Of a DNA stretch of 64,000 nt, positions 1 through 64,000 are shown piece by piece. Source of the DNA: an uncultured Synechococcaceae cyanobacterium (GTDB lineage: Bacteria; Cyanobacteriota; Cyanobacteriia; PCC-6307; Cyanobiaceae); contig CACGAJ010000001.1 of the NCBI GenBank assembly GCA_902570945.1, positions 3,256 through 67,255 on the forward strand, written 5' to 3'. Numbering within the stretch: the first letter of the stretch is position 1; each line of letters starts with the position of its first letter. A program made the translations under genes and the position numbers. The notes below the pieces were generated by a model that did not search any database, was not told where the DNA came from, and was given only the letters and a program-made list of their open reading frames with translations.

Positions 1-1124
1 CCCTTCATCATTTCCAGATTTTGTTGACACAATGAAACTATTTCGTTATTTTTAAAACCGTTCAAGAAAGCAAGTAATGATATTCCACCAGCACCAACTC
101 CTTCTTTTACATGACCTAATTCATAATCAATTAATTCTTTGTATATTGAGGTTTTAAAATTTAAAGGGCTTGATAAGCCTAATAAGTTAACATCATATTT
201 CTCATTAATTAAATTTAATAAAACATTCAGAGAATTATCTTTTACAAGCCACCCTGTTGTTGCAATAAAAACATCCTCAAAAAATTCATCTTTATCTTTT
301 ACACTTAAGAATTCTAATACAAGCAAAATAACAGCTAACATTTGACTTCCACCAGACAATATGACAGGTTGGTTTGCTAATCTAGCGCCAATTAATAAAC
401 CCATTGAAAAAGCTTGGAAAGGATCTCCCACTGACGCAATAACATCAAAAGAGTCGAAATCAGTCTTGAGATTTGCATTTAAAAGTCCCTTCTCAACAAC
501 TTTTCTTCTCAATTCTCTTGGAGCTTTAAATAAACTACTCCCTACTAAATTAGACACCCGCAAACCAAAAGCTTCCATTACCGCCTGTGCAGTTGTGGTG
601 CCCCCTGGTACAGATTCCGAAATTAAAACAGGTTGTTTTGATGATTTTCCTATAGCAAGACCTTTTTCATAGAGATTTAGGACTCTCTCCTTAGTCATAG
701 ATTTACCTGTAGAGAGACAATTTGATGGTCCCAAATCTTTTTCTTCCACAACCAAATGATTAAAGTGAGGCTTTACTCCTATTCCTAAAGGAACAATAAC
801 TGGAAAAATATTTATAAGTTTTGAACAAACATAACTTATTAAAGCCGGAGTTACTCCTGCATTCAGGAGAGGCAATTTATACTTATGATCTTTCGATGGT
901 CCCATAAGCAAAAATTCGGCATCTGCGAGTGCTGTTAATCTTCTAGATTTTGCATTAATGCCTGCAGCAGAAATTCCTTGAATTTGAGAGGTATTAGTTG
1001 ATGCAATTACTAGAAATATTTTAAAATTATTGAAATTTTCTTTTAGGATTTCTATTCTATTTAGTTGTATTACTTTATTGGATTTACAACCAAAAAAACC
1101 AATCTCAGATTCTGAAATGTACAT
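1..1124 (-). CDS. cobT: Nicotinate-nucleotide--dimethylbenzimidazole phosphoribosyltransferase (CobT family), 3' end outside window
   Basis: Manual translation from ATG at 1124: MYISESEIGFFG...IFLVIASTNTSQIQGISAAG...TALADAEFLL...AGVTPALIS...ESVPGGTTTAQAV, typical of cyanobacterial CobT. Absent from the ORF track because it runs off the window. Confidence 0.85.
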   Translation of the reverse strand, partial: MYISESEIGFFGCKSNKVIQLNRIEILKENFNNFKIFLVIASTNTSQIQGISAAGINAKSRRLTALADAEFLLMGPSKDHKYKLPLLNAGVTPALISYVCSKLINIFPVIVPLGIGVKPHFNHLVVEEKDLGPSNCLSTGKSMTKERVLNLYEKGLAIGKSSKQPVLISESVPGGTTTAQAVMEAFGLRVSNLVGSSLFKAPRELRRKVVEKGLLNANLKTDFDSFDVIASVGDPFQAFSMGLLIGARLANQPVILSGGSQMLAVILLVLEFLSVKDKDEFFEDVFIATTGWLVKDNSLNVLLNLINEKYDVNLLGLSSPLNFKTSIYKELIDYELGHVKEGVGAGGISLLAFLNGFKNNEIVSLCQQNLEMMK

Positions 1125-1134
1125 TATTTTTTTA

Positions 1135-1773
1135 TCAATGATTTAAATCAAGTAGATTATTTAATAATTTTGGTGGATCTGGGATAGTTAATTTAAATCT
1201 TGGGGAAAGAGAATAGGCAATAATATGTACCGTTAAAACATAAACAATTTCTTGAAAAATTATTAATAAAATCGCAACTAATTGGATGCTTAAAATTGAA
1301 GGAGAAAAAGGTAAATTAAATACTCCAATAAACTTTTCTATCAGACCATAACTTGCTCTAGTAATTAAAACCCAAAGATTATCTCCAACCAACGTAGATA
1401 ATGCTATTACTCTAAGGAAAAAACCAATAGTTCCAATAATAACTCCCATAGTTAAGCTGATTCTCCAACTCTTTTCTTTAACCCAACACCAGCCCAGCCA
1501 AAAAGCTAATATCCCATAGGGAAATAAAAATAAGGTTCCTCTAACAGGACCCATAATTATGAATAGTAGTAGAAATTGTATGAGGAGTCCTTCCAGTGCA
1601 TTTTTAGTACCTCTTCTCAATTGCAAAAAGATCATTGGGAGAGGTAAAATCAACCTTAATAAAGCGCCCCCTATTGGGAAATAATATAAGGCCACCCATA
1701 ATAATGACGAGAGAGATGATAAATATGAGGTCTCTACAATATTTAATGCTTCAGTTTTTGTTGTTATTTTCAT
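1135..1773 (-). CDS. DUF2232-family membrane protein
   Basis: 212 aa, multi-pass hydrophobic, LILPLP and MGPVRG motifs; usual neighbour of cobT in cyanobacteria. Confidence 0.7.
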   Translation of the reverse strand: MKITTKTEALNIVETSYLSSLSSLLWVALYYFPIGGALLRLILPLPMIFLQLRRGTKNALEGLLIQFLLLFIIMGPVRGTLFLFPYGILAFWLGWCWVKEKSWRISLTMGVIIGTIGFFLRVIALSTLVGDNLWVLITRASYGLIEKFIGVFNLPFSPSILSIQLVAILLIIFQEIVYVLTVHIIAYSLSPRFKLTIPDPPKLLNNLLDLNH

Positions 1774-1794
1774 TTTTTTATTGAATTTCTTTAA

Positions 1795-2250
1795 TTATTT
1801 TTTATTCATATTTTTATTGTTTGGATCTAAAATCCGTTCAATCTTTTCTATTTCAAAATTTACCTCAGAATTGATTAATATGGTATTTAATTCTTCAATA
1901 GGATCTTTTGGATCAACATCTTTTAAAATAAATATTATTTTGTAACTTTGAAGCTCGATTTTTCTGTTTTTTGAATGATTTTTAATCTCGTTATTGTTTA
2001 ATTTTTCTGCCTCTTCTAAATGTGTATATTTTTTATTTTCTTTTGAGATAAATTCTTTATTTTCTAAATTATTTTTAGTATCCTCATCTTGGCTTTTTTT
2101 TTCTGAACTTTTTTGAGAATCCTCATCTTGGCTTGTTTTTTCTAAATCATCAAAACTACTTTCAAGAAAATTTCCAATTAGCCCTCCAGAGCATGATTGC
2201 AATAAAATCAAAAAAATTAATAAAAAAAATTCTTTTTTTTTAAAAATCAT
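1795..2250 (-). CDS. Hypothetical lipoprotein
   Basis: Basic N-terminus, hydrophobic stretch and lipobox LQSC; charged low-complexity middle. Confidence 0.7.
   Translation of the reverse strand: MIFKKKEFFLLIFLILLQSCSGGLIGNFLESSFDDLEKTSQDEDSQKSSEKKSQDEDTKNNLENKEFISKENKKYTHLEEAEKLNNNEIKNHSKNRKIELQSYKIIFILKDVDPKDPIEELNTILINSEVNFEIEKIERILDPNNKNMNKK
2080..2146. repeat. 39-bp-period in-frame tandem duplication inside the lipoprotein gene
   Basis: ATCCTCATCTTGGCTT at 2080-2095 and 2119-2134; protein reads EKTSQDEDSQKSS/EKKSQDEDTKNNL. Confidence 0.8.
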
Positions 2251-4865
2251 ATTTTTTTCTCACTTTTCTTTTTCCTTGCAGTTTTTTTATTACTTAATTT
2301 TGTTTTTTTTAAAACAGATCCTTTTTTATCTTTGAGTTTTTCTTCTAAAAGAAATACAGCATCATCTATGGAGAATTTTTCTAAGTCAGTATCCTTATCA
2401 ATCGAAACATTAGTTTTGCCACATTTTAAATAGACACCATATCTTCCATTTAATATTTGGATTTTTTCTTTAAATTCTTTTGGTTTTCCAAAGTCTTTAA
2501 GTACCTCTTGACCACCTCTACCCATTTTTGGCATCGCAAGAATTTCTAATGCTCGTTCTATATCAACTGTAAAAACATCATCCTCTTTCTTTAAGGATCT
2601 GTTTTCAGATTCATTTTCATTTTTAATCCATTTGATATAGGGACCAAATCTTCCTCTATCAGCCTCAACAACTCCTCCTTCAGGATGAACTCCTAACAAT
2701 CTAGGCAAACTTAAAAGTATAAGAGCCTCATCTAGAGTTAGATCATCAGTTTTCAACTCTTTGGGTAATGAAGCTCTTCTTGGTTTAGCTTTATCTTGAT
2801 CATTATTTCCCAATTGAACGTAAGGTCCATAAGGGCCAAATCTTAAAAAGACTTTTTCCCCAGTTTTTGGATCAGTTCCAAGATCCGATGGGCCACTTAA
2901 GATTTGATCAACTTGTTTTATGTCTAAATCTCCAGGAGTAATATCCATTGGAAGATTACCTTTAGCCTGAATTTCATTACCAGATTCATCAATTTTTGTA
3001 CCCTCTAGCCAAGGTCCGTTAGAGCCTATTCTGACTACGCAAGGAAGGTCTTCGAAATCAACTTGTCTATAAGCTTTACCATCAATATCACCCTCTGTTT
3101 TCTGAACCTTTACCTCCAAACCATTTTTACCTTTATAGAAAGTTTCGAGGTATGGTAGCCACTCAAGATTGCCTGAAGATATTTCATCTAATGAAGATTC
3201 CATTTTTGCAGTAAAAGTAGTATCAACCAGATCAGGAAAATGTTCTTCTAATAAAGCAGTAACAGCAAAAGCTGTAAAAGTTGGAGCCAAAGTATTGGAA
3301 GATATATTCGCATAACCTCTATCAACTATGGTCCCAATAATGCTGGCATAGGTAGAAGGTCTTCCAATCCCTTCTTTTTCAAGAACTTTAACTAATGCGG
3401 CCTCTGTATATCTTGCAGGAGGTTTAGTTTCATGAAAAGTAGATTCCTTATTAGTAACTTCAAGACATGTTCCAGTTGTTAAGTTTGGGAGAATAATTTC
3501 TTGTTGTTCAAGGGATGAACTTGGGTCATCACTTCCCTCAACATAAGCTCTGAAGAACCCAGCGAAATCAATACTTTTCCCGCTTGATTTAAATAGTCCA
3601 TTCCCTACGCTAATTTCAGCATTAATCATTGTTAACCTAGCTTCAGCCATTTGACTAGCTACAGTTCTTTTCCAAATTAAATCGTAAAGTGATAAGTCTC
3701 TACCAATTAGATTAGTTTCCTTTGGTGTTTTAAATATCTCACCAGCCGGCCTAATAGCTTCGTGTGCTTCTTGAGCATTTCTTGCAGTTGAATTAAATTG
3801 TCTTGGTGAGTTAGATAAATATTCTTTTCCATACATAGAACTGACACATTCTCTAGCAGCTCTTGTGGCTTGTTCGGAGAGATGAACTGAATCAGTTCTC
3901 ATATATGTTATAAAACCTCTCTCATATAGCCCTTGTGCACATCTCATAGTTTCTCTAGCAGACAAACGAAGCTTCCTATTTGCTTCTTGTTGTAATGTAC
4001 TTGTTGTAAATGGAGGAACTGGCTTACGAGTGGATGGCTTTTTTTCGATTTTTGAGACTAACCAATCCTCTGAGGAAAAAGTCTTCAATAAATCATTAAC
4101 TTGTTCTTCTCCAATTATTAAAGATTTGTTTCCTTCTTTTAATTTACCGGTTTGCTCGTCGAAATCGGAGCCGTTAGAAATTCTTTGACCGTTTAAACTG
4201 AATAATTTAGTTTCGAAAGTAATATTATCTTTTACTAGGGAAGCTTTAATCCCCCAGTAACTAGCTTTTTTAAAGGATCTTCTTTCTCTCTCTCTCCTAA
4301 CAAGAAGTCTTACAGAAACTGATTGAACACGACCAGCAGAAAGTCGGGGGGCTACCTTCTTCCAAAGTAAAGGAGATAATTCATATCCAAAAAGCCTGTC
4401 CAAGATTCTTCTTGTTTCTTGAGCCTGAACAAGTTCCATATCAATTTCTCTTGTTTGGTCTAAAGCTTTATTAATTGCCTTCTTAGTAATTTCATGAAAA
4501 ACCATTCTCTTAGTTGGTATTTTTGGCTTAAGTATTTGCAGTAGATGCCAGCTAATACTCTCTCCCTCTCTATCTTCATCAGTTGCCAGTAATAGCTTTG
4601 TCGCGCCTTTCAATGCATCTTTCAACTCTTTGACAACCTTTTTCTTATCTTTTGGAACTATATAAAGTGGTTCAAAATCCTCTGTTGTATTAACTCCTAT
4701 CCTTGACCATTTTTCCTTTTTTACTGCAGCAGGTATTTCAGCAGCTCCTTTTGGAAGATCTCTTACGTGTCCCATTGAAGCGAGAACTTCATAATTAGAG
4801 GGCAAAAACTTTCTTATAGTTTTTGCTTTGGTGGGACTTTCAACAATAACAAGTGTGTGATCCAA
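2247..4865 (-). CDS. topA: DNA topoisomerase I (type IA)
   Basis: LVIVESPTKAK, ATDEDREGE, SAGRVQS, ITYMRTDS (catalytic Tyr), GIGRPSTY; C-terminal GxFGPY repeats. Confidence 0.98.
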   Translation of the reverse strand: MDHTLVIVESPTKAKTIRKFLPSNYEVLASMGHVRDLPKGAAEIPAAVKKEKWSRIGVNTTEDFEPLYIVPKDKKKVVKELKDALKGATKLLLATDEDREGESISWHLLQILKPKIPTKRMVFHEITKKAINKALDQTREIDMELVQAQETRRILDRLFGYELSPLLWKKVAPRLSAGRVQSVSVRLLVRRERERRSFKKASYWGIKASLVKDNITFETKLFSLNGQRISNGSDFDEQTGKLKEGNKSLIIGEEQVNDLLKTFSSEDWLVSKIEKKPSTRKPVPPFTTSTLQQEANRKLRLSARETMRCAQGLYERGFITYMRTDSVHLSEQATRAARECVSSMYGKEYLSNSPRQFNSTARNAQEAHEAIRPAGEIFKTPKETNLIGRDLSLYDLIWKRTVASQMAEARLTMINAEISVGNGLFKSSGKSIDFAGFFRAYVEGSDDPSSSLEQQEIILPNLTTGTCLEVTNKESTFHETKPPARYTEAALVKVLEKEGIGRPSTYASIIGTIVDRGYANISSNTLAPTFTAFAVTALLEEHFPDLVDTTFTAKMESSLDEISSGNLEWLPYLETFYKGKNGLEVKVQKTEGDIDGKAYRQVDFEDLPCVVRIGSNGPWLEGTKIDESGNEIQAKGNLPMDITPGDLDIKQVDQILSGPSDLGTDPKTGEKVFLRFGPYGPYVQLGNNDQDKAKPRRASLPKELKTDDLTLDEALILLSLPRLLGVHPEGGVVEADRGRFGPYIKWIKNENESENRSLKKEDDVFTVDIERALEILAMPKMGRGGQEVLKDFGKPKEFKEKIQILNGRYGVYLKCGKTNVSIDKDTDLEKFSIDDAVFLLEEKLKDKKGSVLKKTKLSNKKTARKKKSEKKI

Positions 4866-5040
4866 GGTTTATTTCAAAAATTGGTGTTTTTGTTCAGTTA
4901 GGGCATATTATGATTATTTGAAGCTTTTTCAAGTAATTTCTTCTGAAAATTTCAAAAATCATACCCACAAATTATAATCAAGTTAAGATTAACTCTTAGA
5001 CCCTTACAATCAAACATCTAATTTAATCCAATTTAATAAA

Positions 5041-6561
5041 GTGCCCAACGAAATCTTTACAATTAATTTAAATGCTCAAGCCATTATTCCAGAGGCTTTT
5101 ATTTTACTGGGTATTGTTGGAACACTTCTTGTAGATTTAGCTGGAGAAAAAACTGCATCAAAATGGGCACCAATAATTTGCTATTTATCAATTGGAAGCT
5201 CTCTTGTTAGTTTGGCATTGCAATGGAGTAATCCGGTAGAAAGCGCATTCCTTGGGTCCTTTAATTCAGATAATTTATCCATCGCATTTAGAGCAATAAT
5301 ATCTTTATCAACCTTAGTATCTTTACTTATAAGTTGGCGGTATACAGAACAAAGTGGTAGCCCCATTGGCGAGTTTGCTGCAATAGTTCTTTCAGCCACC
5401 CTTGGGGCAATGCTTTTGTGTGGATCTACTGACCTTATTAGTGTATTTATATCTCTGGAAACTTTATCTGTAGCAAGCTATTTACTTTCTGGTTACCTCA
5501 AGAGAGATCCAAGAAGTTCAGAAGCGGCCTTAAAATACCTTCTTGTTGGATCAGCTGCTGCTGCTGTTTATTTGTATGGATCCTCTTTTCTTTATGGATT
5601 AAGTGGTTCAACAAACTTAGCGACAATAGGCTTAGAGATTATCAATAAGCCATCCTTCATTACTTCACTAGCTCTTGTATTTGTCTTATCAACAGTTGCA
5701 TTTAAAATTGCTGCTGTTCCCTTTCATCAATGGACTCCTGATGTATATGAAGGTTCACCTACGCCTGTAGTAGCTTTTTTATCTGTTGGTTCAAAAACAG
5801 CGGGCTTTGCATTCGCAATAAGAATATTAAGCACAACCTTCTCTTCTTTTGACGAGGAATGGAAACTTTTATTTACCATTTTGGCCATATTAAGCATGGC
5901 TCTAGGAAATGTTGTAGCTCTAGCTCAAACCTCAATGAAAAGGATGCTAGCTTACAGTTCTATTGGACAAGCCGGATTTGTAATGATTGGAATAGTATCT
6001 GGCACACAAGATGGTTTATCAGCAGCTGTTTTATATTTGGCTGCATATTTGTTTATGAATTTGGGTGCATTTTCTTGTGTAATACTTTTCTCACTAAGAA
6101 CTGGTTCTGACAGAATTCTTGATTACTCAGGACTTTACCAAAAAGATCCCCTTATTACATTAGGCTTGAGCCTTTGTCTTCTATCTCTTGGAGGTTTACC
6201 TCCAATGTTAGGATTTTTTGGAAAGATATATTTGTTCTTTGCAGGTTGGGCAAATCATCAATATCTATTAGTTATAGTTGGATTAGTAACTTCAGTTATA
6301 TCTATTTACTACTACATTTCAGTGATAAAAATGATGGTAGTTAAAGAACCACAGGAAGCTTCTGAAATAGTCAAATCATATCCTGAAATTAATTGGGAAA
6401 TTGTAGGATTACCTCCCTTGAGAATTGCACTTTATACTTGTGTCGCAGTAACTGCTCTTGGAGGAATCCTGTCTAATCCTCTTTTTAAATTAGCTAATAC
6501 AGCAGTTTCAGAAACTCCTTTTTTACAAGATGTTATTGCTATAACAAACAATATTTCTTAG
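5041..6561 (+). CDS. ndhB: NAD(P)H-quinone oxidoreductase (NDH-1) subunit 2
   Basis: [39 protein letters not shown] motifs. Confidence 0.97.
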
Positions 6562-6578
6562 AACAATTTTTTCAATAA

Positions 6579-7265
6579 ATGCCTAAAAAAGTTGCAAGTT
6601 TAGAGAGAATAACTAAAACATACGGTAAAGATGATCTAACTGTTAAAGCCTTAGACAGCATAAACTTAGAAATTTATAAAGGTGACTATTTAGCTGTAAT
6701 GGGAGCAAGTGGCTCAGGTAAAAGTACAGCAATGAATATCATTGGATGTCTAGATAGACCATCTGAAGGTGTTTATAAATTAAATGGTATCCCTGTTGAG
6801 AAATTATCTGATGATGAGCTAGCGGAGATACGTAACCAAAAATTAGGCTTCGTTTTTCAACAATTTCATCTTCTTTCAGACGCAACAGCACTTGAGAACG
6901 TAATTTTACCAATGATTTATGCTGGGATTAAGCCTGAGCAAAGATTAGTGCAAGGCAAGAATGCCTTAAAGAAAGTTGGCCTTTCTGAAAGAATGAATAA
7001 TCGCCCTAACCAATTATCAGGAGGTCAACAACAAAGAGTGGCTATTGCTAGGGCAATTATCAATAACCCTTCAATATTATTAGCAGACGAACCCACTGGA
7101 GCACTAGATTCAAAAACAACTGAAGATGTACTAGATCTTTTTGACAAACTGCATGAATCTGGGATAACTATAGTTTTAGTTACGCACGAAGATGAAGTTG
7201 CAAATCGCGCAAAAAAAATAGCCAAATTTAAAGATGGAAGAATAGTTGAATTAAAAGTTAATTAA
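6579..7265 (+). CDS. ABC transporter ATP-binding protein (LolD/MacB-type)
   Basis: Walker A GASGSGKST, LSGGQQQRVAIARA, LADEPTGALD. Confidence 0.92.
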   Translation: MPKKVASLERITKTYGKDDLTVKALDSINLEIYKGDYLAVMGASGSGKSTAMNIIGCLDRPSEGVYKLNGIPVEKLSDDELAEIRNQKLGFVFQQFHLLSDATALENVILPMIYAGIKPEQRLVQGKNALKKVGLSERMNNRPNQLSGGQQQRVAIARAIINNPSILLADEPTGALDSKTTEDVLDLFDKLHESGITIVLVTHEDEVANRAKKIAKFKDGRIVELKVN

Positions 7266-7267
7266 AT

Positions 7268-8017
7268 TCAGAACCTTCTAATTACTTGTAGTTGAGTTTC
7301 ATTTTCAATTCTTAAATTCCCATTCGAATCAATATCTTTAATTTTCCATGTATGAGGGCAAAAACCACTCGGTAAATTTTTTTTAGTGAGGAACTTATTT
7401 GCCGATTTGATCACATATTCTTTTTTGTTATTACATTCAACTGCATCATGAAAAGCTTTAAGAACTTTGGCTGTCCAATAATGTTGATTAATATTCTTAG
7501 TTTGAAGTACTTCTGATAATGAAATACCTTCTGATGGAGTGTAATTTAAAACATTCATGCCAAGACCTATTCTTACATAAATAATTTCCTTGCCTCTGGT
7601 TATGACCCTTGGTAAAAATCCAATCAACTTTTTTGAACCAAAGAAAATATCATTTGGCCATTTCAAACAAACATTTATATTTTCTTGTCTAAACATTTCA
7701 CATATCTTAATTCCTAAAGACAAATTAAATATTTGACTTGTAAATTCTTTTGAAAATATTGGGTAAGCTGCACTTAACCAAATCCCTCCTTTTGGAGAAA
7801 CCCAAGTTCTTAAGTTTTGGCCAAAACCGGACAACTGTTCTCTTGCTATTATCGCTACTGGTTGATTTCTCTTTATTTCAGAACATCTAAGCCAGTTTGT
7901 AAGCTCATTTTCAGTACTTTTGCATTTTATTTTGTACTGAATTCTCCAACTTGGATATTGACCCTGAATTTTTTTTAAATAAAAAACTGTCTTAGCTGAA
8001 GATCCAATAACTTTCAC
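7268..8017 (-). CDS. birA: Biotin--[acetyl-CoA carboxylase] ligase
   Basis: QxSGFGQ..WVSPKGG and LKWPND motifs. Confidence 0.88.
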   Translation of the reverse strand: MKVIGSSAKTVFYLKKIQGQYPSWRIQYKIKCKSTENELTNWLRCSEIKRNQPVAIIAREQLSGFGQNLRTWVSPKGGIWLSAAYPIFSKEFTSQIFNLSLGIKICEMFRQENINVCLKWPNDIFFGSKKLIGFLPRVITRGKEIIYVRIGLGMNVLNYTPSEGISLSEVLQTKNINQHYWTAKVLKAFHDAVECNNKKEYVIKSANKFLTKKNLPSGFCPHTWKIKDIDSNGNLRIENETQLQVIRRF

Positions 8018-8092
8018 AAATTCTTTATTAAAACAACGAGCATCTTTTTGAAGATTAGATTAACTTTAGTCTTAATAAGTAAATTTTACAAA

Positions 8093-8578
8093 TTGGACAA
8101 AAAGTATCTGCCAATAGTTAATAGAAGGAATCCACATCCATTAAAAAATTGTCTCGATAATTTCAAAAAATCATTTGGGGACTTGGATAAACTTACTAAA
8201 ATAAATGAAAACTGGAAGGACTTAATCGGTTTGGAACTATTTCAAGAATGCAAACCATTAAATATTGAAAAAAAGATACTTACTATTGCTGTAAATCATC
8301 CTCAGTGGCGCCAAGCTTTAATCTACAACAAACATAAATTAAAAGAGAGAATACAGAAAATTGGAATAACTTTGAATGAAATAAAAGTAATACAAAATTA
8401 TGAAATTAAAAATAAAAATACTAAAACTATTAATGCAAAGATAATTTGGGCAAAGCATCCAAGTAGAATCAATCAAAATAATATGTGCATTTGCACTCTC
8501 TGTAATTCCCCAACTCCTGCAGGCGAAATCAAAAGATGGGGAAAATGTTCTTTTTGTTGGAGAAAAATAAGTAACTAA
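8093..8578 (+). CDS. DUF721/DciA-family protein with C-terminal Zn-ribbon
   Basis: W..LIG..L...CKP, LTIAVNHPQWRQAL, CxxC...CxxC; TTG at 8093 preferred over the ORF-track start 8048. Confidence 0.75.
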   Translation: MDKKYLPIVNRRNPHPLKNCLDNFKKSFGDLDKLTKINENWKDLIGLELFQECKPLNIEKKILTIAVNHPQWRQALIYNKHKLKERIQKIGITLNEIKVIQNYEIKNKNTKTINAKIIWAKHPSRINQNNMCICTLCNSPTPAGEIKRWGKCSFCWRKISN

Positions 8579-8583
8579 ATTCT

Positions 8584-9285
8584 TTATTTAGCTAAAATTA
8601 GTATTCCCATTTGTCCCCAAAAAATAGTTCTATATTCAGCTTTTTTAAATCCAACTTCCTTAGCAATTTTTATAAGCTCATTTTTCTTTGGAAAATTTCT
8701 AATACTTTTTTCAATATATGCGTACTCTGAACTTAAATTAAAAAGGCGAGAAATGGTAACAACAATAAGTCTCAAATATAATTTCTGAAAAATACTAGAT
8801 AAAGAATTTTTTATTGAGTGATTAAAATCCAGAAACCCTGCCCTTCCTTTATCCTTCAAAAGATAAAAAACTTTTTTAATTCCTTCTTCAACATTATTCA
8901 AGTTTCTAAGTCCATAGGACATGCAAATCCCATCAAAATTTTTTGAATAATCGTTAATTTCTAAAACATCTTTAATTTCCCACTTGATAAATTTATTTTT
9001 TTTTAGATCTGATTTTTTCTTTGCAATATTTAGGATATCCTCGGCACTGTCAATCCCAGTAATCGAGCCACTTGGACTAACTCTCTCAGAAATTAAGAAT
9101 GCTAAATCTCCAGTTCCACAGCATAAATCTGCCCAATCTTCACCATTTAAAGGTTCCAACAAATTAACTAATTTCCTTTTCCATAATCTGTGCAGTCCAA
9201 AACTTAACAGATTATTCAAAAAGTCATATTTATAAGAAATTTTATTAAATATATTTTTGACTTCGATAGTTTTTGTGAATATCAT
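8584..9285 (-). CDS. menG: Demethylphylloquinone/menaquinone methyltransferase (UbiE/MenG)
   Basis: YDFLNNLLSFGLHRLWK, DLCCGTGD, YGLRN. Confidence 0.88.
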   Translation of the reverse strand: MIFTKTIEVKNIFNKISYKYDFLNNLLSFGLHRLWKRKLVNLLEPLNGEDWADLCCGTGDLAFLISERVSPSGSITGIDSAEDILNIAKKKSDLKKNKFIKWEIKDVLEINDYSKNFDGICMSYGLRNLNNVEEGIKKVFYLLKDKGRAGFLDFNHSIKNSLSSIFQKLYLRLIVVTISRLFNLSSEYAYIEKSIRNFPKKNELIKIAKEVGFKKAEYRTIFWGQMGILILAK

Positions 9286-9327
9286 TTTTAAATTATAAAG
9301 TACTTTGTTTTGGGATAAATTTAATTT

Positions 9328-10098
9328 TTATTCATATGGTCTAATTGGAAGATTTTTTTCGAGGAGAAACGTTTTTATTTCTTTTAAAGTTAGTTTCTTA
9401 TCATGAAGTAATGATGCTAAAAGTGCTGCTGATGCCCTGCCTTCTTTGAAAACATCATAGATATCTTCTAGAGAGCCTGCACCCCCTGAAGCAATTACTG
9501 GGATGTTAACAATATTGGTAACGGATTCTGTTAAATGTAAATCATATCCATTCTGAGTTCCATCACCATCCATTGAAGTTAGCAATATTTCTCCCGCTCC
9601 TAATTCCTCAACTTTCTTTGCCCATCTTAATACATCTATTCCAGTATTTTCTCGCCCTCCTTTTACATATACCTCCCATTCATCAACCTTATTAACTTTT
9701 CTTCTAGCATCGATTGCTATCACAATGCATTGAGTACCAAATTCGCTTGAACTTTTAGAAATTAATTCAGGATTTCTAACGGCTGAGGAATTCAAACTCA
9801 CTTTATCCGCTCCCGCTCTTAAAAGATCATTAATAGAAGAAACAGAATCTATACCTCCACCCACTGTAAAAGGGATTTTGACTGATTTTGCTGTCCTAGA
9901 AACAAGGTCAACTAATGTATTCCTATTTTCCACACTTGCTCTAATATCTAAAAAAACTAATTCATCTGCGCCTTCATCAGAATACCTACAAGCTAATTCA
10001 ACGGGATCCCCTGAGTCTCTCAAGTTAACAAAATTTACACCTTTAACCACTCTGCCATTGGCGACATCTAAACAAGGAATTAAACGAAGAGATACCAT
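9328..10098 (-). CDS. hisF: Imidazole glycerol phosphate synthase cyclase subunit
   Basis: [37 protein letters not shown]. Confidence 0.98.
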
Positions 10099-10157
10099 TT
10101 TAGTAAAAATTGACCAAATGCTGTTAATCTTGCATAATAGCTTCCATTTTACCTCTT

Positions 10158-10382
10158 ATGGCTGAAACAAAATTATTACCCAAAATTGGTAGTAAAATTA
10201 AAATTAACATTAACAAAGTAAAAGATAGACTACCCGCAAAATTAATTGATCAAATATCCTCTAATCCTAAAGCCGTAATAACAGGCTATAAAATGACAGA
10301 TGGCAGGAGTATTGGAATCACCGCAAAATTTCAGAATGGTGAGCAAAACTGGTTTTTCCCAGAAGAAATTGAGAAAGGTTAA
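10158..10382 (+). CDS. petP: Cytochrome b6f-associated PetP (DUF2862)
   Basis: DRLP...GYKMTDG.SIG...WFFPEE motif; position directly upstream of chlG. Confidence 0.75.
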   Translation: MAETKLLPKIGSKIKININKVKDRLPAKLIDQISSNPKAVITGYKMTDGRSIGITAKFQNGEQNWFFPEEIEKG

Positions 10383-10390
10383 AGAGTAAA

Positions 10391-11338
10391 GTGAATGATC
10401 CAAAACAACTTTTAGGAATTAAGGGTGCCTCTGAAACTTCAAGTATATGGAAACTTCGTATACAGTTAATGAAGCCAATTACGTGGATCCCTTTGATATG
10501 GGGTGTTATTTGTGGAGCGGCTGCAAGTGGAAATTTTGAATGGACATTTAGTAATGTTTTAGCTTCCTTAGCATGCATGTTAATGAGTGGGCCACTTCTG
10601 GCAGGTTATACACAAACCATAAATGATTTTTTTGATAAAGAAATTGACGCAATTAACGAACCGAATAGACCAATTCCTTCTGGAAAAATTTCAATTAAAG
10701 ATGTAAAAATTCAAATCTGGGTATTACTTATTGCAGGCCTAATAGTTGCTTTTCTATTAGATTTATATGCTAAGCACAACTTTCCTTCTGTCTTACTTTT
10801 AGCATTAGGAGGATCTTTTGTTAGTTATATATATTCTGCTCCACCTCTTAAATTAAAACAAAATGGTTGGCTTGGAAATTATGCATTAGGCGCATCATAT
10901 ATAGCTTTACCTTGGTGGGCAGGACAAGCCTTGTTTGGGAAATTAACTATAGTAACGGCTTTACTAACACTTGCTTATAGCCTTTCTGGACTTGGTATTG
11001 CTGTTATTAATGATTTTAAAAGCGTCGAAGGAGACTCAAAGCTAGGCTTGAATTCTTTACCAGTAGTATTTGGAATTAAAAATGCAAGTAGAATAAGTGC
11101 AGGACTGATTGACATTTTTCAATTAGCAATGGTTGTAGTATTAGTCATTATTGGTCAACATTTAGCCTCTGTAATTTTGGTTTTACTGGTTATTCCGCAA
11201 ATTACATTTCAAGACATGTGGTTACTAAGAGATCCTCTAAAGTTTGACGTCAAATATCAAGCAAGTGCACAACCATTTCTTATTACTGGTATGTTAGTAA
11301 CAGCATTAGCAATAGGTCATAGTTTCTTAGTTGCTTAA
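10391..11338 (+). CDS. chlG: Chlorophyll synthase
   Basis: LMKPITWIPLIWG, NDFFDKEIDAINEPNRPIPSG, NDFKSVEGD. Confidence 0.98.
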   Translation: MNDPKQLLGIKGASETSSIWKLRIQLMKPITWIPLIWGVICGAAASGNFEWTFSNVLASLACMLMSGPLLAGYTQTINDFFDKEIDAINEPNRPIPSGKISIKDVKIQIWVLLIAGLIVAFLLDLYAKHNFPSVLLLALGGSFVSYIYSAPPLKLKQNGWLGNYALGASYIALPWWAGQALFGKLTIVTALLTLAYSLSGLGIAVINDFKSVEGDSKLGLNSLPVVFGIKNASRISAGLIDIFQLAMVVVLVIIGQHLASVILVLLVIPQITFQDMWLLRDPLKFDVKYQASAQPFLITGMLVTALAIGHSFLVA

Positions 11339-13109
11339 ATTGCGAAAGATAAAATTTAAATATTTTTTTCTAATAATCTCAATATTAATATTGTCTGGAA
11401 TATCTTTTTATATTATTAACCTAATAATTACTACATTAAAATTTGATCAATCTAAAAATAAAACTTCAAAGTCTACCAAATATTCTTATGTAATAATTTC
11501 TTCCGACAATAAGGTACTTAGCAAATTGAGCCGCAAATTTGAAATAGATAATAGTAAACACAAAATTCCAATTCTTTTAAAAAACTCTTTTATATCTTCG
11601 GAGGATCGAAGATTTTATAAGCATAATGGAGTAGATTTAATAAGTATTTCACGAGCCCTTTTACAGAATATTAAGAATGGCTATGTTAAGGAGGGAGGAA
11701 GTACCATAACTCAACAAGTTGCTAGATTAATTTTTTTAAATAATGATTTAAGTTTTCAAAGAAAAATTAAAGAAATATTTATATCTCTCACACTTGAATT
11801 TAAATATGACAAAATACAAATTCTAAAATTATATCTAAATAATATTTATTTAGGATCAGGAGCATATGGTGTTAACGAGGCTGCTCAGGTTTATTTTGGG
11901 AAACTTATTGATGAATTGACCTTATCAGAGATAGCATTAATTACAGGATTAGCTCCGGCACCCTCAATTTATTCACCCTATCAAAATAAAGAACTAGCTA
12001 TTAAAAGTAGAAATAAAGTTCTTGAATCAATGTATCTTGACGGATATATATCTCTTGAAGAAAAGAATAAAGCTATTCAAGAAGAAATAATTTTAAATTA
12101 TCAAACAACCGATAAATTTTTAGATGATCAATTACTGATAAATTTTATTATTGAGGAAACAGATAAAAGAATTGAGAATAAAAATAATCATAAGTTTTTA
12201 AGAATTAAAACTTCTATTAATAAAGATTGGCAAGAAACTGCCCAAAAAATTTCAAGATATGTAGGGCCTAAAGAAATTGAAGTTGCATTGGTATCAATCG
12301 AATCAAACACAGGACTAATTAGAACTATGGTAACTAGCAAAAATCCATCATTAAATGAATTTAATAGAGTAACTTCATCTATAAGACCTCTTGGTTCTAT
12401 TTTTAAAATAATTCCTTATGCGGCGGCATTAATAGAAGGAACTAAATTAAGTGACGAATTTGAAGACTTACCAAAATGCTGGGAAAATTATTGCCCAAAA
12501 AATTTCTCAGAAGAATATCGAGGTAAAATATCTTTGATTGAAGCATTTAAAAGTTCATCCAATATTGTTCCAATATCAATAACAAAAAAAATTGGCTTGA
12601 AAAATATTATTGATTTAGCTAATGCATTTGGTCTGGGTTATAAGCAAAAGTTTGAGGAATTTCCATCATTAGCCATTGGCTCATATGGGGATAATCTTTT
12701 AAATATTACAAATGCATATTCTGCAATTAACAATAAAGGGGAAATTCATCACCCCAGCATTTTAGAAAAAATAGAATCCTACAATAATCAACCTATTTGG
12801 GAAAACAAATTTATTACCAAGAAAATATTAGATTTAAAAATTACTAAAAAAATAAATAAACTTCTAGAAGAATCAGTAAAAGACGGCACTTCTAAGGCGG
12901 CCTTTATAGAAGGGAAAAAAATTTATGGGAAAACAGGAACATCTGATGGAAATAAAGATCTCTGGTTTATTGGTTCCATTGATAACCTTACAACAGGGAT
13001 CTGGATAGGTTACGACGATAACAAGGCATCTGAATTATCTAGTGGAAATGCAGCTTATTTATGGAAGAAGTTTATATCTGAAATTTATAAAATTCCAATT
13101 AAAAAATAA
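11331..13109 (+). CDS. Class A penicillin-binding protein (transglycosylase/transpeptidase)
   Basis: EDRRF, GGSTITQQ, RKIKE; SxxK (SIFK), SxN (SSN) and KTG. Confidence 0.92.
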   Translation: MLKLRKIKFKYFFLIISILILSGISFYIINLIITTLKFDQSKNKTSKSTKYSYVIISSDNKVLSKLSRKFEIDNSKHKIPILLKNSFISSEDRRFYKHNGVDLISISRALLQNIKNGYVKEGGSTITQQVARLIFLNNDLSFQRKIKEIFISLTLEFKYDKIQILKLYLNNIYLGSGAYGVNEAAQVYFGKLIDELTLSEIALITGLAPAPSIYSPYQNKELAIKSRNKVLESMYLDGYISLEEKNKAIQEEIILNYQTTDKFLDDQLLINFIIEETDKRIENKNNHKFLRIKTSINKDWQETAQKISRYVGPKEIEVALVSIESNTGLIRTMVTSKNPSLNEFNRVTSSIRPLGSIFKIIPYAAALIEGTKLSDEFEDLPKCWENYCPKNFSEEYRGKISLIEAFKSSSNIVPISITKKIGLKNIIDLANAFGLGYKQKFEEFPSLAIGSYGDNLLNITNAYSAINNKGEIHHPSILEKIESYNNQPIWENKFITKKILDLKITKKINKLLEESVKDGTSKAAFIEGKKIYGKTGTSDGNKDLWFIGSIDNLTTGIWIGYDDNKASELSSGNAAYLWKKFISEIYKIPIKK

Positions 13110-13118
13110 ATTATATTT

Positions 13119-14435
13119 TTAAGATTTATAAGAAATTACTGCAGAATAAAATCCATCACCAGGATAATCTAAGCTAGGTAAAATTTGCTTTTGGCTAACC
13201 AATTTTAAAGTTTTATTTTTTTCAATAACTCGTTCAATTAATAGATTATTTTCATCGGGACAAATAGTACAAGTTGAATAAACTAAAGTGCCATCTTTTT
13301 TCAAAAGAGGGAAAATACTCTCCAAAAGTTTTTCCTGTAATAAAGTTAAAGATTTTATTTTTTCTTTACTTAAAGACCATCTAGAATCTGGATTCCTGGA
13401 AAGAGTTCCAATGCCTGAACAGGGCGCATCTAATAAAATTTTATCAAAATAAGATATAAACTTAGGATTTAATTCAAGCAAACTCGTAGCATCAGCCTTA
13501 AAGGTATTAACAGATTTCAAATTTAACCTTTCTAAATTTGATTGCAATATTTTCAATCTTTTTGCTGATCTATCTACGGCAATGATTTCAGCACTATCAT
13601 TTGTTAATTCTGCAAGGTGGGTTGACTTACTTCCTGGAGCTGCACAAGCATCTAAAATCTTTTCACCTTCTTTTGGATTTAAGAGAGGTGCTATCCACTG
13701 AGAAGATCTATCTTGAATTGTCCAAAGTCCATCACTATATCCTGGTAAATTTTTTATAGATCTTGGATTAGATTTTAAAGTAATTCCATTATGTAAATCA
13801 TTAATAATTTCAGCATCAATATTATTTTCATGAAGTAATTTCAAAAAGTTATCTAAATTAGTTTTTAATTGGTTAATTCTCAAATCAATTGACGGTTTTT
13901 TATTAAATGCCTTAATGATATTTTCACCCTCGCTATTGCCGACCCATTTATAAAGATCCTTTACTAGCCATAATGGAAATGATTCAAGGTATGAAATTCT
14001 TTCTTTTCTATCAGAAGATAATTCCGGAAAGATTTTTTGTTCTAATTTTCTTGATGCATTTCTCAATATCGCATTTACAGTTCCCGCTAAACCATTTAAA
14101 TCTGTTTTTTTAGCTACTTCTACAGTGGTTGAAATAGCAGCAGGAAATGGGATTTTATCCATTTTCAATATTTGATACAAACCTATATGTAGAAGCCATC
14201 TTAACTTTGGAGGCTGCTTTTTATGAGTAATTTTTGATGTATGATCCATCCAAAGATCAAGAAATTTTCTATACCTTATGCATCCAAAAGATAATTCCGT
14301 AATAAAAGCTATATCAAGAGGATTAAATTGATAATTTTTTAAAACCTTTTCAAGAGCATGATCAGAAAAATCACCAGAACTAACTTTTAATAAAACTTCC
14401 CAAGCTGCCTTTCTTTGTAAATATCCTATGCTCAA
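13119..14435 (-). CDS. rsmB: 16S rRNA m5C967 methyltransferase
   Basis: NusB-like N-terminus, QDRSSQ, DACAAPGSKS, DAPCSG, YSTCT. Confidence 0.95.
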   Translation of the reverse strand: MSIGYLQRKAAWEVLLKVSSGDFSDHALEKVLKNYQFNPLDIAFITELSFGCIRYRKFLDLWMDHTSKITHKKQPPKLRWLLHIGLYQILKMDKIPFPAAISTTVEVAKKTDLNGLAGTVNAILRNASRKLEQKIFPELSSDRKERISYLESFPLWLVKDLYKWVGNSEGENIIKAFNKKPSIDLRINQLKTNLDNFLKLLHENNIDAEIINDLHNGITLKSNPRSIKNLPGYSDGLWTIQDRSSQWIAPLLNPKEGEKILDACAAPGSKSTHLAELTNDSAEIIAVDRSAKRLKILQSNLERLNLKSVNTFKADATSLLELNPKFISYFDKILLDAPCSGIGTLSRNPDSRWSLSKEKIKSLTLLQEKLLESIFPLLKKDGTLVYSTCTICPDENNLLIERVIEKNKTLKLVSQKQILPSLDYPGDGFYSAVISYKS

Positions 14436-14486
14436 AATATAATTAATTTTTTAAACATAACTTTAATATACAAAAAATTCAAAAAT

Positions 14487-14630
14487 TTAAACTACTTTTT
14501 CAATTGCAGAATTAAACCAAATAAAACCTAAGATAGAAATAAGTGAAAGATTAAATCCTAAAAAAAGAAAGATATTCAAAGAATGGATTCTTTCCCGAAA
14601 AAATATTTTTTTTTCTTTTTGATACTTCAT
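14487..14630 (-). CDS. Small single-pass membrane protein (47 aa)
   Basis: Manual translation MKYQKEKKIFFRERIHSLNIFLFLGFNLSLISILGFIWFNSAIEKVV*; below the ORF-track cutoff. Confidence 0.5.
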   Translation of the reverse strand: MKYQKEKKIFFRERIHSLNIFLFLGFNLSLISILGFIWFNSAIEKVV

Positions 14631-14649
14631 TATTAAAATATAAACTTAT

Positions 14650-14829
14650 TCAGGATTTCAAACGGCAACCAATATTGATAGATCCTGCATCAAGCATTCT
14701 GCCTAATTTAATTGCTATGGATTCCTCCAACCTAGTGAAATTAGATTGATGAGTAGTTATCCAATCTAATTCAGAAAAAGTGATGATCCCTGTAGAATTA
14801 CTTTTTAAAAAAAGTGTTCCAATTTCCAT
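14650..14829 (-). CDS. Small conserved picocyanobacterial protein (59 aa)
   Basis: Manual translation MEIGTLFLKSNSTGIITFSELDWITTHQSNFTRLEESIAIKLGRMLDAGSINIGCRLKS*; resembles a recalled marine Synechococcus/Prochlorococcus hypothetical family. Confidence 0.7.
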   Translation of the reverse strand: MEIGTLFLKSNSTGIITFSELDWITTHQSNFTRLEESIAIKLGRMLDAGSINIGCRLKS

Positions 14830-14934
14830 TAGATAAATCTAATTTTTTCTAAGTTAACATCCCTACTTAATATTTCTTCATAACATAATATTCTTTTAAT
14901 TTTTCAAAGAAAACTGTAGGTTGTTACTCTTAAT

Positions 14935-16425
14935 TTATTGAATATCTTTTAAAAATTTATCGGCCGTTTTTAAGTGATTATTTAATTTTTCCTCTGACAT
15001 TTTATCGAGATTTCTCGTTAACATTGCCAGACGATATTGCTTTCTAAAAAAGCTTTCATTATCTTTAATAAATTTCCAAAATAAGCCATCCCATATTTCA
15101 CACCACGGGCCAGTTTTAAAATTAGACATTTTTTTTACATAATTAGAGCTTGATATATATGGCTTTGTTGAAAAGATACCACCATCACTAAACTGACTCA
15201 TTCCGTAAACATTTGGGACCATAACCCAATCATAGGAATCAATAAACATTTCCATAAACCATTTATAAACTTGGTTGGGGTGAATTCTACATAGAAGCAT
15301 AAAGTTGCCAACAATCATTAGCCTCTCAATATGATGACAATAACCAAATTTAATAATATTTTTTATAACAACGTCTACCGGTTCAATTCCTGTATTTCCT
15401 TGATAAAAAGATCTTGGAATTGGCTTATCTTCAAAATTCCAAAAATTACTATTTCGCATCTTTGTTCCGTACTTTTTATAGACGAGGCAAATAAATTCTC
15501 TCCATCCAATAATTTGACGAATAAAACCCTCTAAAGAGTTAATAGGAACATTATTTTTTTTTGCAAAAAGTAATGCTTTATTTACTACTACATCAGGGGT
15601 TAATAAGCCGCTATTTAAAAGAGGAGAAAGTAAACTGTGCCATAAAAAAGAATTTTCTTTAGAAATAGCATCCTCATAATCTCCAAATAAGGAAAATCTA
15701 TGTTTAAAAAAATCATTTAACCATTCATCTGCCTCTTCAAAATTAATTGGATATAAAAAGTTATTACTTTCTCCAATAAACTCAATATCAAAATTGGCTA
15801 ATGACCTTTCTGCATTAACTACAAATTTATTTTTTTGTAATTTAGGTGTATCAGGTATATTTATTTTTTTTGGTAATTTTTTTCTGTTCATTTCGTCGAA
15901 ACTCCACTTACCGCCTTCAGGTGTATCATCAGGATTAACTAATATCTTTTGGCTCTTTCTTTGATTCTCATAAAATCTCCCCATAAGAGGTTTTTTTGTA
16001 TTAGATGCAAACAACTCTTTTAAATCTTCACTGCTCATAAACATAGGAGAAGGCAAAATATTTAAAGCTAAATTATTACTTTCAACAAAATTATTAATCC
16101 TCTTCATTATTAAATAATCATGAGGGTCAATGAGATTTATTTTGTGATATTTATCTTTAATAAATTCCGATAAGTAATCAACTGTAGAAAAATTATTCTT
16201 GTTTTCTATATATAAAACTTTAAAGCCAGATATTTCTAAATAATTTTTATAAGCGAGCATAGATGCTCTATGAAAAACTAACTTGTTTTTATGATTAGTT
16301 AATTTGTGAAATTTATCATTTCCAAAAAATAATGAGTCTTCCAGAATCAAAATTTCACAATTTATTTTTAAGATTGGGCTTTCTCTAAAAAGTTGATTCG
16401 GGAAAATAATTGATACTTGTTTCAT
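14935..16425 (-). CDS. Bacterial (6-4) photolyase/cryptochrome (CryPro/PhrB-like, COG3046)
   Basis: [62 protein letters not shown]. Confidence 0.9.
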
Positions 16426-16553
16426 CTTTGCGACTTCCTATTACTGCATCTTTTTGAACAGTAGATTACATCATCCCAACAGTTTTTCCATTTTTTACGC
16501 CACTCGAATGGCCTATTGCAAACAGGACAAGTTTTAGTAGAAAGATTTTTCAA
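16422..16553 (-). CDS. DUF2256-family small Cys protein (43 aa)
   Basis: Manual translation from [46 protein letters not shown]; stop overlaps the photolyase start (ATGA). Confidence 0.85.
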
Positions 16554-16556
16554 AAT

Positions 16557-16793
16557 TTATAATTTTCTTTTATGAGTAGATTTAAATCTAGTTGAATCTT
16601 TAAGCGCCATATGTTTTGTATTTCTTCCCGAAACTCTCTTTCTCCAGACTTTGAAGGATTTGGGTTTAAGATTTTGACGCATAATTTTTATCGCATCTTC
16701 CTCTTTTAAACCAAATTGATACTCGATAGCATCAAAGGGTGTTCTATCTTCCCAACACATTTCTATTATTCTGTCTATGTCGATACTTTCCAT
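16557..16793 (-). CDS. TIGR03643/DUF2805-family protein
   Basis: DRIIEMCWEDRTPFDAI..QFGL..SFKVWRKRVSGR signature. Confidence 0.88.
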   Translation of the reverse strand: MESIDIDRIIEMCWEDRTPFDAIEYQFGLKEEDAIKIMRQNLKPKSFKVWRKRVSGRNTKHMALKDSTRFKSTHKRKL

Positions 16794-16795
16794 CT

Positions 16796-17188
16796 TTATT
16801 GTTCACATTGAGAGGTACAAAATTTTTCAATATCGGATCTACCTGTAATTTGAAGTCTATATTTTGCCCAATATCTGTATACCAGTCTTAGTATTGGGGA
16901 TAAGAACTTAATCTTCAAGGGATAATAAACCCAACCTAAACCAACTAATTCATAAGAATATGCAAGTACATCTAGTCCCCTAATAATTTCACCATTTTCC
17001 ATAATCCCATGTAGGTTTGACATAGCTTCTGAATATGAGATGTCATTGAAAAGACTTTGATCATAATCCTTACTATTAATATCTATAAATGCAATTTGAT
17101 TTAAGATATCTCTTTTTTTTAGAAAATTTGTTTCTCTCAAACAAAGTGGACAACCACCATCGAATAAAAAAGTTAATTTATTTTTCAT
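16796..17188 (-). CDS. DCC-family thiol-disulfide oxidoreductase (DUF393)
   Basis: FDGGCPLC motif, YRYWAKYR; ATG at 17188 (track start TTG 17200). Confidence 0.85.
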   Translation of the reverse strand: MKNKLTFLFDGGCPLCLRETNFLKKRDILNQIAFIDINSKDYDQSLFNDISYSEAMSNLHGIMENGEIIRGLDVLAYSYELVGLGWVYYPLKIKFLSPILRLVYRYWAKYRLQITGRSDIEKFCTSQCEQ

Positions 17189-17320
17189 ATTTTTCTTCAA
17201 ATATAGAAATTAAATAACTTTTTTGTGGGAAAAAAAATTTTTTTTAGAGTACAAGCTTTATAAAGCCTTAATAATTAAAAGTTCTAATTTAGGAAAATTA
17301 TATTATCTTATTAATTAATA

Positions 17321-17350
17321 AGCCATTGATAAAGGGATACATCAATGGTT
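17321..17350. terminator. Hairpin, probable terminator of the 17366-17569 gene
   Basis: AGCCATTGAT-N10-ATCAATGGTT inverted repeat just downstream of the stop codon. Confidence 0.5.
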
Positions 17351-17365
17351 TAAAAATATTAATGA

Positions 17366-17569
17366 TTAATCATCTAATAGATGAACTCCTTCGCCTACAT
17401 CAGGAGCGAATTTACAATATTTTTCAAAAACGATTCCTACTCCTCTCATTTTTTCTCCTAATTCATCGTTAAATTTATTCCATTCTTCAGATTTTCGCTC
17501 AGGTAATTCCCATCCCTGTTTCTCTACCATGCTTGTGATTATTGTATAATCCCATTCTATGTATGCCAT
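17366..17569 (-). CDS. Hypothetical protein (67 aa)
   Basis: ATG-started ORF with protein-like composition and its own downstream hairpin. Confidence 0.6.
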   Translation of the reverse strand: MAYIEWDYTIITSMVEKQGWELPERKSEEWNKFNDELGEKMRGVGIVFEKYCKFAPDVGEGVHLLDD

Positions 17570-17665
17570 TGGGTTAATTCAAACTACCAAAATATTATAA
17601 ACCAAGAGATTTAATAGGTAATCTATATTTTTTGAATATAATTTAGAAGTGTGAAATAATTATAA

Positions 17666-18337
17666 ATGTATATTTTGCCGAGAAGATTTGAACGAATCAA
17701 AAGCGTTTTAGATTGCAGAATGAAAAACTTGACTGTTTTAGTTGAGGATGTCAATAAACCACATAATCTATCCGCTATATTAAGGTCCTGTGATGCAGCA
17801 GGAGTTTTCGAAGCAAATTTTATTAGCAAAAGTAATGCAGTTAAGACTTTTAATAGTACTGCTCAAGGAAGTCAAAAATGGGTCAAACTAAATAATCATG
17901 AAAACACTATTACGGCAATATCTGATTTAAAGAATAAGGGTTTTAAATTATATGGAACGACTCTTAATAGTGAATCAGAAGATTATAGAAATTTTGATTA
18001 TTCTCAAAATACATGTTTTGTTCTAGGAGCAGAAAAATGGGGATTAAGTAGTGAACTTATATCAATGGTTGATCAATCAATTTTCATACCTATGAGAGGT
18101 ATGGTTCAATCCCTTAATGTCTCAGTTGCTGCATCGATATTATTATTTGAAGCTATTCGCCAGAGAAAAAATAAAGGTATGTTGCCCACTAATGGAGAAG
18201 GTTTAAATTTAGATGAATATCAAAAGTCCCTTTTTGAATGGTGTTACCCAGAATTAGCTGCGTTGTACAAAAAATCAGCTAAAGAATATCCAAAGTTGAA
18301 TGACCAAGGAGAATTTGCTTCTATTACAGATAACTAA
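17666..18337 (+). CDS. trmH: tRNA (guanosine-2'-O)-methyltransferase, SpoU family
   Basis: KPHNLSAILRSCDAAG, GAEKWG, IPMRGMVQSLNVSVA. Confidence 0.9.
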   Translation: MYILPRRFERIKSVLDCRMKNLTVLVEDVNKPHNLSAILRSCDAAGVFEANFISKSNAVKTFNSTAQGSQKWVKLNNHENTITAISDLKNKGFKLYGTTLNSESEDYRNFDYSQNTCFVLGAEKWGLSSELISMVDQSIFIPMRGMVQSLNVSVAASILLFEAIRQRKNKGMLPTNGEGLNLDEYQKSLFEWCYPELAALYKKSAKEYPKLNDQGEFASITDN

Positions 18338-18339
18338 AT

Positions 18340-19185
18340 TTATTCAGTCTTTTGACTATCAAAAATTTCTTCAAGATCCTCTCCTATAAAAGAGAAACCT
18401 AAAACCAAAAAAAACATTGCCAAACCGGGGAATAAGGCAGTCCACCATATACCGGTAGGTAATGCAGCAAGAGCAAGATTTAAATCACTTCCCCACTCTG
18501 GGACATCTGCAGGAACACCAAGACCTAAAAATCCTAAACTTCCTAATACTAAAACTGCATCAGCAGCATTTAAGGTAAGCAGAATAGGCAATGGTGTTAT
18601 TACATTTGGGAGAATATATTTAAAAATAATTGTTTTAACATCAGCTCCTGAAACTTGGGCTGCCTCCACGTAAGTTTCGGATTTAACCAAAATTGTCTGA
18701 TTTCTGATTAATCTAAAATATTGAGGCGAGTAAACAATACACAATGCCAAAGCTGCGTTAAGGATACCCTTACCCAATACAAAAGCCACAACAACTGAAA
18801 GCAAAATTACAGGTATTGAAAAAATAGTATCCATTATTAGTGATAAGCATTTATCAAAAAACCCCCCAAAATAACCACTTAATAATCCTAATGGCAAACC
18901 TAAACTTAATGAAAAAAGAATAGCTAAGAAAACAACTTCTATCGCTAAAGATGATCCTTGTAAAGTTCTTAAGCAAACATCTCTTCCTAATCTATCTGTG
19001 CCACAGAAATGATTGAGCGAAGGAGGGGCAAAGATCTCATTGCTTAACATTGAAAATGAATAACCAAAAAAACTATTAGCCTCTAAAAATTTCATTATTA
19101 AAACAACAAGAAGATAAAAAAGAACGATTAGGAATCCAGCTTTTCTAATATTTGCTCCGACACGATTGAATGAGTTAATATCCAA
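18340..19185 (-). CDS. Peptide/nickel ABC transporter permease (DppC/OppC-like)
   Basis: HFCGTDRLGRD, YVEAAQVSGA (EAA loop), LGFLGLG..PEWG. Confidence 0.9.
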   Translation of the reverse strand: MDINSFNRVGANIRKAGFLIVLFYLLVVLIMKFLEANSFFGYSFSMLSNEIFAPPSLNHFCGTDRLGRDVCLRTLQGSSLAIEVVFLAILFSLSLGLPLGLLSGYFGGFFDKCLSLIMDTIFSIPVILLSVVVAFVLGKGILNAALALCIVYSPQYFRLIRNQTILVKSETYVEAAQVSGADVKTIIFKYILPNVITPLPILLTLNAADAVLVLGSLGFLGLGVPADVPEWGSDLNLALAALPTGIWWTALFPGLAMFFLVLGFSFIGEDLEEIFDSQKTE

Positions 19186-19263
19186 AATTTTTTTTAAAGA
19201 TATGACTGAAATATACCCAATTCTAAAAAAAAAAAATAGCTATTAATTTTAAATTCTAAAAAA

Positions 19264-21072
19264 TTACTGGTTTAATTTTAGGACTGCCATAAAAGCTTCT
19301 TGAGGGACTTCAACTTTACCCATTGCCTTCATCCTCTTTTTACCTTTGGCTTGTTTCTTCAAAAGTTTCTTTTTCCTAGAAATATCTCCTCCATAACATT
19401 TAGATAAAACATCTTTTCGTAAAGCACTTATACTTTCACTTGCAATAATCCTGCTCCCGATTGATGCTTGAATAGGTATTTTAAATTGTTGTTTTGGAAT
19501 AAGTTCTTTTAATTTCTCTACTAAACTTCTGCCAATACCATAAGCCTTATCTTTATGAACAATCGAAGTTAATGGATCTGCTCTTTCTGAATTTATTAGA
19601 ACATCTAATCTAACAAGGTCATTCTTTCTATAGCCAATCAAGTGATATTCCATTGATGCATAACCCTGGGTCCTACTTTTCATTTGATCAAAGAAATCTG
19701 TAACGACTTCTGCTAGTGGAATTTCATAAATTAAAGTAACTCTATCTGTTGTTATATATTTCATATCTATGAATACTCCCCTTCTTTCCTGACATAAACC
19801 CATTAATGTTCCATTAAATTCATTGGGTGCATAAATTTCCATTTTCACATAAGGCTCTTCTATGGATTCTCTAAGTTGTGGATCGGGAATTGTAGAAGGA
19901 TTATCGATAAAGATATGTTCTTGCTGATTTAAATTAACCTTATAGATAACTGATGGTGCAGTCACGATTAGATCTAAATCATATTCTCTTTCTAATCTTT
20001 CTTGAACAATCTCCATATGAAGAAGTCCCAGGAATCCGCACCTAAATCCGAAGCCCATCGCGCTACTGGTTTCGGGCTCGTATTTTAAAGCTGCATCAGA
20101 TAATTGTAATTTTTCAAGGGATACTCTTAAATCTGGGAATTGATCAGCATCAGTAGGGAATAAGCCACAAAAAACCATAGGATTTGCTGTTTTATAACCA
20201 GGCAAAGGATTATTTGCAGGTGAATTTAAAAGAGTAATAGTATCTCCCACTCTCGCATCAGCAACTGATTTTATAGATGCAGCTAAATAACCAACTTCTC
20301 CTGCATGTAATTCATCAACTTGCTGCTGATCAGGGGCCATTATTCCTATCTCATCCAGTTCATAATTTTTTTTACTAGCCATTAATAATATCTTTTCTCT
20401 CTTATTAAGAGACCCTGATATCACCCTGAAATAAACAATTACTCCTCGGTAGGGATCATAATAAGAATCAAAAATGAGTGCCTTTGTGGGTAGTTTAATT
20501 TCATCTTTAGGAGGAGGTACTCTTCTTACGATTGCTTCCAAAATATCTTTAATACCAACTCCAGTTTTTGCTGAACAATTTATTGCATTAGATGTATCTA
20601 GTCCAATAATTTCCTCTATTTCTTGCTTTATTTTTTCAGCATCAGCACCTGGTAAATCAACTTTATTTAAAACTGGAATTATTTCAAGATTATTTTCTAG
20701 GGCAAGATAAACATTAGCTAAGGTTTGAGCTTCTACTCCTTGACTTGCATCAACAACTAGTAAAGCTCCTTCACAAGCTTGAAGAGATCTACTAACCTCA
20801 TAAGAGAAATCAACATGCCCTGGTGTATCAATTAAGTTTAAAACATATTCTTGAGAATCTTCAGCTTTATATTTCATCCTAGCAGCCTGTAACTTGATAG
20901 TAATTCCTCTTTCTCTTTCAAGATCCATACTGTCCAAAAATTGTTCTTGCATATCCCTTTGCTTTACAGTACCAGTATCTTGGAGCAACCTATCTGCAAG
21001 GGTAGATTTACCATGGTCAATATGAGCTATTATGCAGAAATTCCTAATTTTTGAAACCGATATATCAGTCAT
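19264..21072 (-). CDS. lepA: Elongation factor 4
   Basis: [41 protein letters not shown]. Confidence 0.99.
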
Positions 21073-21127
21073 ATAGAAAGAAAAATTCTCCTCTTATTAC
21101 ATCTTGATTAATACTAGCTAATTAGAA

Positions 21128-22624
21128 TTATGGATGGAAACCAAAAATGGAATTATTTCTTTTTTTGATGTCTTTTATTAAGGCACTTTTATTTTTAGAG
21201 TCCGATAGTTCTGGATAAATTAAGTCATTTATTTTTTTCTGAAGATTATGCTTATCGTTTAAAAATAAAACAGATTTTTCTAGAACCTCAACCATAATTG
21301 AGACGGCAGTACTTGCACCGGGAGATGCTCCTAACAAAGCAGATAATGATCCATCAGATGAATTCACAATCTCTGTTCCAAATTTCAAAGAACCACCACC
21401 TTCAGTTTTTTTAATTATTTGGACTCTTTGACCAGCATTCTTTAAATACCAATCAGAGGGATTAGCTGATGGCATCATATTCTTTAAACTTTCAACTCTT
21501 GAGTTGTGGTTATTTAATGATTGTGATATTAGGTAATTAATTAAATCGTTGTTCTTGAAACCAACGTCTAACATAGAAAAAATATTATTCTTTTTAATTG
21601 AACTAAATAAGTCAAAGTATGAGCCTTGCTTTAAAAATTTTGTTGTAAATCCAGCAAAAGGTCCATATAAAAGAAGTTTTTTATTATCAATCCACCTGGT
21701 ATCTAAATGAGGCACAGACATTGGTGGAGAACCAATATCAGCCTTGCCATAAACTTTTGAGTTATGTTTTTCTGTTAAATCTTTTTCCTCGCAAATAAGC
21801 CATTTCCCACTCACAGGAAATCCACCATAACTTTTTGCTTCTGGAATTTTCGATTTTTGCAAATAATTAATTGTTTTTCCACCAGCACCAAGAAAAACAT
21901 AACCAGTTCTAATTGAAGTTTTTCTACCTTCAGAACTAATTTCTAGTTCCCATTTCTTATTATCAATTTTCTTTAAATCTAATAATTCTGTTTTGTACCT
22001 GATTTCAACATTATTGTCTAAAGCAACTAATGACAAATACTCTTTTGTGAGGGCCTCAAAATTAATATCTGTTCCTCTACCTATTCTGGTAGCAGCAATT
22101 TTAGTAAATGGATTCCTATCTTTTGTTATTAGAGGAGCCCATGATGAGATTTCATCAAAAGATGTAGAAAATTCCATATCAATAAATTCAGGATTTTCAG
22201 TCATTCTCTGAAATCTTTTTTTTAAAAAAGAAATATTATCCTGACCAGACACAAAGCTAATATGAGGAATAAATTTTAGAAACTTTTTGATATCAATTTT
22301 CCCTGCTTCATACAATGAGGCCCACAAAGACATGGATGTTTCAAAAGAACGATTTATTGAGAGCGCTTTATCTATTTTTATATTTCCTTTTTTATCTAAA
22401 GGGGTATAGTTTAATTCACAATTAGCAGCATGTCCTGTACCTGCATTATTAAAAGCCCCAGTACTTTCACTTCCTGGAGCATTTAATTTTTCTATAATAA
22501 GAACTCTTAAATTTGGTAAAATTTCTGAAATTAAGAGTGCTAAAGTACTGCTCATTATCCCTGCTCCTACTAAGACTGCATCAAAGTAGCTATTGTCATT
22601 AGTGGGATTTTCAGATGAAGTCAC
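21128..22624 (-). CDS. mqo: Malate:quinone oxidoreductase
   Basis: [52 protein letters not shown]. Confidence 0.96.
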
Positions 22625-22694
22625 AACAGAAAATTATCTTTTTTGCAATTAATCAGATTTCTCTCTAGGCTTATTATAAAGTTAATCCAAAATT

Positions 22695-22940
22695 ATGAGT
22701 ACTGAAACACTCTCGCTGACAAACGAAAATGTAGAAAAAGTCCTCGACGAGCTAAGACCTTTTTTAATATCTGATGGAGGTAATGTAGAGATTGCAGAAA
22801 TAGATGGTCCAGTTGTCAAAGTCAGACTTCAAGGGGCATGCGGTAGTTGTCCAAGTAGTACTATGACTCTAAAAATGGGTATTGAAAGAAAGTTAAAAGA
22901 AATGATTCCTGAAATAAGCGAAGTTGTTCAGGTTTTATAA
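22695..22940 (+). CDS. nfuA: NifU-like Fe-S scaffold (Nfu)
   Basis: [10 protein letters not shown]...[11 protein letters not shown]. Confidence 0.9.
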
Positions 22941-22963
22941 CAATTTTTTAATTGAAATATATA

Positions 22964-23221
22964 CTACTTAGTTTTTAATTCCTTCAACAAAGATGATTCC
23001 ATGTCAAGGCAATCAATCGGAAGTCCTTGCCCAATGGCGATTAAAAGGGGTGCAAGAATTCCTAGAGTGAAAACTAAATTTGATTGGCTTACATCATATT
23101 TACTCAAGGTAAAAGTTATCAGATAAATAATTAAAAAATACGCATGTAGGGAAAAAAATTCTTTTGGCCTTAGGACTGGCCACCTTAAAGTATTTCCCAA
23201 GAAATATAAAAAACCTGTCAT
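22964..23221 (-). CDS. Conserved hypothetical membrane protein
   Basis: 85 aa with two hydrophobic segments. Confidence 0.7.
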   Translation of the reverse strand: MTGFLYFLGNTLRWPVLRPKEFFSLHAYFLIIYLITFTLSKYDVSQSNLVFTLGILAPLLIAIGQGLPIDCLDMESSLLKELKTK

Positions 23222-23371
23222 AAAAAAATAGTTAAATGAAGATTAAACCAAATATAAACATAATCCTTTTTAGGGACTATTTATAAAAAAATTTACCTAA
23301 GATAATAATTAAAAAAACATTAAAACTTCGTTTCTATTTGTAAAAGCTAGACATACCTAGGAAATTAAGCT

Positions 23372-23397
23372 TATAATAATTTTGTAGCAATAGCTAC
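23372..23397 (+). promoter_or_regulatory. -10 box with an NtcA site over the predicted start of transcription (repressive geometry)
   Basis: TATAAT at 23372-23377; GTA-GCAATAGC-TAC (GTA-N8-TAC) at 23384-23397. Confidence 0.8.
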
Positions 23398-23400
23398 TTT

Positions 23401-23460
23401 TTCGTTCACCCTCCTTGGAGGGCGCAGTTCGAGTCATACCATGGAACGGGGGATGGCCGT
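23401..23460 (+). ncRNA. Glutamine-II riboswitch (Downstream-peptide RNA motif)
   Basis: CGTTC-A-CCCTCC-TT-GGAGGG-CGCAG...ACCATG-GAACG-GGG: P1 CGTTC/GAACG plus P2 hairpin, directly upstream of a YRG-repeat peptide gene. Confidence 0.85.
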
Positions 23461-23476
23461 GTTGTCACATCGAATC

Positions 23477-23650
23477 ATGACTACTTTAACTTACAGAGGT
23501 AAAAACTACGTTCAAAACAAAGAAGTTGCTAAAAAGCAACTTGTTGAACTTACCTATAGAAGAAACGTATACACCAACAGAATGGATGACGCTTCTTCAA
23601 GTAATGAAAAAGCAGAATTAAATTACAGAGGTGTAAATTACACTAAATAA
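23477..23650 (+). CDS. DUF4278-family small protein (57 aa; IF17 N-terminus-like YRG repeats)
   Basis: MTTLTYRGKNY...LTYRRNVY...LNYRGVNYTK; the ORF-track start at 23441 lies inside the riboswitch. Confidence 0.85.
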   Translation: MTTLTYRGKNYVQNKEVAKKQLVELTYRRNVYTNRMDDASSSNEKAELNYRGVNYTK

Positions 23651-23666
23651 TTTAATTAAACAAATT

Positions 23667-23696
23667 AAAAGCCCCTTTTTCAGGGGCTTTTTTTTT
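23667..23696 (+). terminator. Rho-independent terminator
   Basis: AAAAGCCCCT-TTTTC-AGGGGCTTTT followed by a T run. Confidence 0.9.
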
Positions 23697-23727
23697 AGCT
23701 ATATTTATTGAGAGTCCTTTAATAAAT

Positions 23728-24522
23728 ATGTCTGAAAGTTGTTGTAATAAAAATACTTCGAATAAAGCATCTAATCAATTCGATCATAAAGATGCGATTC
23801 AAGAAAGATATGGTTCAGCCGCACTTGTAAAAGAAAGTTGTCTTTGTACACCAGTTGGGTTTAATCCCGTTTTACTTAAAGCAATTCCTCAAGAGGTTAT
23901 AGAAAGAGACTATGGATGTGGTGATCCAACAAAATATGTTCAAAAAAATGATATAGTCTTAGACCTTGGAAGTGGTAGTGGCAAAAATGCTTTTATTTGT
24001 GCCCAAATTGTTGGGAAAAAAGGGAAAGTTATTGGAGTTGATCAGAATCCTGACATGCTTTTTTTATCAAGATCAGCCTCTAAACAAGTTGCAAAAAATA
24101 TAGGTTTTAACAATACCGAATTTCTTGCAGGATCAATTGAAAAACTTGATGAATTAGATAAAGATTTAAATCCATTAATCGCCGACAAATCTGTTGATAT
24201 TATTTTAAGTAATTGCGTTTTAAACTTGGTAAGTCCAGAATCCAGAAATAACCTTCTAAGAAATATAAAAAGAGTTTTAAATGATAATGGAAGAGTTGCA
24301 ATTAGCGATATTGTCTCTAACAAAAAAGTTCCTTTAAGGTTGCAAAATGATCATGATCTTTGGACAGGATGTATTAGTGGAGCATGGTATGAACCAGACT
24401 TTATAAGTGATTTTAAAGAACTAGGATTTAAAAATTTAGAATTTGCAGAAAGGAGTGCTGAACCTTGGAAAGTAATTGAGGATATTGAATTTAGAACAGT
24501 AACTTTAGTTGGCAATATTTAA
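23728..24522 (+). CDS. ArsM-like arsenite S-adenosylmethionine methyltransferase
   Basis: YGCGDP, LDLGSGSG, ILSNCVLNL, WTGCISGA with the Cys pattern of ArsM proteins. Confidence 0.7.
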   Translation: MSESCCNKNTSNKASNQFDHKDAIQERYGSAALVKESCLCTPVGFNPVLLKAIPQEVIERDYGCGDPTKYVQKNDIVLDLGSGSGKNAFICAQIVGKKGKVIGVDQNPDMLFLSRSASKQVAKNIGFNNTEFLAGSIEKLDELDKDLNPLIADKSVDIILSNCVLNLVSPESRNNLLRNIKRVLNDNGRVAISDIVSNKKVPLRLQNDHDLWTGCISGAWYEPDFISDFKELGFKNLEFAERSAEPWKVIEDIEFRTVTLVGNI

Positions 24523-24558
24523 AAAATTCAACAGTTTAAAAAGATAATTTAAATTTCC

Positions 24559-25734
24559 ATGAGAAATAATTTAAGAGATCAAATACCAGCATTAAAAAAT
24601 AAGTATTATTTCAACTATGGAGGTCAAGGACCATTACCAAAATCTTCCTTAGATGCGATTATTAAAACTTGGGAAATTATCCAAGATTTAGGACCATTTA
24701 CTAATAATATGTGGCCTTTTATTTACGAAGAAATATTGACCACAAAAAGAATCATTGCACAAAAATTAGGTGTAAATTCAAAGAATATAGCTTTAACAGA
24801 GAATATCTCTTCCGGTATGATTTTGCCCTTTTGGGGAATAAAAGTAGAAGAGGGAGAAGAGCTTTTAATAAGTGACTGTGAACATCCTGGAGTAGTAGCT
24901 GCAAGTAGAGAATTTTGCAGAAGAAATAAATTAATATTCAAAATTTTGCCAATCCAAACAATTAAAAATCTAAACGACGAAAATATAATTTTAGAGGTTT
25001 TGAAAAATCTAAATAGTAAAACTAAGATACTAATTATTTCTCATATTTTATGGAACTATGGATATAAAATTCCTTTAAAACAAATTTCTATCGAATTAAA
25101 AAATAATCGAGAAAATTCTTATCTACTTGTTGATGGTGCTCAAACCTTTGGGCACATAAAAATTGAAGAAGAAGTTTTTTATTCTGATTTATACTCAATA
25201 ACTTCCCATAAGTGGGCATGTGGACCAGAAGGACTTGGAGCCATTTATGTCTCAGATAGATTTATTCATGAAACAGATCCAACAATAATTGGTTGGAAAT
25301 CTTTAAAAAAAGAACAAGGCATTTATGAGCCTTCAGATAATCTTTTTCATGATGATGCAAGGAAGTTTGAAGTAGCTACCTCTTGTATTCCTTTACTTGC
25401 AGGGCTGCGTAATTCTTTAGATCTTTTAGATAAAGACTGCTCTGAAAAAGAAAAAAGCGAACATATCAAAAGATTAAGTAATAAACTTTGGGATGAATTA
25501 AATCAATTAAAAGAACTCGAATTAGTTTTAGAAAAAAAATACTTAAATGGGATAGTTAGTTTTAATATTGAAAATATCAAAGATAAGTATAAATTTGTGA
25601 AGGGACTTGGAGAAAAAAAAATTTGGATTAGAGTTTTAGAAGATCCAAAATGGTTTAGAGCATGCATACATCAAATGACAACAGAAGCTGAGCTGGATTT
25701 ACTTTCTAAAGGAATAAAAAAAATATTGACTTAA
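24559..25734 (+). CDS. Class V aminotransferase, L-cysteine/cystine lyase (C-DES)-like
   Basis: YFNYGGQGP, DCEHPG, VDGAQ, TSHKWACGPEGLG. Confidence 0.85.
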   Translation: MRNNLRDQIPALKNKYYFNYGGQGPLPKSSLDAIIKTWEIIQDLGPFTNNMWPFIYEEILTTKRIIAQKLGVNSKNIALTENISSGMILPFWGIKVEEGEELLISDCEHPGVVAASREFCRRNKLIFKILPIQTIKNLNDENIILEVLKNLNSKTKILIISHILWNYGYKIPLKQISIELKNNRENSYLLVDGAQTFGHIKIEEEVFYSDLYSITSHKWACGPEGLGAIYVSDRFIHETDPTIIGWKSLKKEQGIYEPSDNLFHDDARKFEVATSCIPLLAGLRNSLDLLDKDCSEKEKSEHIKRLSNKLWDELNQLKELELVLEKKYLNGIVSFNIENIKDKYKFVKGLGEKKIWIRVLEDPKWFRACIHQMTTEAELDLLSKGIKKILT

Positions 25735-25764
25735 AGATCTACTGATAGAAAGATAAAATTTATT

Positions 25765-26469
25765 TTACCAAGGTATCTCAGAACTGTCCCATGCAATAAA
25801 TTTTCCAGTAGATGCTGGAGTTTGATTTTTAATAATATTGATTAAAAATTGGGATGATTTTTCTTTACTAAATAATTTATTCTCTGGAACAAATTTATGA
25901 AAAGGTCTTGATAAATCAGTATTTACTGTTCCTGGATGAAGCAATGTAATAGTAGCCTTTGGAAAACGTCTAGACCACTCAATACTTAAAGATTTAAAAA
26001 ACTGATTTTGGGCAGATTTTGCAGCTCTATATGAATACCATCCTCCAGTTTGATTATCTCCAATACTTCCTACTCTTGCACTTATACTTGCAAAATTAAA
26101 ATCAAAATCTTTTGGTATAAATTCTTCAATAGTTTTAGCTAATAAAATAGGAGAAAAGGCATTTATTGAAAAACTTTCCATCATATTTTTTTTATCAAGA
26201 TGTTGTAATCTTTTTTCTGGTTGAAGAGAATCACTATGAAGTCTACCTGTAGCATTAACAACTAGCCTTAATTTTGAAGGATGATTTGATATTTTATTTT
26301 TTAACTGCAAAAGGGATTGAGAATCTTCTATATCTAATTCCCAAAAAGAATTAAATTCACTTTTTCTTCCACATAAAACAACATCTAAGCCTTTTTCACT
26401 TACACTCAAATCTTTAGCTATTTGCGTTCCAATTCCACCTGCGCCTACAACTAAGGCTAAGCCTTTCAT
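25765..26469 (-). CDS. Short-chain dehydrogenase (CsgA/C-factor-like)
   Basis: GAGGIG, SARVGSIGDN..GGWYSYRAAK, LHPGTV.TDLS. Confidence 0.88.
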   Translation of the reverse strand: MKGLALVVGAGGIGTQIAKDLSVSEKGLDVVLCGRKSEFNSFWELDIEDSQSLLQLKNKISNHPSKLRLVVNATGRLHSDSLQPEKRLQHLDKKNMMESFSINAFSPILLAKTIEEFIPKDFDFNFASISARVGSIGDNQTGGWYSYRAAKSAQNQFFKSLSIEWSRRFPKATITLLHPGTVNTDLSRPFHKFVPENKLFSKEKSSQFLINIIKNQTPASTGKFIAWDSSEIPW

Positions 26470-26551
26470 TTTTTTAAAAATAACTCCATATTATTCTAAG
26501 AAACTTTTCTTGTGACTTGCGTAAAGATCTTTCTTATTTGATTAGGAAATT

Positions 26552-28087
26552 TTATTGAGATTTACTTTTTTCTTTTAATAATTTATGAGCTATTTTTCTA
26601 TCATCAAAATTAATAACTTTTCCATTTAGGATTTGGTAGTCTTCATGTCCTTTTCCTGCAATTAAAACAATATCTTCTTTATTGGCAAATTTAATAGATT
26701 CATTTATTGCTTTAAATCTATCAATCTCAATTGTTATTTTTTCTCTTTTTTTTATACCCATCAAAATATCATTTACTATCTTTTGGGGTTCTTCTGATCT
26801 TGGATTATCTGAAGTTATAAAAAGTTGATCAGAAAACTCTTCAGCTATTGATCCCATTAAAGGCCTTTTACTACGATCTCGATCTCCGCCACAGCCAAAA
26901 ACAGTTATGAGTTTCCCTTTACAAAGTTTTTTAATTGATTGCAAAACTTTTTTTAGTCCATCAGGTGTGTGGGCATAATCAACAATTACTGTTGGAAGTG
27001 ATTTTAAAACTACATCATTATCAATTTGTATTTTCTCCATTCTCCCAGGAGCACCAGGGAAAGATTGTATTAACTTTGATAGATCTTTTAAAGAAAAATT
27101 AAGTTTATACAAAATTGTTATTGCTTGAATCGCATTCATTAAATTAAATTCACCCACAAGTGGAACAAAAAGTTGAATTTTTTCCCTAGGTGTATGAAAA
27201 ATACAGGTGGAACCACTTTCAGTAAATTTTTTATCTGTTACGAAAAAAAAATCATCATTGTCAAATTCACTTTCAGTAATCTTTGTAGAGACTAATGAAG
27301 AATTTTTTTCAAGATCAGATGATAATTTAGATATCCAATGGTCATCATGATTTAATACACAAATTCCATCTTTTTCTTTTAGGTAAGGTGGGAAAAATAA
27401 TTTTCTTTTTGTTTGAAAATAAGATTCCATATTTGAGTGATAATCAAGATGATCTTGAGTTAAATTAGTAAAAATAGCCGCCTCGAATTCGCATCCTGAT
27501 ATCCTGTTTTGGGCAATAGAATGAGAACTTACCTCTAATATCGCGAATTCAGATTCTGCCTCAACAGCAGCATTTAATTTCTTTTGCAGTTTATCGGCGA
27601 AATCTGTTGTATGAGAAGCCACTTCTGAGAAGCCAGGCCATCTATTAAACAAGGTCCCAAATAATGCAGTCTTTTTCCCTAATTTTTTTAAAAGATATTC
27701 CAATAAAAAAGTAATTGTAGTTTTCCCATTTGTACCAGTAACACCAATAAGTTTAAGTTTTCTTGAAGGCTTATTCCAAAACTCAGCGACAATTTGACCA
27801 AAAATATAATCTAAATTATCCTCAATAACTAAAATCCTTTCTCGATCAATAGATCCAATTTTCTCTTTTGCAACAGACCCAATAATGGCAGCCTCCGCGC
27901 CATTTTCAATTGCCTCAATACAAAATTTTCCTCCATCAACATTTAAACCAGGCATACCTAAAAATAAAGTTCCTTTTTTTGCCTCTTTAGAGTTAAAAGA
28001 AATATTATTGATTTCATTATCTATTAACTCTAAAGAAGGAATAATTCCTACCATATCTAAAAGTTTGTGTAATTTTATAGATCTCAT
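26552..28087 (-). CDS. murE: UDP-MurNAc-tripeptide synthetase
   Basis: GVTGTNGKTT, EVSSH, NLTQDHLDYH, VDYAHTPD, DNPR, AGKGHE. Confidence 0.97.
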   Translation of the reverse strand: MRSIKLHKLLDMVGIIPSLELIDNEINNISFNSKEAKKGTLFLGMPGLNVDGGKFCIEAIENGAEAAIIGSVAKEKIGSIDRERILVIEDNLDYIFGQIVAEFWNKPSRKLKLIGVTGTNGKTTITFLLEYLLKKLGKKTALFGTLFNRWPGFSEVASHTTDFADKLQKKLNAAVEAESEFAILEVSSHSIAQNRISGCEFEAAIFTNLTQDHLDYHSNMESYFQTKRKLFFPPYLKEKDGICVLNHDDHWISKLSSDLEKNSSLVSTKITESEFDNDDFFFVTDKKFTESGSTCIFHTPREKIQLFVPLVGEFNLMNAIQAITILYKLNFSLKDLSKLIQSFPGAPGRMEKIQIDNDVVLKSLPTVIVDYAHTPDGLKKVLQSIKKLCKGKLITVFGCGGDRDRSKRPLMGSIAEEFSDQLFITSDNPRSEEPQKIVNDILMGIKKREKITIEIDRFKAINESIKFANKEDIVLIAGKGHEDYQILNGKVINFDDRKIAHKLLKEKSKSQ

Positions 28088-28096
28088 ATAAAAAAA

Positions 28097-28399
28097 TTAT
28101 TTCTCCAGAATGGTACTAATATTTTTTTGAAACCAATTCTTTAATTGATCATCTTTTAATCTTGGAGAAATGCGAGGCAATTCAATAATCTCCTCGGACC
28201 TAATTCTTTTAATAGCGATAACAGGAACTTCATAATCATATTTTTTATATTTATCTTTATATAAATCGACCCTATCAATATCAATTTCTTTAAGCTCCTC
28301 TAGATTAGGGAATAACTCATTAAGATTTATTTTTGCCAGTTTGTTTTTTAATGAATCACAAAGGCAACATCCCTGCCTAACAAAAATAAATATTTTCAT
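28097..28399 (-). CDS. Glutaredoxin-like protein (DUF836)
   Basis: RQGCCLC, YDYEVPV, LPRISPR. Confidence 0.8.
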   Translation of the reverse strand: MKIFIFVRQGCCLCDSLKNKLAKINLNELFPNLEELKEIDIDRVDLYKDKYKKYDYEVPVIAIKRIRSEEIIELPRISPRLKDDQLKNWFQKNISTILEK

Positions 28400-28403
28400 T
28401 TAT

Positions 28404-28640
28404 TTAGTCAGGCACAGGGTCACATCCACAGGGAGTTAAAGGATGACATCTGCTTAATCTTCTTAAAGTTAACCACCCTCCTTTCCAAGGACCATGTCTA
28501 GTAATTGCCTCATATCCATAAGAGCTGCAACTTGGAATAAATCTGCATCTTGGTCCAAAAAAAGGAGAAAACCACTTTTGATAAAACGAAATCATAAAAA
28601 GAAGTATAGAAGTAATTGATTTATTAATAGTTTTGAACAC
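28404..28640 (-). CDS. yidD: Membrane protein insertion efficiency factor
   Basis: CRFIPSCS.Y..EAI..HG..KG...RLSRCHP...GCDPVP. Confidence 0.93.
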   Translation of the reverse strand: MFKTINKSITSILLFMISFYQKWFSPFFGPRCRFIPSCSSYGYEAITRHGPWKGGWLTLRRLSRCHPLTPCGCDPVPD

Positions 28641-28735
28641 TTTAATGATGTAAAATAATATTTCAAGTAGTAATTAGTTTAATTGAATTTAATCAATTAT
28701 CCAATTTATTGCAATTTTCTATTTAATTTAAAACT

Positions 28736-29344
28736 ATGTCAAGATACCGCGGCCCCAGATTAAGGGTTACGCGTCGCTTGGGAGAACTACCAGGTCTCAC
28801 CAGGAAAGCTTCAAAGAAGTCCAATCCTCCAGGTCAGCACGGCCAAGCCCGTCGCAAGCGATCAGAATATGCAATTCGTCTAGAAGAAAAGCAGAAACTT
28901 AGGTTTAATTATGGAGTTTCTGAAAAACAACTAGTACGTTATGTAAAAAAAGCTAGAGCTCAAGAAGGATCTACAGGAACTAACCTACTAAGACTTTTAG
29001 AAAACAGACTTGATAATGTTTGTTTTAGATTAGGTTTTGGAGGTACCATTCCAGGATCAAGACAATTAGTAAATCATGGCCATGTAACCGTTAATGGAAA
29101 GGTTCTTGATATTGCTGGTTATCAATGCAAATCAGGCGATGTAATCGGAATTAAAGAAAACAAAGCAAGCAAAAAACTTGTAGAAGGTAATATAGAATTC
29201 CCTGGTTTAGCAAATGTCCCACCTCATCTTGATTTAGACAAACCTAAATTAACGGGGAAAATAAATGGAAAATGTGATAGAGAGTGGGTGGCTCTTGAAA
29301 TAAACGAACTACTAGTTGTTGAATACTATTCAAGAAAAGTTTAA
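28736..29344 (+). CDS. rpsD: 30S ribosomal protein S4
   Basis: [31 protein letters not shown]. Confidence 0.99.
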
Positions 29345-29363
29345 TACTACTTTTCTTTAGATT

Positions 29364-29397
29364 ATTAAATCTCTCATTTTTAAAAGAGAGATTTAAT
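29364..29397 (+). terminator. Hairpin downstream of rpsD
   Basis: ATTAAATCTCTC-N10-GAGAGATTTAAT inverted repeat. Confidence 0.5.
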
Positions 29398-29419
29398 TTA
29401 ATTCTTATTTTTAAAAATA

Positions 29420-30583
29420 ATGGGAAATAAGGAAAATAATATAAAAAAGCCAGGTTTTAAGACCTTATCTATTCACCATGGGGAAACATTTGCAGAAGAA
29501 ACCGGATGCGTTATGCCTCCTATTTTTTCTACATCAACTTTCAAACATGGAAATAAAGATAATTTCGACTACACCAGATCAGGCAATCCGAACTTTAGAA
29601 TTCTAGAAAATATCCTTAAATCAATAGAAGATACTAAATATTGTACAGTTTTTGGATCTGGAATTAGTGCGGTAACTGCAATCTCATCAACACTAAAATC
29701 AGGGGACAAGATACTCTGCGAGTCAAATCTCTATGGTTGTACAGTGAGGATGTTCGAAAAAGTTTTCAAGAAATTTGGACTAGAAGTTTTATACACAGAT
29801 TTTACAAACGAAAATAATATCAAAAAGATTTCAAACTTTGAGCCAACCTTGATATGGCTAGAAAGTCCAACTAATCCACTTTTGAAGGTACTTGATATTA
29901 AGGCGATTTGTGATGAAGCGAATAAGCTACAAATCCCAGTAGTTGTGGACAACACCTTTTCTACGGCACTTATTCAAAAACCATTGGACCTTGGTGCAAC
30001 ACTATCACTGGTAAGCACAACAAAATTCATTAATGGACATAGTGATGCACTTGGTGGAGCAGTACTGACAAATAATGAGGTATGGAATAGTAAGATGCTT
30101 TTCTCTCAAAAAGCTCTAGGGCTTCAACCATCTCCTTTTGATAGTTGGCTCATTACGAGAGGAGTAAAAACTCTTCCATTAAGAATCGAACAACAAACGC
30201 AAAGTGCAAAATTAATTTCTGAAGAATTAGAGAATCATAAAATAATTAGTAAATTAATTTATCCTTTTAATCAAAAACATCCACAATTTAATTTAGCAAA
30301 ATCGCAAATGAGATCTGGAGGTTCGATGATCACCCTAAAATTAAATCTTAAGAAAGAGGATACTTTTAAATTTTGCAAATCTCTCAAATATTTCTCGCTA
30401 GCAGAAAGCCTTGGAGGAGTTGAAAGTTTAATTTGTCACCCCGCAACAATGACTCATGCTTCTGTTGATGATGAAACAAAAAATATTTTAGGGATAGATG
30501 ATGCTCTTGTCAGATTATCGATTGGATGTGAAGAAACAAACGATTTAATCTCAGACATATTATTTGCTTTAAATAAATTCTGA
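29420..30583 (+). CDS. metB: Cystathionine gamma-synthase/lyase (Cys/Met metabolism PLP enzyme)
   Basis: YTRSGNP, ESPTNP, VVDNTF, STTKFINGHSD, LAESLGGVESL. Confidence 0.8.
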   Translation: MGNKENNIKKPGFKTLSIHHGETFAEETGCVMPPIFSTSTFKHGNKDNFDYTRSGNPNFRILENILKSIEDTKYCTVFGSGISAVTAISSTLKSGDKILCESNLYGCTVRMFEKVFKKFGLEVLYTDFTNENNIKKISNFEPTLIWLESPTNPLLKVLDIKAICDEANKLQIPVVVDNTFSTALIQKPLDLGATLSLVSTTKFINGHSDALGGAVLTNNEVWNSKMLFSQKALGLQPSPFDSWLITRGVKTLPLRIEQQTQSAKLISEELENHKIISKLIYPFNQKHPQFNLAKSQMRSGGSMITLKLNLKKEDTFKFCKSLKYFSLAESLGGVESLICHPATMTHASVDDETKNILGIDDALVRLSIGCEETNDLISDILFALNKF

Positions 30584-30586
30584 AAA

Positions 30587-32056
30587 TTGAGAGATTTACT
30601 TAAAAACCCTATATGGAAAAATTTAGAGTTGGGATATTCTATTCCTGATAGTATTCATGCTGTTTCTGTAGCATTACCAACTTGGAATGATGTAATAAAT
30701 TACGAGGAAAAAAATCAAGAATGCATGAATTTATTGAAGTCCATTTACCCAAGATTTGGTCTAAACCCCATAGTGAAAAGATTATGCGAAAAAATAAAAA
30801 AGGAAAATTACTACAACAATAAAAGTATCTGGCCATATCCGAATGAAAGCATAGCTTTTAAAGCAAAAAAATACATTGACATAAATACTTCTGAAGAATT
30901 CTCATTAATTGAAAAAAGAGATAATTTAGCTTTCTTAATAACTGAAAAAGAAGGAAGTATTTATGCAAAATCTTTTTGGCAACATACTGGTCTAGGTATA
31001 TCTTCAAGGACTGCTGCAATAGAACTAGGTCTTGAAGACTGCCCTCCAAAATCTTATGTAAATGAATGTTCTCAAAGAGTAAAAAATAGAATTTCTAAAT
31101 CTACAAAAATTAACTCTAATGATATTCACTTAACTTCATCTGGAATGTCTGCATTGCATACATCATTAGAAATTATATATAAATTATTTCCAGCTAAACC
31201 AACACTCCAAATTGGTTTTCCATATGTAGATGTACTTAAATTACCAATGAATATCTTTCATGGAGCGAAGTTAATTACAGAAGAAAATTGCGAGGATATT
31301 GAATTAGAAATCAAAAGAATAAATCCATCAGCATTAATTATTGAACTACCGAGTAATCCAATGCTCAAATGTGTAAACATTAAAAAAATCTCAAAAATTG
31401 CAAAAAAGTTAAATATTCCCTTAATTGTTGATGATACAATCGGTTCAAATTTAAATATAAATTCCTTAGAACATTCAGATATAGTTTTTACTTCACTTAC
31501 AAAAATTTTTTCAGGTAGTGGTGATATTCTTGCCGGATCATTAATACTAAATCCAAAAAGCAAATGGATTGATCAATTTAGAAATGCATTGAACGAGATT
31601 AATCTTCCAACACTTTCTGATGGAGATACAGTTTATCTAGAGAAAGTAAGTAGAGATGTAAATCAAAGAGTTTTTGAACAAAATAAAGCATGTTTAGAAT
31701 TAAAAAAACGATTAGAGACCCATAGCGAGATTAAAAATATTTTCCATCCTGAAAATTGTCCAAATTTTAATTCTTTACTCACTTCTGATGGAGGATACGG
31801 CTGCTTATTATCGTTTGAATTAAATGGAGGATTGAACAAAGCTAAAAAATTTTACGATTCTCTACAAGTATCTAAAGGACCTAGTTTAGGTACAAAATTT
31901 ACTCTAGTTTGTCCTTATGTTTTACTAGCTCATTATGACGAGTTGGATTGGGCTGAAAGTTTTGGTATACCCACGCACCTTATTAGAGTATCAGTTGGAT
32001 TAGAAGACCAAGATCAATTATGGAAAAGCTTTTCTGAAGCACTCAATAATTTCTAA
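30587..32056 (+). CDS. PLP-dependent transferase, cystathionine gamma-synthase-like
   Basis: HAVSVALPTW, YPRF, SSGM, ELPSNP, DDTIG, SLTKIFSG, KGPSLG. Confidence 0.8.
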   Translation: MRDLLKNPIWKNLELGYSIPDSIHAVSVALPTWNDVINYEEKNQECMNLLKSIYPRFGLNPIVKRLCEKIKKENYYNNKSIWPYPNESIAFKAKKYIDINTSEEFSLIEKRDNLAFLITEKEGSIYAKSFWQHTGLGISSRTAAIELGLEDCPPKSYVNECSQRVKNRISKSTKINSNDIHLTSSGMSALHTSLEIIYKLFPAKPTLQIGFPYVDVLKLPMNIFHGAKLITEENCEDIELEIKRINPSALIIELPSNPMLKCVNIKKISKIAKKLNIPLIVDDTIGSNLNINSLEHSDIVFTSLTKIFSGSGDILAGSLILNPKSKWIDQFRNALNEINLPTLSDGDTVYLEKVSRDVNQRVFEQNKACLELKKRLETHSEIKNIFHPENCPNFNSLLTSDGGYGCLLSFELNGGLNKAKKFYDSLQVSKGPSLGTKFTLVCPYVLLAHYDELDWAESFGIPTHLIRVSVGLEDQDQLWKSFSEALNNF

Positions 32057-32141
32057 ATTCTTAGTATTTACCGTATAGAAACTTATATACTCTTTTTCTG
32101 AATATGTAGTTAATATTAATATATATTTTCTCAATATATAA

Positions 32142-33128
32142 ATGGCAAAAATTTATGAGGACAACAGTTTTGCTATTGGAAACACTCCATTAGTAAAATT
32201 AAAATCAGTTACTAAAAACGCAAAAGCTACAGTACTTGCAAAAATTGAAGGTAGAAACCCCGCTTATAGTGTCAAATGTAGGATTGGCGCAAACATGATC
32301 TGGGATGCAGAGAAAAGTGGGAAGCTTACAAAAGACAAAACTATTGTTGAGCCAACTTCTGGAAATACAGGAATTGCTCTAGCTTTTACTGCTTCAGCAA
32401 GAGGTTATAAACTCATCCTTACAATGCCAGAATCTATGTCAATTGAGAGAAGAAGGGTTATGGCAGTGTTGGGTGCTGAAATTGTTTTAACAGAAGCATC
32501 TAAAGGTATGCCTGGAGCAATAGCTAAGGCTAAAGAAATTGCCGAAAGTAATCCATCTCAATATTTCATGCCAGGTCAATTTGATAACCCAGCAAACCCT
32601 GAAATTCATTTCAAAACTACTGGACCAGAAATCTGGGATGATTGTGATGGTGAAATTGATGTCCTAGTTGCAGGCGTTGGAACTGGCGGCACAATTACAG
32701 GAGTTTCAAGATACATTAAGCAAGAGAAGGGAAAGAATATCACTTCTGTAGCTGTAGAACCATCACACAGTCCTGTTATTACACAGACAATTAATGGAGA
32801 AGAGGTTAAATCTGGACCACATAAAATTCAAGGAATTGGAGCAGGATTTATTCCTAAGAACCTTGACTTATCAATTGTTGATAAGGTTGAACAAGTAACA
32901 AATGACGAATCAATCGAGATGGCTCTTAGATTAGCTAAAGAGGAAGGCCTATTAGTAGGAATATCTTGTGGAGCTGCTGCTGCTGCTGCTGTTAGATTAG
33001 CTGAGCAAGATGAATATGCGGGGAAAACAATTGTAGTTGTTCTACCTGATTTGGCAGAGAGATATTTATCATCAATTATGTTTAATGAAGTTCCAAGCGG
33101 AATCATTCAAGAACCAGTCAAAGCTTAA
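32142..33128 (+). CDS. cysK: Cysteine synthase A
   Basis: [38 protein letters not shown]. Confidence 0.96.
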
Positions 33129-33130
33129 AT

Positions 33131-34255
33131 CTATCTTTTCTCCAGTAATGAATCTGGTGAAATATACATCGCATCGCCATAAGAGAAAAATCTAAATTTT
33201 TCTCTTATGGCTTTTTTATACAAATCTAATAATCTTTCTCTACCAATCATTGCACTTACTAATAGTAAAAGTGAACTTTTAGGAAGATGAAAATTAGTTA
33301 ATAATCCATCAACTACCTTAAATTTATAACCTGGCTTAATTACTAAATCCACGTACTTCGCTATTGGAATAAAGTCATTAATTTGGTGAGAATAACAACT
33401 TTCAAGAGCTCTTACGCTAGTTGTCCCAATAGCAATTATTCTTCTATCTGTTTTCTTTATTTTTTTTATTTCATCAACTACTTCCTTCTTAACACTTACC
33501 CATTCTTTATGAAGTTTTAAGTCACTTAAATCTTCTTGATCAATTGGTTTGAATGTTCCATAACCCACGTGCAAAGTGATCGGTAAGATTATTACTCCTT
33601 TTTTTTTTAGATTGGAAATAAGACTTTTGCTTAAGTGTAAACCAGCTGTTGGCGCGGCAACTGCCCCTGGATTAGTTGCATACTCTGTTTGATAACTGTT
33701 CTCATGAAAAGATTCTTCTTCGGAATTTTTTATATAAGGAGGGAGAGGGATTTCCCCGTATTTATCAAGAAGGTCATTCATTGCATTGAGACCGGTTATA
33801 TTTTCAGGAAATTTAATAAATCTTCCTCCAGTTTCTTCATCAATCCCATCAACCATCAAATTAATATCTTGTGCAGAAAGAGATTTTAATTTTAATTTTC
33901 TATTTATTTTTAACTTTTTCGCTGGCTTTGCCAAACATAACCAAACACATTCATGGGATCTTTCTAAGACTAATAATTCGACTAACGTCCTATTTTCTAA
34001 TTCAACCTTTAACCTTGCCTTCATTACTTTAGTATTATTTACAACCACAAGATCGCCTTCTCTAAATTCATCTAAAAGATTCTTGGTAAATTTATTAGTT
34101 AAGCAGTCTTCTTCTAAAACACTATTTCTAACTATCATCAATCTTGATTCATGCCTAATTGCAGAAGGTTTACTAGCAATTAATGAAGGATCAAGTAAAT
34201 AATCATAAGCTTCAAGCTTATAATCTCTTTCTTCATTATTAATTGGAGAAATCAA
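33131..34255 (-). CDS. queA: S-adenosylmethionine:tRNA ribosyltransferase-isomerase
   Basis: PLPPYI, YQT, AAPTAGLH, TLHVG.GTF, GTTSVRALE, TNFHLPKS, FFSYGD. Confidence 0.97.
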   Translation of the reverse strand: MISPINNEERDYKLEAYDYLLDPSLIASKPSAIRHESRLMIVRNSVLEEDCLTNKFTKNLLDEFREGDLVVVNNTKVMKARLKVELENRTLVELLVLERSHECVWLCLAKPAKKLKINRKLKLKSLSAQDINLMVDGIDEETGGRFIKFPENITGLNAMNDLLDKYGEIPLPPYIKNSEEESFHENSYQTEYATNPGAVAAPTAGLHLSKSLISNLKKKGVIILPITLHVGYGTFKPIDQEDLSDLKLHKEWVSVKKEVVDEIKKIKKTDRRIIAIGTTSVRALESCYSHQINDFIPIAKYVDLVIKPGYKFKVVDGLLTNFHLPKSSLLLLVSAMIGRERLLDLYKKAIREKFRFFSYGDAMYISPDSLLEKR

Positions 34256-34261
34256 TTAAAT

Positions 34262-35632
34262 TTAGGAGACAAGAGTCTCTGGCTCATTTTCAATTAGGGA
34301 AGCCAAGTCTTTTAAGAATGAAGCACCATCAGCTCCATATATCACTCTATGATCAGCTGTTAGATTTACTTGCATTATTTTTTTAACAGATATTGAACCA
34401 TCACTATTAGCAACTACAGTTGGTTTCGATGATGCTATGGCTAAAATAGCACCTGTACCTGGAGGAAGAATTGCGTCAAATCTATCAACTCCAAACATAC
34501 CAAGGTTAGATAAAGTGAACGTTCCAGTTGAGTATTCATCAGGTTCTAATTGTTTTGATCTTGATCTTTTTACGAGATCTTTCCATTCCCTAGACAATTC
34601 AAATAAATCAGTATTGCATGGTTCTTTTAAAACTGGAGTTATTAGTCCACCATCTTCCATCGCGACAGCAACAGCAATATTTATATCTTCTGGATAAGAA
34701 ATTCCATTTTCTGAAAAACTTGAGTTAACTTGAGGATGTTTCTTTAGTGTCTTTGCAACTGCCTTTACTAGTAAAGCCGTCATAGTCACTCCGTTCTGTT
34801 TTACTTTTTTGTAGAAATTATCTAATTTATCTGTGTTGATAGAGTATCCCACCCTAAAACATGGAACATCTAAACTAGATTCCATATTTTTATTTACCGC
34901 TTTTTGAAGAGTATTAAATTGAACTGTTTCTCCGGGATTACCAAAACTATTTCCTGAAGTTTCTGGTTTACTTTCAACTCCCAAATTTACACCAGGAATA
35001 CTTGCAGTAGAGCCACCTTCACCTATCCATGGTATAGATACGGGTTGGCCATTAGCTTTTAAAATATCATCTGCTTGAATCCTTCCGTGAGGTCCTGATC
35101 CATGAACCTTTGCTAAATCAACACCCATTTGAGAGGCAAGTTTTTTGGCTCTTGGAGATGCAATCACCCTCGAAGAAACATTACTTGTAGCAGCATTAAT
35201 TTGATCACTATTAAAAGATGGAGCTGCCTTTTCACTCTTTGATACGACTTCTTTTTCTTGTTTTTCAACAATTTGATTTTGGGCCACTGGTTTTTCTTCA
35301 GTTTTATTGCTTACCAATTCAAGTTGATCCGCACTAGAAACTTCGGGTTGATGATTTCCTTTATTTTGTTCTTGAACAGAAGCTATCTCATCCTCATTTT
35401 CGACAATGAGACCAATAGTTTCTCCAACAGGTGCAGTGCTGCCGGCAGGCATTAAAACTGCTGCAAGAAATCCATCTTGAAAAGATTCAACATCCATATC
35501 TGCCTTGTCAGATTCAACAACCAAGACAGATTCGCCTCTTTCAACCTTATCTCCCGGATTTTTCAACCATTCCACAATCTTGCCCTCCGTCATAGTAGAA
35601 CTTAAGGCAGGCATGAATATTTCGTGAGACAT
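34262..35632 (-). CDS. pdhC: Pyruvate dehydrogenase E2, dihydrolipoamide acetyltransferase
   Basis: MPALSSTMTEG, lipoyl ESDKA, ASPRAKKLA, TADHRVIYGAD. Confidence 0.96.
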   Translation of the reverse strand: MSHEIFMPALSSTMTEGKIVEWLKNPGDKVERGESVLVVESDKADMDVESFQDGFLAAVLMPAGSTAPVGETIGLIVENEDEIASVQEQNKGNHQPEVSSADQLELVSNKTEEKPVAQNQIVEKQEKEVVSKSEKAAPSFNSDQINAATSNVSSRVIASPRAKKLASQMGVDLAKVHGSGPHGRIQADDILKANGQPVSIPWIGEGGSTASIPGVNLGVESKPETSGNSFGNPGETVQFNTLQKAVNKNMESSLDVPCFRVGYSINTDKLDNFYKKVKQNGVTMTALLVKAVAKTLKKHPQVNSSFSENGISYPEDINIAVAVAMEDGGLITPVLKEPCNTDLFELSREWKDLVKRSRSKQLEPDEYSTGTFTLSNLGMFGVDRFDAILPPGTGAILAIASSKPTVVANSDGSISVKKIMQVNLTADHRVIYGADGASFLKDLASLIENEPETLVS

Positions 35633-35850
35633 AAGAAAATTGTTATTGCATAAGTTTCAAGGGATTTTTACCAAACTTTCAAAAGTTTTTATGATTAAGA
35701 ACCCTTTTAACTCTTGCTTTAATTATACGAAATCATGTTCACAGTGGGAACTCTTAAAACTTAAGAAAGTAATAATTTAGATTGATTAGAATTTAAAACT
35801 TTTCGCAATTAAGATTTACTTATTTTTATCAAAAATACAAAATCTTTTCT

Positions 35851-36294
35851 TCAATTATTATCTATAGATTGAATAACTCCATCTTTAACAGTTATCGAGA
35901 CTTGCATTTTTTCAATAAGATTGTCTCCCAAAGTGACATCACAGAAACTATCCACTTGCCCTTGATCAACAATTTCGTCCATTTTTAATTCGCGAACTTG
36001 ACTCTGTTGTTGAAGTAGATTTCTTTTTTGTTCTTCAATTTCATTTCGTTTTGTTGCGACTTGTTGTTGCACCTGACTAACCTGTTCTTGAACCCTTGGA
36101 TCTAGAGGATTAATCGATTGGGATCTAATATTATTTACTATTTGCTGCCCCTCCTGCTCAAGTTGAGATAATTGATGGTCAATGTTTGAAATTGCTTTAC
36201 TTAATTCTTTTTCAGCATCTTCCTTCCAAGTTGGTGTAACTACAGCTTTAATAGCTATTGAGCGTTTTATAGATATTGAGTTTTTAGTTTCCAT
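35851..36294 (-). CDS. YlqD-family protein
   Basis: IKAVVTPTWKE, coiled coil, GDNL..KM...I.VKDGVI. Confidence 0.85.
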   Translation of the reverse strand: METKNSISIKRSIAIKAVVTPTWKEDAEKELSKAISNIDHQLSQLEQEGQQIVNNIRSQSINPLDPRVQEQVSQVQQQVATKRNEIEEQKRNLLQQQSQVRELKMDEIVDQGQVDSFCDVTLGDNLIEKMQVSITVKDGVIQSIDNN

Positions 36295-36332
36295 AAAAAA
36301 TTAAATTGCCTTTTCAATATAGATAGAACAAA

Positions 36333-38276
36333 TCAAATTTTCTTACTAAATTTGTTTTCATACATATTTTCTATTTGTAATGAATACTTTTTTTCTATTT
36401 CTTTTCTTTTTTGTTTAAGAGTTTGTGTTAACAACCCATTTTCTAAAGTAAAAGCATCAACAAAATAACAATCTAATATTTGTTCTTCTGATCTTGCTCC
36501 TAATCGACTTTTAAGCAAATTATTAATTTGTGATTTAAAAAATGTCCCAATATTCTTATTCAGGTTTAATTTTGAAAGGTCTTCTTCCAAAAACTTGTTT
36601 TTAACCATTTCAATATTAGGCACTACAAGGGCTGTTAAACATTTCTTATCTTGTCCTACTAGTTGAATCTGATTAATAAATTCAGAACTAAGGATTTCGG
36701 TCTCTAGCGGATTCGGTTCTATATTTTCACCACTTGATAGCACTATTGTATCCTTGGCTCTTCCTGTTATAAAAAGAGAACCATTTGGTATTAGGAAACC
36801 TAAATCACCCGTATCAAACCAACCATCATTGGTTAAAACATCTTTTGTAGCTAATTCATTATTAAGATAACCTTTCATAACTTGTGGTCCCTTAACAAGA
36901 ATTTTTCCGACTTCTCTGAACTTCACAATCTTTTTTTTATCATCATTCACAATTTTGATTTCTGTAAATGCTAAAGGCTGACCAGATGAACCTCTAACAT
37001 TTAATTCTCTTCTCCTACAAGTTAATACTGGGCTAGTTTCTGTTAGTCCATATCCCACCAAAACATCAACACCTAAAGATTCAAAAAAAAGATCTACATG
37101 TTCTGGCAATGCACCCCCGCCGTTAATAGGAAATTTTAATTTCTCTCCACATAGTTGTCTAAGAATATTCGGCCATAAAAAAATAGTAGACAATTTATGT
37201 AGAGGGTATCTGCAAATGACAGTAACCAGTAAGGGGATTTTTGAATTAAGCGTTATTTGATTGATATCTAAATTTCTTATCTTTCTTAGATTTCTTTTGA
37301 AAACTGAACTATTACTTATCAAAAACTTAATAAGTTTTTGCTTCTTAGAAGGCATTTTTTTCAACGCCTGAAAAAAACCATCATGTATTGCCTCCCATAG
37401 TCTTGGCACAGTAGCCATTACAACAGGTTTTATTTGTGTAATATCATCTTTCAGAAATTTTGGAATTGTATAGTACTGAGAACAACCACATGAAAAAAAG
37501 AAGTATTCAGCACTCCTCTCATAAGAATGCCAGATAGGTAACACGCTTAATACTGAAGTTCCAGGTTCTGGATCAGCGATATAGGCTAAATTAATTATTT
37601 GATGTAAAAAATTTGCATGAGTCAAGGGTACACCTTTGGGTTTTCCTGTTGTACCTGAGGTGTAAAGGATAGTAGCAACATCATCAATTTTTGGATTAAA
37701 TTTTTCAATAAAATTATTTCTGGAATTTTCTTTTTCTTTTGAACTTATAAATTGATTCCAACTTATTAAACTTTCAAATTGTTCATCTTCTAAATTAATT
37801 ATAAATTTTAGTCTTTTTTTTAATTCTTCTTTGTTGTTTAACTTTAGCCAAATTTCCTTAGATTGAACTATTAGTCCTACTGAATTAGAGTGCTCAATAA
37901 TATAGTCTAATTCTACTGAGGGAGAATTAATACCTCTCACTGCATTTATAGCTCCTAAACGCATTAAGCCTTGATCTACCACTAGCCATCTTGGAGAATT
38001 TTCAGATATTACAGTAACTACATCCCCTTTTACTAAGCCATAATTTTTAAACGATAAAGAGACTTTTGTTATTAAATCAGCTAGCTCAGAATAAGAGAAT
38101 TTTTCTTTGTATTTTCCTCTTAAATCGCAAACAGCTAGAGTATCCCCACATTTAAATTTTAAATTTTCCCAAATTTGATCTATATGATTAAGTTTCTCAA
38201 TAAAATATCTATCTTTAACAAATTTATCCTTATTGGAAAGATGTTTGGCTGAAGGCCAATACGCTAAATCACCCAT
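36333..38276 (-). CDS. Long-chain acyl-ACP/CoA synthetase (AMP-binding)
   Basis: YTSGTTGKPKG, GYGLTET, GWFDTGD, GRAKD. Confidence 0.92.
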   Translation of the reverse strand: MGDLAYWPSAKHLSNKDKFVKDRYFIEKLNHIDQIWENLKFKCGDTLAVCDLRGKYKEKFSYSELADLITKVSLSFKNYGLVKGDVVTVISENSPRWLVVDQGLMRLGAINAVRGINSPSVELDYIIEHSNSVGLIVQSKEIWLKLNNKEELKKRLKFIINLEDEQFESLISWNQFISSKEKENSRNNFIEKFNPKIDDVATILYTSGTTGKPKGVPLTHANFLHQIINLAYIADPEPGTSVLSVLPIWHSYERSAEYFFFSCGCSQYYTIPKFLKDDITQIKPVVMATVPRLWEAIHDGFFQALKKMPSKKQKLIKFLISNSSVFKRNLRKIRNLDINQITLNSKIPLLVTVICRYPLHKLSTIFLWPNILRQLCGEKLKFPINGGGALPEHVDLFFESLGVDVLVGYGLTETSPVLTCRRRELNVRGSSGQPLAFTEIKIVNDDKKKIVKFREVGKILVKGPQVMKGYLNNELATKDVLTNDGWFDTGDLGFLIPNGSLFITGRAKDTIVLSSGENIEPNPLETEILSSEFINQIQLVGQDKKCLTALVVPNIEMVKNKFLEEDLSKLNLNKNIGTFFKSQINNLLKSRLGARSEEQILDCYFVDAFTLENGLLTQTLKQKRKEIEKKYSLQIENMYENKFSKKI

Positions 38277-38303
38277 ATTAAATTGATTTTAAAATTTTAA
38301 TTT

Positions 38304-38954
38304 CTATTTTGATACAAAATCAAAATTAAATTCTTCCTGAATGATTTTTTTAACAATTCTCTTGACTTCTTGAATATTTAAATTTTTATTGTAATCAATC
38401 ATATTTGCCATAAGACAATTTTCTATACCGCAAGGAATGATTTTATTAAAGTTTTCTAATTCGCAGTCAATATTGATTGAAAATCCATTTATTGTAATCC
38501 ATCTTTTACATCCAATTCCAATTGAAGCAATTTTCTTATTTCCTATCCAAACACCAGTGAACCCCTCTTTTGAATGACAATCTATATTAAAAGTTCCAAG
38601 AATTTTTATAATAATTTCTTCAATTTTTCTTAAATACCAATTTAAATCTTTATTAAAATTTTTTAAATCTAACACCAAGTAAGTCACTAATTGTCCTGGC
38701 ATATGACAAGTAACCTCACCACCTCTATCAATTTTAAAAACATCATAATTATCATCATTCAAAGAAAATAATAAATTATCGTAATTAGATCCTCTACCCA
38801 ACGTATAACAGAGTTGATGCTCACCTATCCAAATAAAATCTGGGTTAGAGTTATCTACAATCAATGCCTCCTGATATTCTTTTTGTAATTTATAAACATC
38901 ATTGAAAAAAGAAATATTATCAGGTTGTTTAATTATTGCTGTTCTATTAACCAT
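38304..38954 (-). CDS. lipB: Octanoyltransferase
   Basis: [31 protein letters not shown]. Confidence 0.94.
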
Positions 38955-38998
38955 ATTTAAGTAGATTTAGAAAGTAAGTAAATATTTTTAGATTTGTT

Positions 38999-39583
38999 AT
39001 GAAAATTTTAATCCATGGGAAAAATCTTGAGCTCACAGGAGCATTAAAAGAATATACTGAGGCAAAGATAGAAAAAGCAACACATCACTATAAGGATATC
39101 GTTAAAGAAGCCGACATACACCTTTCAATAGAAAAAAATCCAAGAGTCTCCTTCCAGACTGCAGAAGTCACTATTTTTGCAAATGGTACTGTAATTAGAG
39201 CTGAAGAAAAAACTGAAAATCTATATTCAAGCATTGATTTAGTTTCAAATAAACTCTGTAGAAAATTACGTAAATACAAAGAAAGAAACAACAAAACAAT
39301 CTATAATAATCAATTTAAAAATAAAGAATCTTTCCCAATTGAAAATAAAGAAGCAAGATTTTTAGATGAAGCTTTACTTAAAAAAGGGATGGGAGCAAGT
39401 CTTCCTGAGCCATCTATAAAAAATAAATACTTTGAAATGAATCCAATTTCATCAGAAGAAGCAAGAAAACAATTAGATCTTATTGATCATGATTTTTATG
39501 TTTTTCGAAATAAAAAAAATAATGAACTTCAAGTTATATACAAGAGGAATCATGGAGGATATGGACTGATACAATCCAAATAA
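38999..39583 (+). CDS. hpf: Ribosome hibernation promoting factor (long HPF/LrtA)
   Basis: GKNLELT, YSSIDLV..KL.RKL.KYK, C-terminal EEA..QL..IDHDF.VF, YKR..G.YGLI. Confidence 0.93.
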   Translation: MKILIHGKNLELTGALKEYTEAKIEKATHHYKDIVKEADIHLSIEKNPRVSFQTAEVTIFANGTVIRAEEKTENLYSSIDLVSNKLCRKLRKYKERNNKTIYNNQFKNKESFPIENKEARFLDEALLKKGMGASLPEPSIKNKYFEMNPISSEEARKQLDLIDHDFYVFRNKKNNELQVIYKRNHGGYGLIQSK

Positions 39584-39590
39584 CTTTTAA

Positions 39591-40250
39591 ATGCCCAATA
39601 TTGAATATGAATTAAACGAAAAAATTCATGCAATTATTATTAACCCGTATTTAACTTGGAAAGATTTCTGCGCGAATTGCGATTTAATAAAGAAATATAA
39701 TATCAAGAATATTTCTACTTCACTTAATTATTTAGATGATTTTAAAAACCGTTTGGGCAATTACAGTGCAAACATAAACGCACTCATTTCGTACCCCTTA
39801 GCAGATTTACCAGTAACATTCATTGAAGAATTAGTTAATTTTGCAAAAGATAAAGGAGCAAAAGGAATTGAATACATCCCAAACTTTAACAATTTATCCA
39901 AAAGAAACTTAGAAACTTTCGCTGCTGAAATTGAGCAAGTGAAGTTTTCTGGATTACCAGTTACAATAATCATAAATAAATCAAAACTTCAAAAAGAAGT
40001 TTTGCACAATGCGATAGAAATATCTTTGGAATTAGGAATAAAAAATTTTCAATTTGGGGACGGGTTTGGGCCCCCTATTACATTAAATGATGTAGCGGAA
40101 ATATTAAAAATAACGGGCTCCCAAAATCAAATCAAAGTTGTAGGTGGTATAAAAAAACTGACACAAGTTATTGATTTGCTTGATAATGGAATTAGTTTTG
40201 TAGGAACTTCTAATTTTTGTGAGATTTTTCAAGAAGTAAAGGTTATTTAA
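39591..40250 (+). CDS. deoC: DeoC-like aldolase-fold protein lacking the canonical Schiff-base Lys
   Basis: ISYPL, IKVVGGIK and VGTS match DERA; hpf-deoC-recO synteny; KTSTG replaced by QFGDG. Confidence 0.65.
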   Translation: MPNIEYELNEKIHAIIINPYLTWKDFCANCDLIKKYNIKNISTSLNYLDDFKNRLGNYSANINALISYPLADLPVTFIEELVNFAKDKGAKGIEYIPNFNNLSKRNLETFAAEIEQVKFSGLPVTIIINKSKLQKEVLHNAIEISLELGIKNFQFGDGFGPPITLNDVAEILKITGSQNQIKVVGGIKKLTQVIDLLDNGISFVGTSNFCEIFQEVKVI

Positions 40251-41036
40251 ATGTCTGGTTCTGGTGAGTGCAGACTAGAAGGTCTCTGCATTAAAGCTTC
40301 TCCATTAGGCGAGAATGATAGATTAATAACTATTCTTACTGATGAGCAAGGGATAGTTCGATTGGCCGTACCTGGTGCTAGACGTCCAAAAAGTAGTCTT
40401 GCTGCAGCTACTCCATTAACATATTTAAGTATGCAGATTTTTGGGAAAAGAAATCTTAAATCTGTACGTCAAATTAAAATATTAAAAAGCTATTCTGGTC
40501 TAGGGAAAAATATTGCATGTCTTGCAGCCGCGCAAGCAATAACTGAATTAACTTTTTTATTAGTAGGTAATAATGACAAGCAACAAAACTATTTATCTTG
40601 TGTTCTTGCACATCTAGATAGGATTTATTTGTATGAAGAATCCAAAAAAGAGGATATTAAAATGCTCTCAATGAGTATTCAATCTTTAATCCATCTATTA
40701 GCCATTGGAGGTATAAATTTACCGATTCATCATTGCTTTAAAACGGGAGAAACTATTATTCCACCTTTAGGAAATTGGGAATGGAGTTGTTATTATTTGC
40801 CAAGTGAAGGGTTTTCATTAATAGAAGATCCTCAAAGCAATCTAAAAATAAATGCATCTGAAGTTGCTTTATTGCAGAGACTTCTGTTCCCCGAATTACC
40901 TATTAAATCTAATGGCGAGTTATTGGGGCCGAAAAAAGTTTGGCTTAAAATATTATTTATTATAGAAACTTGGATCGCTACTCAATTAGAGAAAGATCTA
41001 TCTTCACTAAAAATGTTGAGAGAAATATATAGTTAG
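40251..41036 (+). CDS. recO: DNA repair protein RecO
   Basis: GENDRLITILT..G...PGARRPKS OB-fold start. Confidence 0.92.
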   Translation: MSGSGECRLEGLCIKASPLGENDRLITILTDEQGIVRLAVPGARRPKSSLAAATPLTYLSMQIFGKRNLKSVRQIKILKSYSGLGKNIACLAAAQAITELTFLLVGNNDKQQNYLSCVLAHLDRIYLYEESKKEDIKMLSMSIQSLIHLLAIGGINLPIHHCFKTGETIIPPLGNWEWSCYYLPSEGFSLIEDPQSNLKINASEVALLQRLLFPELPIKSNGELLGPKKVWLKILFIIETWIATQLEKDLSSLKMLREIYS

Positions 41037-41120
41037 CATTTTCATAAACAATTAATAAATTTTAAAATTATGATCTTTGGGGCTCTGACTGTTAATTTAT
41101 TAATAGCTAATTCAACTAAT

Positions 41121-42287
41121 GTGGTTCATATTGCCTGGTTGGGTAAAAAATCCCCTTTTTGCGGAAATGTTACTTATGGTAATTCAACCACTAAAGAATT
41201 GAAGGCAAGAGGTCATAAAATTAGTTTTATTCATTTCGATAATCCCTCTAGTTTAAATTCAACAAACCCATTATTTTTAGCAAATGATCCTGAGGTAAGT
41301 CTCCCATATCTAATTAAGTCCCAAGTTTATACAATTCCCTCTCCAAGAGCAGAAAAAGAACTAAGACTATCATTGGAAAGATTAAAACCTGATATAGTTC
41401 ACGCAAGTTTAACTTTATCTCCTTTAGACTTTAGACTTCCAGAGCTTTGTAATGAAATAAATGTCCCTCTTATAGGAACGTTTCATCCAGCATTTGATGC
41501 TAATAACAGAAATTTAACTGCAAGCACTCAACAACTAACATATCAACTATATGCTCCCTCTCTAGCTAAATTCGATAAGATAATCGTCTTTTCAGAACCT
41601 CAAAAAAATGTTCTTGAGAAATTAGGAGTACCTAAAGAAAAACAAATAATTATCCCAAACGGAGTTGATGAAAAAATTTGGAAACCTTTACTTGAAAGAA
41701 ATAAAAAATATGATGAGGTAAAAAACAAACTAGGAGATCAAAGAATATTTTTGTATATGGGAAGGATTTCAAATGAAAAAAATATCGAAGCACTTTTACG
41801 TTCTTGGCGCCAAACAAAAAACAAAAATTGCAAATTAGTTATTGTTGGAGATGGACCAATGAAGCCAACACTTGAGAATAGTTTTTCTAACGTTAGTAAA
41901 GAGAAACTAATTTGGTGGGGTGCCGAATTAGATTTAGAAACTAGGGTAGCGATAATGCAAATATCAGAAGTATTTTTCTTACCAAGCTTAGTAGAAGGTT
42001 TATCGATATCCCTTTTAGAGGCAATGTCTACTGGCAACGCATGTATAGCCACAGATGCTGGCGCTGATGGTGAGGTTTTAGATAATGGTGCAGGAATAGT
42101 AATTTCAACTGATAATGTGGCTTCACAACTAAAAACTATAATTCCAATTCTGGTAGAACATCCTTCATTTATTAAAGATCTTGGGGAAAAAGCTAGAGAT
42201 CGAGTAATTGAGAGATATACAATTTCAAAAAATATAAATTCACTTGAGAAAGTTTATATGGATTTTAAAGATAATTTCATAAATTAA
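41121..42287 (+). CDS. dgdA: GT4 glycosyltransferase, probable DGDG synthase
   Basis: HIAWLGKKSPFCGNVTYG N-terminus recalled from cyanobacterial DgdA; EGLSISLLEAM; GTG start at 41121 preferred. Confidence 0.72.
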   Translation: MVHIAWLGKKSPFCGNVTYGNSTTKELKARGHKISFIHFDNPSSLNSTNPLFLANDPEVSLPYLIKSQVYTIPSPRAEKELRLSLERLKPDIVHASLTLSPLDFRLPELCNEINVPLIGTFHPAFDANNRNLTASTQQLTYQLYAPSLAKFDKIIVFSEPQKNVLEKLGVPKEKQIIIPNGVDEKIWKPLLERNKKYDEVKNKLGDQRIFLYMGRISNEKNIEALLRSWRQTKNKNCKLVIVGDGPMKPTLENSFSNVSKEKLIWWGAELDLETRVAIMQISEVFFLPSLVEGLSISLLEAMSTGNACIATDAGADGEVLDNGAGIVISTDNVASQLKTIIPILVEHPSFIKDLGEKARDRVIERYTISKNINSLEKVYMDFKDNFIN

Positions 42288-43096
42288 CGAAACTCTTTAC
42301 TTCGATTACTAGCAGAAACTATTGATTCAATTAATGCTGATCTTATACTCTTTTTTTCTAATACTCTTAAAGCAGAAATAGTTGTCCCTCCTGGAGAAGT
42401 TACCAAATTTTTAAGCTCAGAAGTAGTTATTTTATTCTCTTTTATTAAACTTATAGTTCCCAGTATCATCTCCATAACAAGTTCTTCCGACAGTATCTTT
42501 GTTAATCCACCGCTTAACCCTCCATCACTTAATGCCTCTATAATTAAAGCAATAATCGCGGGGCCTGATGAAGTTAATGCCAAAAAAATATCAAGTTGAT
42601 CTTCAGAAAATTCGTATAACTTACTAGTATTTTCAAATAATTTTTTTGTAACTTGTTTCTGATCGTTTGTAATTTCTTCACCCCAAGCAATACCTGTTAA
42701 ACCCTTTCCAACAGTTATTGGAATATTTGTAACAACTCTCACGCATTTATGATTAGGAAATTTTTGAGTAAGTTTATTTATTGAGACTCCCGCGAGAATT
42801 GAAACTAATAAATTTTCCTTTAATTTTAAATTATTTGCTTCACTTATATCTTTAAGATGTTGTGGCTTTACCGAGAGAAGTTTTACTTGACAATCCCAAA
42901 TTATTTTTGATTCTTTAGAACCAGATTTGTAGACATTTACATTATATTTAAAATTTTCTTTTATATTTTCTAAACTTTTTTGTGAATTTACAACACAATA
43001 AACATTTTCAGGCTGAATTAATTTTTTATCTAATAGAGGAGTTATTATAGCTTTTGCAATATTTCCAAACCCAATAATCGCAATCTTTTCAGTCAC
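42284..43096 (-). CDS. proC: Pyrroline-5-carboxylate reductase
   Basis: IGFGNIA, SVKPQ, SSGPA, VTSPGGTT. Confidence 0.95.
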   Translation of the reverse strand: MTEKIAIIGFGNIAKAIITPLLDKKLIQPENVYCVVNSQKSLENIKENFKYNVNVYKSGSKESKIIWDCQVKLLSVKPQHLKDISEANNLKLKENLLVSILAGVSINKLTQKFPNHKCVRVVTNIPITVGKGLTGIAWGEEITNDQKQVTKKLFENTSKLYEFSEDQLDIFLALTSSGPAIIALIIEALSDGGLSGGLTKILSEELVMEMILGTISLIKENKITTSELKNLVTSPGGTTISALRVLEKKSIRSALIESIVSASNRSKEFR

Positions 43097-43103
43097 AGAT
43101 TAA

Positions 43104-43679
43104 TCATGAAAATGCACTTAATTTAGAATTACCCCATGCTGGTTCTGGCGCAGTATTATTTTCCAAACTATATTGTGGAGGAGTCTTTTTAGACAAATTA
43201 GAAGGAGAAGCTTCTTCTGGGAAAGAACTAGTTACATTTACACAGCTTGGAGCAAAAAGAAAAATACTTTCACCTACTCTCTCTTGATGCCCATCCATTG
43301 CGTAAGTCCCCCCAGCAATAAAATCAACAGCTCTTTGAGCCTGATCAGGATCCATCATAGTTAAATTAAGAATTACAGTTTTTCTCTCTCTTAAGGCTTG
43401 TATAGCTTGCGGCATCTCATCGAAACATCTCGGTTCCATTAAGCTTACTTCTGAGGAAGAATTTGAGATCCCAGGCATTCCAACAACTTTTGATGATCTG
43501 TTGTTATTCATAAAATCGAATGGATTTGAATTTGCAAGAACATTTGCATTTCTTTGTTTTTGTTTGAAATCATTAATATCATTTAAATCATCTTCTGATT
43601 CATAATCCATCTCATCAAAATCATCATCGAGATACTCATCACCTGCAACAACTGCTTTTAATCTTGAAATAAGTGACAC
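43104..43679 (-). CDS. sepF: Cell division protein SepF
   Basis: EPR.FDE, VILNL, AQRAVDF.AGG.YA.DG. Confidence 0.95.
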
Positions 43680-43826
43680 CTTTTTAATCCTCTTGAAATT
43701 GATTACTAAGGTTTAAGAACCTTAATTGAGGTATTCATTTTTAAATGAATAAACTACCTATACCTAGATAACGTTACTTGTACTTTACTGCAAGTTTATA
43801 GATGAGATTTTATAAAAAATAAATAA

Positions 43827-44462
43827 TTAGGATCTATCTCCAAAAATTAATGATCCTAATCTTAACCAAGTTGATCCAGCGTCAATAGCTTCCTCCCAAT
43901 CGCCTGACATTCCCATTGAACAGTCTGGAAGTTTGAATGAATCAGCAAGAGAACGACATTTTTTAAACAATTCAAAATTTTGTTTGGAGTTAAGCCCTCT
44001 GGGATTAATAGTCATTAATCCCGTTAATTTGATATTTTTCAATTCTTGAATTTCTCTCCATTTCAACATTAAGAGTTCAGGCTTAAAACCTCCTTTAGTA
44101 GGGTCATCACTCAACTTAACCTGTAACATTATTGATGGATTTTTCTTCTCTTCAAATGCAATATTAGAAATTTTTTGCAACTTTTCAAAAGAATCCACAG
44201 AATGAATAAATTTAAAATTTTGCACTATCTTTCTTATTTTATTACTTTGTAATTTTCCAATAAAATGCCATTCTATCTGTTTAAGATCTTTTAGAATCAA
44301 TTGCTTTTCAAAAGCCTCTTGAAATTTACTCTCACCAAAATGATTCTGACCTATATTTTGAATAGTCTTGATTTCTTGACTTTGAAATCCTTTACTTACT
44401 GCAAGAATATTTACATTTGATGGGATTATATTTTTTATTTTTAAATAATTCGAGGGGTTCAC
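43827..44462 (-). CDS. pipY: PLP homeostasis protein YggS/PipY
   Basis: LAVSK, FGES..QE, WHFIG.LQSNK, SMGMSGD, RLGS.IFG; follows pipX. Confidence 0.92.
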   Translation of the reverse strand: MNPSNYLKIKNIIPSNVNILAVSKGFQSQEIKTIQNIGQNHFGESKFQEAFEKQLILKDLKQIEWHFIGKLQSNKIRKIVQNFKFIHSVDSFEKLQKISNIAFEEKKNPSIMLQVKLSDDPTKGGFKPELLMLKWREIQELKNIKLTGLMTINPRGLNSKQNFELFKKCRSLADSFKLPDCSMGMSGDWEEAIDAGSTWLRLGSLIFGDRS

Positions 44463-44465
44463 ATC

Positions 44466-44732
44466 TTATAAGAAGGTTTGTGTAAATAAATTCTCCCATT
44501 TAGAAAGTTCTTCAGAACCTTTTCTTCTAGCTTTTTGTAGGTTTAATTCGGCCTGATTACGGGCATCTAAATAGGGGATAACTTCAAAAAAAACTTCTCT
44601 TTGTCGTATTTCTACCAAAAAAAACATTTTTTGTGCATATAAAGTCGCATAAATATCTCTTCCATCACTTCCAGGAGAGACTTGGTACAACATGCCAAAT
44701 GTTGGATGGTTTAAATAACGCTCAGAACTCAA
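44466..44732 (-). CDS. pipX: PII-interacting protein X
   Basis: YLNHPTFGMLY, ATLYAQKMFFLV. Confidence 0.96.
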   Translation of the reverse strand: MSSERYLNHPTFGMLYQVSPGSDGRDIYATLYAQKMFFLVEIRQREVFFEVIPYLDARNQAELNLQKARRKGSEELSKWENLFTQTFL

Positions 44733-44750
44733 ACTTAAATATTGTGTTAT

Positions 44751-45665
44751 TTATAATGCACCATACAGTTTTCTTAGAAAAATTGCTATGCAAATAAAAC
44801 ATATCGATAATGTATTAACAATTACATTGAGAGATTTTGAAGGAGTAGGAGTTCGAAATCTATTTATATTTATAATAATTTCTCTTTTTGAGAGCAATGA
44901 TTCTGCTCCTTGATCAATTCTCAGAAATATATTTTGAAATAATCTTTCCAGTAAGACTAATAAAACATTGAAGGATTTCTTTAATCCTAAATTTCGAAAA
45001 TTTATTGATCTAACTGATACTGATTTAATTAAATTTTGAAATTCTTCTTGCACTAGAGGGATAAAACGTAATGCAATTAATAACTGAAAAAGCCACTTAC
45101 TAATTGGTAAACCAATCTTTCTCAAAGGATACATAAACCAACTTAATCCCCATATAATTTCTTCTTGCAATGTGGTCAAAAGCATCAAATTAACACTATG
45201 AATAACGGTAAATATCAAAGTGGAGGTTTTAATTCCTAGTTCAAAGGCTTTTCTTGATAAGTTATAGGGACCAAAATTTATAAACCATATCTTATGGGCA
45301 GGAATTTGCAAAATATTCCATTCTTTATAACTTTCCAGTACTACTTGCAATTCGTTGGGATTTCTTAAGTAGCCATCAAGAGATTGAACATCAGAAGAGG
45401 CAAATATTGAAATACATCCAATTAATAGCGATAAACATGAGAGAAAAAATAATGATCGCCACCATACTCTAGATGGCAATAAACTTAAAAAAGTAATTAA
45501 TACTAAAGAACCAACTAAACTCAATCTCCAAATTGGGCCAGCCCAAATTGGAGAGATTAAAAATATCATTACAATGATTATTTTTAATCTGCTATCTATA
45601 ATTCTCAGCCAACTTTTATTGCCATAAACGTATTGTCCAACAGAAAATTTGGTTAGAAAATTCAT
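44751..45665 (-). CDS. ECF transporter transmembrane component (CbiQ/EcfT)
   Basis: GQY...S.L..ID.RLK, ALRFIP.V.EE. Confidence 0.85.
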   Translation of the reverse strand: MNFLTKFSVGQYVYGNKSWLRIIDSRLKIIIVMIFLISPIWAGPIWRLSLVGSLVLITFLSLLPSRVWWRSLFFLSCLSLLIGCISIFASSDVQSLDGYLRNPNELQVVLESYKEWNILQIPAHKIWFINFGPYNLSRKAFELGIKTSTLIFTVIHSVNLMLLTTLQEEIIWGLSWFMYPLRKIGLPISKWLFQLLIALRFIPLVQEEFQNLIKSVSVRSINFRNLGLKKSFNVLLVLLERLFQNIFLRIDQGAESLLSKREIIININRFRTPTPSKSLNVIVNTLSICFICIAIFLRKLYGAL

Positions 45666-47038
45666 TAATCTTTTTGAATTAACTCAATATTTTCCCTTTC
45701 GACTTCTTTATTTAATGCTCTTTGCTGCTTCCCTCTCCAAAGTAAAATGAGAGGAGTACCTTCAAACCCTAAATTTACTCTAATTTGTTTTTCAATATAT
45801 CTTCGATAAGTAATTCCGAATAATTTAGGGTCATTTACAAAAAGAGTAAAAGTTGGAGGTTTATTTTTTACTTGAGTACCGTAATAAAGCCTACCTTGCT
45901 TACCGCTTCTTTTCGTTGGAGGACTTTTCCAACTAATTGATTCTTTGAGCACTTCATTAACCACAGATGTGGTAACTCTTCTTCTGTGTTGACTTACAGC
46001 ATTAAGAGCATGCTCAAAAATATTTTCAACTCTTTGACCAGTTAGGGCAGATATAAAAATCATTTTTGACCAGTGTAAAAAATAAAGTTTAGATCTAAGT
46101 TCTTTTTCTACTTGATAAATTGTTGAACTATTTTTTTCTACAAGATCCCATTTATTAACAACTATTATACAAGCTCTGCCTTGTTCTTCTATGCGCCCAG
46201 CCAGCTTCTGGTCTTGATCAGTTACTCCATCTATAGCATCTATAACTAAAACACAAACATCACTTCTATCTATAGATTTAAAAGCCCTATTAATACCAAA
46301 GAATTCAGTGCCATATTTAACATTTTTCTTTCTTCTAATCCCTGCAGTATCAATAATTTTCCAATGATTATCACCTTTTTTAATAAGCGTATCTATTGAA
46401 TCAGTTGTCGTACCACTAATATCACTAACTATTGCTCTTTTTTCTCCGCAGATTGAATTTAACAAACTAGATTTACCAACATTAGGCCTACCAATAATTG
46501 ACATCATTATCTTTTCTTCGTCATCCTGAATGATATTTTCAGGAAGTTGGCCAATAACGAGATCCAAAAGATCTCCAGTACCTGAACCATGAATAGCCGA
46601 AACAGGGTTGGGTTCGCCCAATCCTAATTTCCAGAACTCTGAAGCCAAGGATATTCCAAGAGTAGTCGATTCACATTTATTAACAGCAACAATTGTTTTA
46701 CAGCTTGAGTTTCTTAACCATTTTGCTATTGATAAATCACCATCAGTAACGCCTTGATTCCCATCTACCACCAGTAACGCGAGTGAAGCCTCTTCTAGAG
46801 CCAAGAAAACTTGTGTCCTTATCTCAGGGAGAAATTCACTATCATCATCAAAAACTAAACCTCCAGTATCAACTATTTGAAATTCCTTACCTCCCCATGA
46901 AGCATTTTGATAAGTTCTATCTCTCGTAACACCAGGCTTATCAAATACTATTGCATCATTACTTTGGCAAAGACGATTAACTAAGGTAGATTTCCCAACG
47001 TTAGGTCTTCCGATAATTGCTATTGTAGGAAGAATCAA
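45665..47038 (-). CDS. der: Ribosome biogenesis GTPase Der
   Basis: Two GRPNVGKS G-domains, DTGG/DTAG, KH-like C-terminus. Confidence 0.98.
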
Positions 47039-47112
47039 TTCTTCTCTCCAAAGAAAGTAGTATCCATTACAACTATACCTTTAATAGAATCATTTACCTT
47101 TCTCAAAAAAAC

Positions 47113-47598
47113 TTATTTAATTTCTGGATCGCCAAAATGTCCTTTAACTGGATTAACAGGGGGTGAACTAAGACTTGGCATTAATCCATTATCTTTTGAG
47201 AAACAATCATTTTCAATCGCCCAATAAATTAACCAATTTACTGCAGTCGCTCTTCTAGTTCTTCTTGGATAGAGTTCATTTATCTTATAACCTTTAAAAT
47301 TGAGAAAATTTTTCAATCCCTGTTTATATTCTTTTGGAATTGATCGAGTCAAATGTATTGAGGCTGGTCGCTCTGAAATGATTTGAGGAGCTTTTTCAAA
47401 TTTTTCTGACCAATAAGAAGGAGTTAATGCGCTAAAGGTCCAATTATTAATAGAGAGTTCTTTAGTATAAAAAAGTCTTTCCCAAACTAATTCACAAACA
47501 AATACGTCACTAACTTTATCTTCAAGAACAAGAAACAATAGATCCTTACATATTGGCCATGCAAATTGATTTTCAACTAATTTTTCTTTTTTATACAT
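47113..47598 (-). CDS. DUF1823-family protein
   Basis: RPASIHLTRSIPKEYKQ.LK..L.FKGY, PRRTRRATAVNWL. Confidence 0.85.
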   Translation of the reverse strand: MYKKEKLVENQFAWPICKDLLFLVLEDKVSDVFVCELVWERLFYTKELSINNWTFSALTPSYWSEKFEKAPQIISERPASIHLTRSIPKEYKQGLKNFLNFKGYKINELYPRRTRRATAVNWLIYWAIENDCFSKDNGLMPSLSSPPVNPVKGHFGDPEIK

Positions 47599-48353
47599 TA
47601 CTCGAACCTTATCAAAATCAAAGAAAAATAAGGCATAAATTCCTTTTTATATTGTGATGCATATTGAATAATTTGATCAGGCATCCCAACACTTAAAGCT
47701 ATTAATGTTGTATTGATGATATCCTCTTTTTTTAAAATTTCCCTGACTAATTTCCATCTTTTGCCAACTTTCATAATGGCCAATACCGTTTTATTTACCT
47801 TACTTTCCCTAATTAGGGTTATTAATTCAGATTCTGAAGAAGGGCATTCTTTGATGATCAATGTCTCCCCTTTTTTTACCAAATCAAAATCATTCAAAGC
47901 AGCTGCTGCTGAAATAGAGGAAATACCAGGTATTGTTTTGGTAATAATTTCAGCATGATTATTTTTTATTAACCTCAAAATATTAGAAGAACTTGCAAAT
48001 AGTGAAGTATCTCCAAGACAAAGTAAAACAACTGATTCGCCATTTTGTATAAATTTCACAATTTTTTCTACAGCATTAGACCATATTTCATCTGGATCAA
48101 AATCCTTCCTTGCCATTGGAAAGATAATAGGGATATTTTTTTTAAATTTGGTGTATTTCTTGACTATTTCCGCAGCGAAACTCTTTTTATTATCATCTGA
48201 TATTGGGAAAACTATAACTTTCGCTTTTTTTATTGCATCCACAGCAGCAATTGTTAAAAGCGATGGATCTCCTGGGCCTACACCAACTATGGTAAATGTT
48301 GGTAAATCAGTTTTATATCGATTAAGTAAACTTAAGAACTTGTTTATTATCAT
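47598..48353 (-). CDS. cobI: Precorrin-2 C20-methyltransferase
   Basis: VGVGPGDP.LLT, FPM, LGD..LF, IPGISS, MKVG, PYFS. Confidence 0.88.
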   Translation of the reverse strand: MIINKFLSLLNRYKTDLPTFTIVGVGPGDPSLLTIAAVDAIKKAKVIVFPISDDNKKSFAAEIVKKYTKFKKNIPIIFPMARKDFDPDEIWSNAVEKIVKFIQNGESVVLLCLGDTSLFASSSNILRLIKNNHAEIITKTIPGISSISAAAALNDFDLVKKGETLIIKECPSSESELITLIRESKVNKTVLAIMKVGKRWKLVREILKKEDIINTTLIALSVGMPDQIIQYASQYKKEFMPYFSLILIRFE

Positions 48354-48368
48354 TTTGTTTTTTTAACT

Positions 48369-48977
48369 TTAGCTATGTACCCGTGGCAATACAAAAGTTT
48401 CGGCTAGTATTGATGACTCAATTTCAGACAATTCCTCTAACCTTTTGAAAGTTTGATTTTTAGAGAATTTAGTTTGCGCTAGTTTCCAGTAAACTCCAAA
48501 ATGTCTTGCCTCACTCTCAAGCAGAGACTCATAAAGGGATTTAAACGATTTATCTTCAGAATTCAGCGCGAGCAAGCTCAATCTTTCATGACTTCTTGCT
48601 TCAATAAGTCCTGCTATTAAGAAACTATCAAGCATTCTATTGGGCTCTTCTTTTCTTATATTCCTGGACAATTCAGCTCCATATGGAGGCGGTTTTAAGG
48701 ACTCAAGAGAATGTCCAAGATCCTTTAAAAAATAAAGAATTTTCTCAAAATGCTCTAATTCCTCTCTCGCTATTGGACTTAGAACTTCTGCCAAATTTGG
48801 TTCTGATGGATATCTAAACATTAATTGAATAGCTACTCCTGCTGCTTTTCTTTCACAATGAGCATGGTCATTAAGAATATCAATTGGATTAGATAATGCG
48901 AGTTTGATCCACTTATCTGAGGTAAATGACGATAAATATTTAATATGAGAAGTGGGCCTTTTAAAATCGATTAGCAT
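48369..48977 (-). CDS. miaE: tRNA ms2i6A37 hydroxylase
   Basis: DHAHCERKAA, EELEHF, IEARSHER, SEARH di-iron motifs. Confidence 0.93.
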   Translation of the reverse strand: MLIDFKRPTSHIKYLSSFTSDKWIKLALSNPIDILNDHAHCERKAAGVAIQLMFRYPSEPNLAEVLSPIAREELEHFEKILYFLKDLGHSLESLKPPPYGAELSRNIRKEEPNRMLDSFLIAGLIEARSHERLSLLALNSEDKSFKSLYESLLESEARHFGVYWKLAQTKFSKNQTFKRLEELSEIESSILAETFVLPRVHS

Positions 48978-49421
48978 TTAATCCTTACTAATTAAATATC
49001 CAATGATTCCTTCAAGAGCTAAGGAATAACTTGATATGCCAAATCCACTAATAATTCCTATAGCTTTATCTGTAAGAAAAGATTCTTTACGAAAATCTTC
49101 TCTACTAAAAATATTTGAAATATGTAACTCTACAAAAGGAATTTTTGATCCAATTAAAGCATCACGAATAGAAATCGAGGTATGAGTAAAAGCGCCAGCA
49201 TTTATAAGAATACCTTGGATACTTTTTACAGACTCATGAATTTTATCTACTATTTCTCCCTCGTGATTACTTTGAAAACATTCAAGATTAATACTTTTTT
49301 CTTTAGCAATTTTAATTAAATCTTTTTCTACATCACTCAATGTTTTATTACCATATATTTCCGGTTCTCTAGTGCCCAAAAGATTTAGATTTGGACCATT
49401 TATCAATAAAATATTCATCAT
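48978..49421 (-). CDS. aroQ: Type II 3-dehydroquinate dehydratase
   Basis: [38 protein letters not shown]; start trimmed to MMNIL. Confidence 0.97.
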
Positions 49422-49520
49422 CAATAAAGTCTTTTCTTTACAAATGCTATCTAGAAAGAAACAAAAAAACCAAAACAATTTCACACAAAGTGTCCATTAA
49501 CTGATAAGTTCAAATAGTGG

Positions 49521-49602
49521 GGGTCGGTGCCCGAGTGGTTAAAGGGGGCGGACTGTAAATCCGCTGGCTCTGCCTACGTTGGTTCAAATCCAACCCGGCC
49601 CA
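49521..49602 (+). tRNA. tRNA-Tyr(GTA)
   Basis: GGGTCGG/CCGGCCC acceptor stem, anticodon loop CTGTAAA, long variable arm, GGTTCAAATCC T-arm. Confidence 0.97.
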
Positions 49603-49612
49603 CTTTAAAATT

Positions 49613-49684
<72 letters not shown>

Positions 49685-49780
49685 TACCCAAAAGCTACTC
49701 TACCGAAAAGGTTTTAAGAGAATCAATTATAAGTTTATAATTATTAGATATGTCTAGATATATCAGGAATATATGCAATC

Positions 49781-49801
49781 CACTCTAATTTCTGCTCTAA
49801 T
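49781..49801 (+). repeat. Left-end paired repeat (putative integrase arm-type site)
   Basis: CACTCTAAT-TTC-TGCTCTAAT; 17/21 identical to 53280-53300. Confidence 0.6.
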
Positions 49802-49853
49802 AGATTCGTCAATCTAAATTTTAAAGTCTCAGATAAAGCTAAATATTTTATAA

Positions 49854-51464
49854 ATGACTTCCCTTCAAAAACAAATAGTCTTTGATGAACCTAATAAACC
49901 TCAAAAAAATGATATTTTCTATTGGACAAAGAAGGATATCAATATTTCCTCCCATATTCTTGATAAATATGCGAAAGATAACGATTTTGTTTTAGACCCT
50001 TTTATGGGCAGCGGCTCAAATCTTTATGGATCTGTCTTATCGAAGAACTCAATAAAATTTATTGGAGCTGAAATAAATGAAATGCCATTTAAAAACTTAC
50101 TAATCAATATAGGTTTAAATAGAGATAAATTAGTTTCTCTAAAAGAAAAAATTAAAATTTTCGAAGAAAAATACAAATATTTGTACACTTACTTGATTGA
50201 TGGAATAAAAGGGGAAGTAATTCTTCAAAAAGCACATGTAAATATAATTAATTCAAAAATTTATCCAAAAGAATTTTTCGTGCTTATTAAAAATAGCAAT
50301 CATATTTTAAAAATAAGCAAAGATGAAAATTCACAATATTTTGATGAGTTCTCAAAAATTTATGCACAAAAGAACTATAAAGAAATTGATTTATCTAAGT
50401 TAGAAAATTATAATCTCATTGAGAATAGTAGAATTGCTATCAATAAAGATTTAAGAATTTCTGACCTATTTAGTCCCGTAAACTATTTCATATTAATTAG
50501 TTTCAAAAATTTTTGTAAAAACAATAATGAGTTAAAATTTTTGTTGTCCCAAGTCTTGCAGCTATGCAAATTTACGGACAAAAAATCACAATCTCAATTT
50601 ATTTTTTGGTTTCCAAAAAAATATGCTGTAGACAGAAATATTATTCAAACTTTCAAAAAAAAGCTCTTATCAATAGAAAAAAAAGTATTTTCGAATGAGG
50701 CTTCATTAGATAATTTAATTTGTTCAAGATTCGATGAACTTGAAACTACTAAAAACTCATTATTTCTTATCAATAAACCGTTTCAGTCAGTAAATAATAA
50801 GGAGATCCCTGACCAAAGTATAGATTTAGTTTTTACAGATCCTCCCTATTTTGATCAAATACCTTTTTCTGAGTATCTAGAGCTTTGGAAATTTTTTCTA
50901 AACTATAAAAATAATCTTTCAAAAGAAGTAGTTCAATCAAATAGAAAAGAAAAAAGCATGAACAGGGATAAATATTTAAATAATTTATATTTAGTATTCA
51001 AAAACGTATCTAAAAAACTTAAAGAAAAAAAATATGCTCTTATCTATTTTAAGGATACTAATTTTGTAAATCTGCAGGATTTTATTTTTACTCTCAGTAA
51101 ATGTAATTTATATTTTAAGGACATAATTCATGTCCCAAGAAATATCAAAACATATAAGCAAAATAATTCTTCTGAATCAACCTTAACAGGTGAAAGTATA
51201 TTTATATTTCAAAAATTAGTTTCACAAAAAAATTTATTTTCAATAAATATTAATCAAGAAAATAATGAGAATTACATTAATAATTTTATTGAAAGTTATT
51301 TAGTCAAAAATGATAGACCAAGCCTAAGTCAAATATTGGATGATGGTTTACTGAAGATTTTGATCAAAAAAGATGCTCTAAAAAAAATTAAAAATATAAA
51401 TCAACTTAAGAAAATAATTAAAAAAGAATTTTTCATTGATAAAAATAATCACATATCCAAATGA
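49854..51464 (+). CDS. DNA amino-methyltransferase M1 (alpha-type motif order)
   Basis: Motif I VLDPFMGSG near the N-terminus, motif IV FTDPPY later, long intervening region. Confidence 0.88.
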   Translation: MTSLQKQIVFDEPNKPQKNDIFYWTKKDINISSHILDKYAKDNDFVLDPFMGSGSNLYGSVLSKNSIKFIGAEINEMPFKNLLINIGLNRDKLVSLKEKIKIFEEKYKYLYTYLIDGIKGEVILQKAHVNIINSKIYPKEFFVLIKNSNHILKISKDENSQYFDEFSKIYAQKNYKEIDLSKLENYNLIENSRIAINKDLRISDLFSPVNYFILISFKNFCKNNNELKFLLSQVLQLCKFTDKKSQSQFIFWFPKKYAVDRNIIQTFKKKLLSIEKKVFSNEASLDNLICSRFDELETTKNSLFLINKPFQSVNNKEIPDQSIDLVFTDPPYFDQIPFSEYLELWKFFLNYKNNLSKEVVQSNRKEKSMNRDKYLNNLYLVFKNVSKKLKEKKYALIYFKDTNFVNLQDFIFTLSKCNLYFKDIIHVPRNIKTYKQNNSSESTLTGESIFIFQKLVSQKNLFSININQENNENYINNFIESYLVKNDRPSLSQILDDGLLKILIKKDALKKIKNINQLKKIIKKEFFIDKNNHISK

Positions 51465-52246
51465 TCGAAATAAATAAAATATTTCTCGACGATTGCATTA
51501 GTAAAATGAAAAGATTTCCAGATAATTCATTTGATCATTGCATTACAGACCCTCCATATAATATTTCTGGTTACGATAATAAAAAGGAGATTGGATGGTA
51601 CAAATCAAATGATTTATGGAAAGGAGATAAGAAATTTAAAAAAATTGAGGAGAAATGGGACAAATTCAATGATAAAGATTATTTAGATTTTTCCATAGAA
51701 TGGATTAGTGAAATAAAACGTTTGGTCAAAGAGAATGGAAATATTATGATATTTGGAACTTATCACAACATATACAAAATCGGTTTTTTATTAGAAGAAT
51801 TAGACCTTAAGATAAATAATTCAATTATTTGGTACAAGAGAAATGCTTTTCCAAATATTACCCAAAGATTATTTTGTGAGAGCACTGAACAAATAGTTTG
51901 GGCAGTTAATAATTCTCGAAAAAAAGCAAAAAATTGGGTTTTCAACTACAAACAACTTAAAGAAATGACAATAAATAAAAAACAAATGAGAAACATGTGG
52001 GATATACCTATGACTAAATTATCTGAAAAAAAATACGGTAAGCACCCGTCACAGAAACCTGAAGAAGTTATTGAAAGACTTATTCTTGGTTGCACGAATA
52101 AGAATGATCTAATTATTGATCCTTTTTCAGGGAGTGGTACAATCCCTTACGTAGCTAAATTGCATAAAAGGAGATTCATTGGGATAGAGAATAATGAAAC
52201 CTATCACAAGCAATCTCTTTTGAGAATTAATGAATTAGGTAACTAA
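51461..52246 (+). CDS. DNA amino-methyltransferase M2 (beta-type, N6/N4)
   Basis: ITDPPY at the N-terminus, HPSQKP, IIDPFSGSGT at the C-terminus; ATGA overlap with M1. Confidence 0.93.
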   Translation: MIEINKIFLDDCISKMKRFPDNSFDHCITDPPYNISGYDNKKEIGWYKSNDLWKGDKKFKKIEEKWDKFNDKDYLDFSIEWISEIKRLVKENGNIMIFGTYHNIYKIGFLLEELDLKINNSIIWYKRNAFPNITQRLFCESTEQIVWAVNNSRKKAKNWVFNYKQLKEMTINKKQMRNMWDIPMTKLSEKKYGKHPSQKPEEVIERLILGCTNKNDLIIDPFSGSGTIPYVAKLHKRRFIGIENNETYHKQSLLRINELGN

Positions 52247-53235
52247 AATAATTTGCTAGATTGAAGATACTTTAAATCTCCCTTTGATAAAGATATTTGT
52301 TTTCTTCGAATTTCTTTATTTTGAATTTTTAATTTATTCATCTTATTTTTTAACTTTTCTTTTATGAAAGGGACTGCAATTTGTGGCTTAACACTAAATA
52401 TTGCTTTAACCAAAAAATTTTCTTTATCTACTACAGCAAGAATTATTGCTGCGTCATTATAATATTTATCTAATACTTCATTTGATATATCTTGAAAATT
52501 CCAAGAAAAACTTTTGCTAACTTTGTATTCATAACTATTACCAAATTCATCATAAGCATCATGGGCCCCTTGTCTTCCACCCTGCTCAGAATTAACTTTA
52601 TGACCAAGTTGATAAGCTATAAATATTTCCCAAAATTTATTACTAGTAAGTGAATTTTTTACTCCAGTTAGCTTTTCTAATGCTGCTGTGATATCAAATA
52701 TTTCTTTGAGATACATCTGATATTTTTGTAGATAATTATTTTTGACAAATATTTTCTCGCTACTTACTAAAAATCTTTTTATTTGATTTTCAGAGATATT
52801 TATCATTTTCCTATTATTTTTTATACTTTTTGTTGCCTCAACTAGATAATTCCCTACATCTATTCCTTCAATTTGATAGTACCAATCAAATATAGGAGGA
52901 TAATTCTCATCATTGATATGTGCAAATATTAAACGGTATTCATTATCAATAAGTCCTTTAATAGTATTTTCACTGTAGTCATTAAAAGTCCAGCTATGAT
53001 TTGAACTTAGTTTCTTAAAATGTTTATATTCATATTTAATATTGTTATTATCGATAGCATCTCTGGAACCAGAGTGCCCTGGAATTAAATTATGGGATAA
53101 ACCATTAGCGATTATGATCTCATAAACCTTACTATTACTCCAAAGATCATTAACACCTTGCTCCTTATAAAACGTTGTTTGTAAACTTTTCATCCTTTCA
53201 ATTAAGATATTCAATTTATTTGATAAATTTTCCAT
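52243..53235 (-). CDS. Type II restriction endonuclease with two tandem PvuII-like PD-(D/E)XK domains
   Basis: Internal duplication: RDAIDNNNIKYEYK...SWTFND and HDAYDEFGNSYEYK...SWNFQD, each resembling PvuII GNDAVDNAGQEYELK; convergent with the two MTases. Confidence 0.8.
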   Translation of the reverse strand: MENLSNKLNILIERMKSLQTTFYKEQGVNDLWSNSKVYEIIIANGLSHNLIPGHSGSRDAIDNNNIKYEYKHFKKLSSNHSWTFNDYSENTIKGLIDNEYRLIFAHINDENYPPIFDWYYQIEGIDVGNYLVEATKSIKNNRKMINISENQIKRFLVSSEKIFVKNNYLQKYQMYLKEIFDITAALEKLTGVKNSLTSNKFWEIFIAYQLGHKVNSEQGGRQGAHDAYDEFGNSYEYKVSKSFSWNFQDISNEVLDKYYNDAAIILAVVDKENFLVKAIFSVKPQIAVPFIKEKLKNKMNKLKIQNKEIRRKQISLSKGDLKYLQSSKLF

Positions 53236-53279
53236 CTCTATTAAAGAAATTTATAAAGGCACATATTAAGCATGATATC

Positions 53280-53300
53280 TGCTCTAATTTTCGCTCTAAT
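53280..53300 (+). repeat. Right-end paired repeat (putative integrase arm-type site)
   Basis: TGCTCTAAT-TTT-CGCTCTAAT, same orientation and 12-bp period as 49781-49801. Confidence 0.6.
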
Positions 53301-53358
53301 CCGTTTATATTTAGTAATAATTAGTATAAAAAGCAGTCGTGGCAGGCGATTTCAAAAG

Positions 53359-53412
53359 AGAGCAATTCTCTTAGTAAGGGGGAGGTCTCGGGTTCAAGTC
53401 CCAACGAGGTCA
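53359..53412 (+). repeat. Degenerate copy of the tRNA-Thr 3' part (attR-like)
   Basis: Aligns to 49632-49684 with 6 substitutions and 1 indel; perfect 21-bp core GAGGTCTCGGGTTCAAGTCCC (53382-53402 = 49654-49674). Confidence 0.92.
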
Positions 53413-53500
53413 CTTGAGCATTTGATTAATATCACAGGGATCTCGTAGATCAGAATTTTAACTAGAATTCAAATATATTTAACATAATTTGTCTTTAGTA

Positions 53501-53692
53501 ATGCCACTATCGTCATACCGGATGCACAAAATATATATTGCAGCAACCATGAATTATGGTCTTGGTTCTGATGATCCAGAGGAGTTAGCCTACTACAACA
53601 AAATCAGAAAAGAGATGGATGATATGAAAAAAGACTCAGTAAAAAAAGGGATACCCCTAAATTGGGATACCCCAGACAGAATGGATAAATGA
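53501..53692 (+). CDS. Hypothetical protein
   Basis: ORF in the track (TTG 53489); several possible ATG starts; protein-like composition. Confidence 0.55.
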   Translation: MPLSSYRMHKIYIAATMNYGLGSDDPEELAYYNKIRKEMDDMKKDSVKKGIPLNWDTPDRMDK

Positions 53693-53787
53693 ACCTGAAT
53701 ACTTTTTTATTAATTGAGGGAGTCTGATGCTTATTAGTCAACCTTTGCTGATGATTCTTAAAGGCAAATAGAAGATTACCTAAGTCA

Positions 53788-54570
53788 TCACTTAACCGCA
53801 AAAGTCACTCCCATAACAGCTGTGATATCTTTCTTGATAGTTGAAGTGTCATAAGAACCCCAGCTGCTTACCTTCGTGGAATTCGGAACAGTTATCTGAA
53901 AAACTCCAGTATTAACTGTCTTAACACCACCCACTACAGATCCTGTCTGAAGAGCAATCGCCTCAGCTCTGATTCTCGCATCTTTTGCAGCCTTAGCGAG
54001 CATATCAACTCTTTTATCAGCCAGCTTCGAATAGGTAAATTCAGGAGAGCTTGGGCTAACAAGAACACCATCACCAAGTAGTTCAGTTATCTTGCTGTGG
54101 GTCTTTTGAATACGATGAACATCATTACTTAGAATTTCAATACTCTGATAGGTGATCCATTCGGTTCTTATGATTTCATTTGTCTTGGGATTCTTGGTTT
54201 CATATTCACTTATACTTGCCGGTCCAAGATAAACTTCGTGTTTAATGCCATCTTCAATTCCATTTGCTTTAAGGAAATCCGTAGTCTTTTTCATTGAATC
54301 CTTATGCTTATTAAATGAGTCGATCTGAGAATTTCCAGCAGCTCTAACCTGAACGGACCATTTAGCAATATCACTCTCAAAACTTTCGGTACTTGCACCG
54401 GTAACAGTGATGGTATTCTCAACCATCCTGAACCCTCTCACAAGGACTGTAGAGGCACCTATAAATCCTCCGAAAGATAAGACAGCCATTGCGAAAACAA
54501 GTGGTGGGGTGCGGCGTATAACACCCAGAGAATCACCTGGCAGCGACCTGAGTCTCTTAATAATTTTCAT
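53788..54570 (-). CDS. SIMPL (DUF541) domain periplasmic protein
   Basis: N-terminal TM, ITVTGAS, D.A.W, A.KDA..RAE.IA, GVFQI, K.I.AV..V.F. Confidence 0.85.
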   Translation of the reverse strand: MKIIKRLRSLPGDSLGVIRRTPPLVFAMAVLSFGGFIGASTVLVRGFRMVENTITVTGASTESFESDIAKWSVQVRAAGNSQIDSFNKHKDSMKKTTDFLKANGIEDGIKHEVYLGPASISEYETKNPKTNEIIRTEWITYQSIEILSNDVHRIQKTHSKITELLGDGVLVSPSSPEFTYSKLADKRVDMLAKAAKDARIRAEAIALQTGSVVGGVKTVNTGVFQITVPNSTKVSSWGSYDTSTIKKDITAVMGVTFAVK

Positions 54571-54913
54571 TGTCTATCAGTATGTGTGTAGGAGCTTTTT
54601 AACAGCTGAACCAAAAGAAAAATTATTAGAAAATCCCTGACTTTTTTAACTTCAGTTCTGTCTGGCCATTAAGGGAAACATCTTAATTGGATGTGCCAAT
54701 TTTGGAGTCGGTTACTAATATTGCCAAATGAAATAATGTTGCGCAAGAAGTATTTTTGTATTATCCACTCAATCAAATCTCAACCATCTTAACCACATTC
54801 AAGTTTAATTGTTGATCCTTTATCCGTATATGGGAGTACCTCAAACCGTACATATTTATTAAACGGTTGACTTGTCTGACTAGTTAGAACATATAGGTAG
54901 TCGTCATGAGCAA

Positions 54914-55051
54914 ATGTCTACCAGATCAAAACTCAAAGAAGATCATAAATCTGAGATTAAAGAAAGATCAGAAGAAGAACTTCTTGAAGAAGAAATCAGG
55001 AATCAACAAACATTGGAAAGCTTTGTTGAATCTGATAAAAACTGGAGCTGA
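54914..55051 (+). CDS. Small acidic hypothetical protein (45 aa); an overlapping frame 54906-55055 is also open
   Basis: MSTRSKLKEDHKSEIKERSEEELLEEEIRNQQTLESFVESDKNWS*. Confidence 0.4.
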   Translation: MSTRSKLKEDHKSEIKERSEEELLEEEIRNQQTLESFVESDKNWS

Positions 55052-55078
55052 TTAAATCTTATTTATTAGGAGAAATTT

Positions 55079-55264
55079 ATGAACTTGAAAAGATCACCGT
55101 TCTCAATTTTGAATAAAGAGAGAAGAGAAATTGATTATATCAAGGGTGTTTACAAGAGAAAAATTCAAGCAGAAATTGAATCTTATAAAGATTCAGAGGA
55201 TGAAGAAAAGAGAGATACTATTCAAGCACAAGATGTATTGATGCTTGATAGGATTTCAATTTAA
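55079..55264 (+). CDS. Hypothetical protein (61 aa)
   Basis: AGGAG ribosome-binding site just upstream of the ATG. Confidence 0.6.
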   Translation: MNLKRSPFSILNKERREIDYIKGVYKRKIQAEIESYKDSEDEEKRDTIQAQDVLMLDRISI

Positions 55265-55567
55265 TTAATCTTTCTTTTTTTTCTTTTTTTTATCTTTTTT
55301 TTTCTTCTTTACCTTCTCATAAACCTCATCAGCCTTTTGTTCAATACTGTCCAGCTTATTTGAGAGTTTTTTTATAGTTTCCGCTTTTCCATCTTTAACT
55401 ACATTATCTTTTACCTCAATAATCTTAACTGGCTCTTCTTTAACTACAGTATCTTTTGCCTCTTCAGTTTTAATTCCAAACTTACCTTTAATAAAATTGG
55501 CTATAAAAATAAGAACAGGTACATGGGCTAGACCACCTATTACTATTCTTGTTTCTGAATAAGCCAT
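55265..55567 (-). CDS. Hypothetical membrane-anchored protein with poly-Lys tail
   Basis: MAYSETRIVIGGLAHVPVLIFIA hydrophobic segment, KKKKKDKKKKKKD tail; start trimmed from 55651. Confidence 0.6.
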   Translation of the reverse strand: MAYSETRIVIGGLAHVPVLIFIANFIKGKFGIKTEEAKDTVVKEEPVKIIEVKDNVVKDGKAETIKKLSNKLDSIEQKADEVYEKVKKKKKDKKKKKKKD

Positions 55568-55709
55568 TGAATAGTTGAATAATCTGAGATATTTAAACAT
55601 AAATTTAAATTTTAAATTCGTTTTATTAAGCCAAAAAACATTAATAATCATTTCATGATTCGTAGATCAAAAATCTTGCTATTAATTAAGTAGAGACTTT
55701 TCTAATTAA

Positions 55710-55799
55710 ATGCCATTAGACGTATTTCTAATGAACATGTGTGTTGTAGTTATAGCTTTGCTTATCAGAAGAGAAATCAAACTTAAGAAGGCGAGATAA
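55710..55799 (+). CDS. Micro-ORF, 29-aa hydrophobic/basic peptide
   Basis: MPLDVFLMNMCVVVIALLIRREIKLKKAR*. Confidence 0.4.
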   Translation: MPLDVFLMNMCVVVIALLIRREIKLKKAR

Positions 55800-55802
55800 A
55801 TT

Positions 55803-55922
55803 ATGAAAACACAAATTTTTAAAGAGCATTACATTCCAAATATCCATGCTATTACTCTTTTACTAATGCTTCTTATATGCCTGTGGTTACCGCTTGCACT
55901 CAGATTCTTATTAATAATTTAG
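55803..55922 (+). CDS. Micro-ORF, 39-aa hydrophobic peptide
   Basis: MKTQIFKEHYIPNIHAITLLLMLLICLWLPLALRFLLII*; starts 3 nt after the previous stop. Confidence 0.35.
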   Translation: MKTQIFKEHYIPNIHAITLLLMLLICLWLPLALRFLLII

Positions 55923-55950
55923 TCGAAATAATTAATTAATACTCTTATCC

Positions 55951-56340
55951 TTAAACTCTGCTATATCCAAATTTTGTTTTAAAGACCATATATGGAACTC
56001 CTGTTGCATTCATGGCTTCAATTACTTTATCTCCCACAGTTCCGTAAAATTCAACAGAAAGATCAGTTCCCAGTTCAGCATGAGCCTCAAGATAAACACC
56101 TAGTGCTGGATTAGCTAAATGAGCTAGTAAAGCATCATCATTTTTATAAACTTCTGACCATACGAAACGAAGTGGATCATTAGGATCTTGATCAAAAGTA
56201 TGATGGAGCATTCCAGGTTCATTAGCTTCAACAGCTTTATCTGTCTTATCTGCAATTTCTAAGTATTCTGCAACCTTATCTTCCTTAACCTTAAGTTTTG
56301 CAAGAAGCATAAATGGAGTTTCTGATCCAAAACTAGACAT
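55951..56340 (-). CDS. ABM/putative quinol monooxygenase-family (dimeric alpha-beta barrel) protein
   Basis: EANEPGMLHHTFDQDP..F.WSEVY....L.AHL; start MSSFG at 56340 (in-frame upstream ATG at 56385). Confidence 0.8.
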   Translation of the reverse strand: MSSFGSETPFMLLAKLKVKEDKVAEYLEIADKTDKAVEANEPGMLHHTFDQDPNDPLRFVWSEVYKNDDALLAHLANPALGVYLEAHAELGTDLSVEFYGTVGDKVIEAMNATGVPYMVFKTKFGYSRV

Positions 56341-56385
56341 AAAAAAAAGACTCTTGCGAGCCTGGATGATGGGGATTCCCATCAT
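56341..56385 (-). promoter_or_regulatory. Structured 5' leader: two hairpins plus U8 directly before the start codon
   Basis: Minus strand: ATGATGGG-AATC-CCCATCAT, then GGCTC-GCAA-GAGTC (GNRA loop), T8, ATG. Confidence 0.55.
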
Positions 56386-56468
56386 GACAAATTAATTAGA
56401 AACTAACAACTCCATCAATAGTTAATTTTCATTACTTACAAACACCATATGTAGTGCTAGGATTTTAA

Positions 56469-56531
56469 AAAAGGCTGGGTGATGGGGATTATCCCGCTTT
56501 TTAACTGGGGCGAAGCTAACGCCCTTTTTTT
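56469..56531 (+). ncRNA. Candidate ~60-nt small RNA
   Basis: Extended -10 TGcTAGGAT (56455-56463); 5' hairpin with G-U pairs valid only on +; terminator GGGCG-N7-CGCCC-T7; no + strand ORF upstream to terminate. Confidence 0.5.
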
Positions 56532-56679
56532 ATGGATATAACTTTCTAATAGCTTCTTGTTGTTCTTGTTTTTTTATTTCTTCAGCATCATAAACAGGAC
56601 AAGTATTCTGATTAAGTGATGAGTAAAAAGCACTCTTTTTAAAACGTTTGAATATAAGAGGTAATAATAACCTTTTCAT
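56530..56679 (-). CDS. Small hypothetical protein (49 aa) with MKRLLLP start
   Basis: Manual translation MKRLLLPLIFKRFKKSAFYSSLNQNTCPVYDAEEIKKQEQQEAIRKLYP*. Confidence 0.5.
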   Translation of the reverse strand: MKRLLLPLIFKRFKKSAFYSSLNQNTCPVYDAEEIKKQEQQEAIRKLYP

Positions 56680-56682
56680 TTT

Positions 56683-57177
56683 TTATTTACTAAATTGCTC
56701 GAACATACTTAAATATTGCAGAGGAAATACACTGGTTAAATTCTCTATTCTCTCTTCATCCAGTACAACACCATCCGGTAATTTCTTTATTAAATTTGGA
56801 ATTGCTTTTTTTGTCTCTTCTCTACAGAAGTTAATTCTATAAGTGGCTTCTTTTTTAATATTATTTTTAATTAGTCCATCTTTTTCAAGCATAGATTTTA
56901 AATCAAGATTATTTCCTTTCAGAAGAGCAATTAAAACATTATCTGCAATTTTTAAAGCTTCGCCAGTTTCTTTATCTTTATTTATCTCAAATATCCATGT
57001 ACACGCTCCTATCCCTAGTGCTCTTGCAATACACTCATCATTTCCAATTTCAGCACAGGGTAATCTAAAAGACTCTTCAATTTTTTTCAGATCATATCCA
57101 TTCTCACCTTCTGGAAAGCCAGCTTGAGCGTAAAAAGGAAATAAAAATAATATTGTGGCAAGAATTAAGCGTTTCAT
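56683..57177 (-). CDS. Secreted hypothetical protein (4 Cys)
   Basis: Signal peptide MKRLILATILFLFPFYAQA. Confidence 0.75.
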   Translation of the reverse strand: MKRLILATILFLFPFYAQAGFPEGENGYDLKKIEESFRLPCAEIGNDECIARALGIGACTWIFEINKDKETGEALKIADNVLIALLKGNNLDLKSMLEKDGLIKNNIKKEATYRINFCREETKKAIPNLIKKLPDGVVLDEERIENLTSVFPLQYLSMFEQFSK

Positions 57178-57491
57178 TTATCTTTTTTTACTTCAGGGAA
57201 GCAATCTGGAAAGATATCCAGTACTTTCCCAACAGCATTCCTTTGATCTTCTTGTGTGGTTTGTTTATTTCCATGAGCACGTTCGTGGAGGTTTAGAGCA
57301 AATCCCAACATATCTATTTTTTGTTTCATATTTATGTGGTTTCGATCTACTGCATAGCAGACAGATAGAACTTGACCAAGAAGTATTTTATTAGCTTCAA
57401 TATCATTCACTTCAGATGAAACTTTTTCATTGGCATTAAGAGCATTAGGTAATGCCAATGCAGCCAGCAGTGGAAGTAGAAGGCGTTTCAA
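57174..57491 (-). CDS. Secreted hypothetical protein (2 Cys)
   Basis: Signal peptide MKRLLLPLLAALALPNALNA; stop overlaps the next start. Confidence 0.75.
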   Translation of the reverse strand: MKRLLLPLLAALALPNALNANEKVSSEVNDIEANKILLGQVLSVCYAVDRNHINMKQKIDMLGFALNLHERAHGNKQTTQEDQRNAVGKVLDIFPDCFPEVKKDK

Positions 57492-57493
57492 AA

Positions 57494-57778
57494 TTATTCA
57501 GAAATCCAGCGGTTAATTATTGTCCCTTCATAAATATGACCGGAAGCCTCAACTATTGGTTTAGTTTCTGGGCTAACAAAGATGTCGTAACAAGTATTTA
57601 CTGGTCCCTGAAACATAACGGTTGCTCTTTTGGGGTCTTCCAATGATTTGCCAATATAAAAGGTTTTTACTCCCATCTCTTTAAACATGGCCTGTTGTTC
57701 AGGAGCATTCATATGTGCCTCATACTCCTCAAAAGTATTGCTTAATTTGAAATCTAAAACAGTTGTTTCAATTGACAT
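57494..57778 (-). CDS. DUF3764-family protein
   Basis: ETTVLDFKLSNTFEEY...GVKTFYIGKS..DP.RATV.FQ..ASGH. Confidence 0.8.
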   Translation of the reverse strand: MSIETTVLDFKLSNTFEEYEAHMNAPEQQAMFKEMGVKTFYIGKSLEDPKRATVMFQGPVNTCYDIFVSPETKPIVEASGHIYEGTIINRWISE

Positions 57779-57867
57779 AAAAAAAGGAGCTAATTGCCCC
57801 TTATTCTAGATCGACTGTCAATCAATAAAATTATCCCATTCCAGCTAAAGCATAGGAAAAAAATAGA

Positions 57868-58719
57868 CTAAAAAAGATTTCCCTGAATCTCTTTATTATC
57901 ACTTACAGGATTACAAACCAACTTTGAATATTGCTCGGAATAAGCACAATTTTTACAGGATAAATTTGGTTCCGGGATCTGGTCATTATTCATCAAAGAA
58001 ACCATCGCATCTATTTCTTCTTCGATCCAATCAATATTCCAATCATATGGAACTAAATATTCGTCAAAATTCATTCTTTTATTAAATTCCTCTTCATCTC
58101 TTTTTGCATTGCAAACTAAAAAATAAGATGTTTTGTGAACATCAAATCCCATTCCTTTTAGAAGATAGGCATAGAAATCCATTTGGATTTTATACCCCTC
58201 ATGATATGGATCATCAAGATAATCTTTTTTATCTACTCTCCCAAGTTTTGCTTGGGACTTGTAATCAACAACTATTAATTGCTTAGTAATTTTATGCTGC
58301 CAAATATCATCAACCCCTCCAGTCAAGATGATGTTTGTATCCTTATGACGAAGCATCAATCCTTTGTGAAGAGAGTTACGCCAATCATCTATCTCAGGAT
58401 GATCAAAAGGAACTAGATGACTTAAATCATTGTCGATAAATAATCTATGTGGAATTTGTCTTTCTCGGCAATAATCAAATTCTTTTTTTAAGAGCAAATC
58501 AGTAGTTTCATTTAAAGTCCATCCAGGTGTTCCTGGTGGATCTAAACCTTTTACTCTGTCCAAATAAAAACATCTTTTGCAGGTTAAAAAATTGGAAAAC
58601 CTTCCTCTACTTATTTTGAAATCATCTTTCTGATTTGGCGAATAAGACGAAGATGCTCTCGTCCTTAATCCAGTAGCTTTTACGGGTTCTTTTTTACTAT
58701 TTCTTTTAAGATCTATCAT
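57868..58719 (-). CDS. PD-(D/E)XK nuclease (RecB/AddB/Cas4-like, PDDEXK_1)
   Basis: S...NFLTCKRCFY, LTGGVDD, VVDYKS, QMDFYAYLL, C-terminal CKNC. Confidence 0.85.
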   Translation of the reverse strand: MIDLKRNSKKEPVKATGLRTRASSSYSPNQKDDFKISRGRFSNFLTCKRCFYLDRVKGLDPPGTPGWTLNETTDLLLKKEFDYCRERQIPHRLFIDNDLSHLVPFDHPEIDDWRNSLHKGLMLRHKDTNIILTGGVDDIWQHKITKQLIVVDYKSQAKLGRVDKKDYLDDPYHEGYKIQMDFYAYLLKGMGFDVHKTSYFLVCNAKRDEEEFNKRMNFDEYLVPYDWNIDWIEEEIDAMVSLMNNDQIPEPNLSCKNCAYSEQYSKLVCNPVSDNKEIQGNLF

Positions 58720-58866
58720 GATTATTTAATTCAGAAAGAATCTTTCTTATTTATAGATTATCTATATAAGAAACTATTATCAAAATCCTTCTGTCTTATC
58801 CCAGCCATTAAGAATTATATCGGCCCCAGGTCCAGAACTTTTCTTTCCAGAGATCTAGCTCTCGTT

Positions 58867-59112
58867 TTATAACCAAACCTCCTCTGTTTTCCTCCATCCC
58901 TGCGAGATTAACCTTTCATAAATTTCTCTAGCTAAATCTATATCTACAGAAACTGTTGTGGTCATTAAAGGAGGTTCTTGCCCAAACACCCCCACTATTT
59001 TTCCAGTATCTACAAACATATATTCAAAAACTCCATCTATACTCTTATCATTTTTTGTAAACCTTTTTACTTCGGTTCTTTTTGAGTTAATCAACCAATG
59101 AGATTTAGCCAT
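58867..59112 (-). CDS. DUF1651-family protein
   Basis: WLIN..RTEVKRF, MFVD.G, PPL, AR..Y..L..QGW.K. Confidence 0.75.
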   Translation of the reverse strand: MAKSHWLINSKRTEVKRFTKNDKSIDGVFEYMFVDTGKIVGVFGQEPPLMTTTVSVDIDLAREIYERLISQGWRKTEEVWL

Positions 59113-59119
59113 TATTTAA

Positions 59120-59228
59120 TTAAACAGTAAAAAGATTTCCCTGAATATCTTCATGATTATCCTTTACCCGATCACACACCGACTTGGCATATTGCTAGGT
59201 TTAGGAGCAGTTTTACAAGATAAATTTT
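59120..59228 (-). pseudogene. Decayed 3' end of a paralog of the 57868-58719 nuclease gene
   Basis: NLSCK/CS*T*QYAKSVCDRVKDNHEDIQGNLFTV* aligns with NLSCKNCAYSEQYSKLVCNPVSDNKEIQGNLF*; identical 18-mer AAAAAGATTTCCCTGAAT. Confidence 0.8.
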
Positions 59229-59406
59229 GTTTAAAAATAGCTATTGGAAAAGTATCTTCAGGTTTGTAAATCTCTAACTTATAACTATCAGTTAAATACA
59301 TATCATCTTCATTGCGTGATAGATCACCTTTGACATTCAACGCACCAGTAAAAGCTACTACCTCATCGTAAATGTAATTTTTTATTTGATAAGTCTGTTC
59401 TCCCAT
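59164..59406 (-). CDS. Hypothetical, chimeric ORF whose C-terminus derives from the nuclease remnant
   Basis: C-terminal NLSCKTAPKPSNMPSRCVIG is read from the remnant DNA. Confidence 0.5.
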   Translation of the reverse strand: MGEQTYQIKNYIYDEVVAFTGALNVKGDLSRNEDDMYLTDSYKLEIYKPEDTFPIAIFKQNLSCKTAPKPSNMPSRCVIG

Positions 59407-59472
59407 CAAAAAAAATAAAAAAGATAGTTTATCTCTCTATGCTAGATCGACTATCAGTATATACAATCTAAA

Positions 59473-59826
59473 TCAGAATCCAGATATTGCTTCATAGAAA
59501 TCAGCGTCTGGCAGTATTTCCTTCAAGGGTTCAATCTCCTTTGCAGGGCCTTGGACCTGCACAGTAATATCTGACACTTCAAAAAGCTTGGGAATCATAT
59601 GTCCCATATTTTTGAGATGAAATAAAGCGGCAGCACCATCTTTATATGCCTCTCTTACATAAGCCTTATCTGACCCGCATGTAGTGATATTAAAAAAAAG
59701 GCAGTTAGGCTCATTAGCTTTTGTCAGTACCAAAATTTCTTCTAAAAGAGCTATGCACTGGTCCATCTTCCCATCCTTGATTGTGAAGTGAGGATGGATA
59801 GAAACCATGGTTGTATCGAGAGACAT
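59473..59826 (-). CDS. ABM-like (dimeric alpha-beta barrel) protein
   Basis: TKANEPNCLFF, REAY.D..A.L.HL, V.V.GP. Confidence 0.72.
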   Translation of the reverse strand: MSLDTTMVSIHPHFTIKDGKMDQCIALLEEILVLTKANEPNCLFFNITTCGSDKAYVREAYKDGAAALFHLKNMGHMIPKLFEVSDITVQVQGPAKEIEPLKEILPDADFYEAISGF

Positions 59827-59959
59827 GAATTTATGGATATTTCTACTATCTTTTTAGCAACTAATATTTATGAACAAGTTAAAAATATGGATTATCAAAA
59901 ATTAAGAATTTTAATTTGGTATCACATGTACCGTTTATTCGCTTTTTGGAAGCTATGAA

Positions 59960-60148
59960 TTGGATATGAGTTATTTTGCTGAACCAAACCATATTGAATA
60001 TGATGCATGGTTCGATGAAAACATCGACCCAATGGATCTTGTGAATTACTCAGATGAAAAGGAGTTCAGTGATTCGGTACACTTTAAGTTCCATAAGATG
60101 TCCACTAGAAATTTAACGATTGGATCTTCTGATAATTTTCACTGGTAA
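59960..60148 (+). CDS. Hypothetical acidic protein
   Basis: 62-aa ORF with EYDAWFD motif. Confidence 0.55.
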   Translation: MDMSYFAEPNHIEYDAWFDENIDPMDLVNYSDEKEFSDSVHFKFHKMSTRNLTIGSSDNFHW

Positions 60149-60184
60149 GTAAAAGATTTTTAACTCCATAAATATTTATGAATC

Positions 60185-60562
60185 TTACGCAGAATATGTT
60201 CCATCACTTTCTCTTCTTGCCTTAGCTAATACAATTTCATCTACAACTTTTTCAATCATGTAAGCACTTTTTTTACCAAAGCATCTTTCTTTTTTAATAC
60301 TCTCAAAATCATTTGGAATTAAATCATTAAGTTCACAACAGTCGCATTTAATATCAATTTTCTTACCTCTGAAAACCTCTAAAGCTCTAGAAAAAATCCA
60401 TTGCTGAACTGAAATACTTTCCCAACTATCAAAATTCGACCATTCATCAAAATCCCTATTAAGAATGCCTTTTAATCCATCAACCTGATTTACATATACT
60501 AAGTATGAATCTTTTCTTGGTTCATCATTAATACCAATTGTTTTGACATAATTTTGATTCAT
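60185..60562 (-). CDS. Hypothetical protein
   Basis: 125-aa ATG ORF with CDCC motif. Confidence 0.7.
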   Translation of the reverse strand: MNQNYVKTIGINDEPRKDSYLVYVNQVDGLKGILNRDFDEWSNFDSWESISVQQWIFSRALEVFRGKKIDIKCDCCELNDLIPNDFESIKKERCFGKKSAYMIEKVVDEIVLAKARRESDGTYSA

Positions 60563-60632
60563 TAAATATAGATTGATTGAGTAACCTTATAAATCTAGAG
60601 GATAATTTCAAAAATATAAACAAAAAAATGTC

Positions 60633-61100
60633 TCAAATAAGATCATTAATTGCTTTATCCAATCTAGAAGTATGATTTGTATTTCTAAGTAATTCAAAAT
60701 CCTTAAAATCAAAGCCCGGGCCAACACAACAACTCATTAAAGTAAATTCGCCTGTACTTTTTGCAGCTTGCCAATATCCAGATGGGATCATTTCTACTGG
60801 ATTATTGGAATCTAAAATTAAATTTCTTATTAACTTATTATCATTATCTAGGCACCATAAATTCAGAGGATCGCCCCTTAAATAAATCCAAATTTCATCA
60901 GCATTTTTTACTCTGTGCCAAGCACTTTTTGCATCTCTCTCCAAAAGATAATAAATTCCCGTAATAAAGTTTCTACTTTTGCCATCTTCCCTTATTAGAG
61001 AATTCTCACTCCTTACAATCTCTCTAAACCATCCACCCTCAGGATGAGGAGATAAATTGAATTGTTTAATTATTTCTATGATTTTTTTATTAGGATTCAC
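60633..61100 (-). CDS. Cupin superfamily protein (DUF985/Cupin_5)
   Basis: L.PHPEGGWFRE, IYYLL, WHRV..ADEIW, WQAA, SC.V.PGF.F.DF. Confidence 0.9.
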   Translation of the reverse strand: MNPNKKIIEIIKQFNLSPHPEGGWFREIVRSENSLIREDGKSRNFITGIYYLLERDAKSAWHRVKNADEIWIYLRGDPLNLWCLDNDNKLIRNLILDSNNPVEMIPSGYWQAAKSTGEFTLMSCCVGPGFDFKDFELLRNTNHTSRLDKAINDLI

Positions 61101-61182
61101 ATCACCAGAATATCTTTTAAATTTCTCTTATACTTAAAAATTAACTGAAAATAAATCAAAATAAAATATATTTTCTAAAAAA

Positions 61183-61326
61183 TTAAGCGCAAATAACTGA
61201 CAAATCTACAAAATTTTTATTTTCATCTGCTAGTTCAGTAATGATTCTATTGAGCCATTCAGAGGTAGTTTCACAATAGCCTACATTTAAAATAGTTTTT
61301 TGCTTTGCTGTTTCTTCTTTTTTCAT
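61183..61326 (-). CDS. Small hypothetical protein (47 aa)
   Basis: Manual translation MKKEETAKQKTILNVGYCETTSEWLNRIITELADENKNFVDLSVICA*. Confidence 0.45.
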   Translation of the reverse strand: MKKEETAKQKTILNVGYCETTSEWLNRIITELADENKNFVDLSVICA

Positions 61327-61508
61327 AGTTAGAGTATTTTTATATAAATTAGTCTTTAATTAAATCTATGTGAATAAGTCTTAATTACTATCTATTTTAA
61401 AAAGTTGTATTTAATACATATTTAAGAACTACTGGTAAACAAATAAAATTAAATCGTTGACAAGAAAATGTATACAAGTAAGAGTAGAAAAAATTTATTA
61501 TTTAACCT

Positions 61509-61694
61509 ATGAATAACATCAAGATTGAGGAATTGATGAAAGTAAGGTTCGATGGTATTGCTAATAGAATTGGGCAATTAAGCAAAAGGGAAAGTGAGTC
61601 TTTATTACTTGAGCATCTTGAGTGGTTAGAGGGAGGATGGGAGACAGAAGAAATCTTATTTTTAAAAAAGCCCTATAGAAAATGGTGGTTCTAA
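61509..61694 (+). CDS. Hypothetical protein (61 aa)
   Basis: ATG ORF; TTGACA at 61457-61462 upstream. Confidence 0.6.
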   Translation: MNNIKIEELMKVRFDGIANRIGQLSKRESESLLLEHLEWLEGGWETEEILFLKKPYRKWWF

Positions 61695-61712
61695 CTCCAC
61701 TTCTATAAATAA

Positions 61713-62492
61713 TTAATGATGACCTAAGGGACCAGGACCAGATCCTATTTTGTAAGAATTTTCTAAAGATTTCTCAACAAATAATTTCGCTTTTTGTATG
61801 GAATCAATCAGATCAAAACCTAGAGCCTTGTAACCACAAATAGCAGCACTCAAAGTACAGCCGCTTCCATGGGTATTTTCTGTATTTATAAAATTATTAA
61901 AGAGCCACTCTTTTCTACCATTTATGTCAAGGAAAAAATCCTTCCCTTTCATATCTATTAAACCTCCACCTTTTATAAGTACCGCTTTAGCTCCAAGACC
62001 AATAATATTTCTTGCGGAATTTTCGATATCTTCTTCACTCCTTATTTCTAAACCAGAAAGTAGATTTGCTTCATAAATATTTGGAGTTACCAAATCTGCA
62101 ATTGGTAATAAAAGTTTTTTATAAGCATTAATCGCAGAATCTTCAAGTAATTTAGAACCAGTTCTCGTAACCATTACTGGGTCAATAATTTTGGTTATTG
62201 TATAAGTATTTAATTTTGAAGCAGTATCATTAATTATACTTTCATTTAATAACATTCCTGTTTTTAAGGCATCAATACCAAAATCAGCGAATAAAGTATC
62301 TAACTGACTTAATAAAGTATTCTTCTCTACTGGTTCAACGCATGTAACCTCTAAACTGTTTTGTGCAGTGATACATGTAATAACAGAACATCCATGTACT
62401 TTAAGGGCCATAAAAGTTCTCAAATCAGCCTGTATACCTGCTCCACCCCCGGAGTCACTACCCCCTATTGAAAGTGCAATTTTTGAATACAT
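61713..62492 (-). CDS. thiD: Hydroxymethylpyrimidine/phosphomethylpyrimidine kinase
   Basis: [36 protein letters not shown]. Confidence 0.96.
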
Positions 62493-62541
62493 GATTTATT
62501 AATTCGTCTTTGAAAGTACTATAAATTAATTCTAATTAAAA

Positions 62542-63165
62542 TTAGAAGTCTGAATATGCATTAAAAAAATCCAACTCTAATTCCATTGCTGTTTTGTATA
62601 AATATTTTGCTTGATTAATATCATATGTTTCGTTATTGGTCTCAATAAGATTTTCGAGTGAATTTGCTAAATTTTCAAAGCTCTCATCAGAGTAAGTAAT
62701 TATCCATTCTTTATATTTAATGTCAAAATCCTCCTTATACAAACTTTTTCCTATCCAAGAATAAAGTCGCATACATGGAGTCATTGCAAACATTATTTCA
62801 ACGGAGCTAAGTCTCTTGGAAGTATCATCAAGGAAATCTGTATAATTTTTTGTAGCTTTTTTTATATAGTTATTAGACAAATCAATATCCCATTCTTTTG
62901 CATAAGTTTCATGAAGTATTAACTCCTCTGAAACGCCCATTAAAAGTTCACTCAACTTTCTTATTGAGTACTTATCTTTTGATTTAGAAACTGCAAGACC
63001 ATATGCCTTAGCAAAAGTCTCTAAAAAGAAATAATCTTGAGCTAAATACTCTTGAAATATGTTTTTAGGGAGGCTTCCATTCTTTAACCCTTGAACAAAT
63101 TTTGTATTTAAACTTAGTAAAGCGATCTCATAATTATCCTCCCAAAGTTTTTTTGTTATTTTCAT
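62542..63165 (-). CDS. tenA: Thiaminase II / aminopyrimidine aminohydrolase
   Basis: YLAQD..FL, YT.FL, catalytic PC..LY, WI..Y, E..FF. Confidence 0.9.
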   Translation of the reverse strand: MKITKKLWEDNYEIALLSLNTKFVQGLKNGSLPKNIFQEYLAQDYFFLETFAKAYGLAVSKSKDKYSIRKLSELLMGVSEELILHETYAKEWDIDLSNNYIKKATKNYTDFLDDTSKRLSSVEIMFAMTPCMRLYSWIGKSLYKEDFDIKYKEWIITYSDESFENLANSLENLIETNNETYDINQAKYLYKTAMELELDFFNAYSDF

Positions 63166-63251
63166 TTTTTTGATTTTTAGTTATTCTAAAATTTTTTATA
63201 TTTTTTACCTACAAACTTAATCTTAGTTTTCTAGGATTAAAACAAAAAATT

Positions 63252-64000
63252 ATGAAAGAAATAAATATCTTATGGTTTAAGAAAGATTTAAGAATTTTTG
63301 ATAACGAAGCTCTCTGTGAGGCTATAAAAGATAATGATATTTTACCTATTTATATTATTGAGTTAGATATTTGGAGCCAAAATACTCATTCAGATAGACA
63401 ATGGCAATTTTGCAAAGAAAGTTTAATAGATTTAAGAAATGCACTTGCTGAGATTGGACAACCATTAATTATTAGGACTGGCAATGTTATTAATATTTTT
63501 GATAAAATTAGTACAAAATTTAAAATCAAAGGTATATATAGCCATCTAGAAACCGGAGATTGGCTTACTTATAAAAGAGATCAAAAAGTAAGAGAATGGG
63601 CTTTAAGCAAAAATATTATTTGGAAGGAATTTCTACAATTTTCAGTTTTTAGAGGAAATTTAGATAGGAATAATTGGTCTAAAAAGTGGCAAGAAAATTC
63701 CGAAAAAAACTTACTTAAAGCTCCATTAAGAATTAATTCTATTAACTTTAATATTGGAGAAATACCCTCAGACGAAATTTTTACCCATAAAAAAGAAACT
63801 TGTCCTGGAAGAATGCAAGGTGGAAGAAAGAAAGGTTTAGAGAGAATGCAATACTTCTTTAGTAATAAATTAGATTCTTATTCAAAAGATATATCTAGCC
63901 CAGAAAAATCATTTGATAGTTGTACAAGACTATCCCCATACATTTGTTGGGGATGCATTTCATTAAAAGAAATTTATCAAAAGGCAAATATATCAAAAAA
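63252..64000 (+). CDS. DNA photolyase/cryptochrome-family protein, 3' end outside window
   Basis: Manual translation MKEINILWFKKDLRIFDNEAL...SHLETGDWLTYKRD...ISSPEKSFDSCTRLSPYICWG. Confidence 0.88.
   Translation, partial: MKEINILWFKKDLRIFDNEALCEAIKDNDILPIYIIELDIWSQNTHSDRQWQFCKESLIDLRNALAEIGQPLIIRTGNVINIFDKISTKFKIKGIYSHLETGDWLTYKRDQKVREWALSKNIIWKEFLQFSVFRGNLDRNNWSKKWQENSEKNLLKAPLRINSINFNIGEIPSDEIFTHKKETCPGRMQGGRKKGLERMQYFFSNKLDSYSKDISSPEKSFDSCTRLSPYICWGCISLKEIYQKANISK

Follow-up and report, generated by a model that had tools for sequence, protein, structure and literature searches.

Protein regulators are scarce in Prochlorococcus, sigma factors number just five, and for most of the Yfr RNAs no function is known. 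Two of these RNAs, Yfr22 and Yfr23, are the closest described counterparts of the locus reported here; both were probably named by Voigt et al. in 2014, and part of the Yfr22/Yfr23 picture may already have been published. According to the supplement of PMC7368042 (Lott et al. 2020), Yfr23 is 67 nt long and has homologues in MIT9515, MIT9312 (twice), and MIT9301; the same supplement describes MED4 348681-348904(+) as "antisense of yfr23" and places MED4 yfr22 at 936753-936844, with a length of 80-91 nt. The tables and supplements of Steglich 2008 list nothing at MED4 ~348.8 kb. A text search of the literature for the sequence motif considered below returned nothing relevant, a search for PMM0367 was empty, and no function for Yfr23 was found in the accessible literature.

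A number of other systems resemble this locus in part. In the chbBC spacer/ChiX and AgvB/GcvB pairs, an RNA that carries a copy of a target site titrates a repressor sRNA; by analogy, Yfr23 would be a putative mimic of this kind, differing in that it is a stand-alone sRNA located head-to-head with a paralogue of the repressor. IstR-tisB and OhsC-shoB, with which the locus had initially been compared, share with it a divergent sRNA and a short complementarity to the 5' part of the neighbour transcript. They differ in that no conserved small toxin ORF was found in the module described below when it was examined as a possible type I toxin-antitoxin system, and it is on this small hydrophobic toxin ORF that the analogy fails; the neighbour is instead a 129-aa ABM gene or another gene, and the Yfr23/Yfr22-type pair is multi-copy, with a motif common to a sigma-factor gene. 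Finally, crosstalk between Yfr1/Yfr10 and Yfr2 in Prochlorococcus involves neighbouring sRNA genes with complementary C-rich (anti-SD-like) and G-rich motifs (PMC6778093, PMC2518516). While the idea that one sRNA neutralizes the other is the same, motifs and families are different, the Yfr1/Yfr10 and Yfr2 genes are arranged in tandem whereas those for Yfr23 and the Yfr22-type RNA are divergent, and the G-rich partner here appears to copy a specific mRNA start region.

We report a locus in a 64,000-nt stretch of DNA (the window) from an HL Prochlorococcus genome (1.04 Mb in 68 contigs, 65% complete). Our comparisons suggest that two catalogued, uncharacterised sRNA families pair with each other and with the invariant start region of a sigma-factor gene. 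If this pairing is real, a global regulator of the most abundant phototroph would be switched at the post-transcriptional level, and the pairing would explain the multi-copy state and genomic-island location of these RNAs.

A two-gene module ahead of an ABM-domain gene

The locus comprises the following features.

55951-56340, minus strand: ABM-domain gene of 129 aa (PF03992, E 1.6e-12), orthologue of PMM0367; its ATG (56338-56340) immediately follows the U8 tract
56341-56362, minus strand: intrinsic terminator GGCUC/GAGUC with GNRA loop GCAA (stem-loop 56349-56362), then U8 (56341-56348)
56361-56377, minus strand: seed AAUCCCCAUCAUCCAGG of the Yfr22-type RNA, the first 16-mer copy as read on this strand
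56366-56385, either strand: 8-bp hairpin ATGATGGG-GATT-CCCATCAT, perfect in the window copy
56410-56417, minus strand: internal G-rich box UGAUGGAG, complementary to both CCCCAUCA copies
56422-56435, either strand: position of an NtcA-type box (window copy TTA-N8-TAC), 22 nt upstream of the -10
56441-56458, minus strand: hairpin P2, AGCACUA-CAUA-UGGUGUU
56455-56463, plus strand: extended -10 of Yfr23, TGcTAGGAT (hexamer 56458-56463)
56470-56531, plus strand: Yfr23 homologue with a predicted TSS near 56470, a hairpin and then a terminator
56530-56679, minus strand: 49-aa ORF from the ORF list, orthologue of PMM0366, upstream of the module and kept in context A (see below)

The name PMM0367 is taken from peak tables in the supplement of PMC6778093. 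The original prediction, made from the letters of the window, had been a plus-strand sRNA with a 16-nt antisense match to the leader of the ABM gene. Both copies of the 16-mer were confirmed (CTGGATGATGGGGATT at 56362-56377 and CTGGGTGATGGGGATT at 56475-56490), with no further match in the window at up to two mismatches; the expected count is 0.03, and two matches were found in 0 of 100 shuffles. Also present as predicted were the plus-strand -10, the GGGG-loop hairpin, and the plus-strand terminator, as well as the GCAA hairpin and the U8 tract directly before the ABM ATG. The 16-nt complementarity between the strands was kept in 72 of the 72 distinct copies examined and also in other genera. 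No Rfam 15 family matched the region 56341-56531, either at gathering scores or at E values up to 10, in the search that had been suggested along with the prediction. The only Rfam matches in the whole window were a Glutamine-II riboswitch aptamer at 23400-23457 (+; 65.9 bits) and two tRNA genes at 49521-49602 (+) and 49613-49684 (+).

These elements belong to a module of ~195 nt (56341-56536), and exactly these borders recur in relatives (BLAST), often several times per genome. Every complete HL Prochlorococcus genome sampled carries the module, with 1-5 copies per genome located ahead of at least three different genes; it is present in 31 of 36 genomes of the same genus as well as in all 29 same-genus genomes of a family-wide draw, and the cyanophage search found no match among 50,697 phage records. 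The 73 copies gathered (72 distinct) were sorted into three contexts.

Context A: module directly before the ABM ATG (window copy, MED4)
Context B: module ~100 nt ahead of a DUF3303 gene (includes the second copy of the window's genome, on contig C26)
Context C: module ~120 nt ahead of an 84-aa gene

Overall, the distance from module to gene in contexts B and C is 100-125 nt; in both, an A-run forms the left border of the module and, read on the minus strand, represents a hairpin followed by U9, i.e., a terminator. The neighbours in other genera are unrelated genes. While RNAalifold applied to the whole module was uninformative on either strand owing to gaps, the comparisons of its individual elements described below indicate that the module is a two-gene small-RNA unit, apparently conserved in marine picocyanobacteria.

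Identity of the plus-strand RNA

The hairpin of the plus-strand unit (56470-56501) has 13-14 bp and a GGGG loop and contains the second 16-mer copy; it is followed by the terminator GGGGCG-N7-CGCCC-T7 at 56507-56531. The predicted TSS and the U-run are 62 nt apart, and the predicted RNA would be about 62-67 nt long. Nearly all copies fold into a 13-14 bp GGGG-loop hairpin followed by a terminator, and the -10 hexamer reads TAnnnT, with a variable middle, in 69 of 71 copies. In an alignment of 68 sequences, 92% of cells in the helix pair, and six pairs change on both sides, a number reached by 0 of 500 shuffles; because three pairs are nearly always G.U, the hairpin pairs on the plus strand only. 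The claim of a plus-strand sRNA gene is thus well backed by comparative evidence.

A covariance model (R1) built on the window's Yfr23 family matched only module copies within HL genomes, and in MED4 it matched 348778-348840(-) with 72 bits. Outside HL, homologues were found in LL Prochlorococcus (an LLI-type genus), MIT9211, a 2.1-Mb genus, and others; those in other genera each have an invariant GGGUGAUGGGGAU, a compensated stem, and a terminator of their own. The coordinates of the Yfr23 homologues in MIT9515, MIT9312 (twice), and MIT9301 in the PMC7368042 supplement equal R1 matches, and since the R1 matches coincide with the listed Yfr23 loci, we conclude from position and homology that the candidate plus-strand RNA is Yfr23, of which the window's genome carries at least two copies. 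MED4 Yfr23 shares with the window copy the type of locus (complement 348778-348840 adjoins PMM0367), the motif, the hairpin, the terminator, and the size, and nothing structural differs. The original prediction, which considered the pair an undescribed switch and did not recognise a known Yfr RNA, has to be revised on both counts, as the plus-strand unit coincides with catalogued Yfr23 and its partner is a Yfr22 paralogue (PMC7368042 supplement).

Depth on the Yfr23 strand in MED4 was 1.5-7x in paired 101-nt libraries, which are prone to lose a 67-nt RNA; because the RNA was probably lost in this way, the low depth does not count as a negative result and carries no information. That Yfr23 is expressed is taken from the PMC7368042 supplement. 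We rejected the idea that the AUG inside Yfr23 is used for coding, as the frame is not conserved; the 19-codon frame stops after 4 codons in MED4. Membership in the Yfr2 family was likewise rejected, given that both the CGRE1 promoter element of Yfr2 (GTTA..GTGTACAC-like..TAAC; PMC6191309) and the 5' motif are absent.

Identity of the minus-strand RNA

Two pairs of the minus-strand terminator are G.U; across 62 copies, 100% of its cells pair when read on the minus strand, compared to 77% on the plus strand, and the seed core CCCCAUCA is invariant in all copies. By contrast, the 8-bp hairpin, predicted as a perfect structure of the ABM leader, does occur in the window copy but is not conserved on the minus strand, where 65% of cells pair as compared to 93.5% on the plus strand (62 distinct copies); we read the differences in this alignment as probable G-to-A decay of one arm and not as a conserved minus-strand structure.

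MED4 Yfr22 consists of a 5' G-run, a spacer, UUCCCCAUCACCUGGCC, a terminator, and U10, with a P2-like hairpin upstream; the box of the module corresponds to its 5' G-run, which pairs with the seed in the predicted fold. Both MED4 Yfr22 and the module RNA have a G-rich 5' box, a spacer, a CCCCAUCACC seed directly before the terminator hairpin, and a U-run, and the PMC7368042 supplement lists the left half of a MIT9312 module copy as a Yfr22 homologue (72.9% identity). This shared box-seed-terminator build, together with the MIT9312 listing, identifies the "ABM leader" as a Yfr22-type RNA, the seed of which is, according to the predicted folds, partly sequestered by the internal box.

The module RNA is a Yfr22 paralogue beside Yfr23, whereas Yfr22 proper has no adjoining Yfr23. 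While the minus RNA of the module has the G-rich box, the CCCCAUCACC seed, the terminator, and the overall similarity to MED4 Yfr22 that characterize the family, it does not start at the G-rich box in MED4, as an 80-91 nt Yfr22 does; its start lies 65-110 nt further upstream than in Yfr22 proper, and it runs on into the ABM gene. As its MED4 5' ends are off the box and the RNA continues into PMM0367, it is best called, at least in MED4, a Yfr22-like domain in a longer RNA.

A shared motif in the start region of a sigma-factor gene

The 12-mer GGGTGATGGGGA occurs in 376 of 396 genomes of the family and in 35 of 36 genera, usually with 2-10 copies, while a reversed control was near zero. Once sites of the module and Yfr22 types are set aside, there is one further site per genome, and it covers the start codon of a sigma-70 gene, a sharing of the motif that the original prediction had not included. 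This site, which reads GAGGCCAGG-GUG-AUG-GGG-AUC-C, was seen in MED4, in the window's genome, in an LLI-type genome, and in a genome of genus g29; in MED4, the gene is PMM1697, a diel-cycling group-2 sigma factor. The start codon of the PMM1697 orthologue is contained in the sigma 18-mer CCAGGGUGAUGGGGAUCC. The 18-mer CCAGGGTGATGGGGATCC is single-copy in 62/63 HL, 13/13 g84, 23/24 g29, and 30/30 g61 genomes, with a reversed control of 0. Invariance of the 18-mer in a genome with 31% GC, including the rare GGG codon, points to selection on RNA.

Two seeds of the minus RNA were scanned against 5645 candidate start-region windows of the window's genome. In duplex predictions from long sequences, energies are inflated by large loops, and of these only core helices were used. 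The sigma start region ranked first of the 5645 for both seeds, with -39.2 kcal/mol for the first seed taken with its flanks (next best -29.9; mean -12.0, sd 4.3) and -36.4 kcal/mol for the second (next best -29.3). The duplex between seed and Yfr23, at -38.7 kcal/mol, is equally strong as that between the first seed and the sigma start; to the seed, Yfr23 thus looks like the sigma-factor start region.

Two further occurrences of the motif were observed in other genera. One genome of another genus (G318, g71) has 25 copies of GGGTGATGGGGA, compared to 2-10 elsewhere, which suggests a lineage-specific expansion of these RNAs. In the 2.1-Mb relative, a Yfr22-type RNA (L097/L102, G274:C3:129703-129831) is located 118 nt from a divergent gene for a 126-aa membrane protein, the start codon of which lies within the motif GGCUGGGUGAUGGGGAUC; this gene may represent another natural target, or else the source from which the mimic arose.

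Proposed circuit and candidate NtcA control

Building on the genes, structures, complementarities, and minus-strand transcription observed, the model we favour, with about an even chance of being correct, is that the Yfr22-type RNA represses the sigma factor and that Yfr23 is a target mimic or sponge, possibly controlled by NtcA. Yfr23 would be made from a promoter of its own as an RNA of ~62-67 nt that comprises a G.U-rich hairpin and a terminator, while the Yfr22-type RNA would combine a G-rich box in its interior with a C-rich seed (AUCCCCAUCA..CAGG) and a separate GNRA-capped terminator. The seed, being antisense to the start region of the PMM1697-orthologue mRNA, would most likely block translation of the sigma factor, whereas Yfr23, as a copy of that start region, would most likely titrate Yfr22-type RNAs, including the ABM leader. 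As the ABM start codon directly follows the terminator in the HL context, ABM would be made by read-through, with the Yfr22-type RNA as leader. Pairing in vivo and the direction of its effect are read here from sequence, and the intermolecular helices carry no proof by covariation because both the seed and the motif are almost invariant. The partial sequestration of the seed by the internal box also weighs against the model, as does the start of the MED4 minus RNA far upstream of the box.

A candidate link to nitrogen status is found upstream of Yfr23. In 43 of 72 copies, among them the second one of the window's genome, the sequence fits GTA-N8-TAC-N22-TAnnnT exactly; only six occurrences are found on both strands of this 1.04-Mb genome. 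The window copy itself reads TTA-N8-TAC-N22-TAGGAT, so that TTA replaces GTA; most ABM-context copies likewise have a degenerate half-site, and it was not seen in the LLI copy. From this layout we infer that the Yfr23 promoter may be under NtcA control in HL strains. The palindrome overlaps a minus-strand TAnnnT/A hexamer that precedes the box by ~7 nt and is a candidate promoter element for the Yfr22-type RNA; by virtue of this overlap, nitrogen status may set the balance between Yfr23 and the Yfr22-type RNA in these strains.

A more comprehensive version, which we put forward tentatively as possible but rather doubtful, would combine the Yfr23 decoy, the Yfr22-type repressors, and PMM1697 into a three-node RNA circuit with an NtcA switch, which marine Prochlorococcus and Synechococcus would have in common. 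One NtcA site would, in HL strains, turn Yfr23 on and the adjacent Yfr22-type promoter off, thereby coupling nitrogen status to sigma-factor translation, and Yfr22-like leaders would connect island genes such as ABM and DUF3303 to the circuit.

Transcription of the module in MED4

Raw reads of four MED4 runs from 2026 were mapped on the module locus (L012), with library strand set by the strand that dominates over all three sense genes, an assignment in which we have high though not complete confidence. In two stranded runs, 154 and 412 molecules started at L012:1611/12, forming a sharp 5' end; this position corresponds to window 56488/89, which falls within the Yfr23 gene and precedes the ABM ATG by 146 nt. 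An unstranded run had 5' ends at L012:1656/57 and 1691 (window 56442/43 and 56407). ABM-sense RNA in MED4 hence begins 100-146 nt upstream of ABM and reads through; relative to the start of the box, its 5' ends are 69 and 24 nt upstream and 11 nt downstream. Weak read-through from the 49-aa ORF (PMM0366) into the module was also seen. The minus-strand RNA thus exists and, as expected, begins upstream of 56362 in the MED4 homologue, although none of its 5' ends in MED4 falls at the TSS predicted for 56385-56395. No conserved TAnnnT -10 was found for the 5' end at 1611/12, which, for that reason, may have arisen by processing; staggered cuts of the RNase III type at 1611-1614 were rejected, as the geometry does not fit.

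MED4 also produces an RNA antisense to the 5' part of ABM (L012:1732-2000; window ~56100-56366, plus strand) at 10-25% of the sense depth, with a defined 3' end at L012:1732 (window 56366), just past the terminator hairpin. This RNA matches the 'asPMM0367' peak in the supplement of PMC6778093.

Alternative explanations

A narrower reading, which is compatible with the sigma-circuit model but which we consider rather unlikely, is that Yfr23 acts mainly on its neighbour, pairing with the 16-nt site just upstream of the ABM terminator and start codon and controlling termination or translation of ABM. The conservation of the complementarity and the duplex energy of -38.7 kcal/mol are consistent with local control, as are the MED4 data, where the ABM mRNA includes the site and, in two runs, also overlaps the 5' end of Yfr23 by ~20 nt. 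The fact that the ATG abuts the terminator in context A can be cited in its favour as well; however, the ABM start codon abuts the minus-strand RNA only in the window and related HL genomes. The module also precedes DUF3303 and 84-aa genes at 100-125 nt and unrelated genes in other genera, which does not bear out the proposal that the partner is a leader specific to ABM, and ABM adjacency is a lineage-specific juxtaposition. In addition, ~10 of 20 HL copies (context A) are followed by an ABM gene that is truncated or shifted, and the single-copy sigma start region better explains the invariance of the motif.

A second possibility, which we judge decidedly improbable, is attenuation, with the minus RNA acting as a cis-regulatory leader in which the box pairs with either the 5' or the 3' copy of CCCCAUCA. 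Pairing with the 5' copy would leave the terminator free, pairing with the 3' copy would overlap the first 2-4 nt of the stem and lead to read-through, and a ligand, a protein, or the kinetics of transcription would decide between the two. Conservation does extend to three elements that are complementary to one another (~92% of cells in the box pair with either copy), predicted folds alternate between both pairings among copies, and the minus-specific hairpins, i.e., the terminator and P2, pair in 100% of cells; P2, which pairs in 74% on the plus strand, has two G.U pairs, with observed changes from U.G to U-A or C-G. The 5' copy, however, is no more than the Yfr23 gene read in antisense, the terminator is overlapped to a small extent, and no box pair covaries; a comparison of cognate and non-cognate covariation between the box and the CCCCAUCA copies gave no signal, since the copies are invariant. 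Moreover, MED4 Yfr22 lacks the 5' copy and yet keeps box, seed, and terminator, MED4 depth falls by just ~25% at the terminator, with about three quarters continuing into the ABM gene, and there is no Rfam match.

That the repeats are transcription-factor sites, or relics of a duplication of the sigma 5' end without RNA-RNA function, is very improbable, since, although all three motif copies lie in or beside promoters and Yfr23 resembles a copy of the sigma-factor 5' end, the strand-specific G.U patterns, the terminators at both outer ends, and the transcription argue for RNAs, and the motif is retained at 2-10 copies in the 376 family genomes.

Genes adjoining the module

In about half of the HL genomes (loci L004, L006, L007, L009, L011, L013, L051, L052, and L078), ABM has lost its first ATG or is truncated; in these decayed copies, the first long ORF begins 28-128 nt downstream or measures 48-86 aa, which suggests frequent decay of the ABM gene while the module remains intact. 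Other small genes near module copies encode a DUF3764 protein (window 57494-57778, minus strand) and a DUF3303 protein (C26, L033:949-1260). These proteins and ABM would be expected to have a common small alpha/beta-barrel fold, and the module may mark a set of island genes of this type. A gene for a PD-(D/E)XK-like protein of 283 aa (window 57868-58719, minus strand) is located at a distance of 1.3 kb from the module; the orthologue of this gene in an LLI-type genome (L094:507-1367) is directly downstream of a module copy, and while the orientation differs, the neighbourhood of this gene and the module is loosely conserved.
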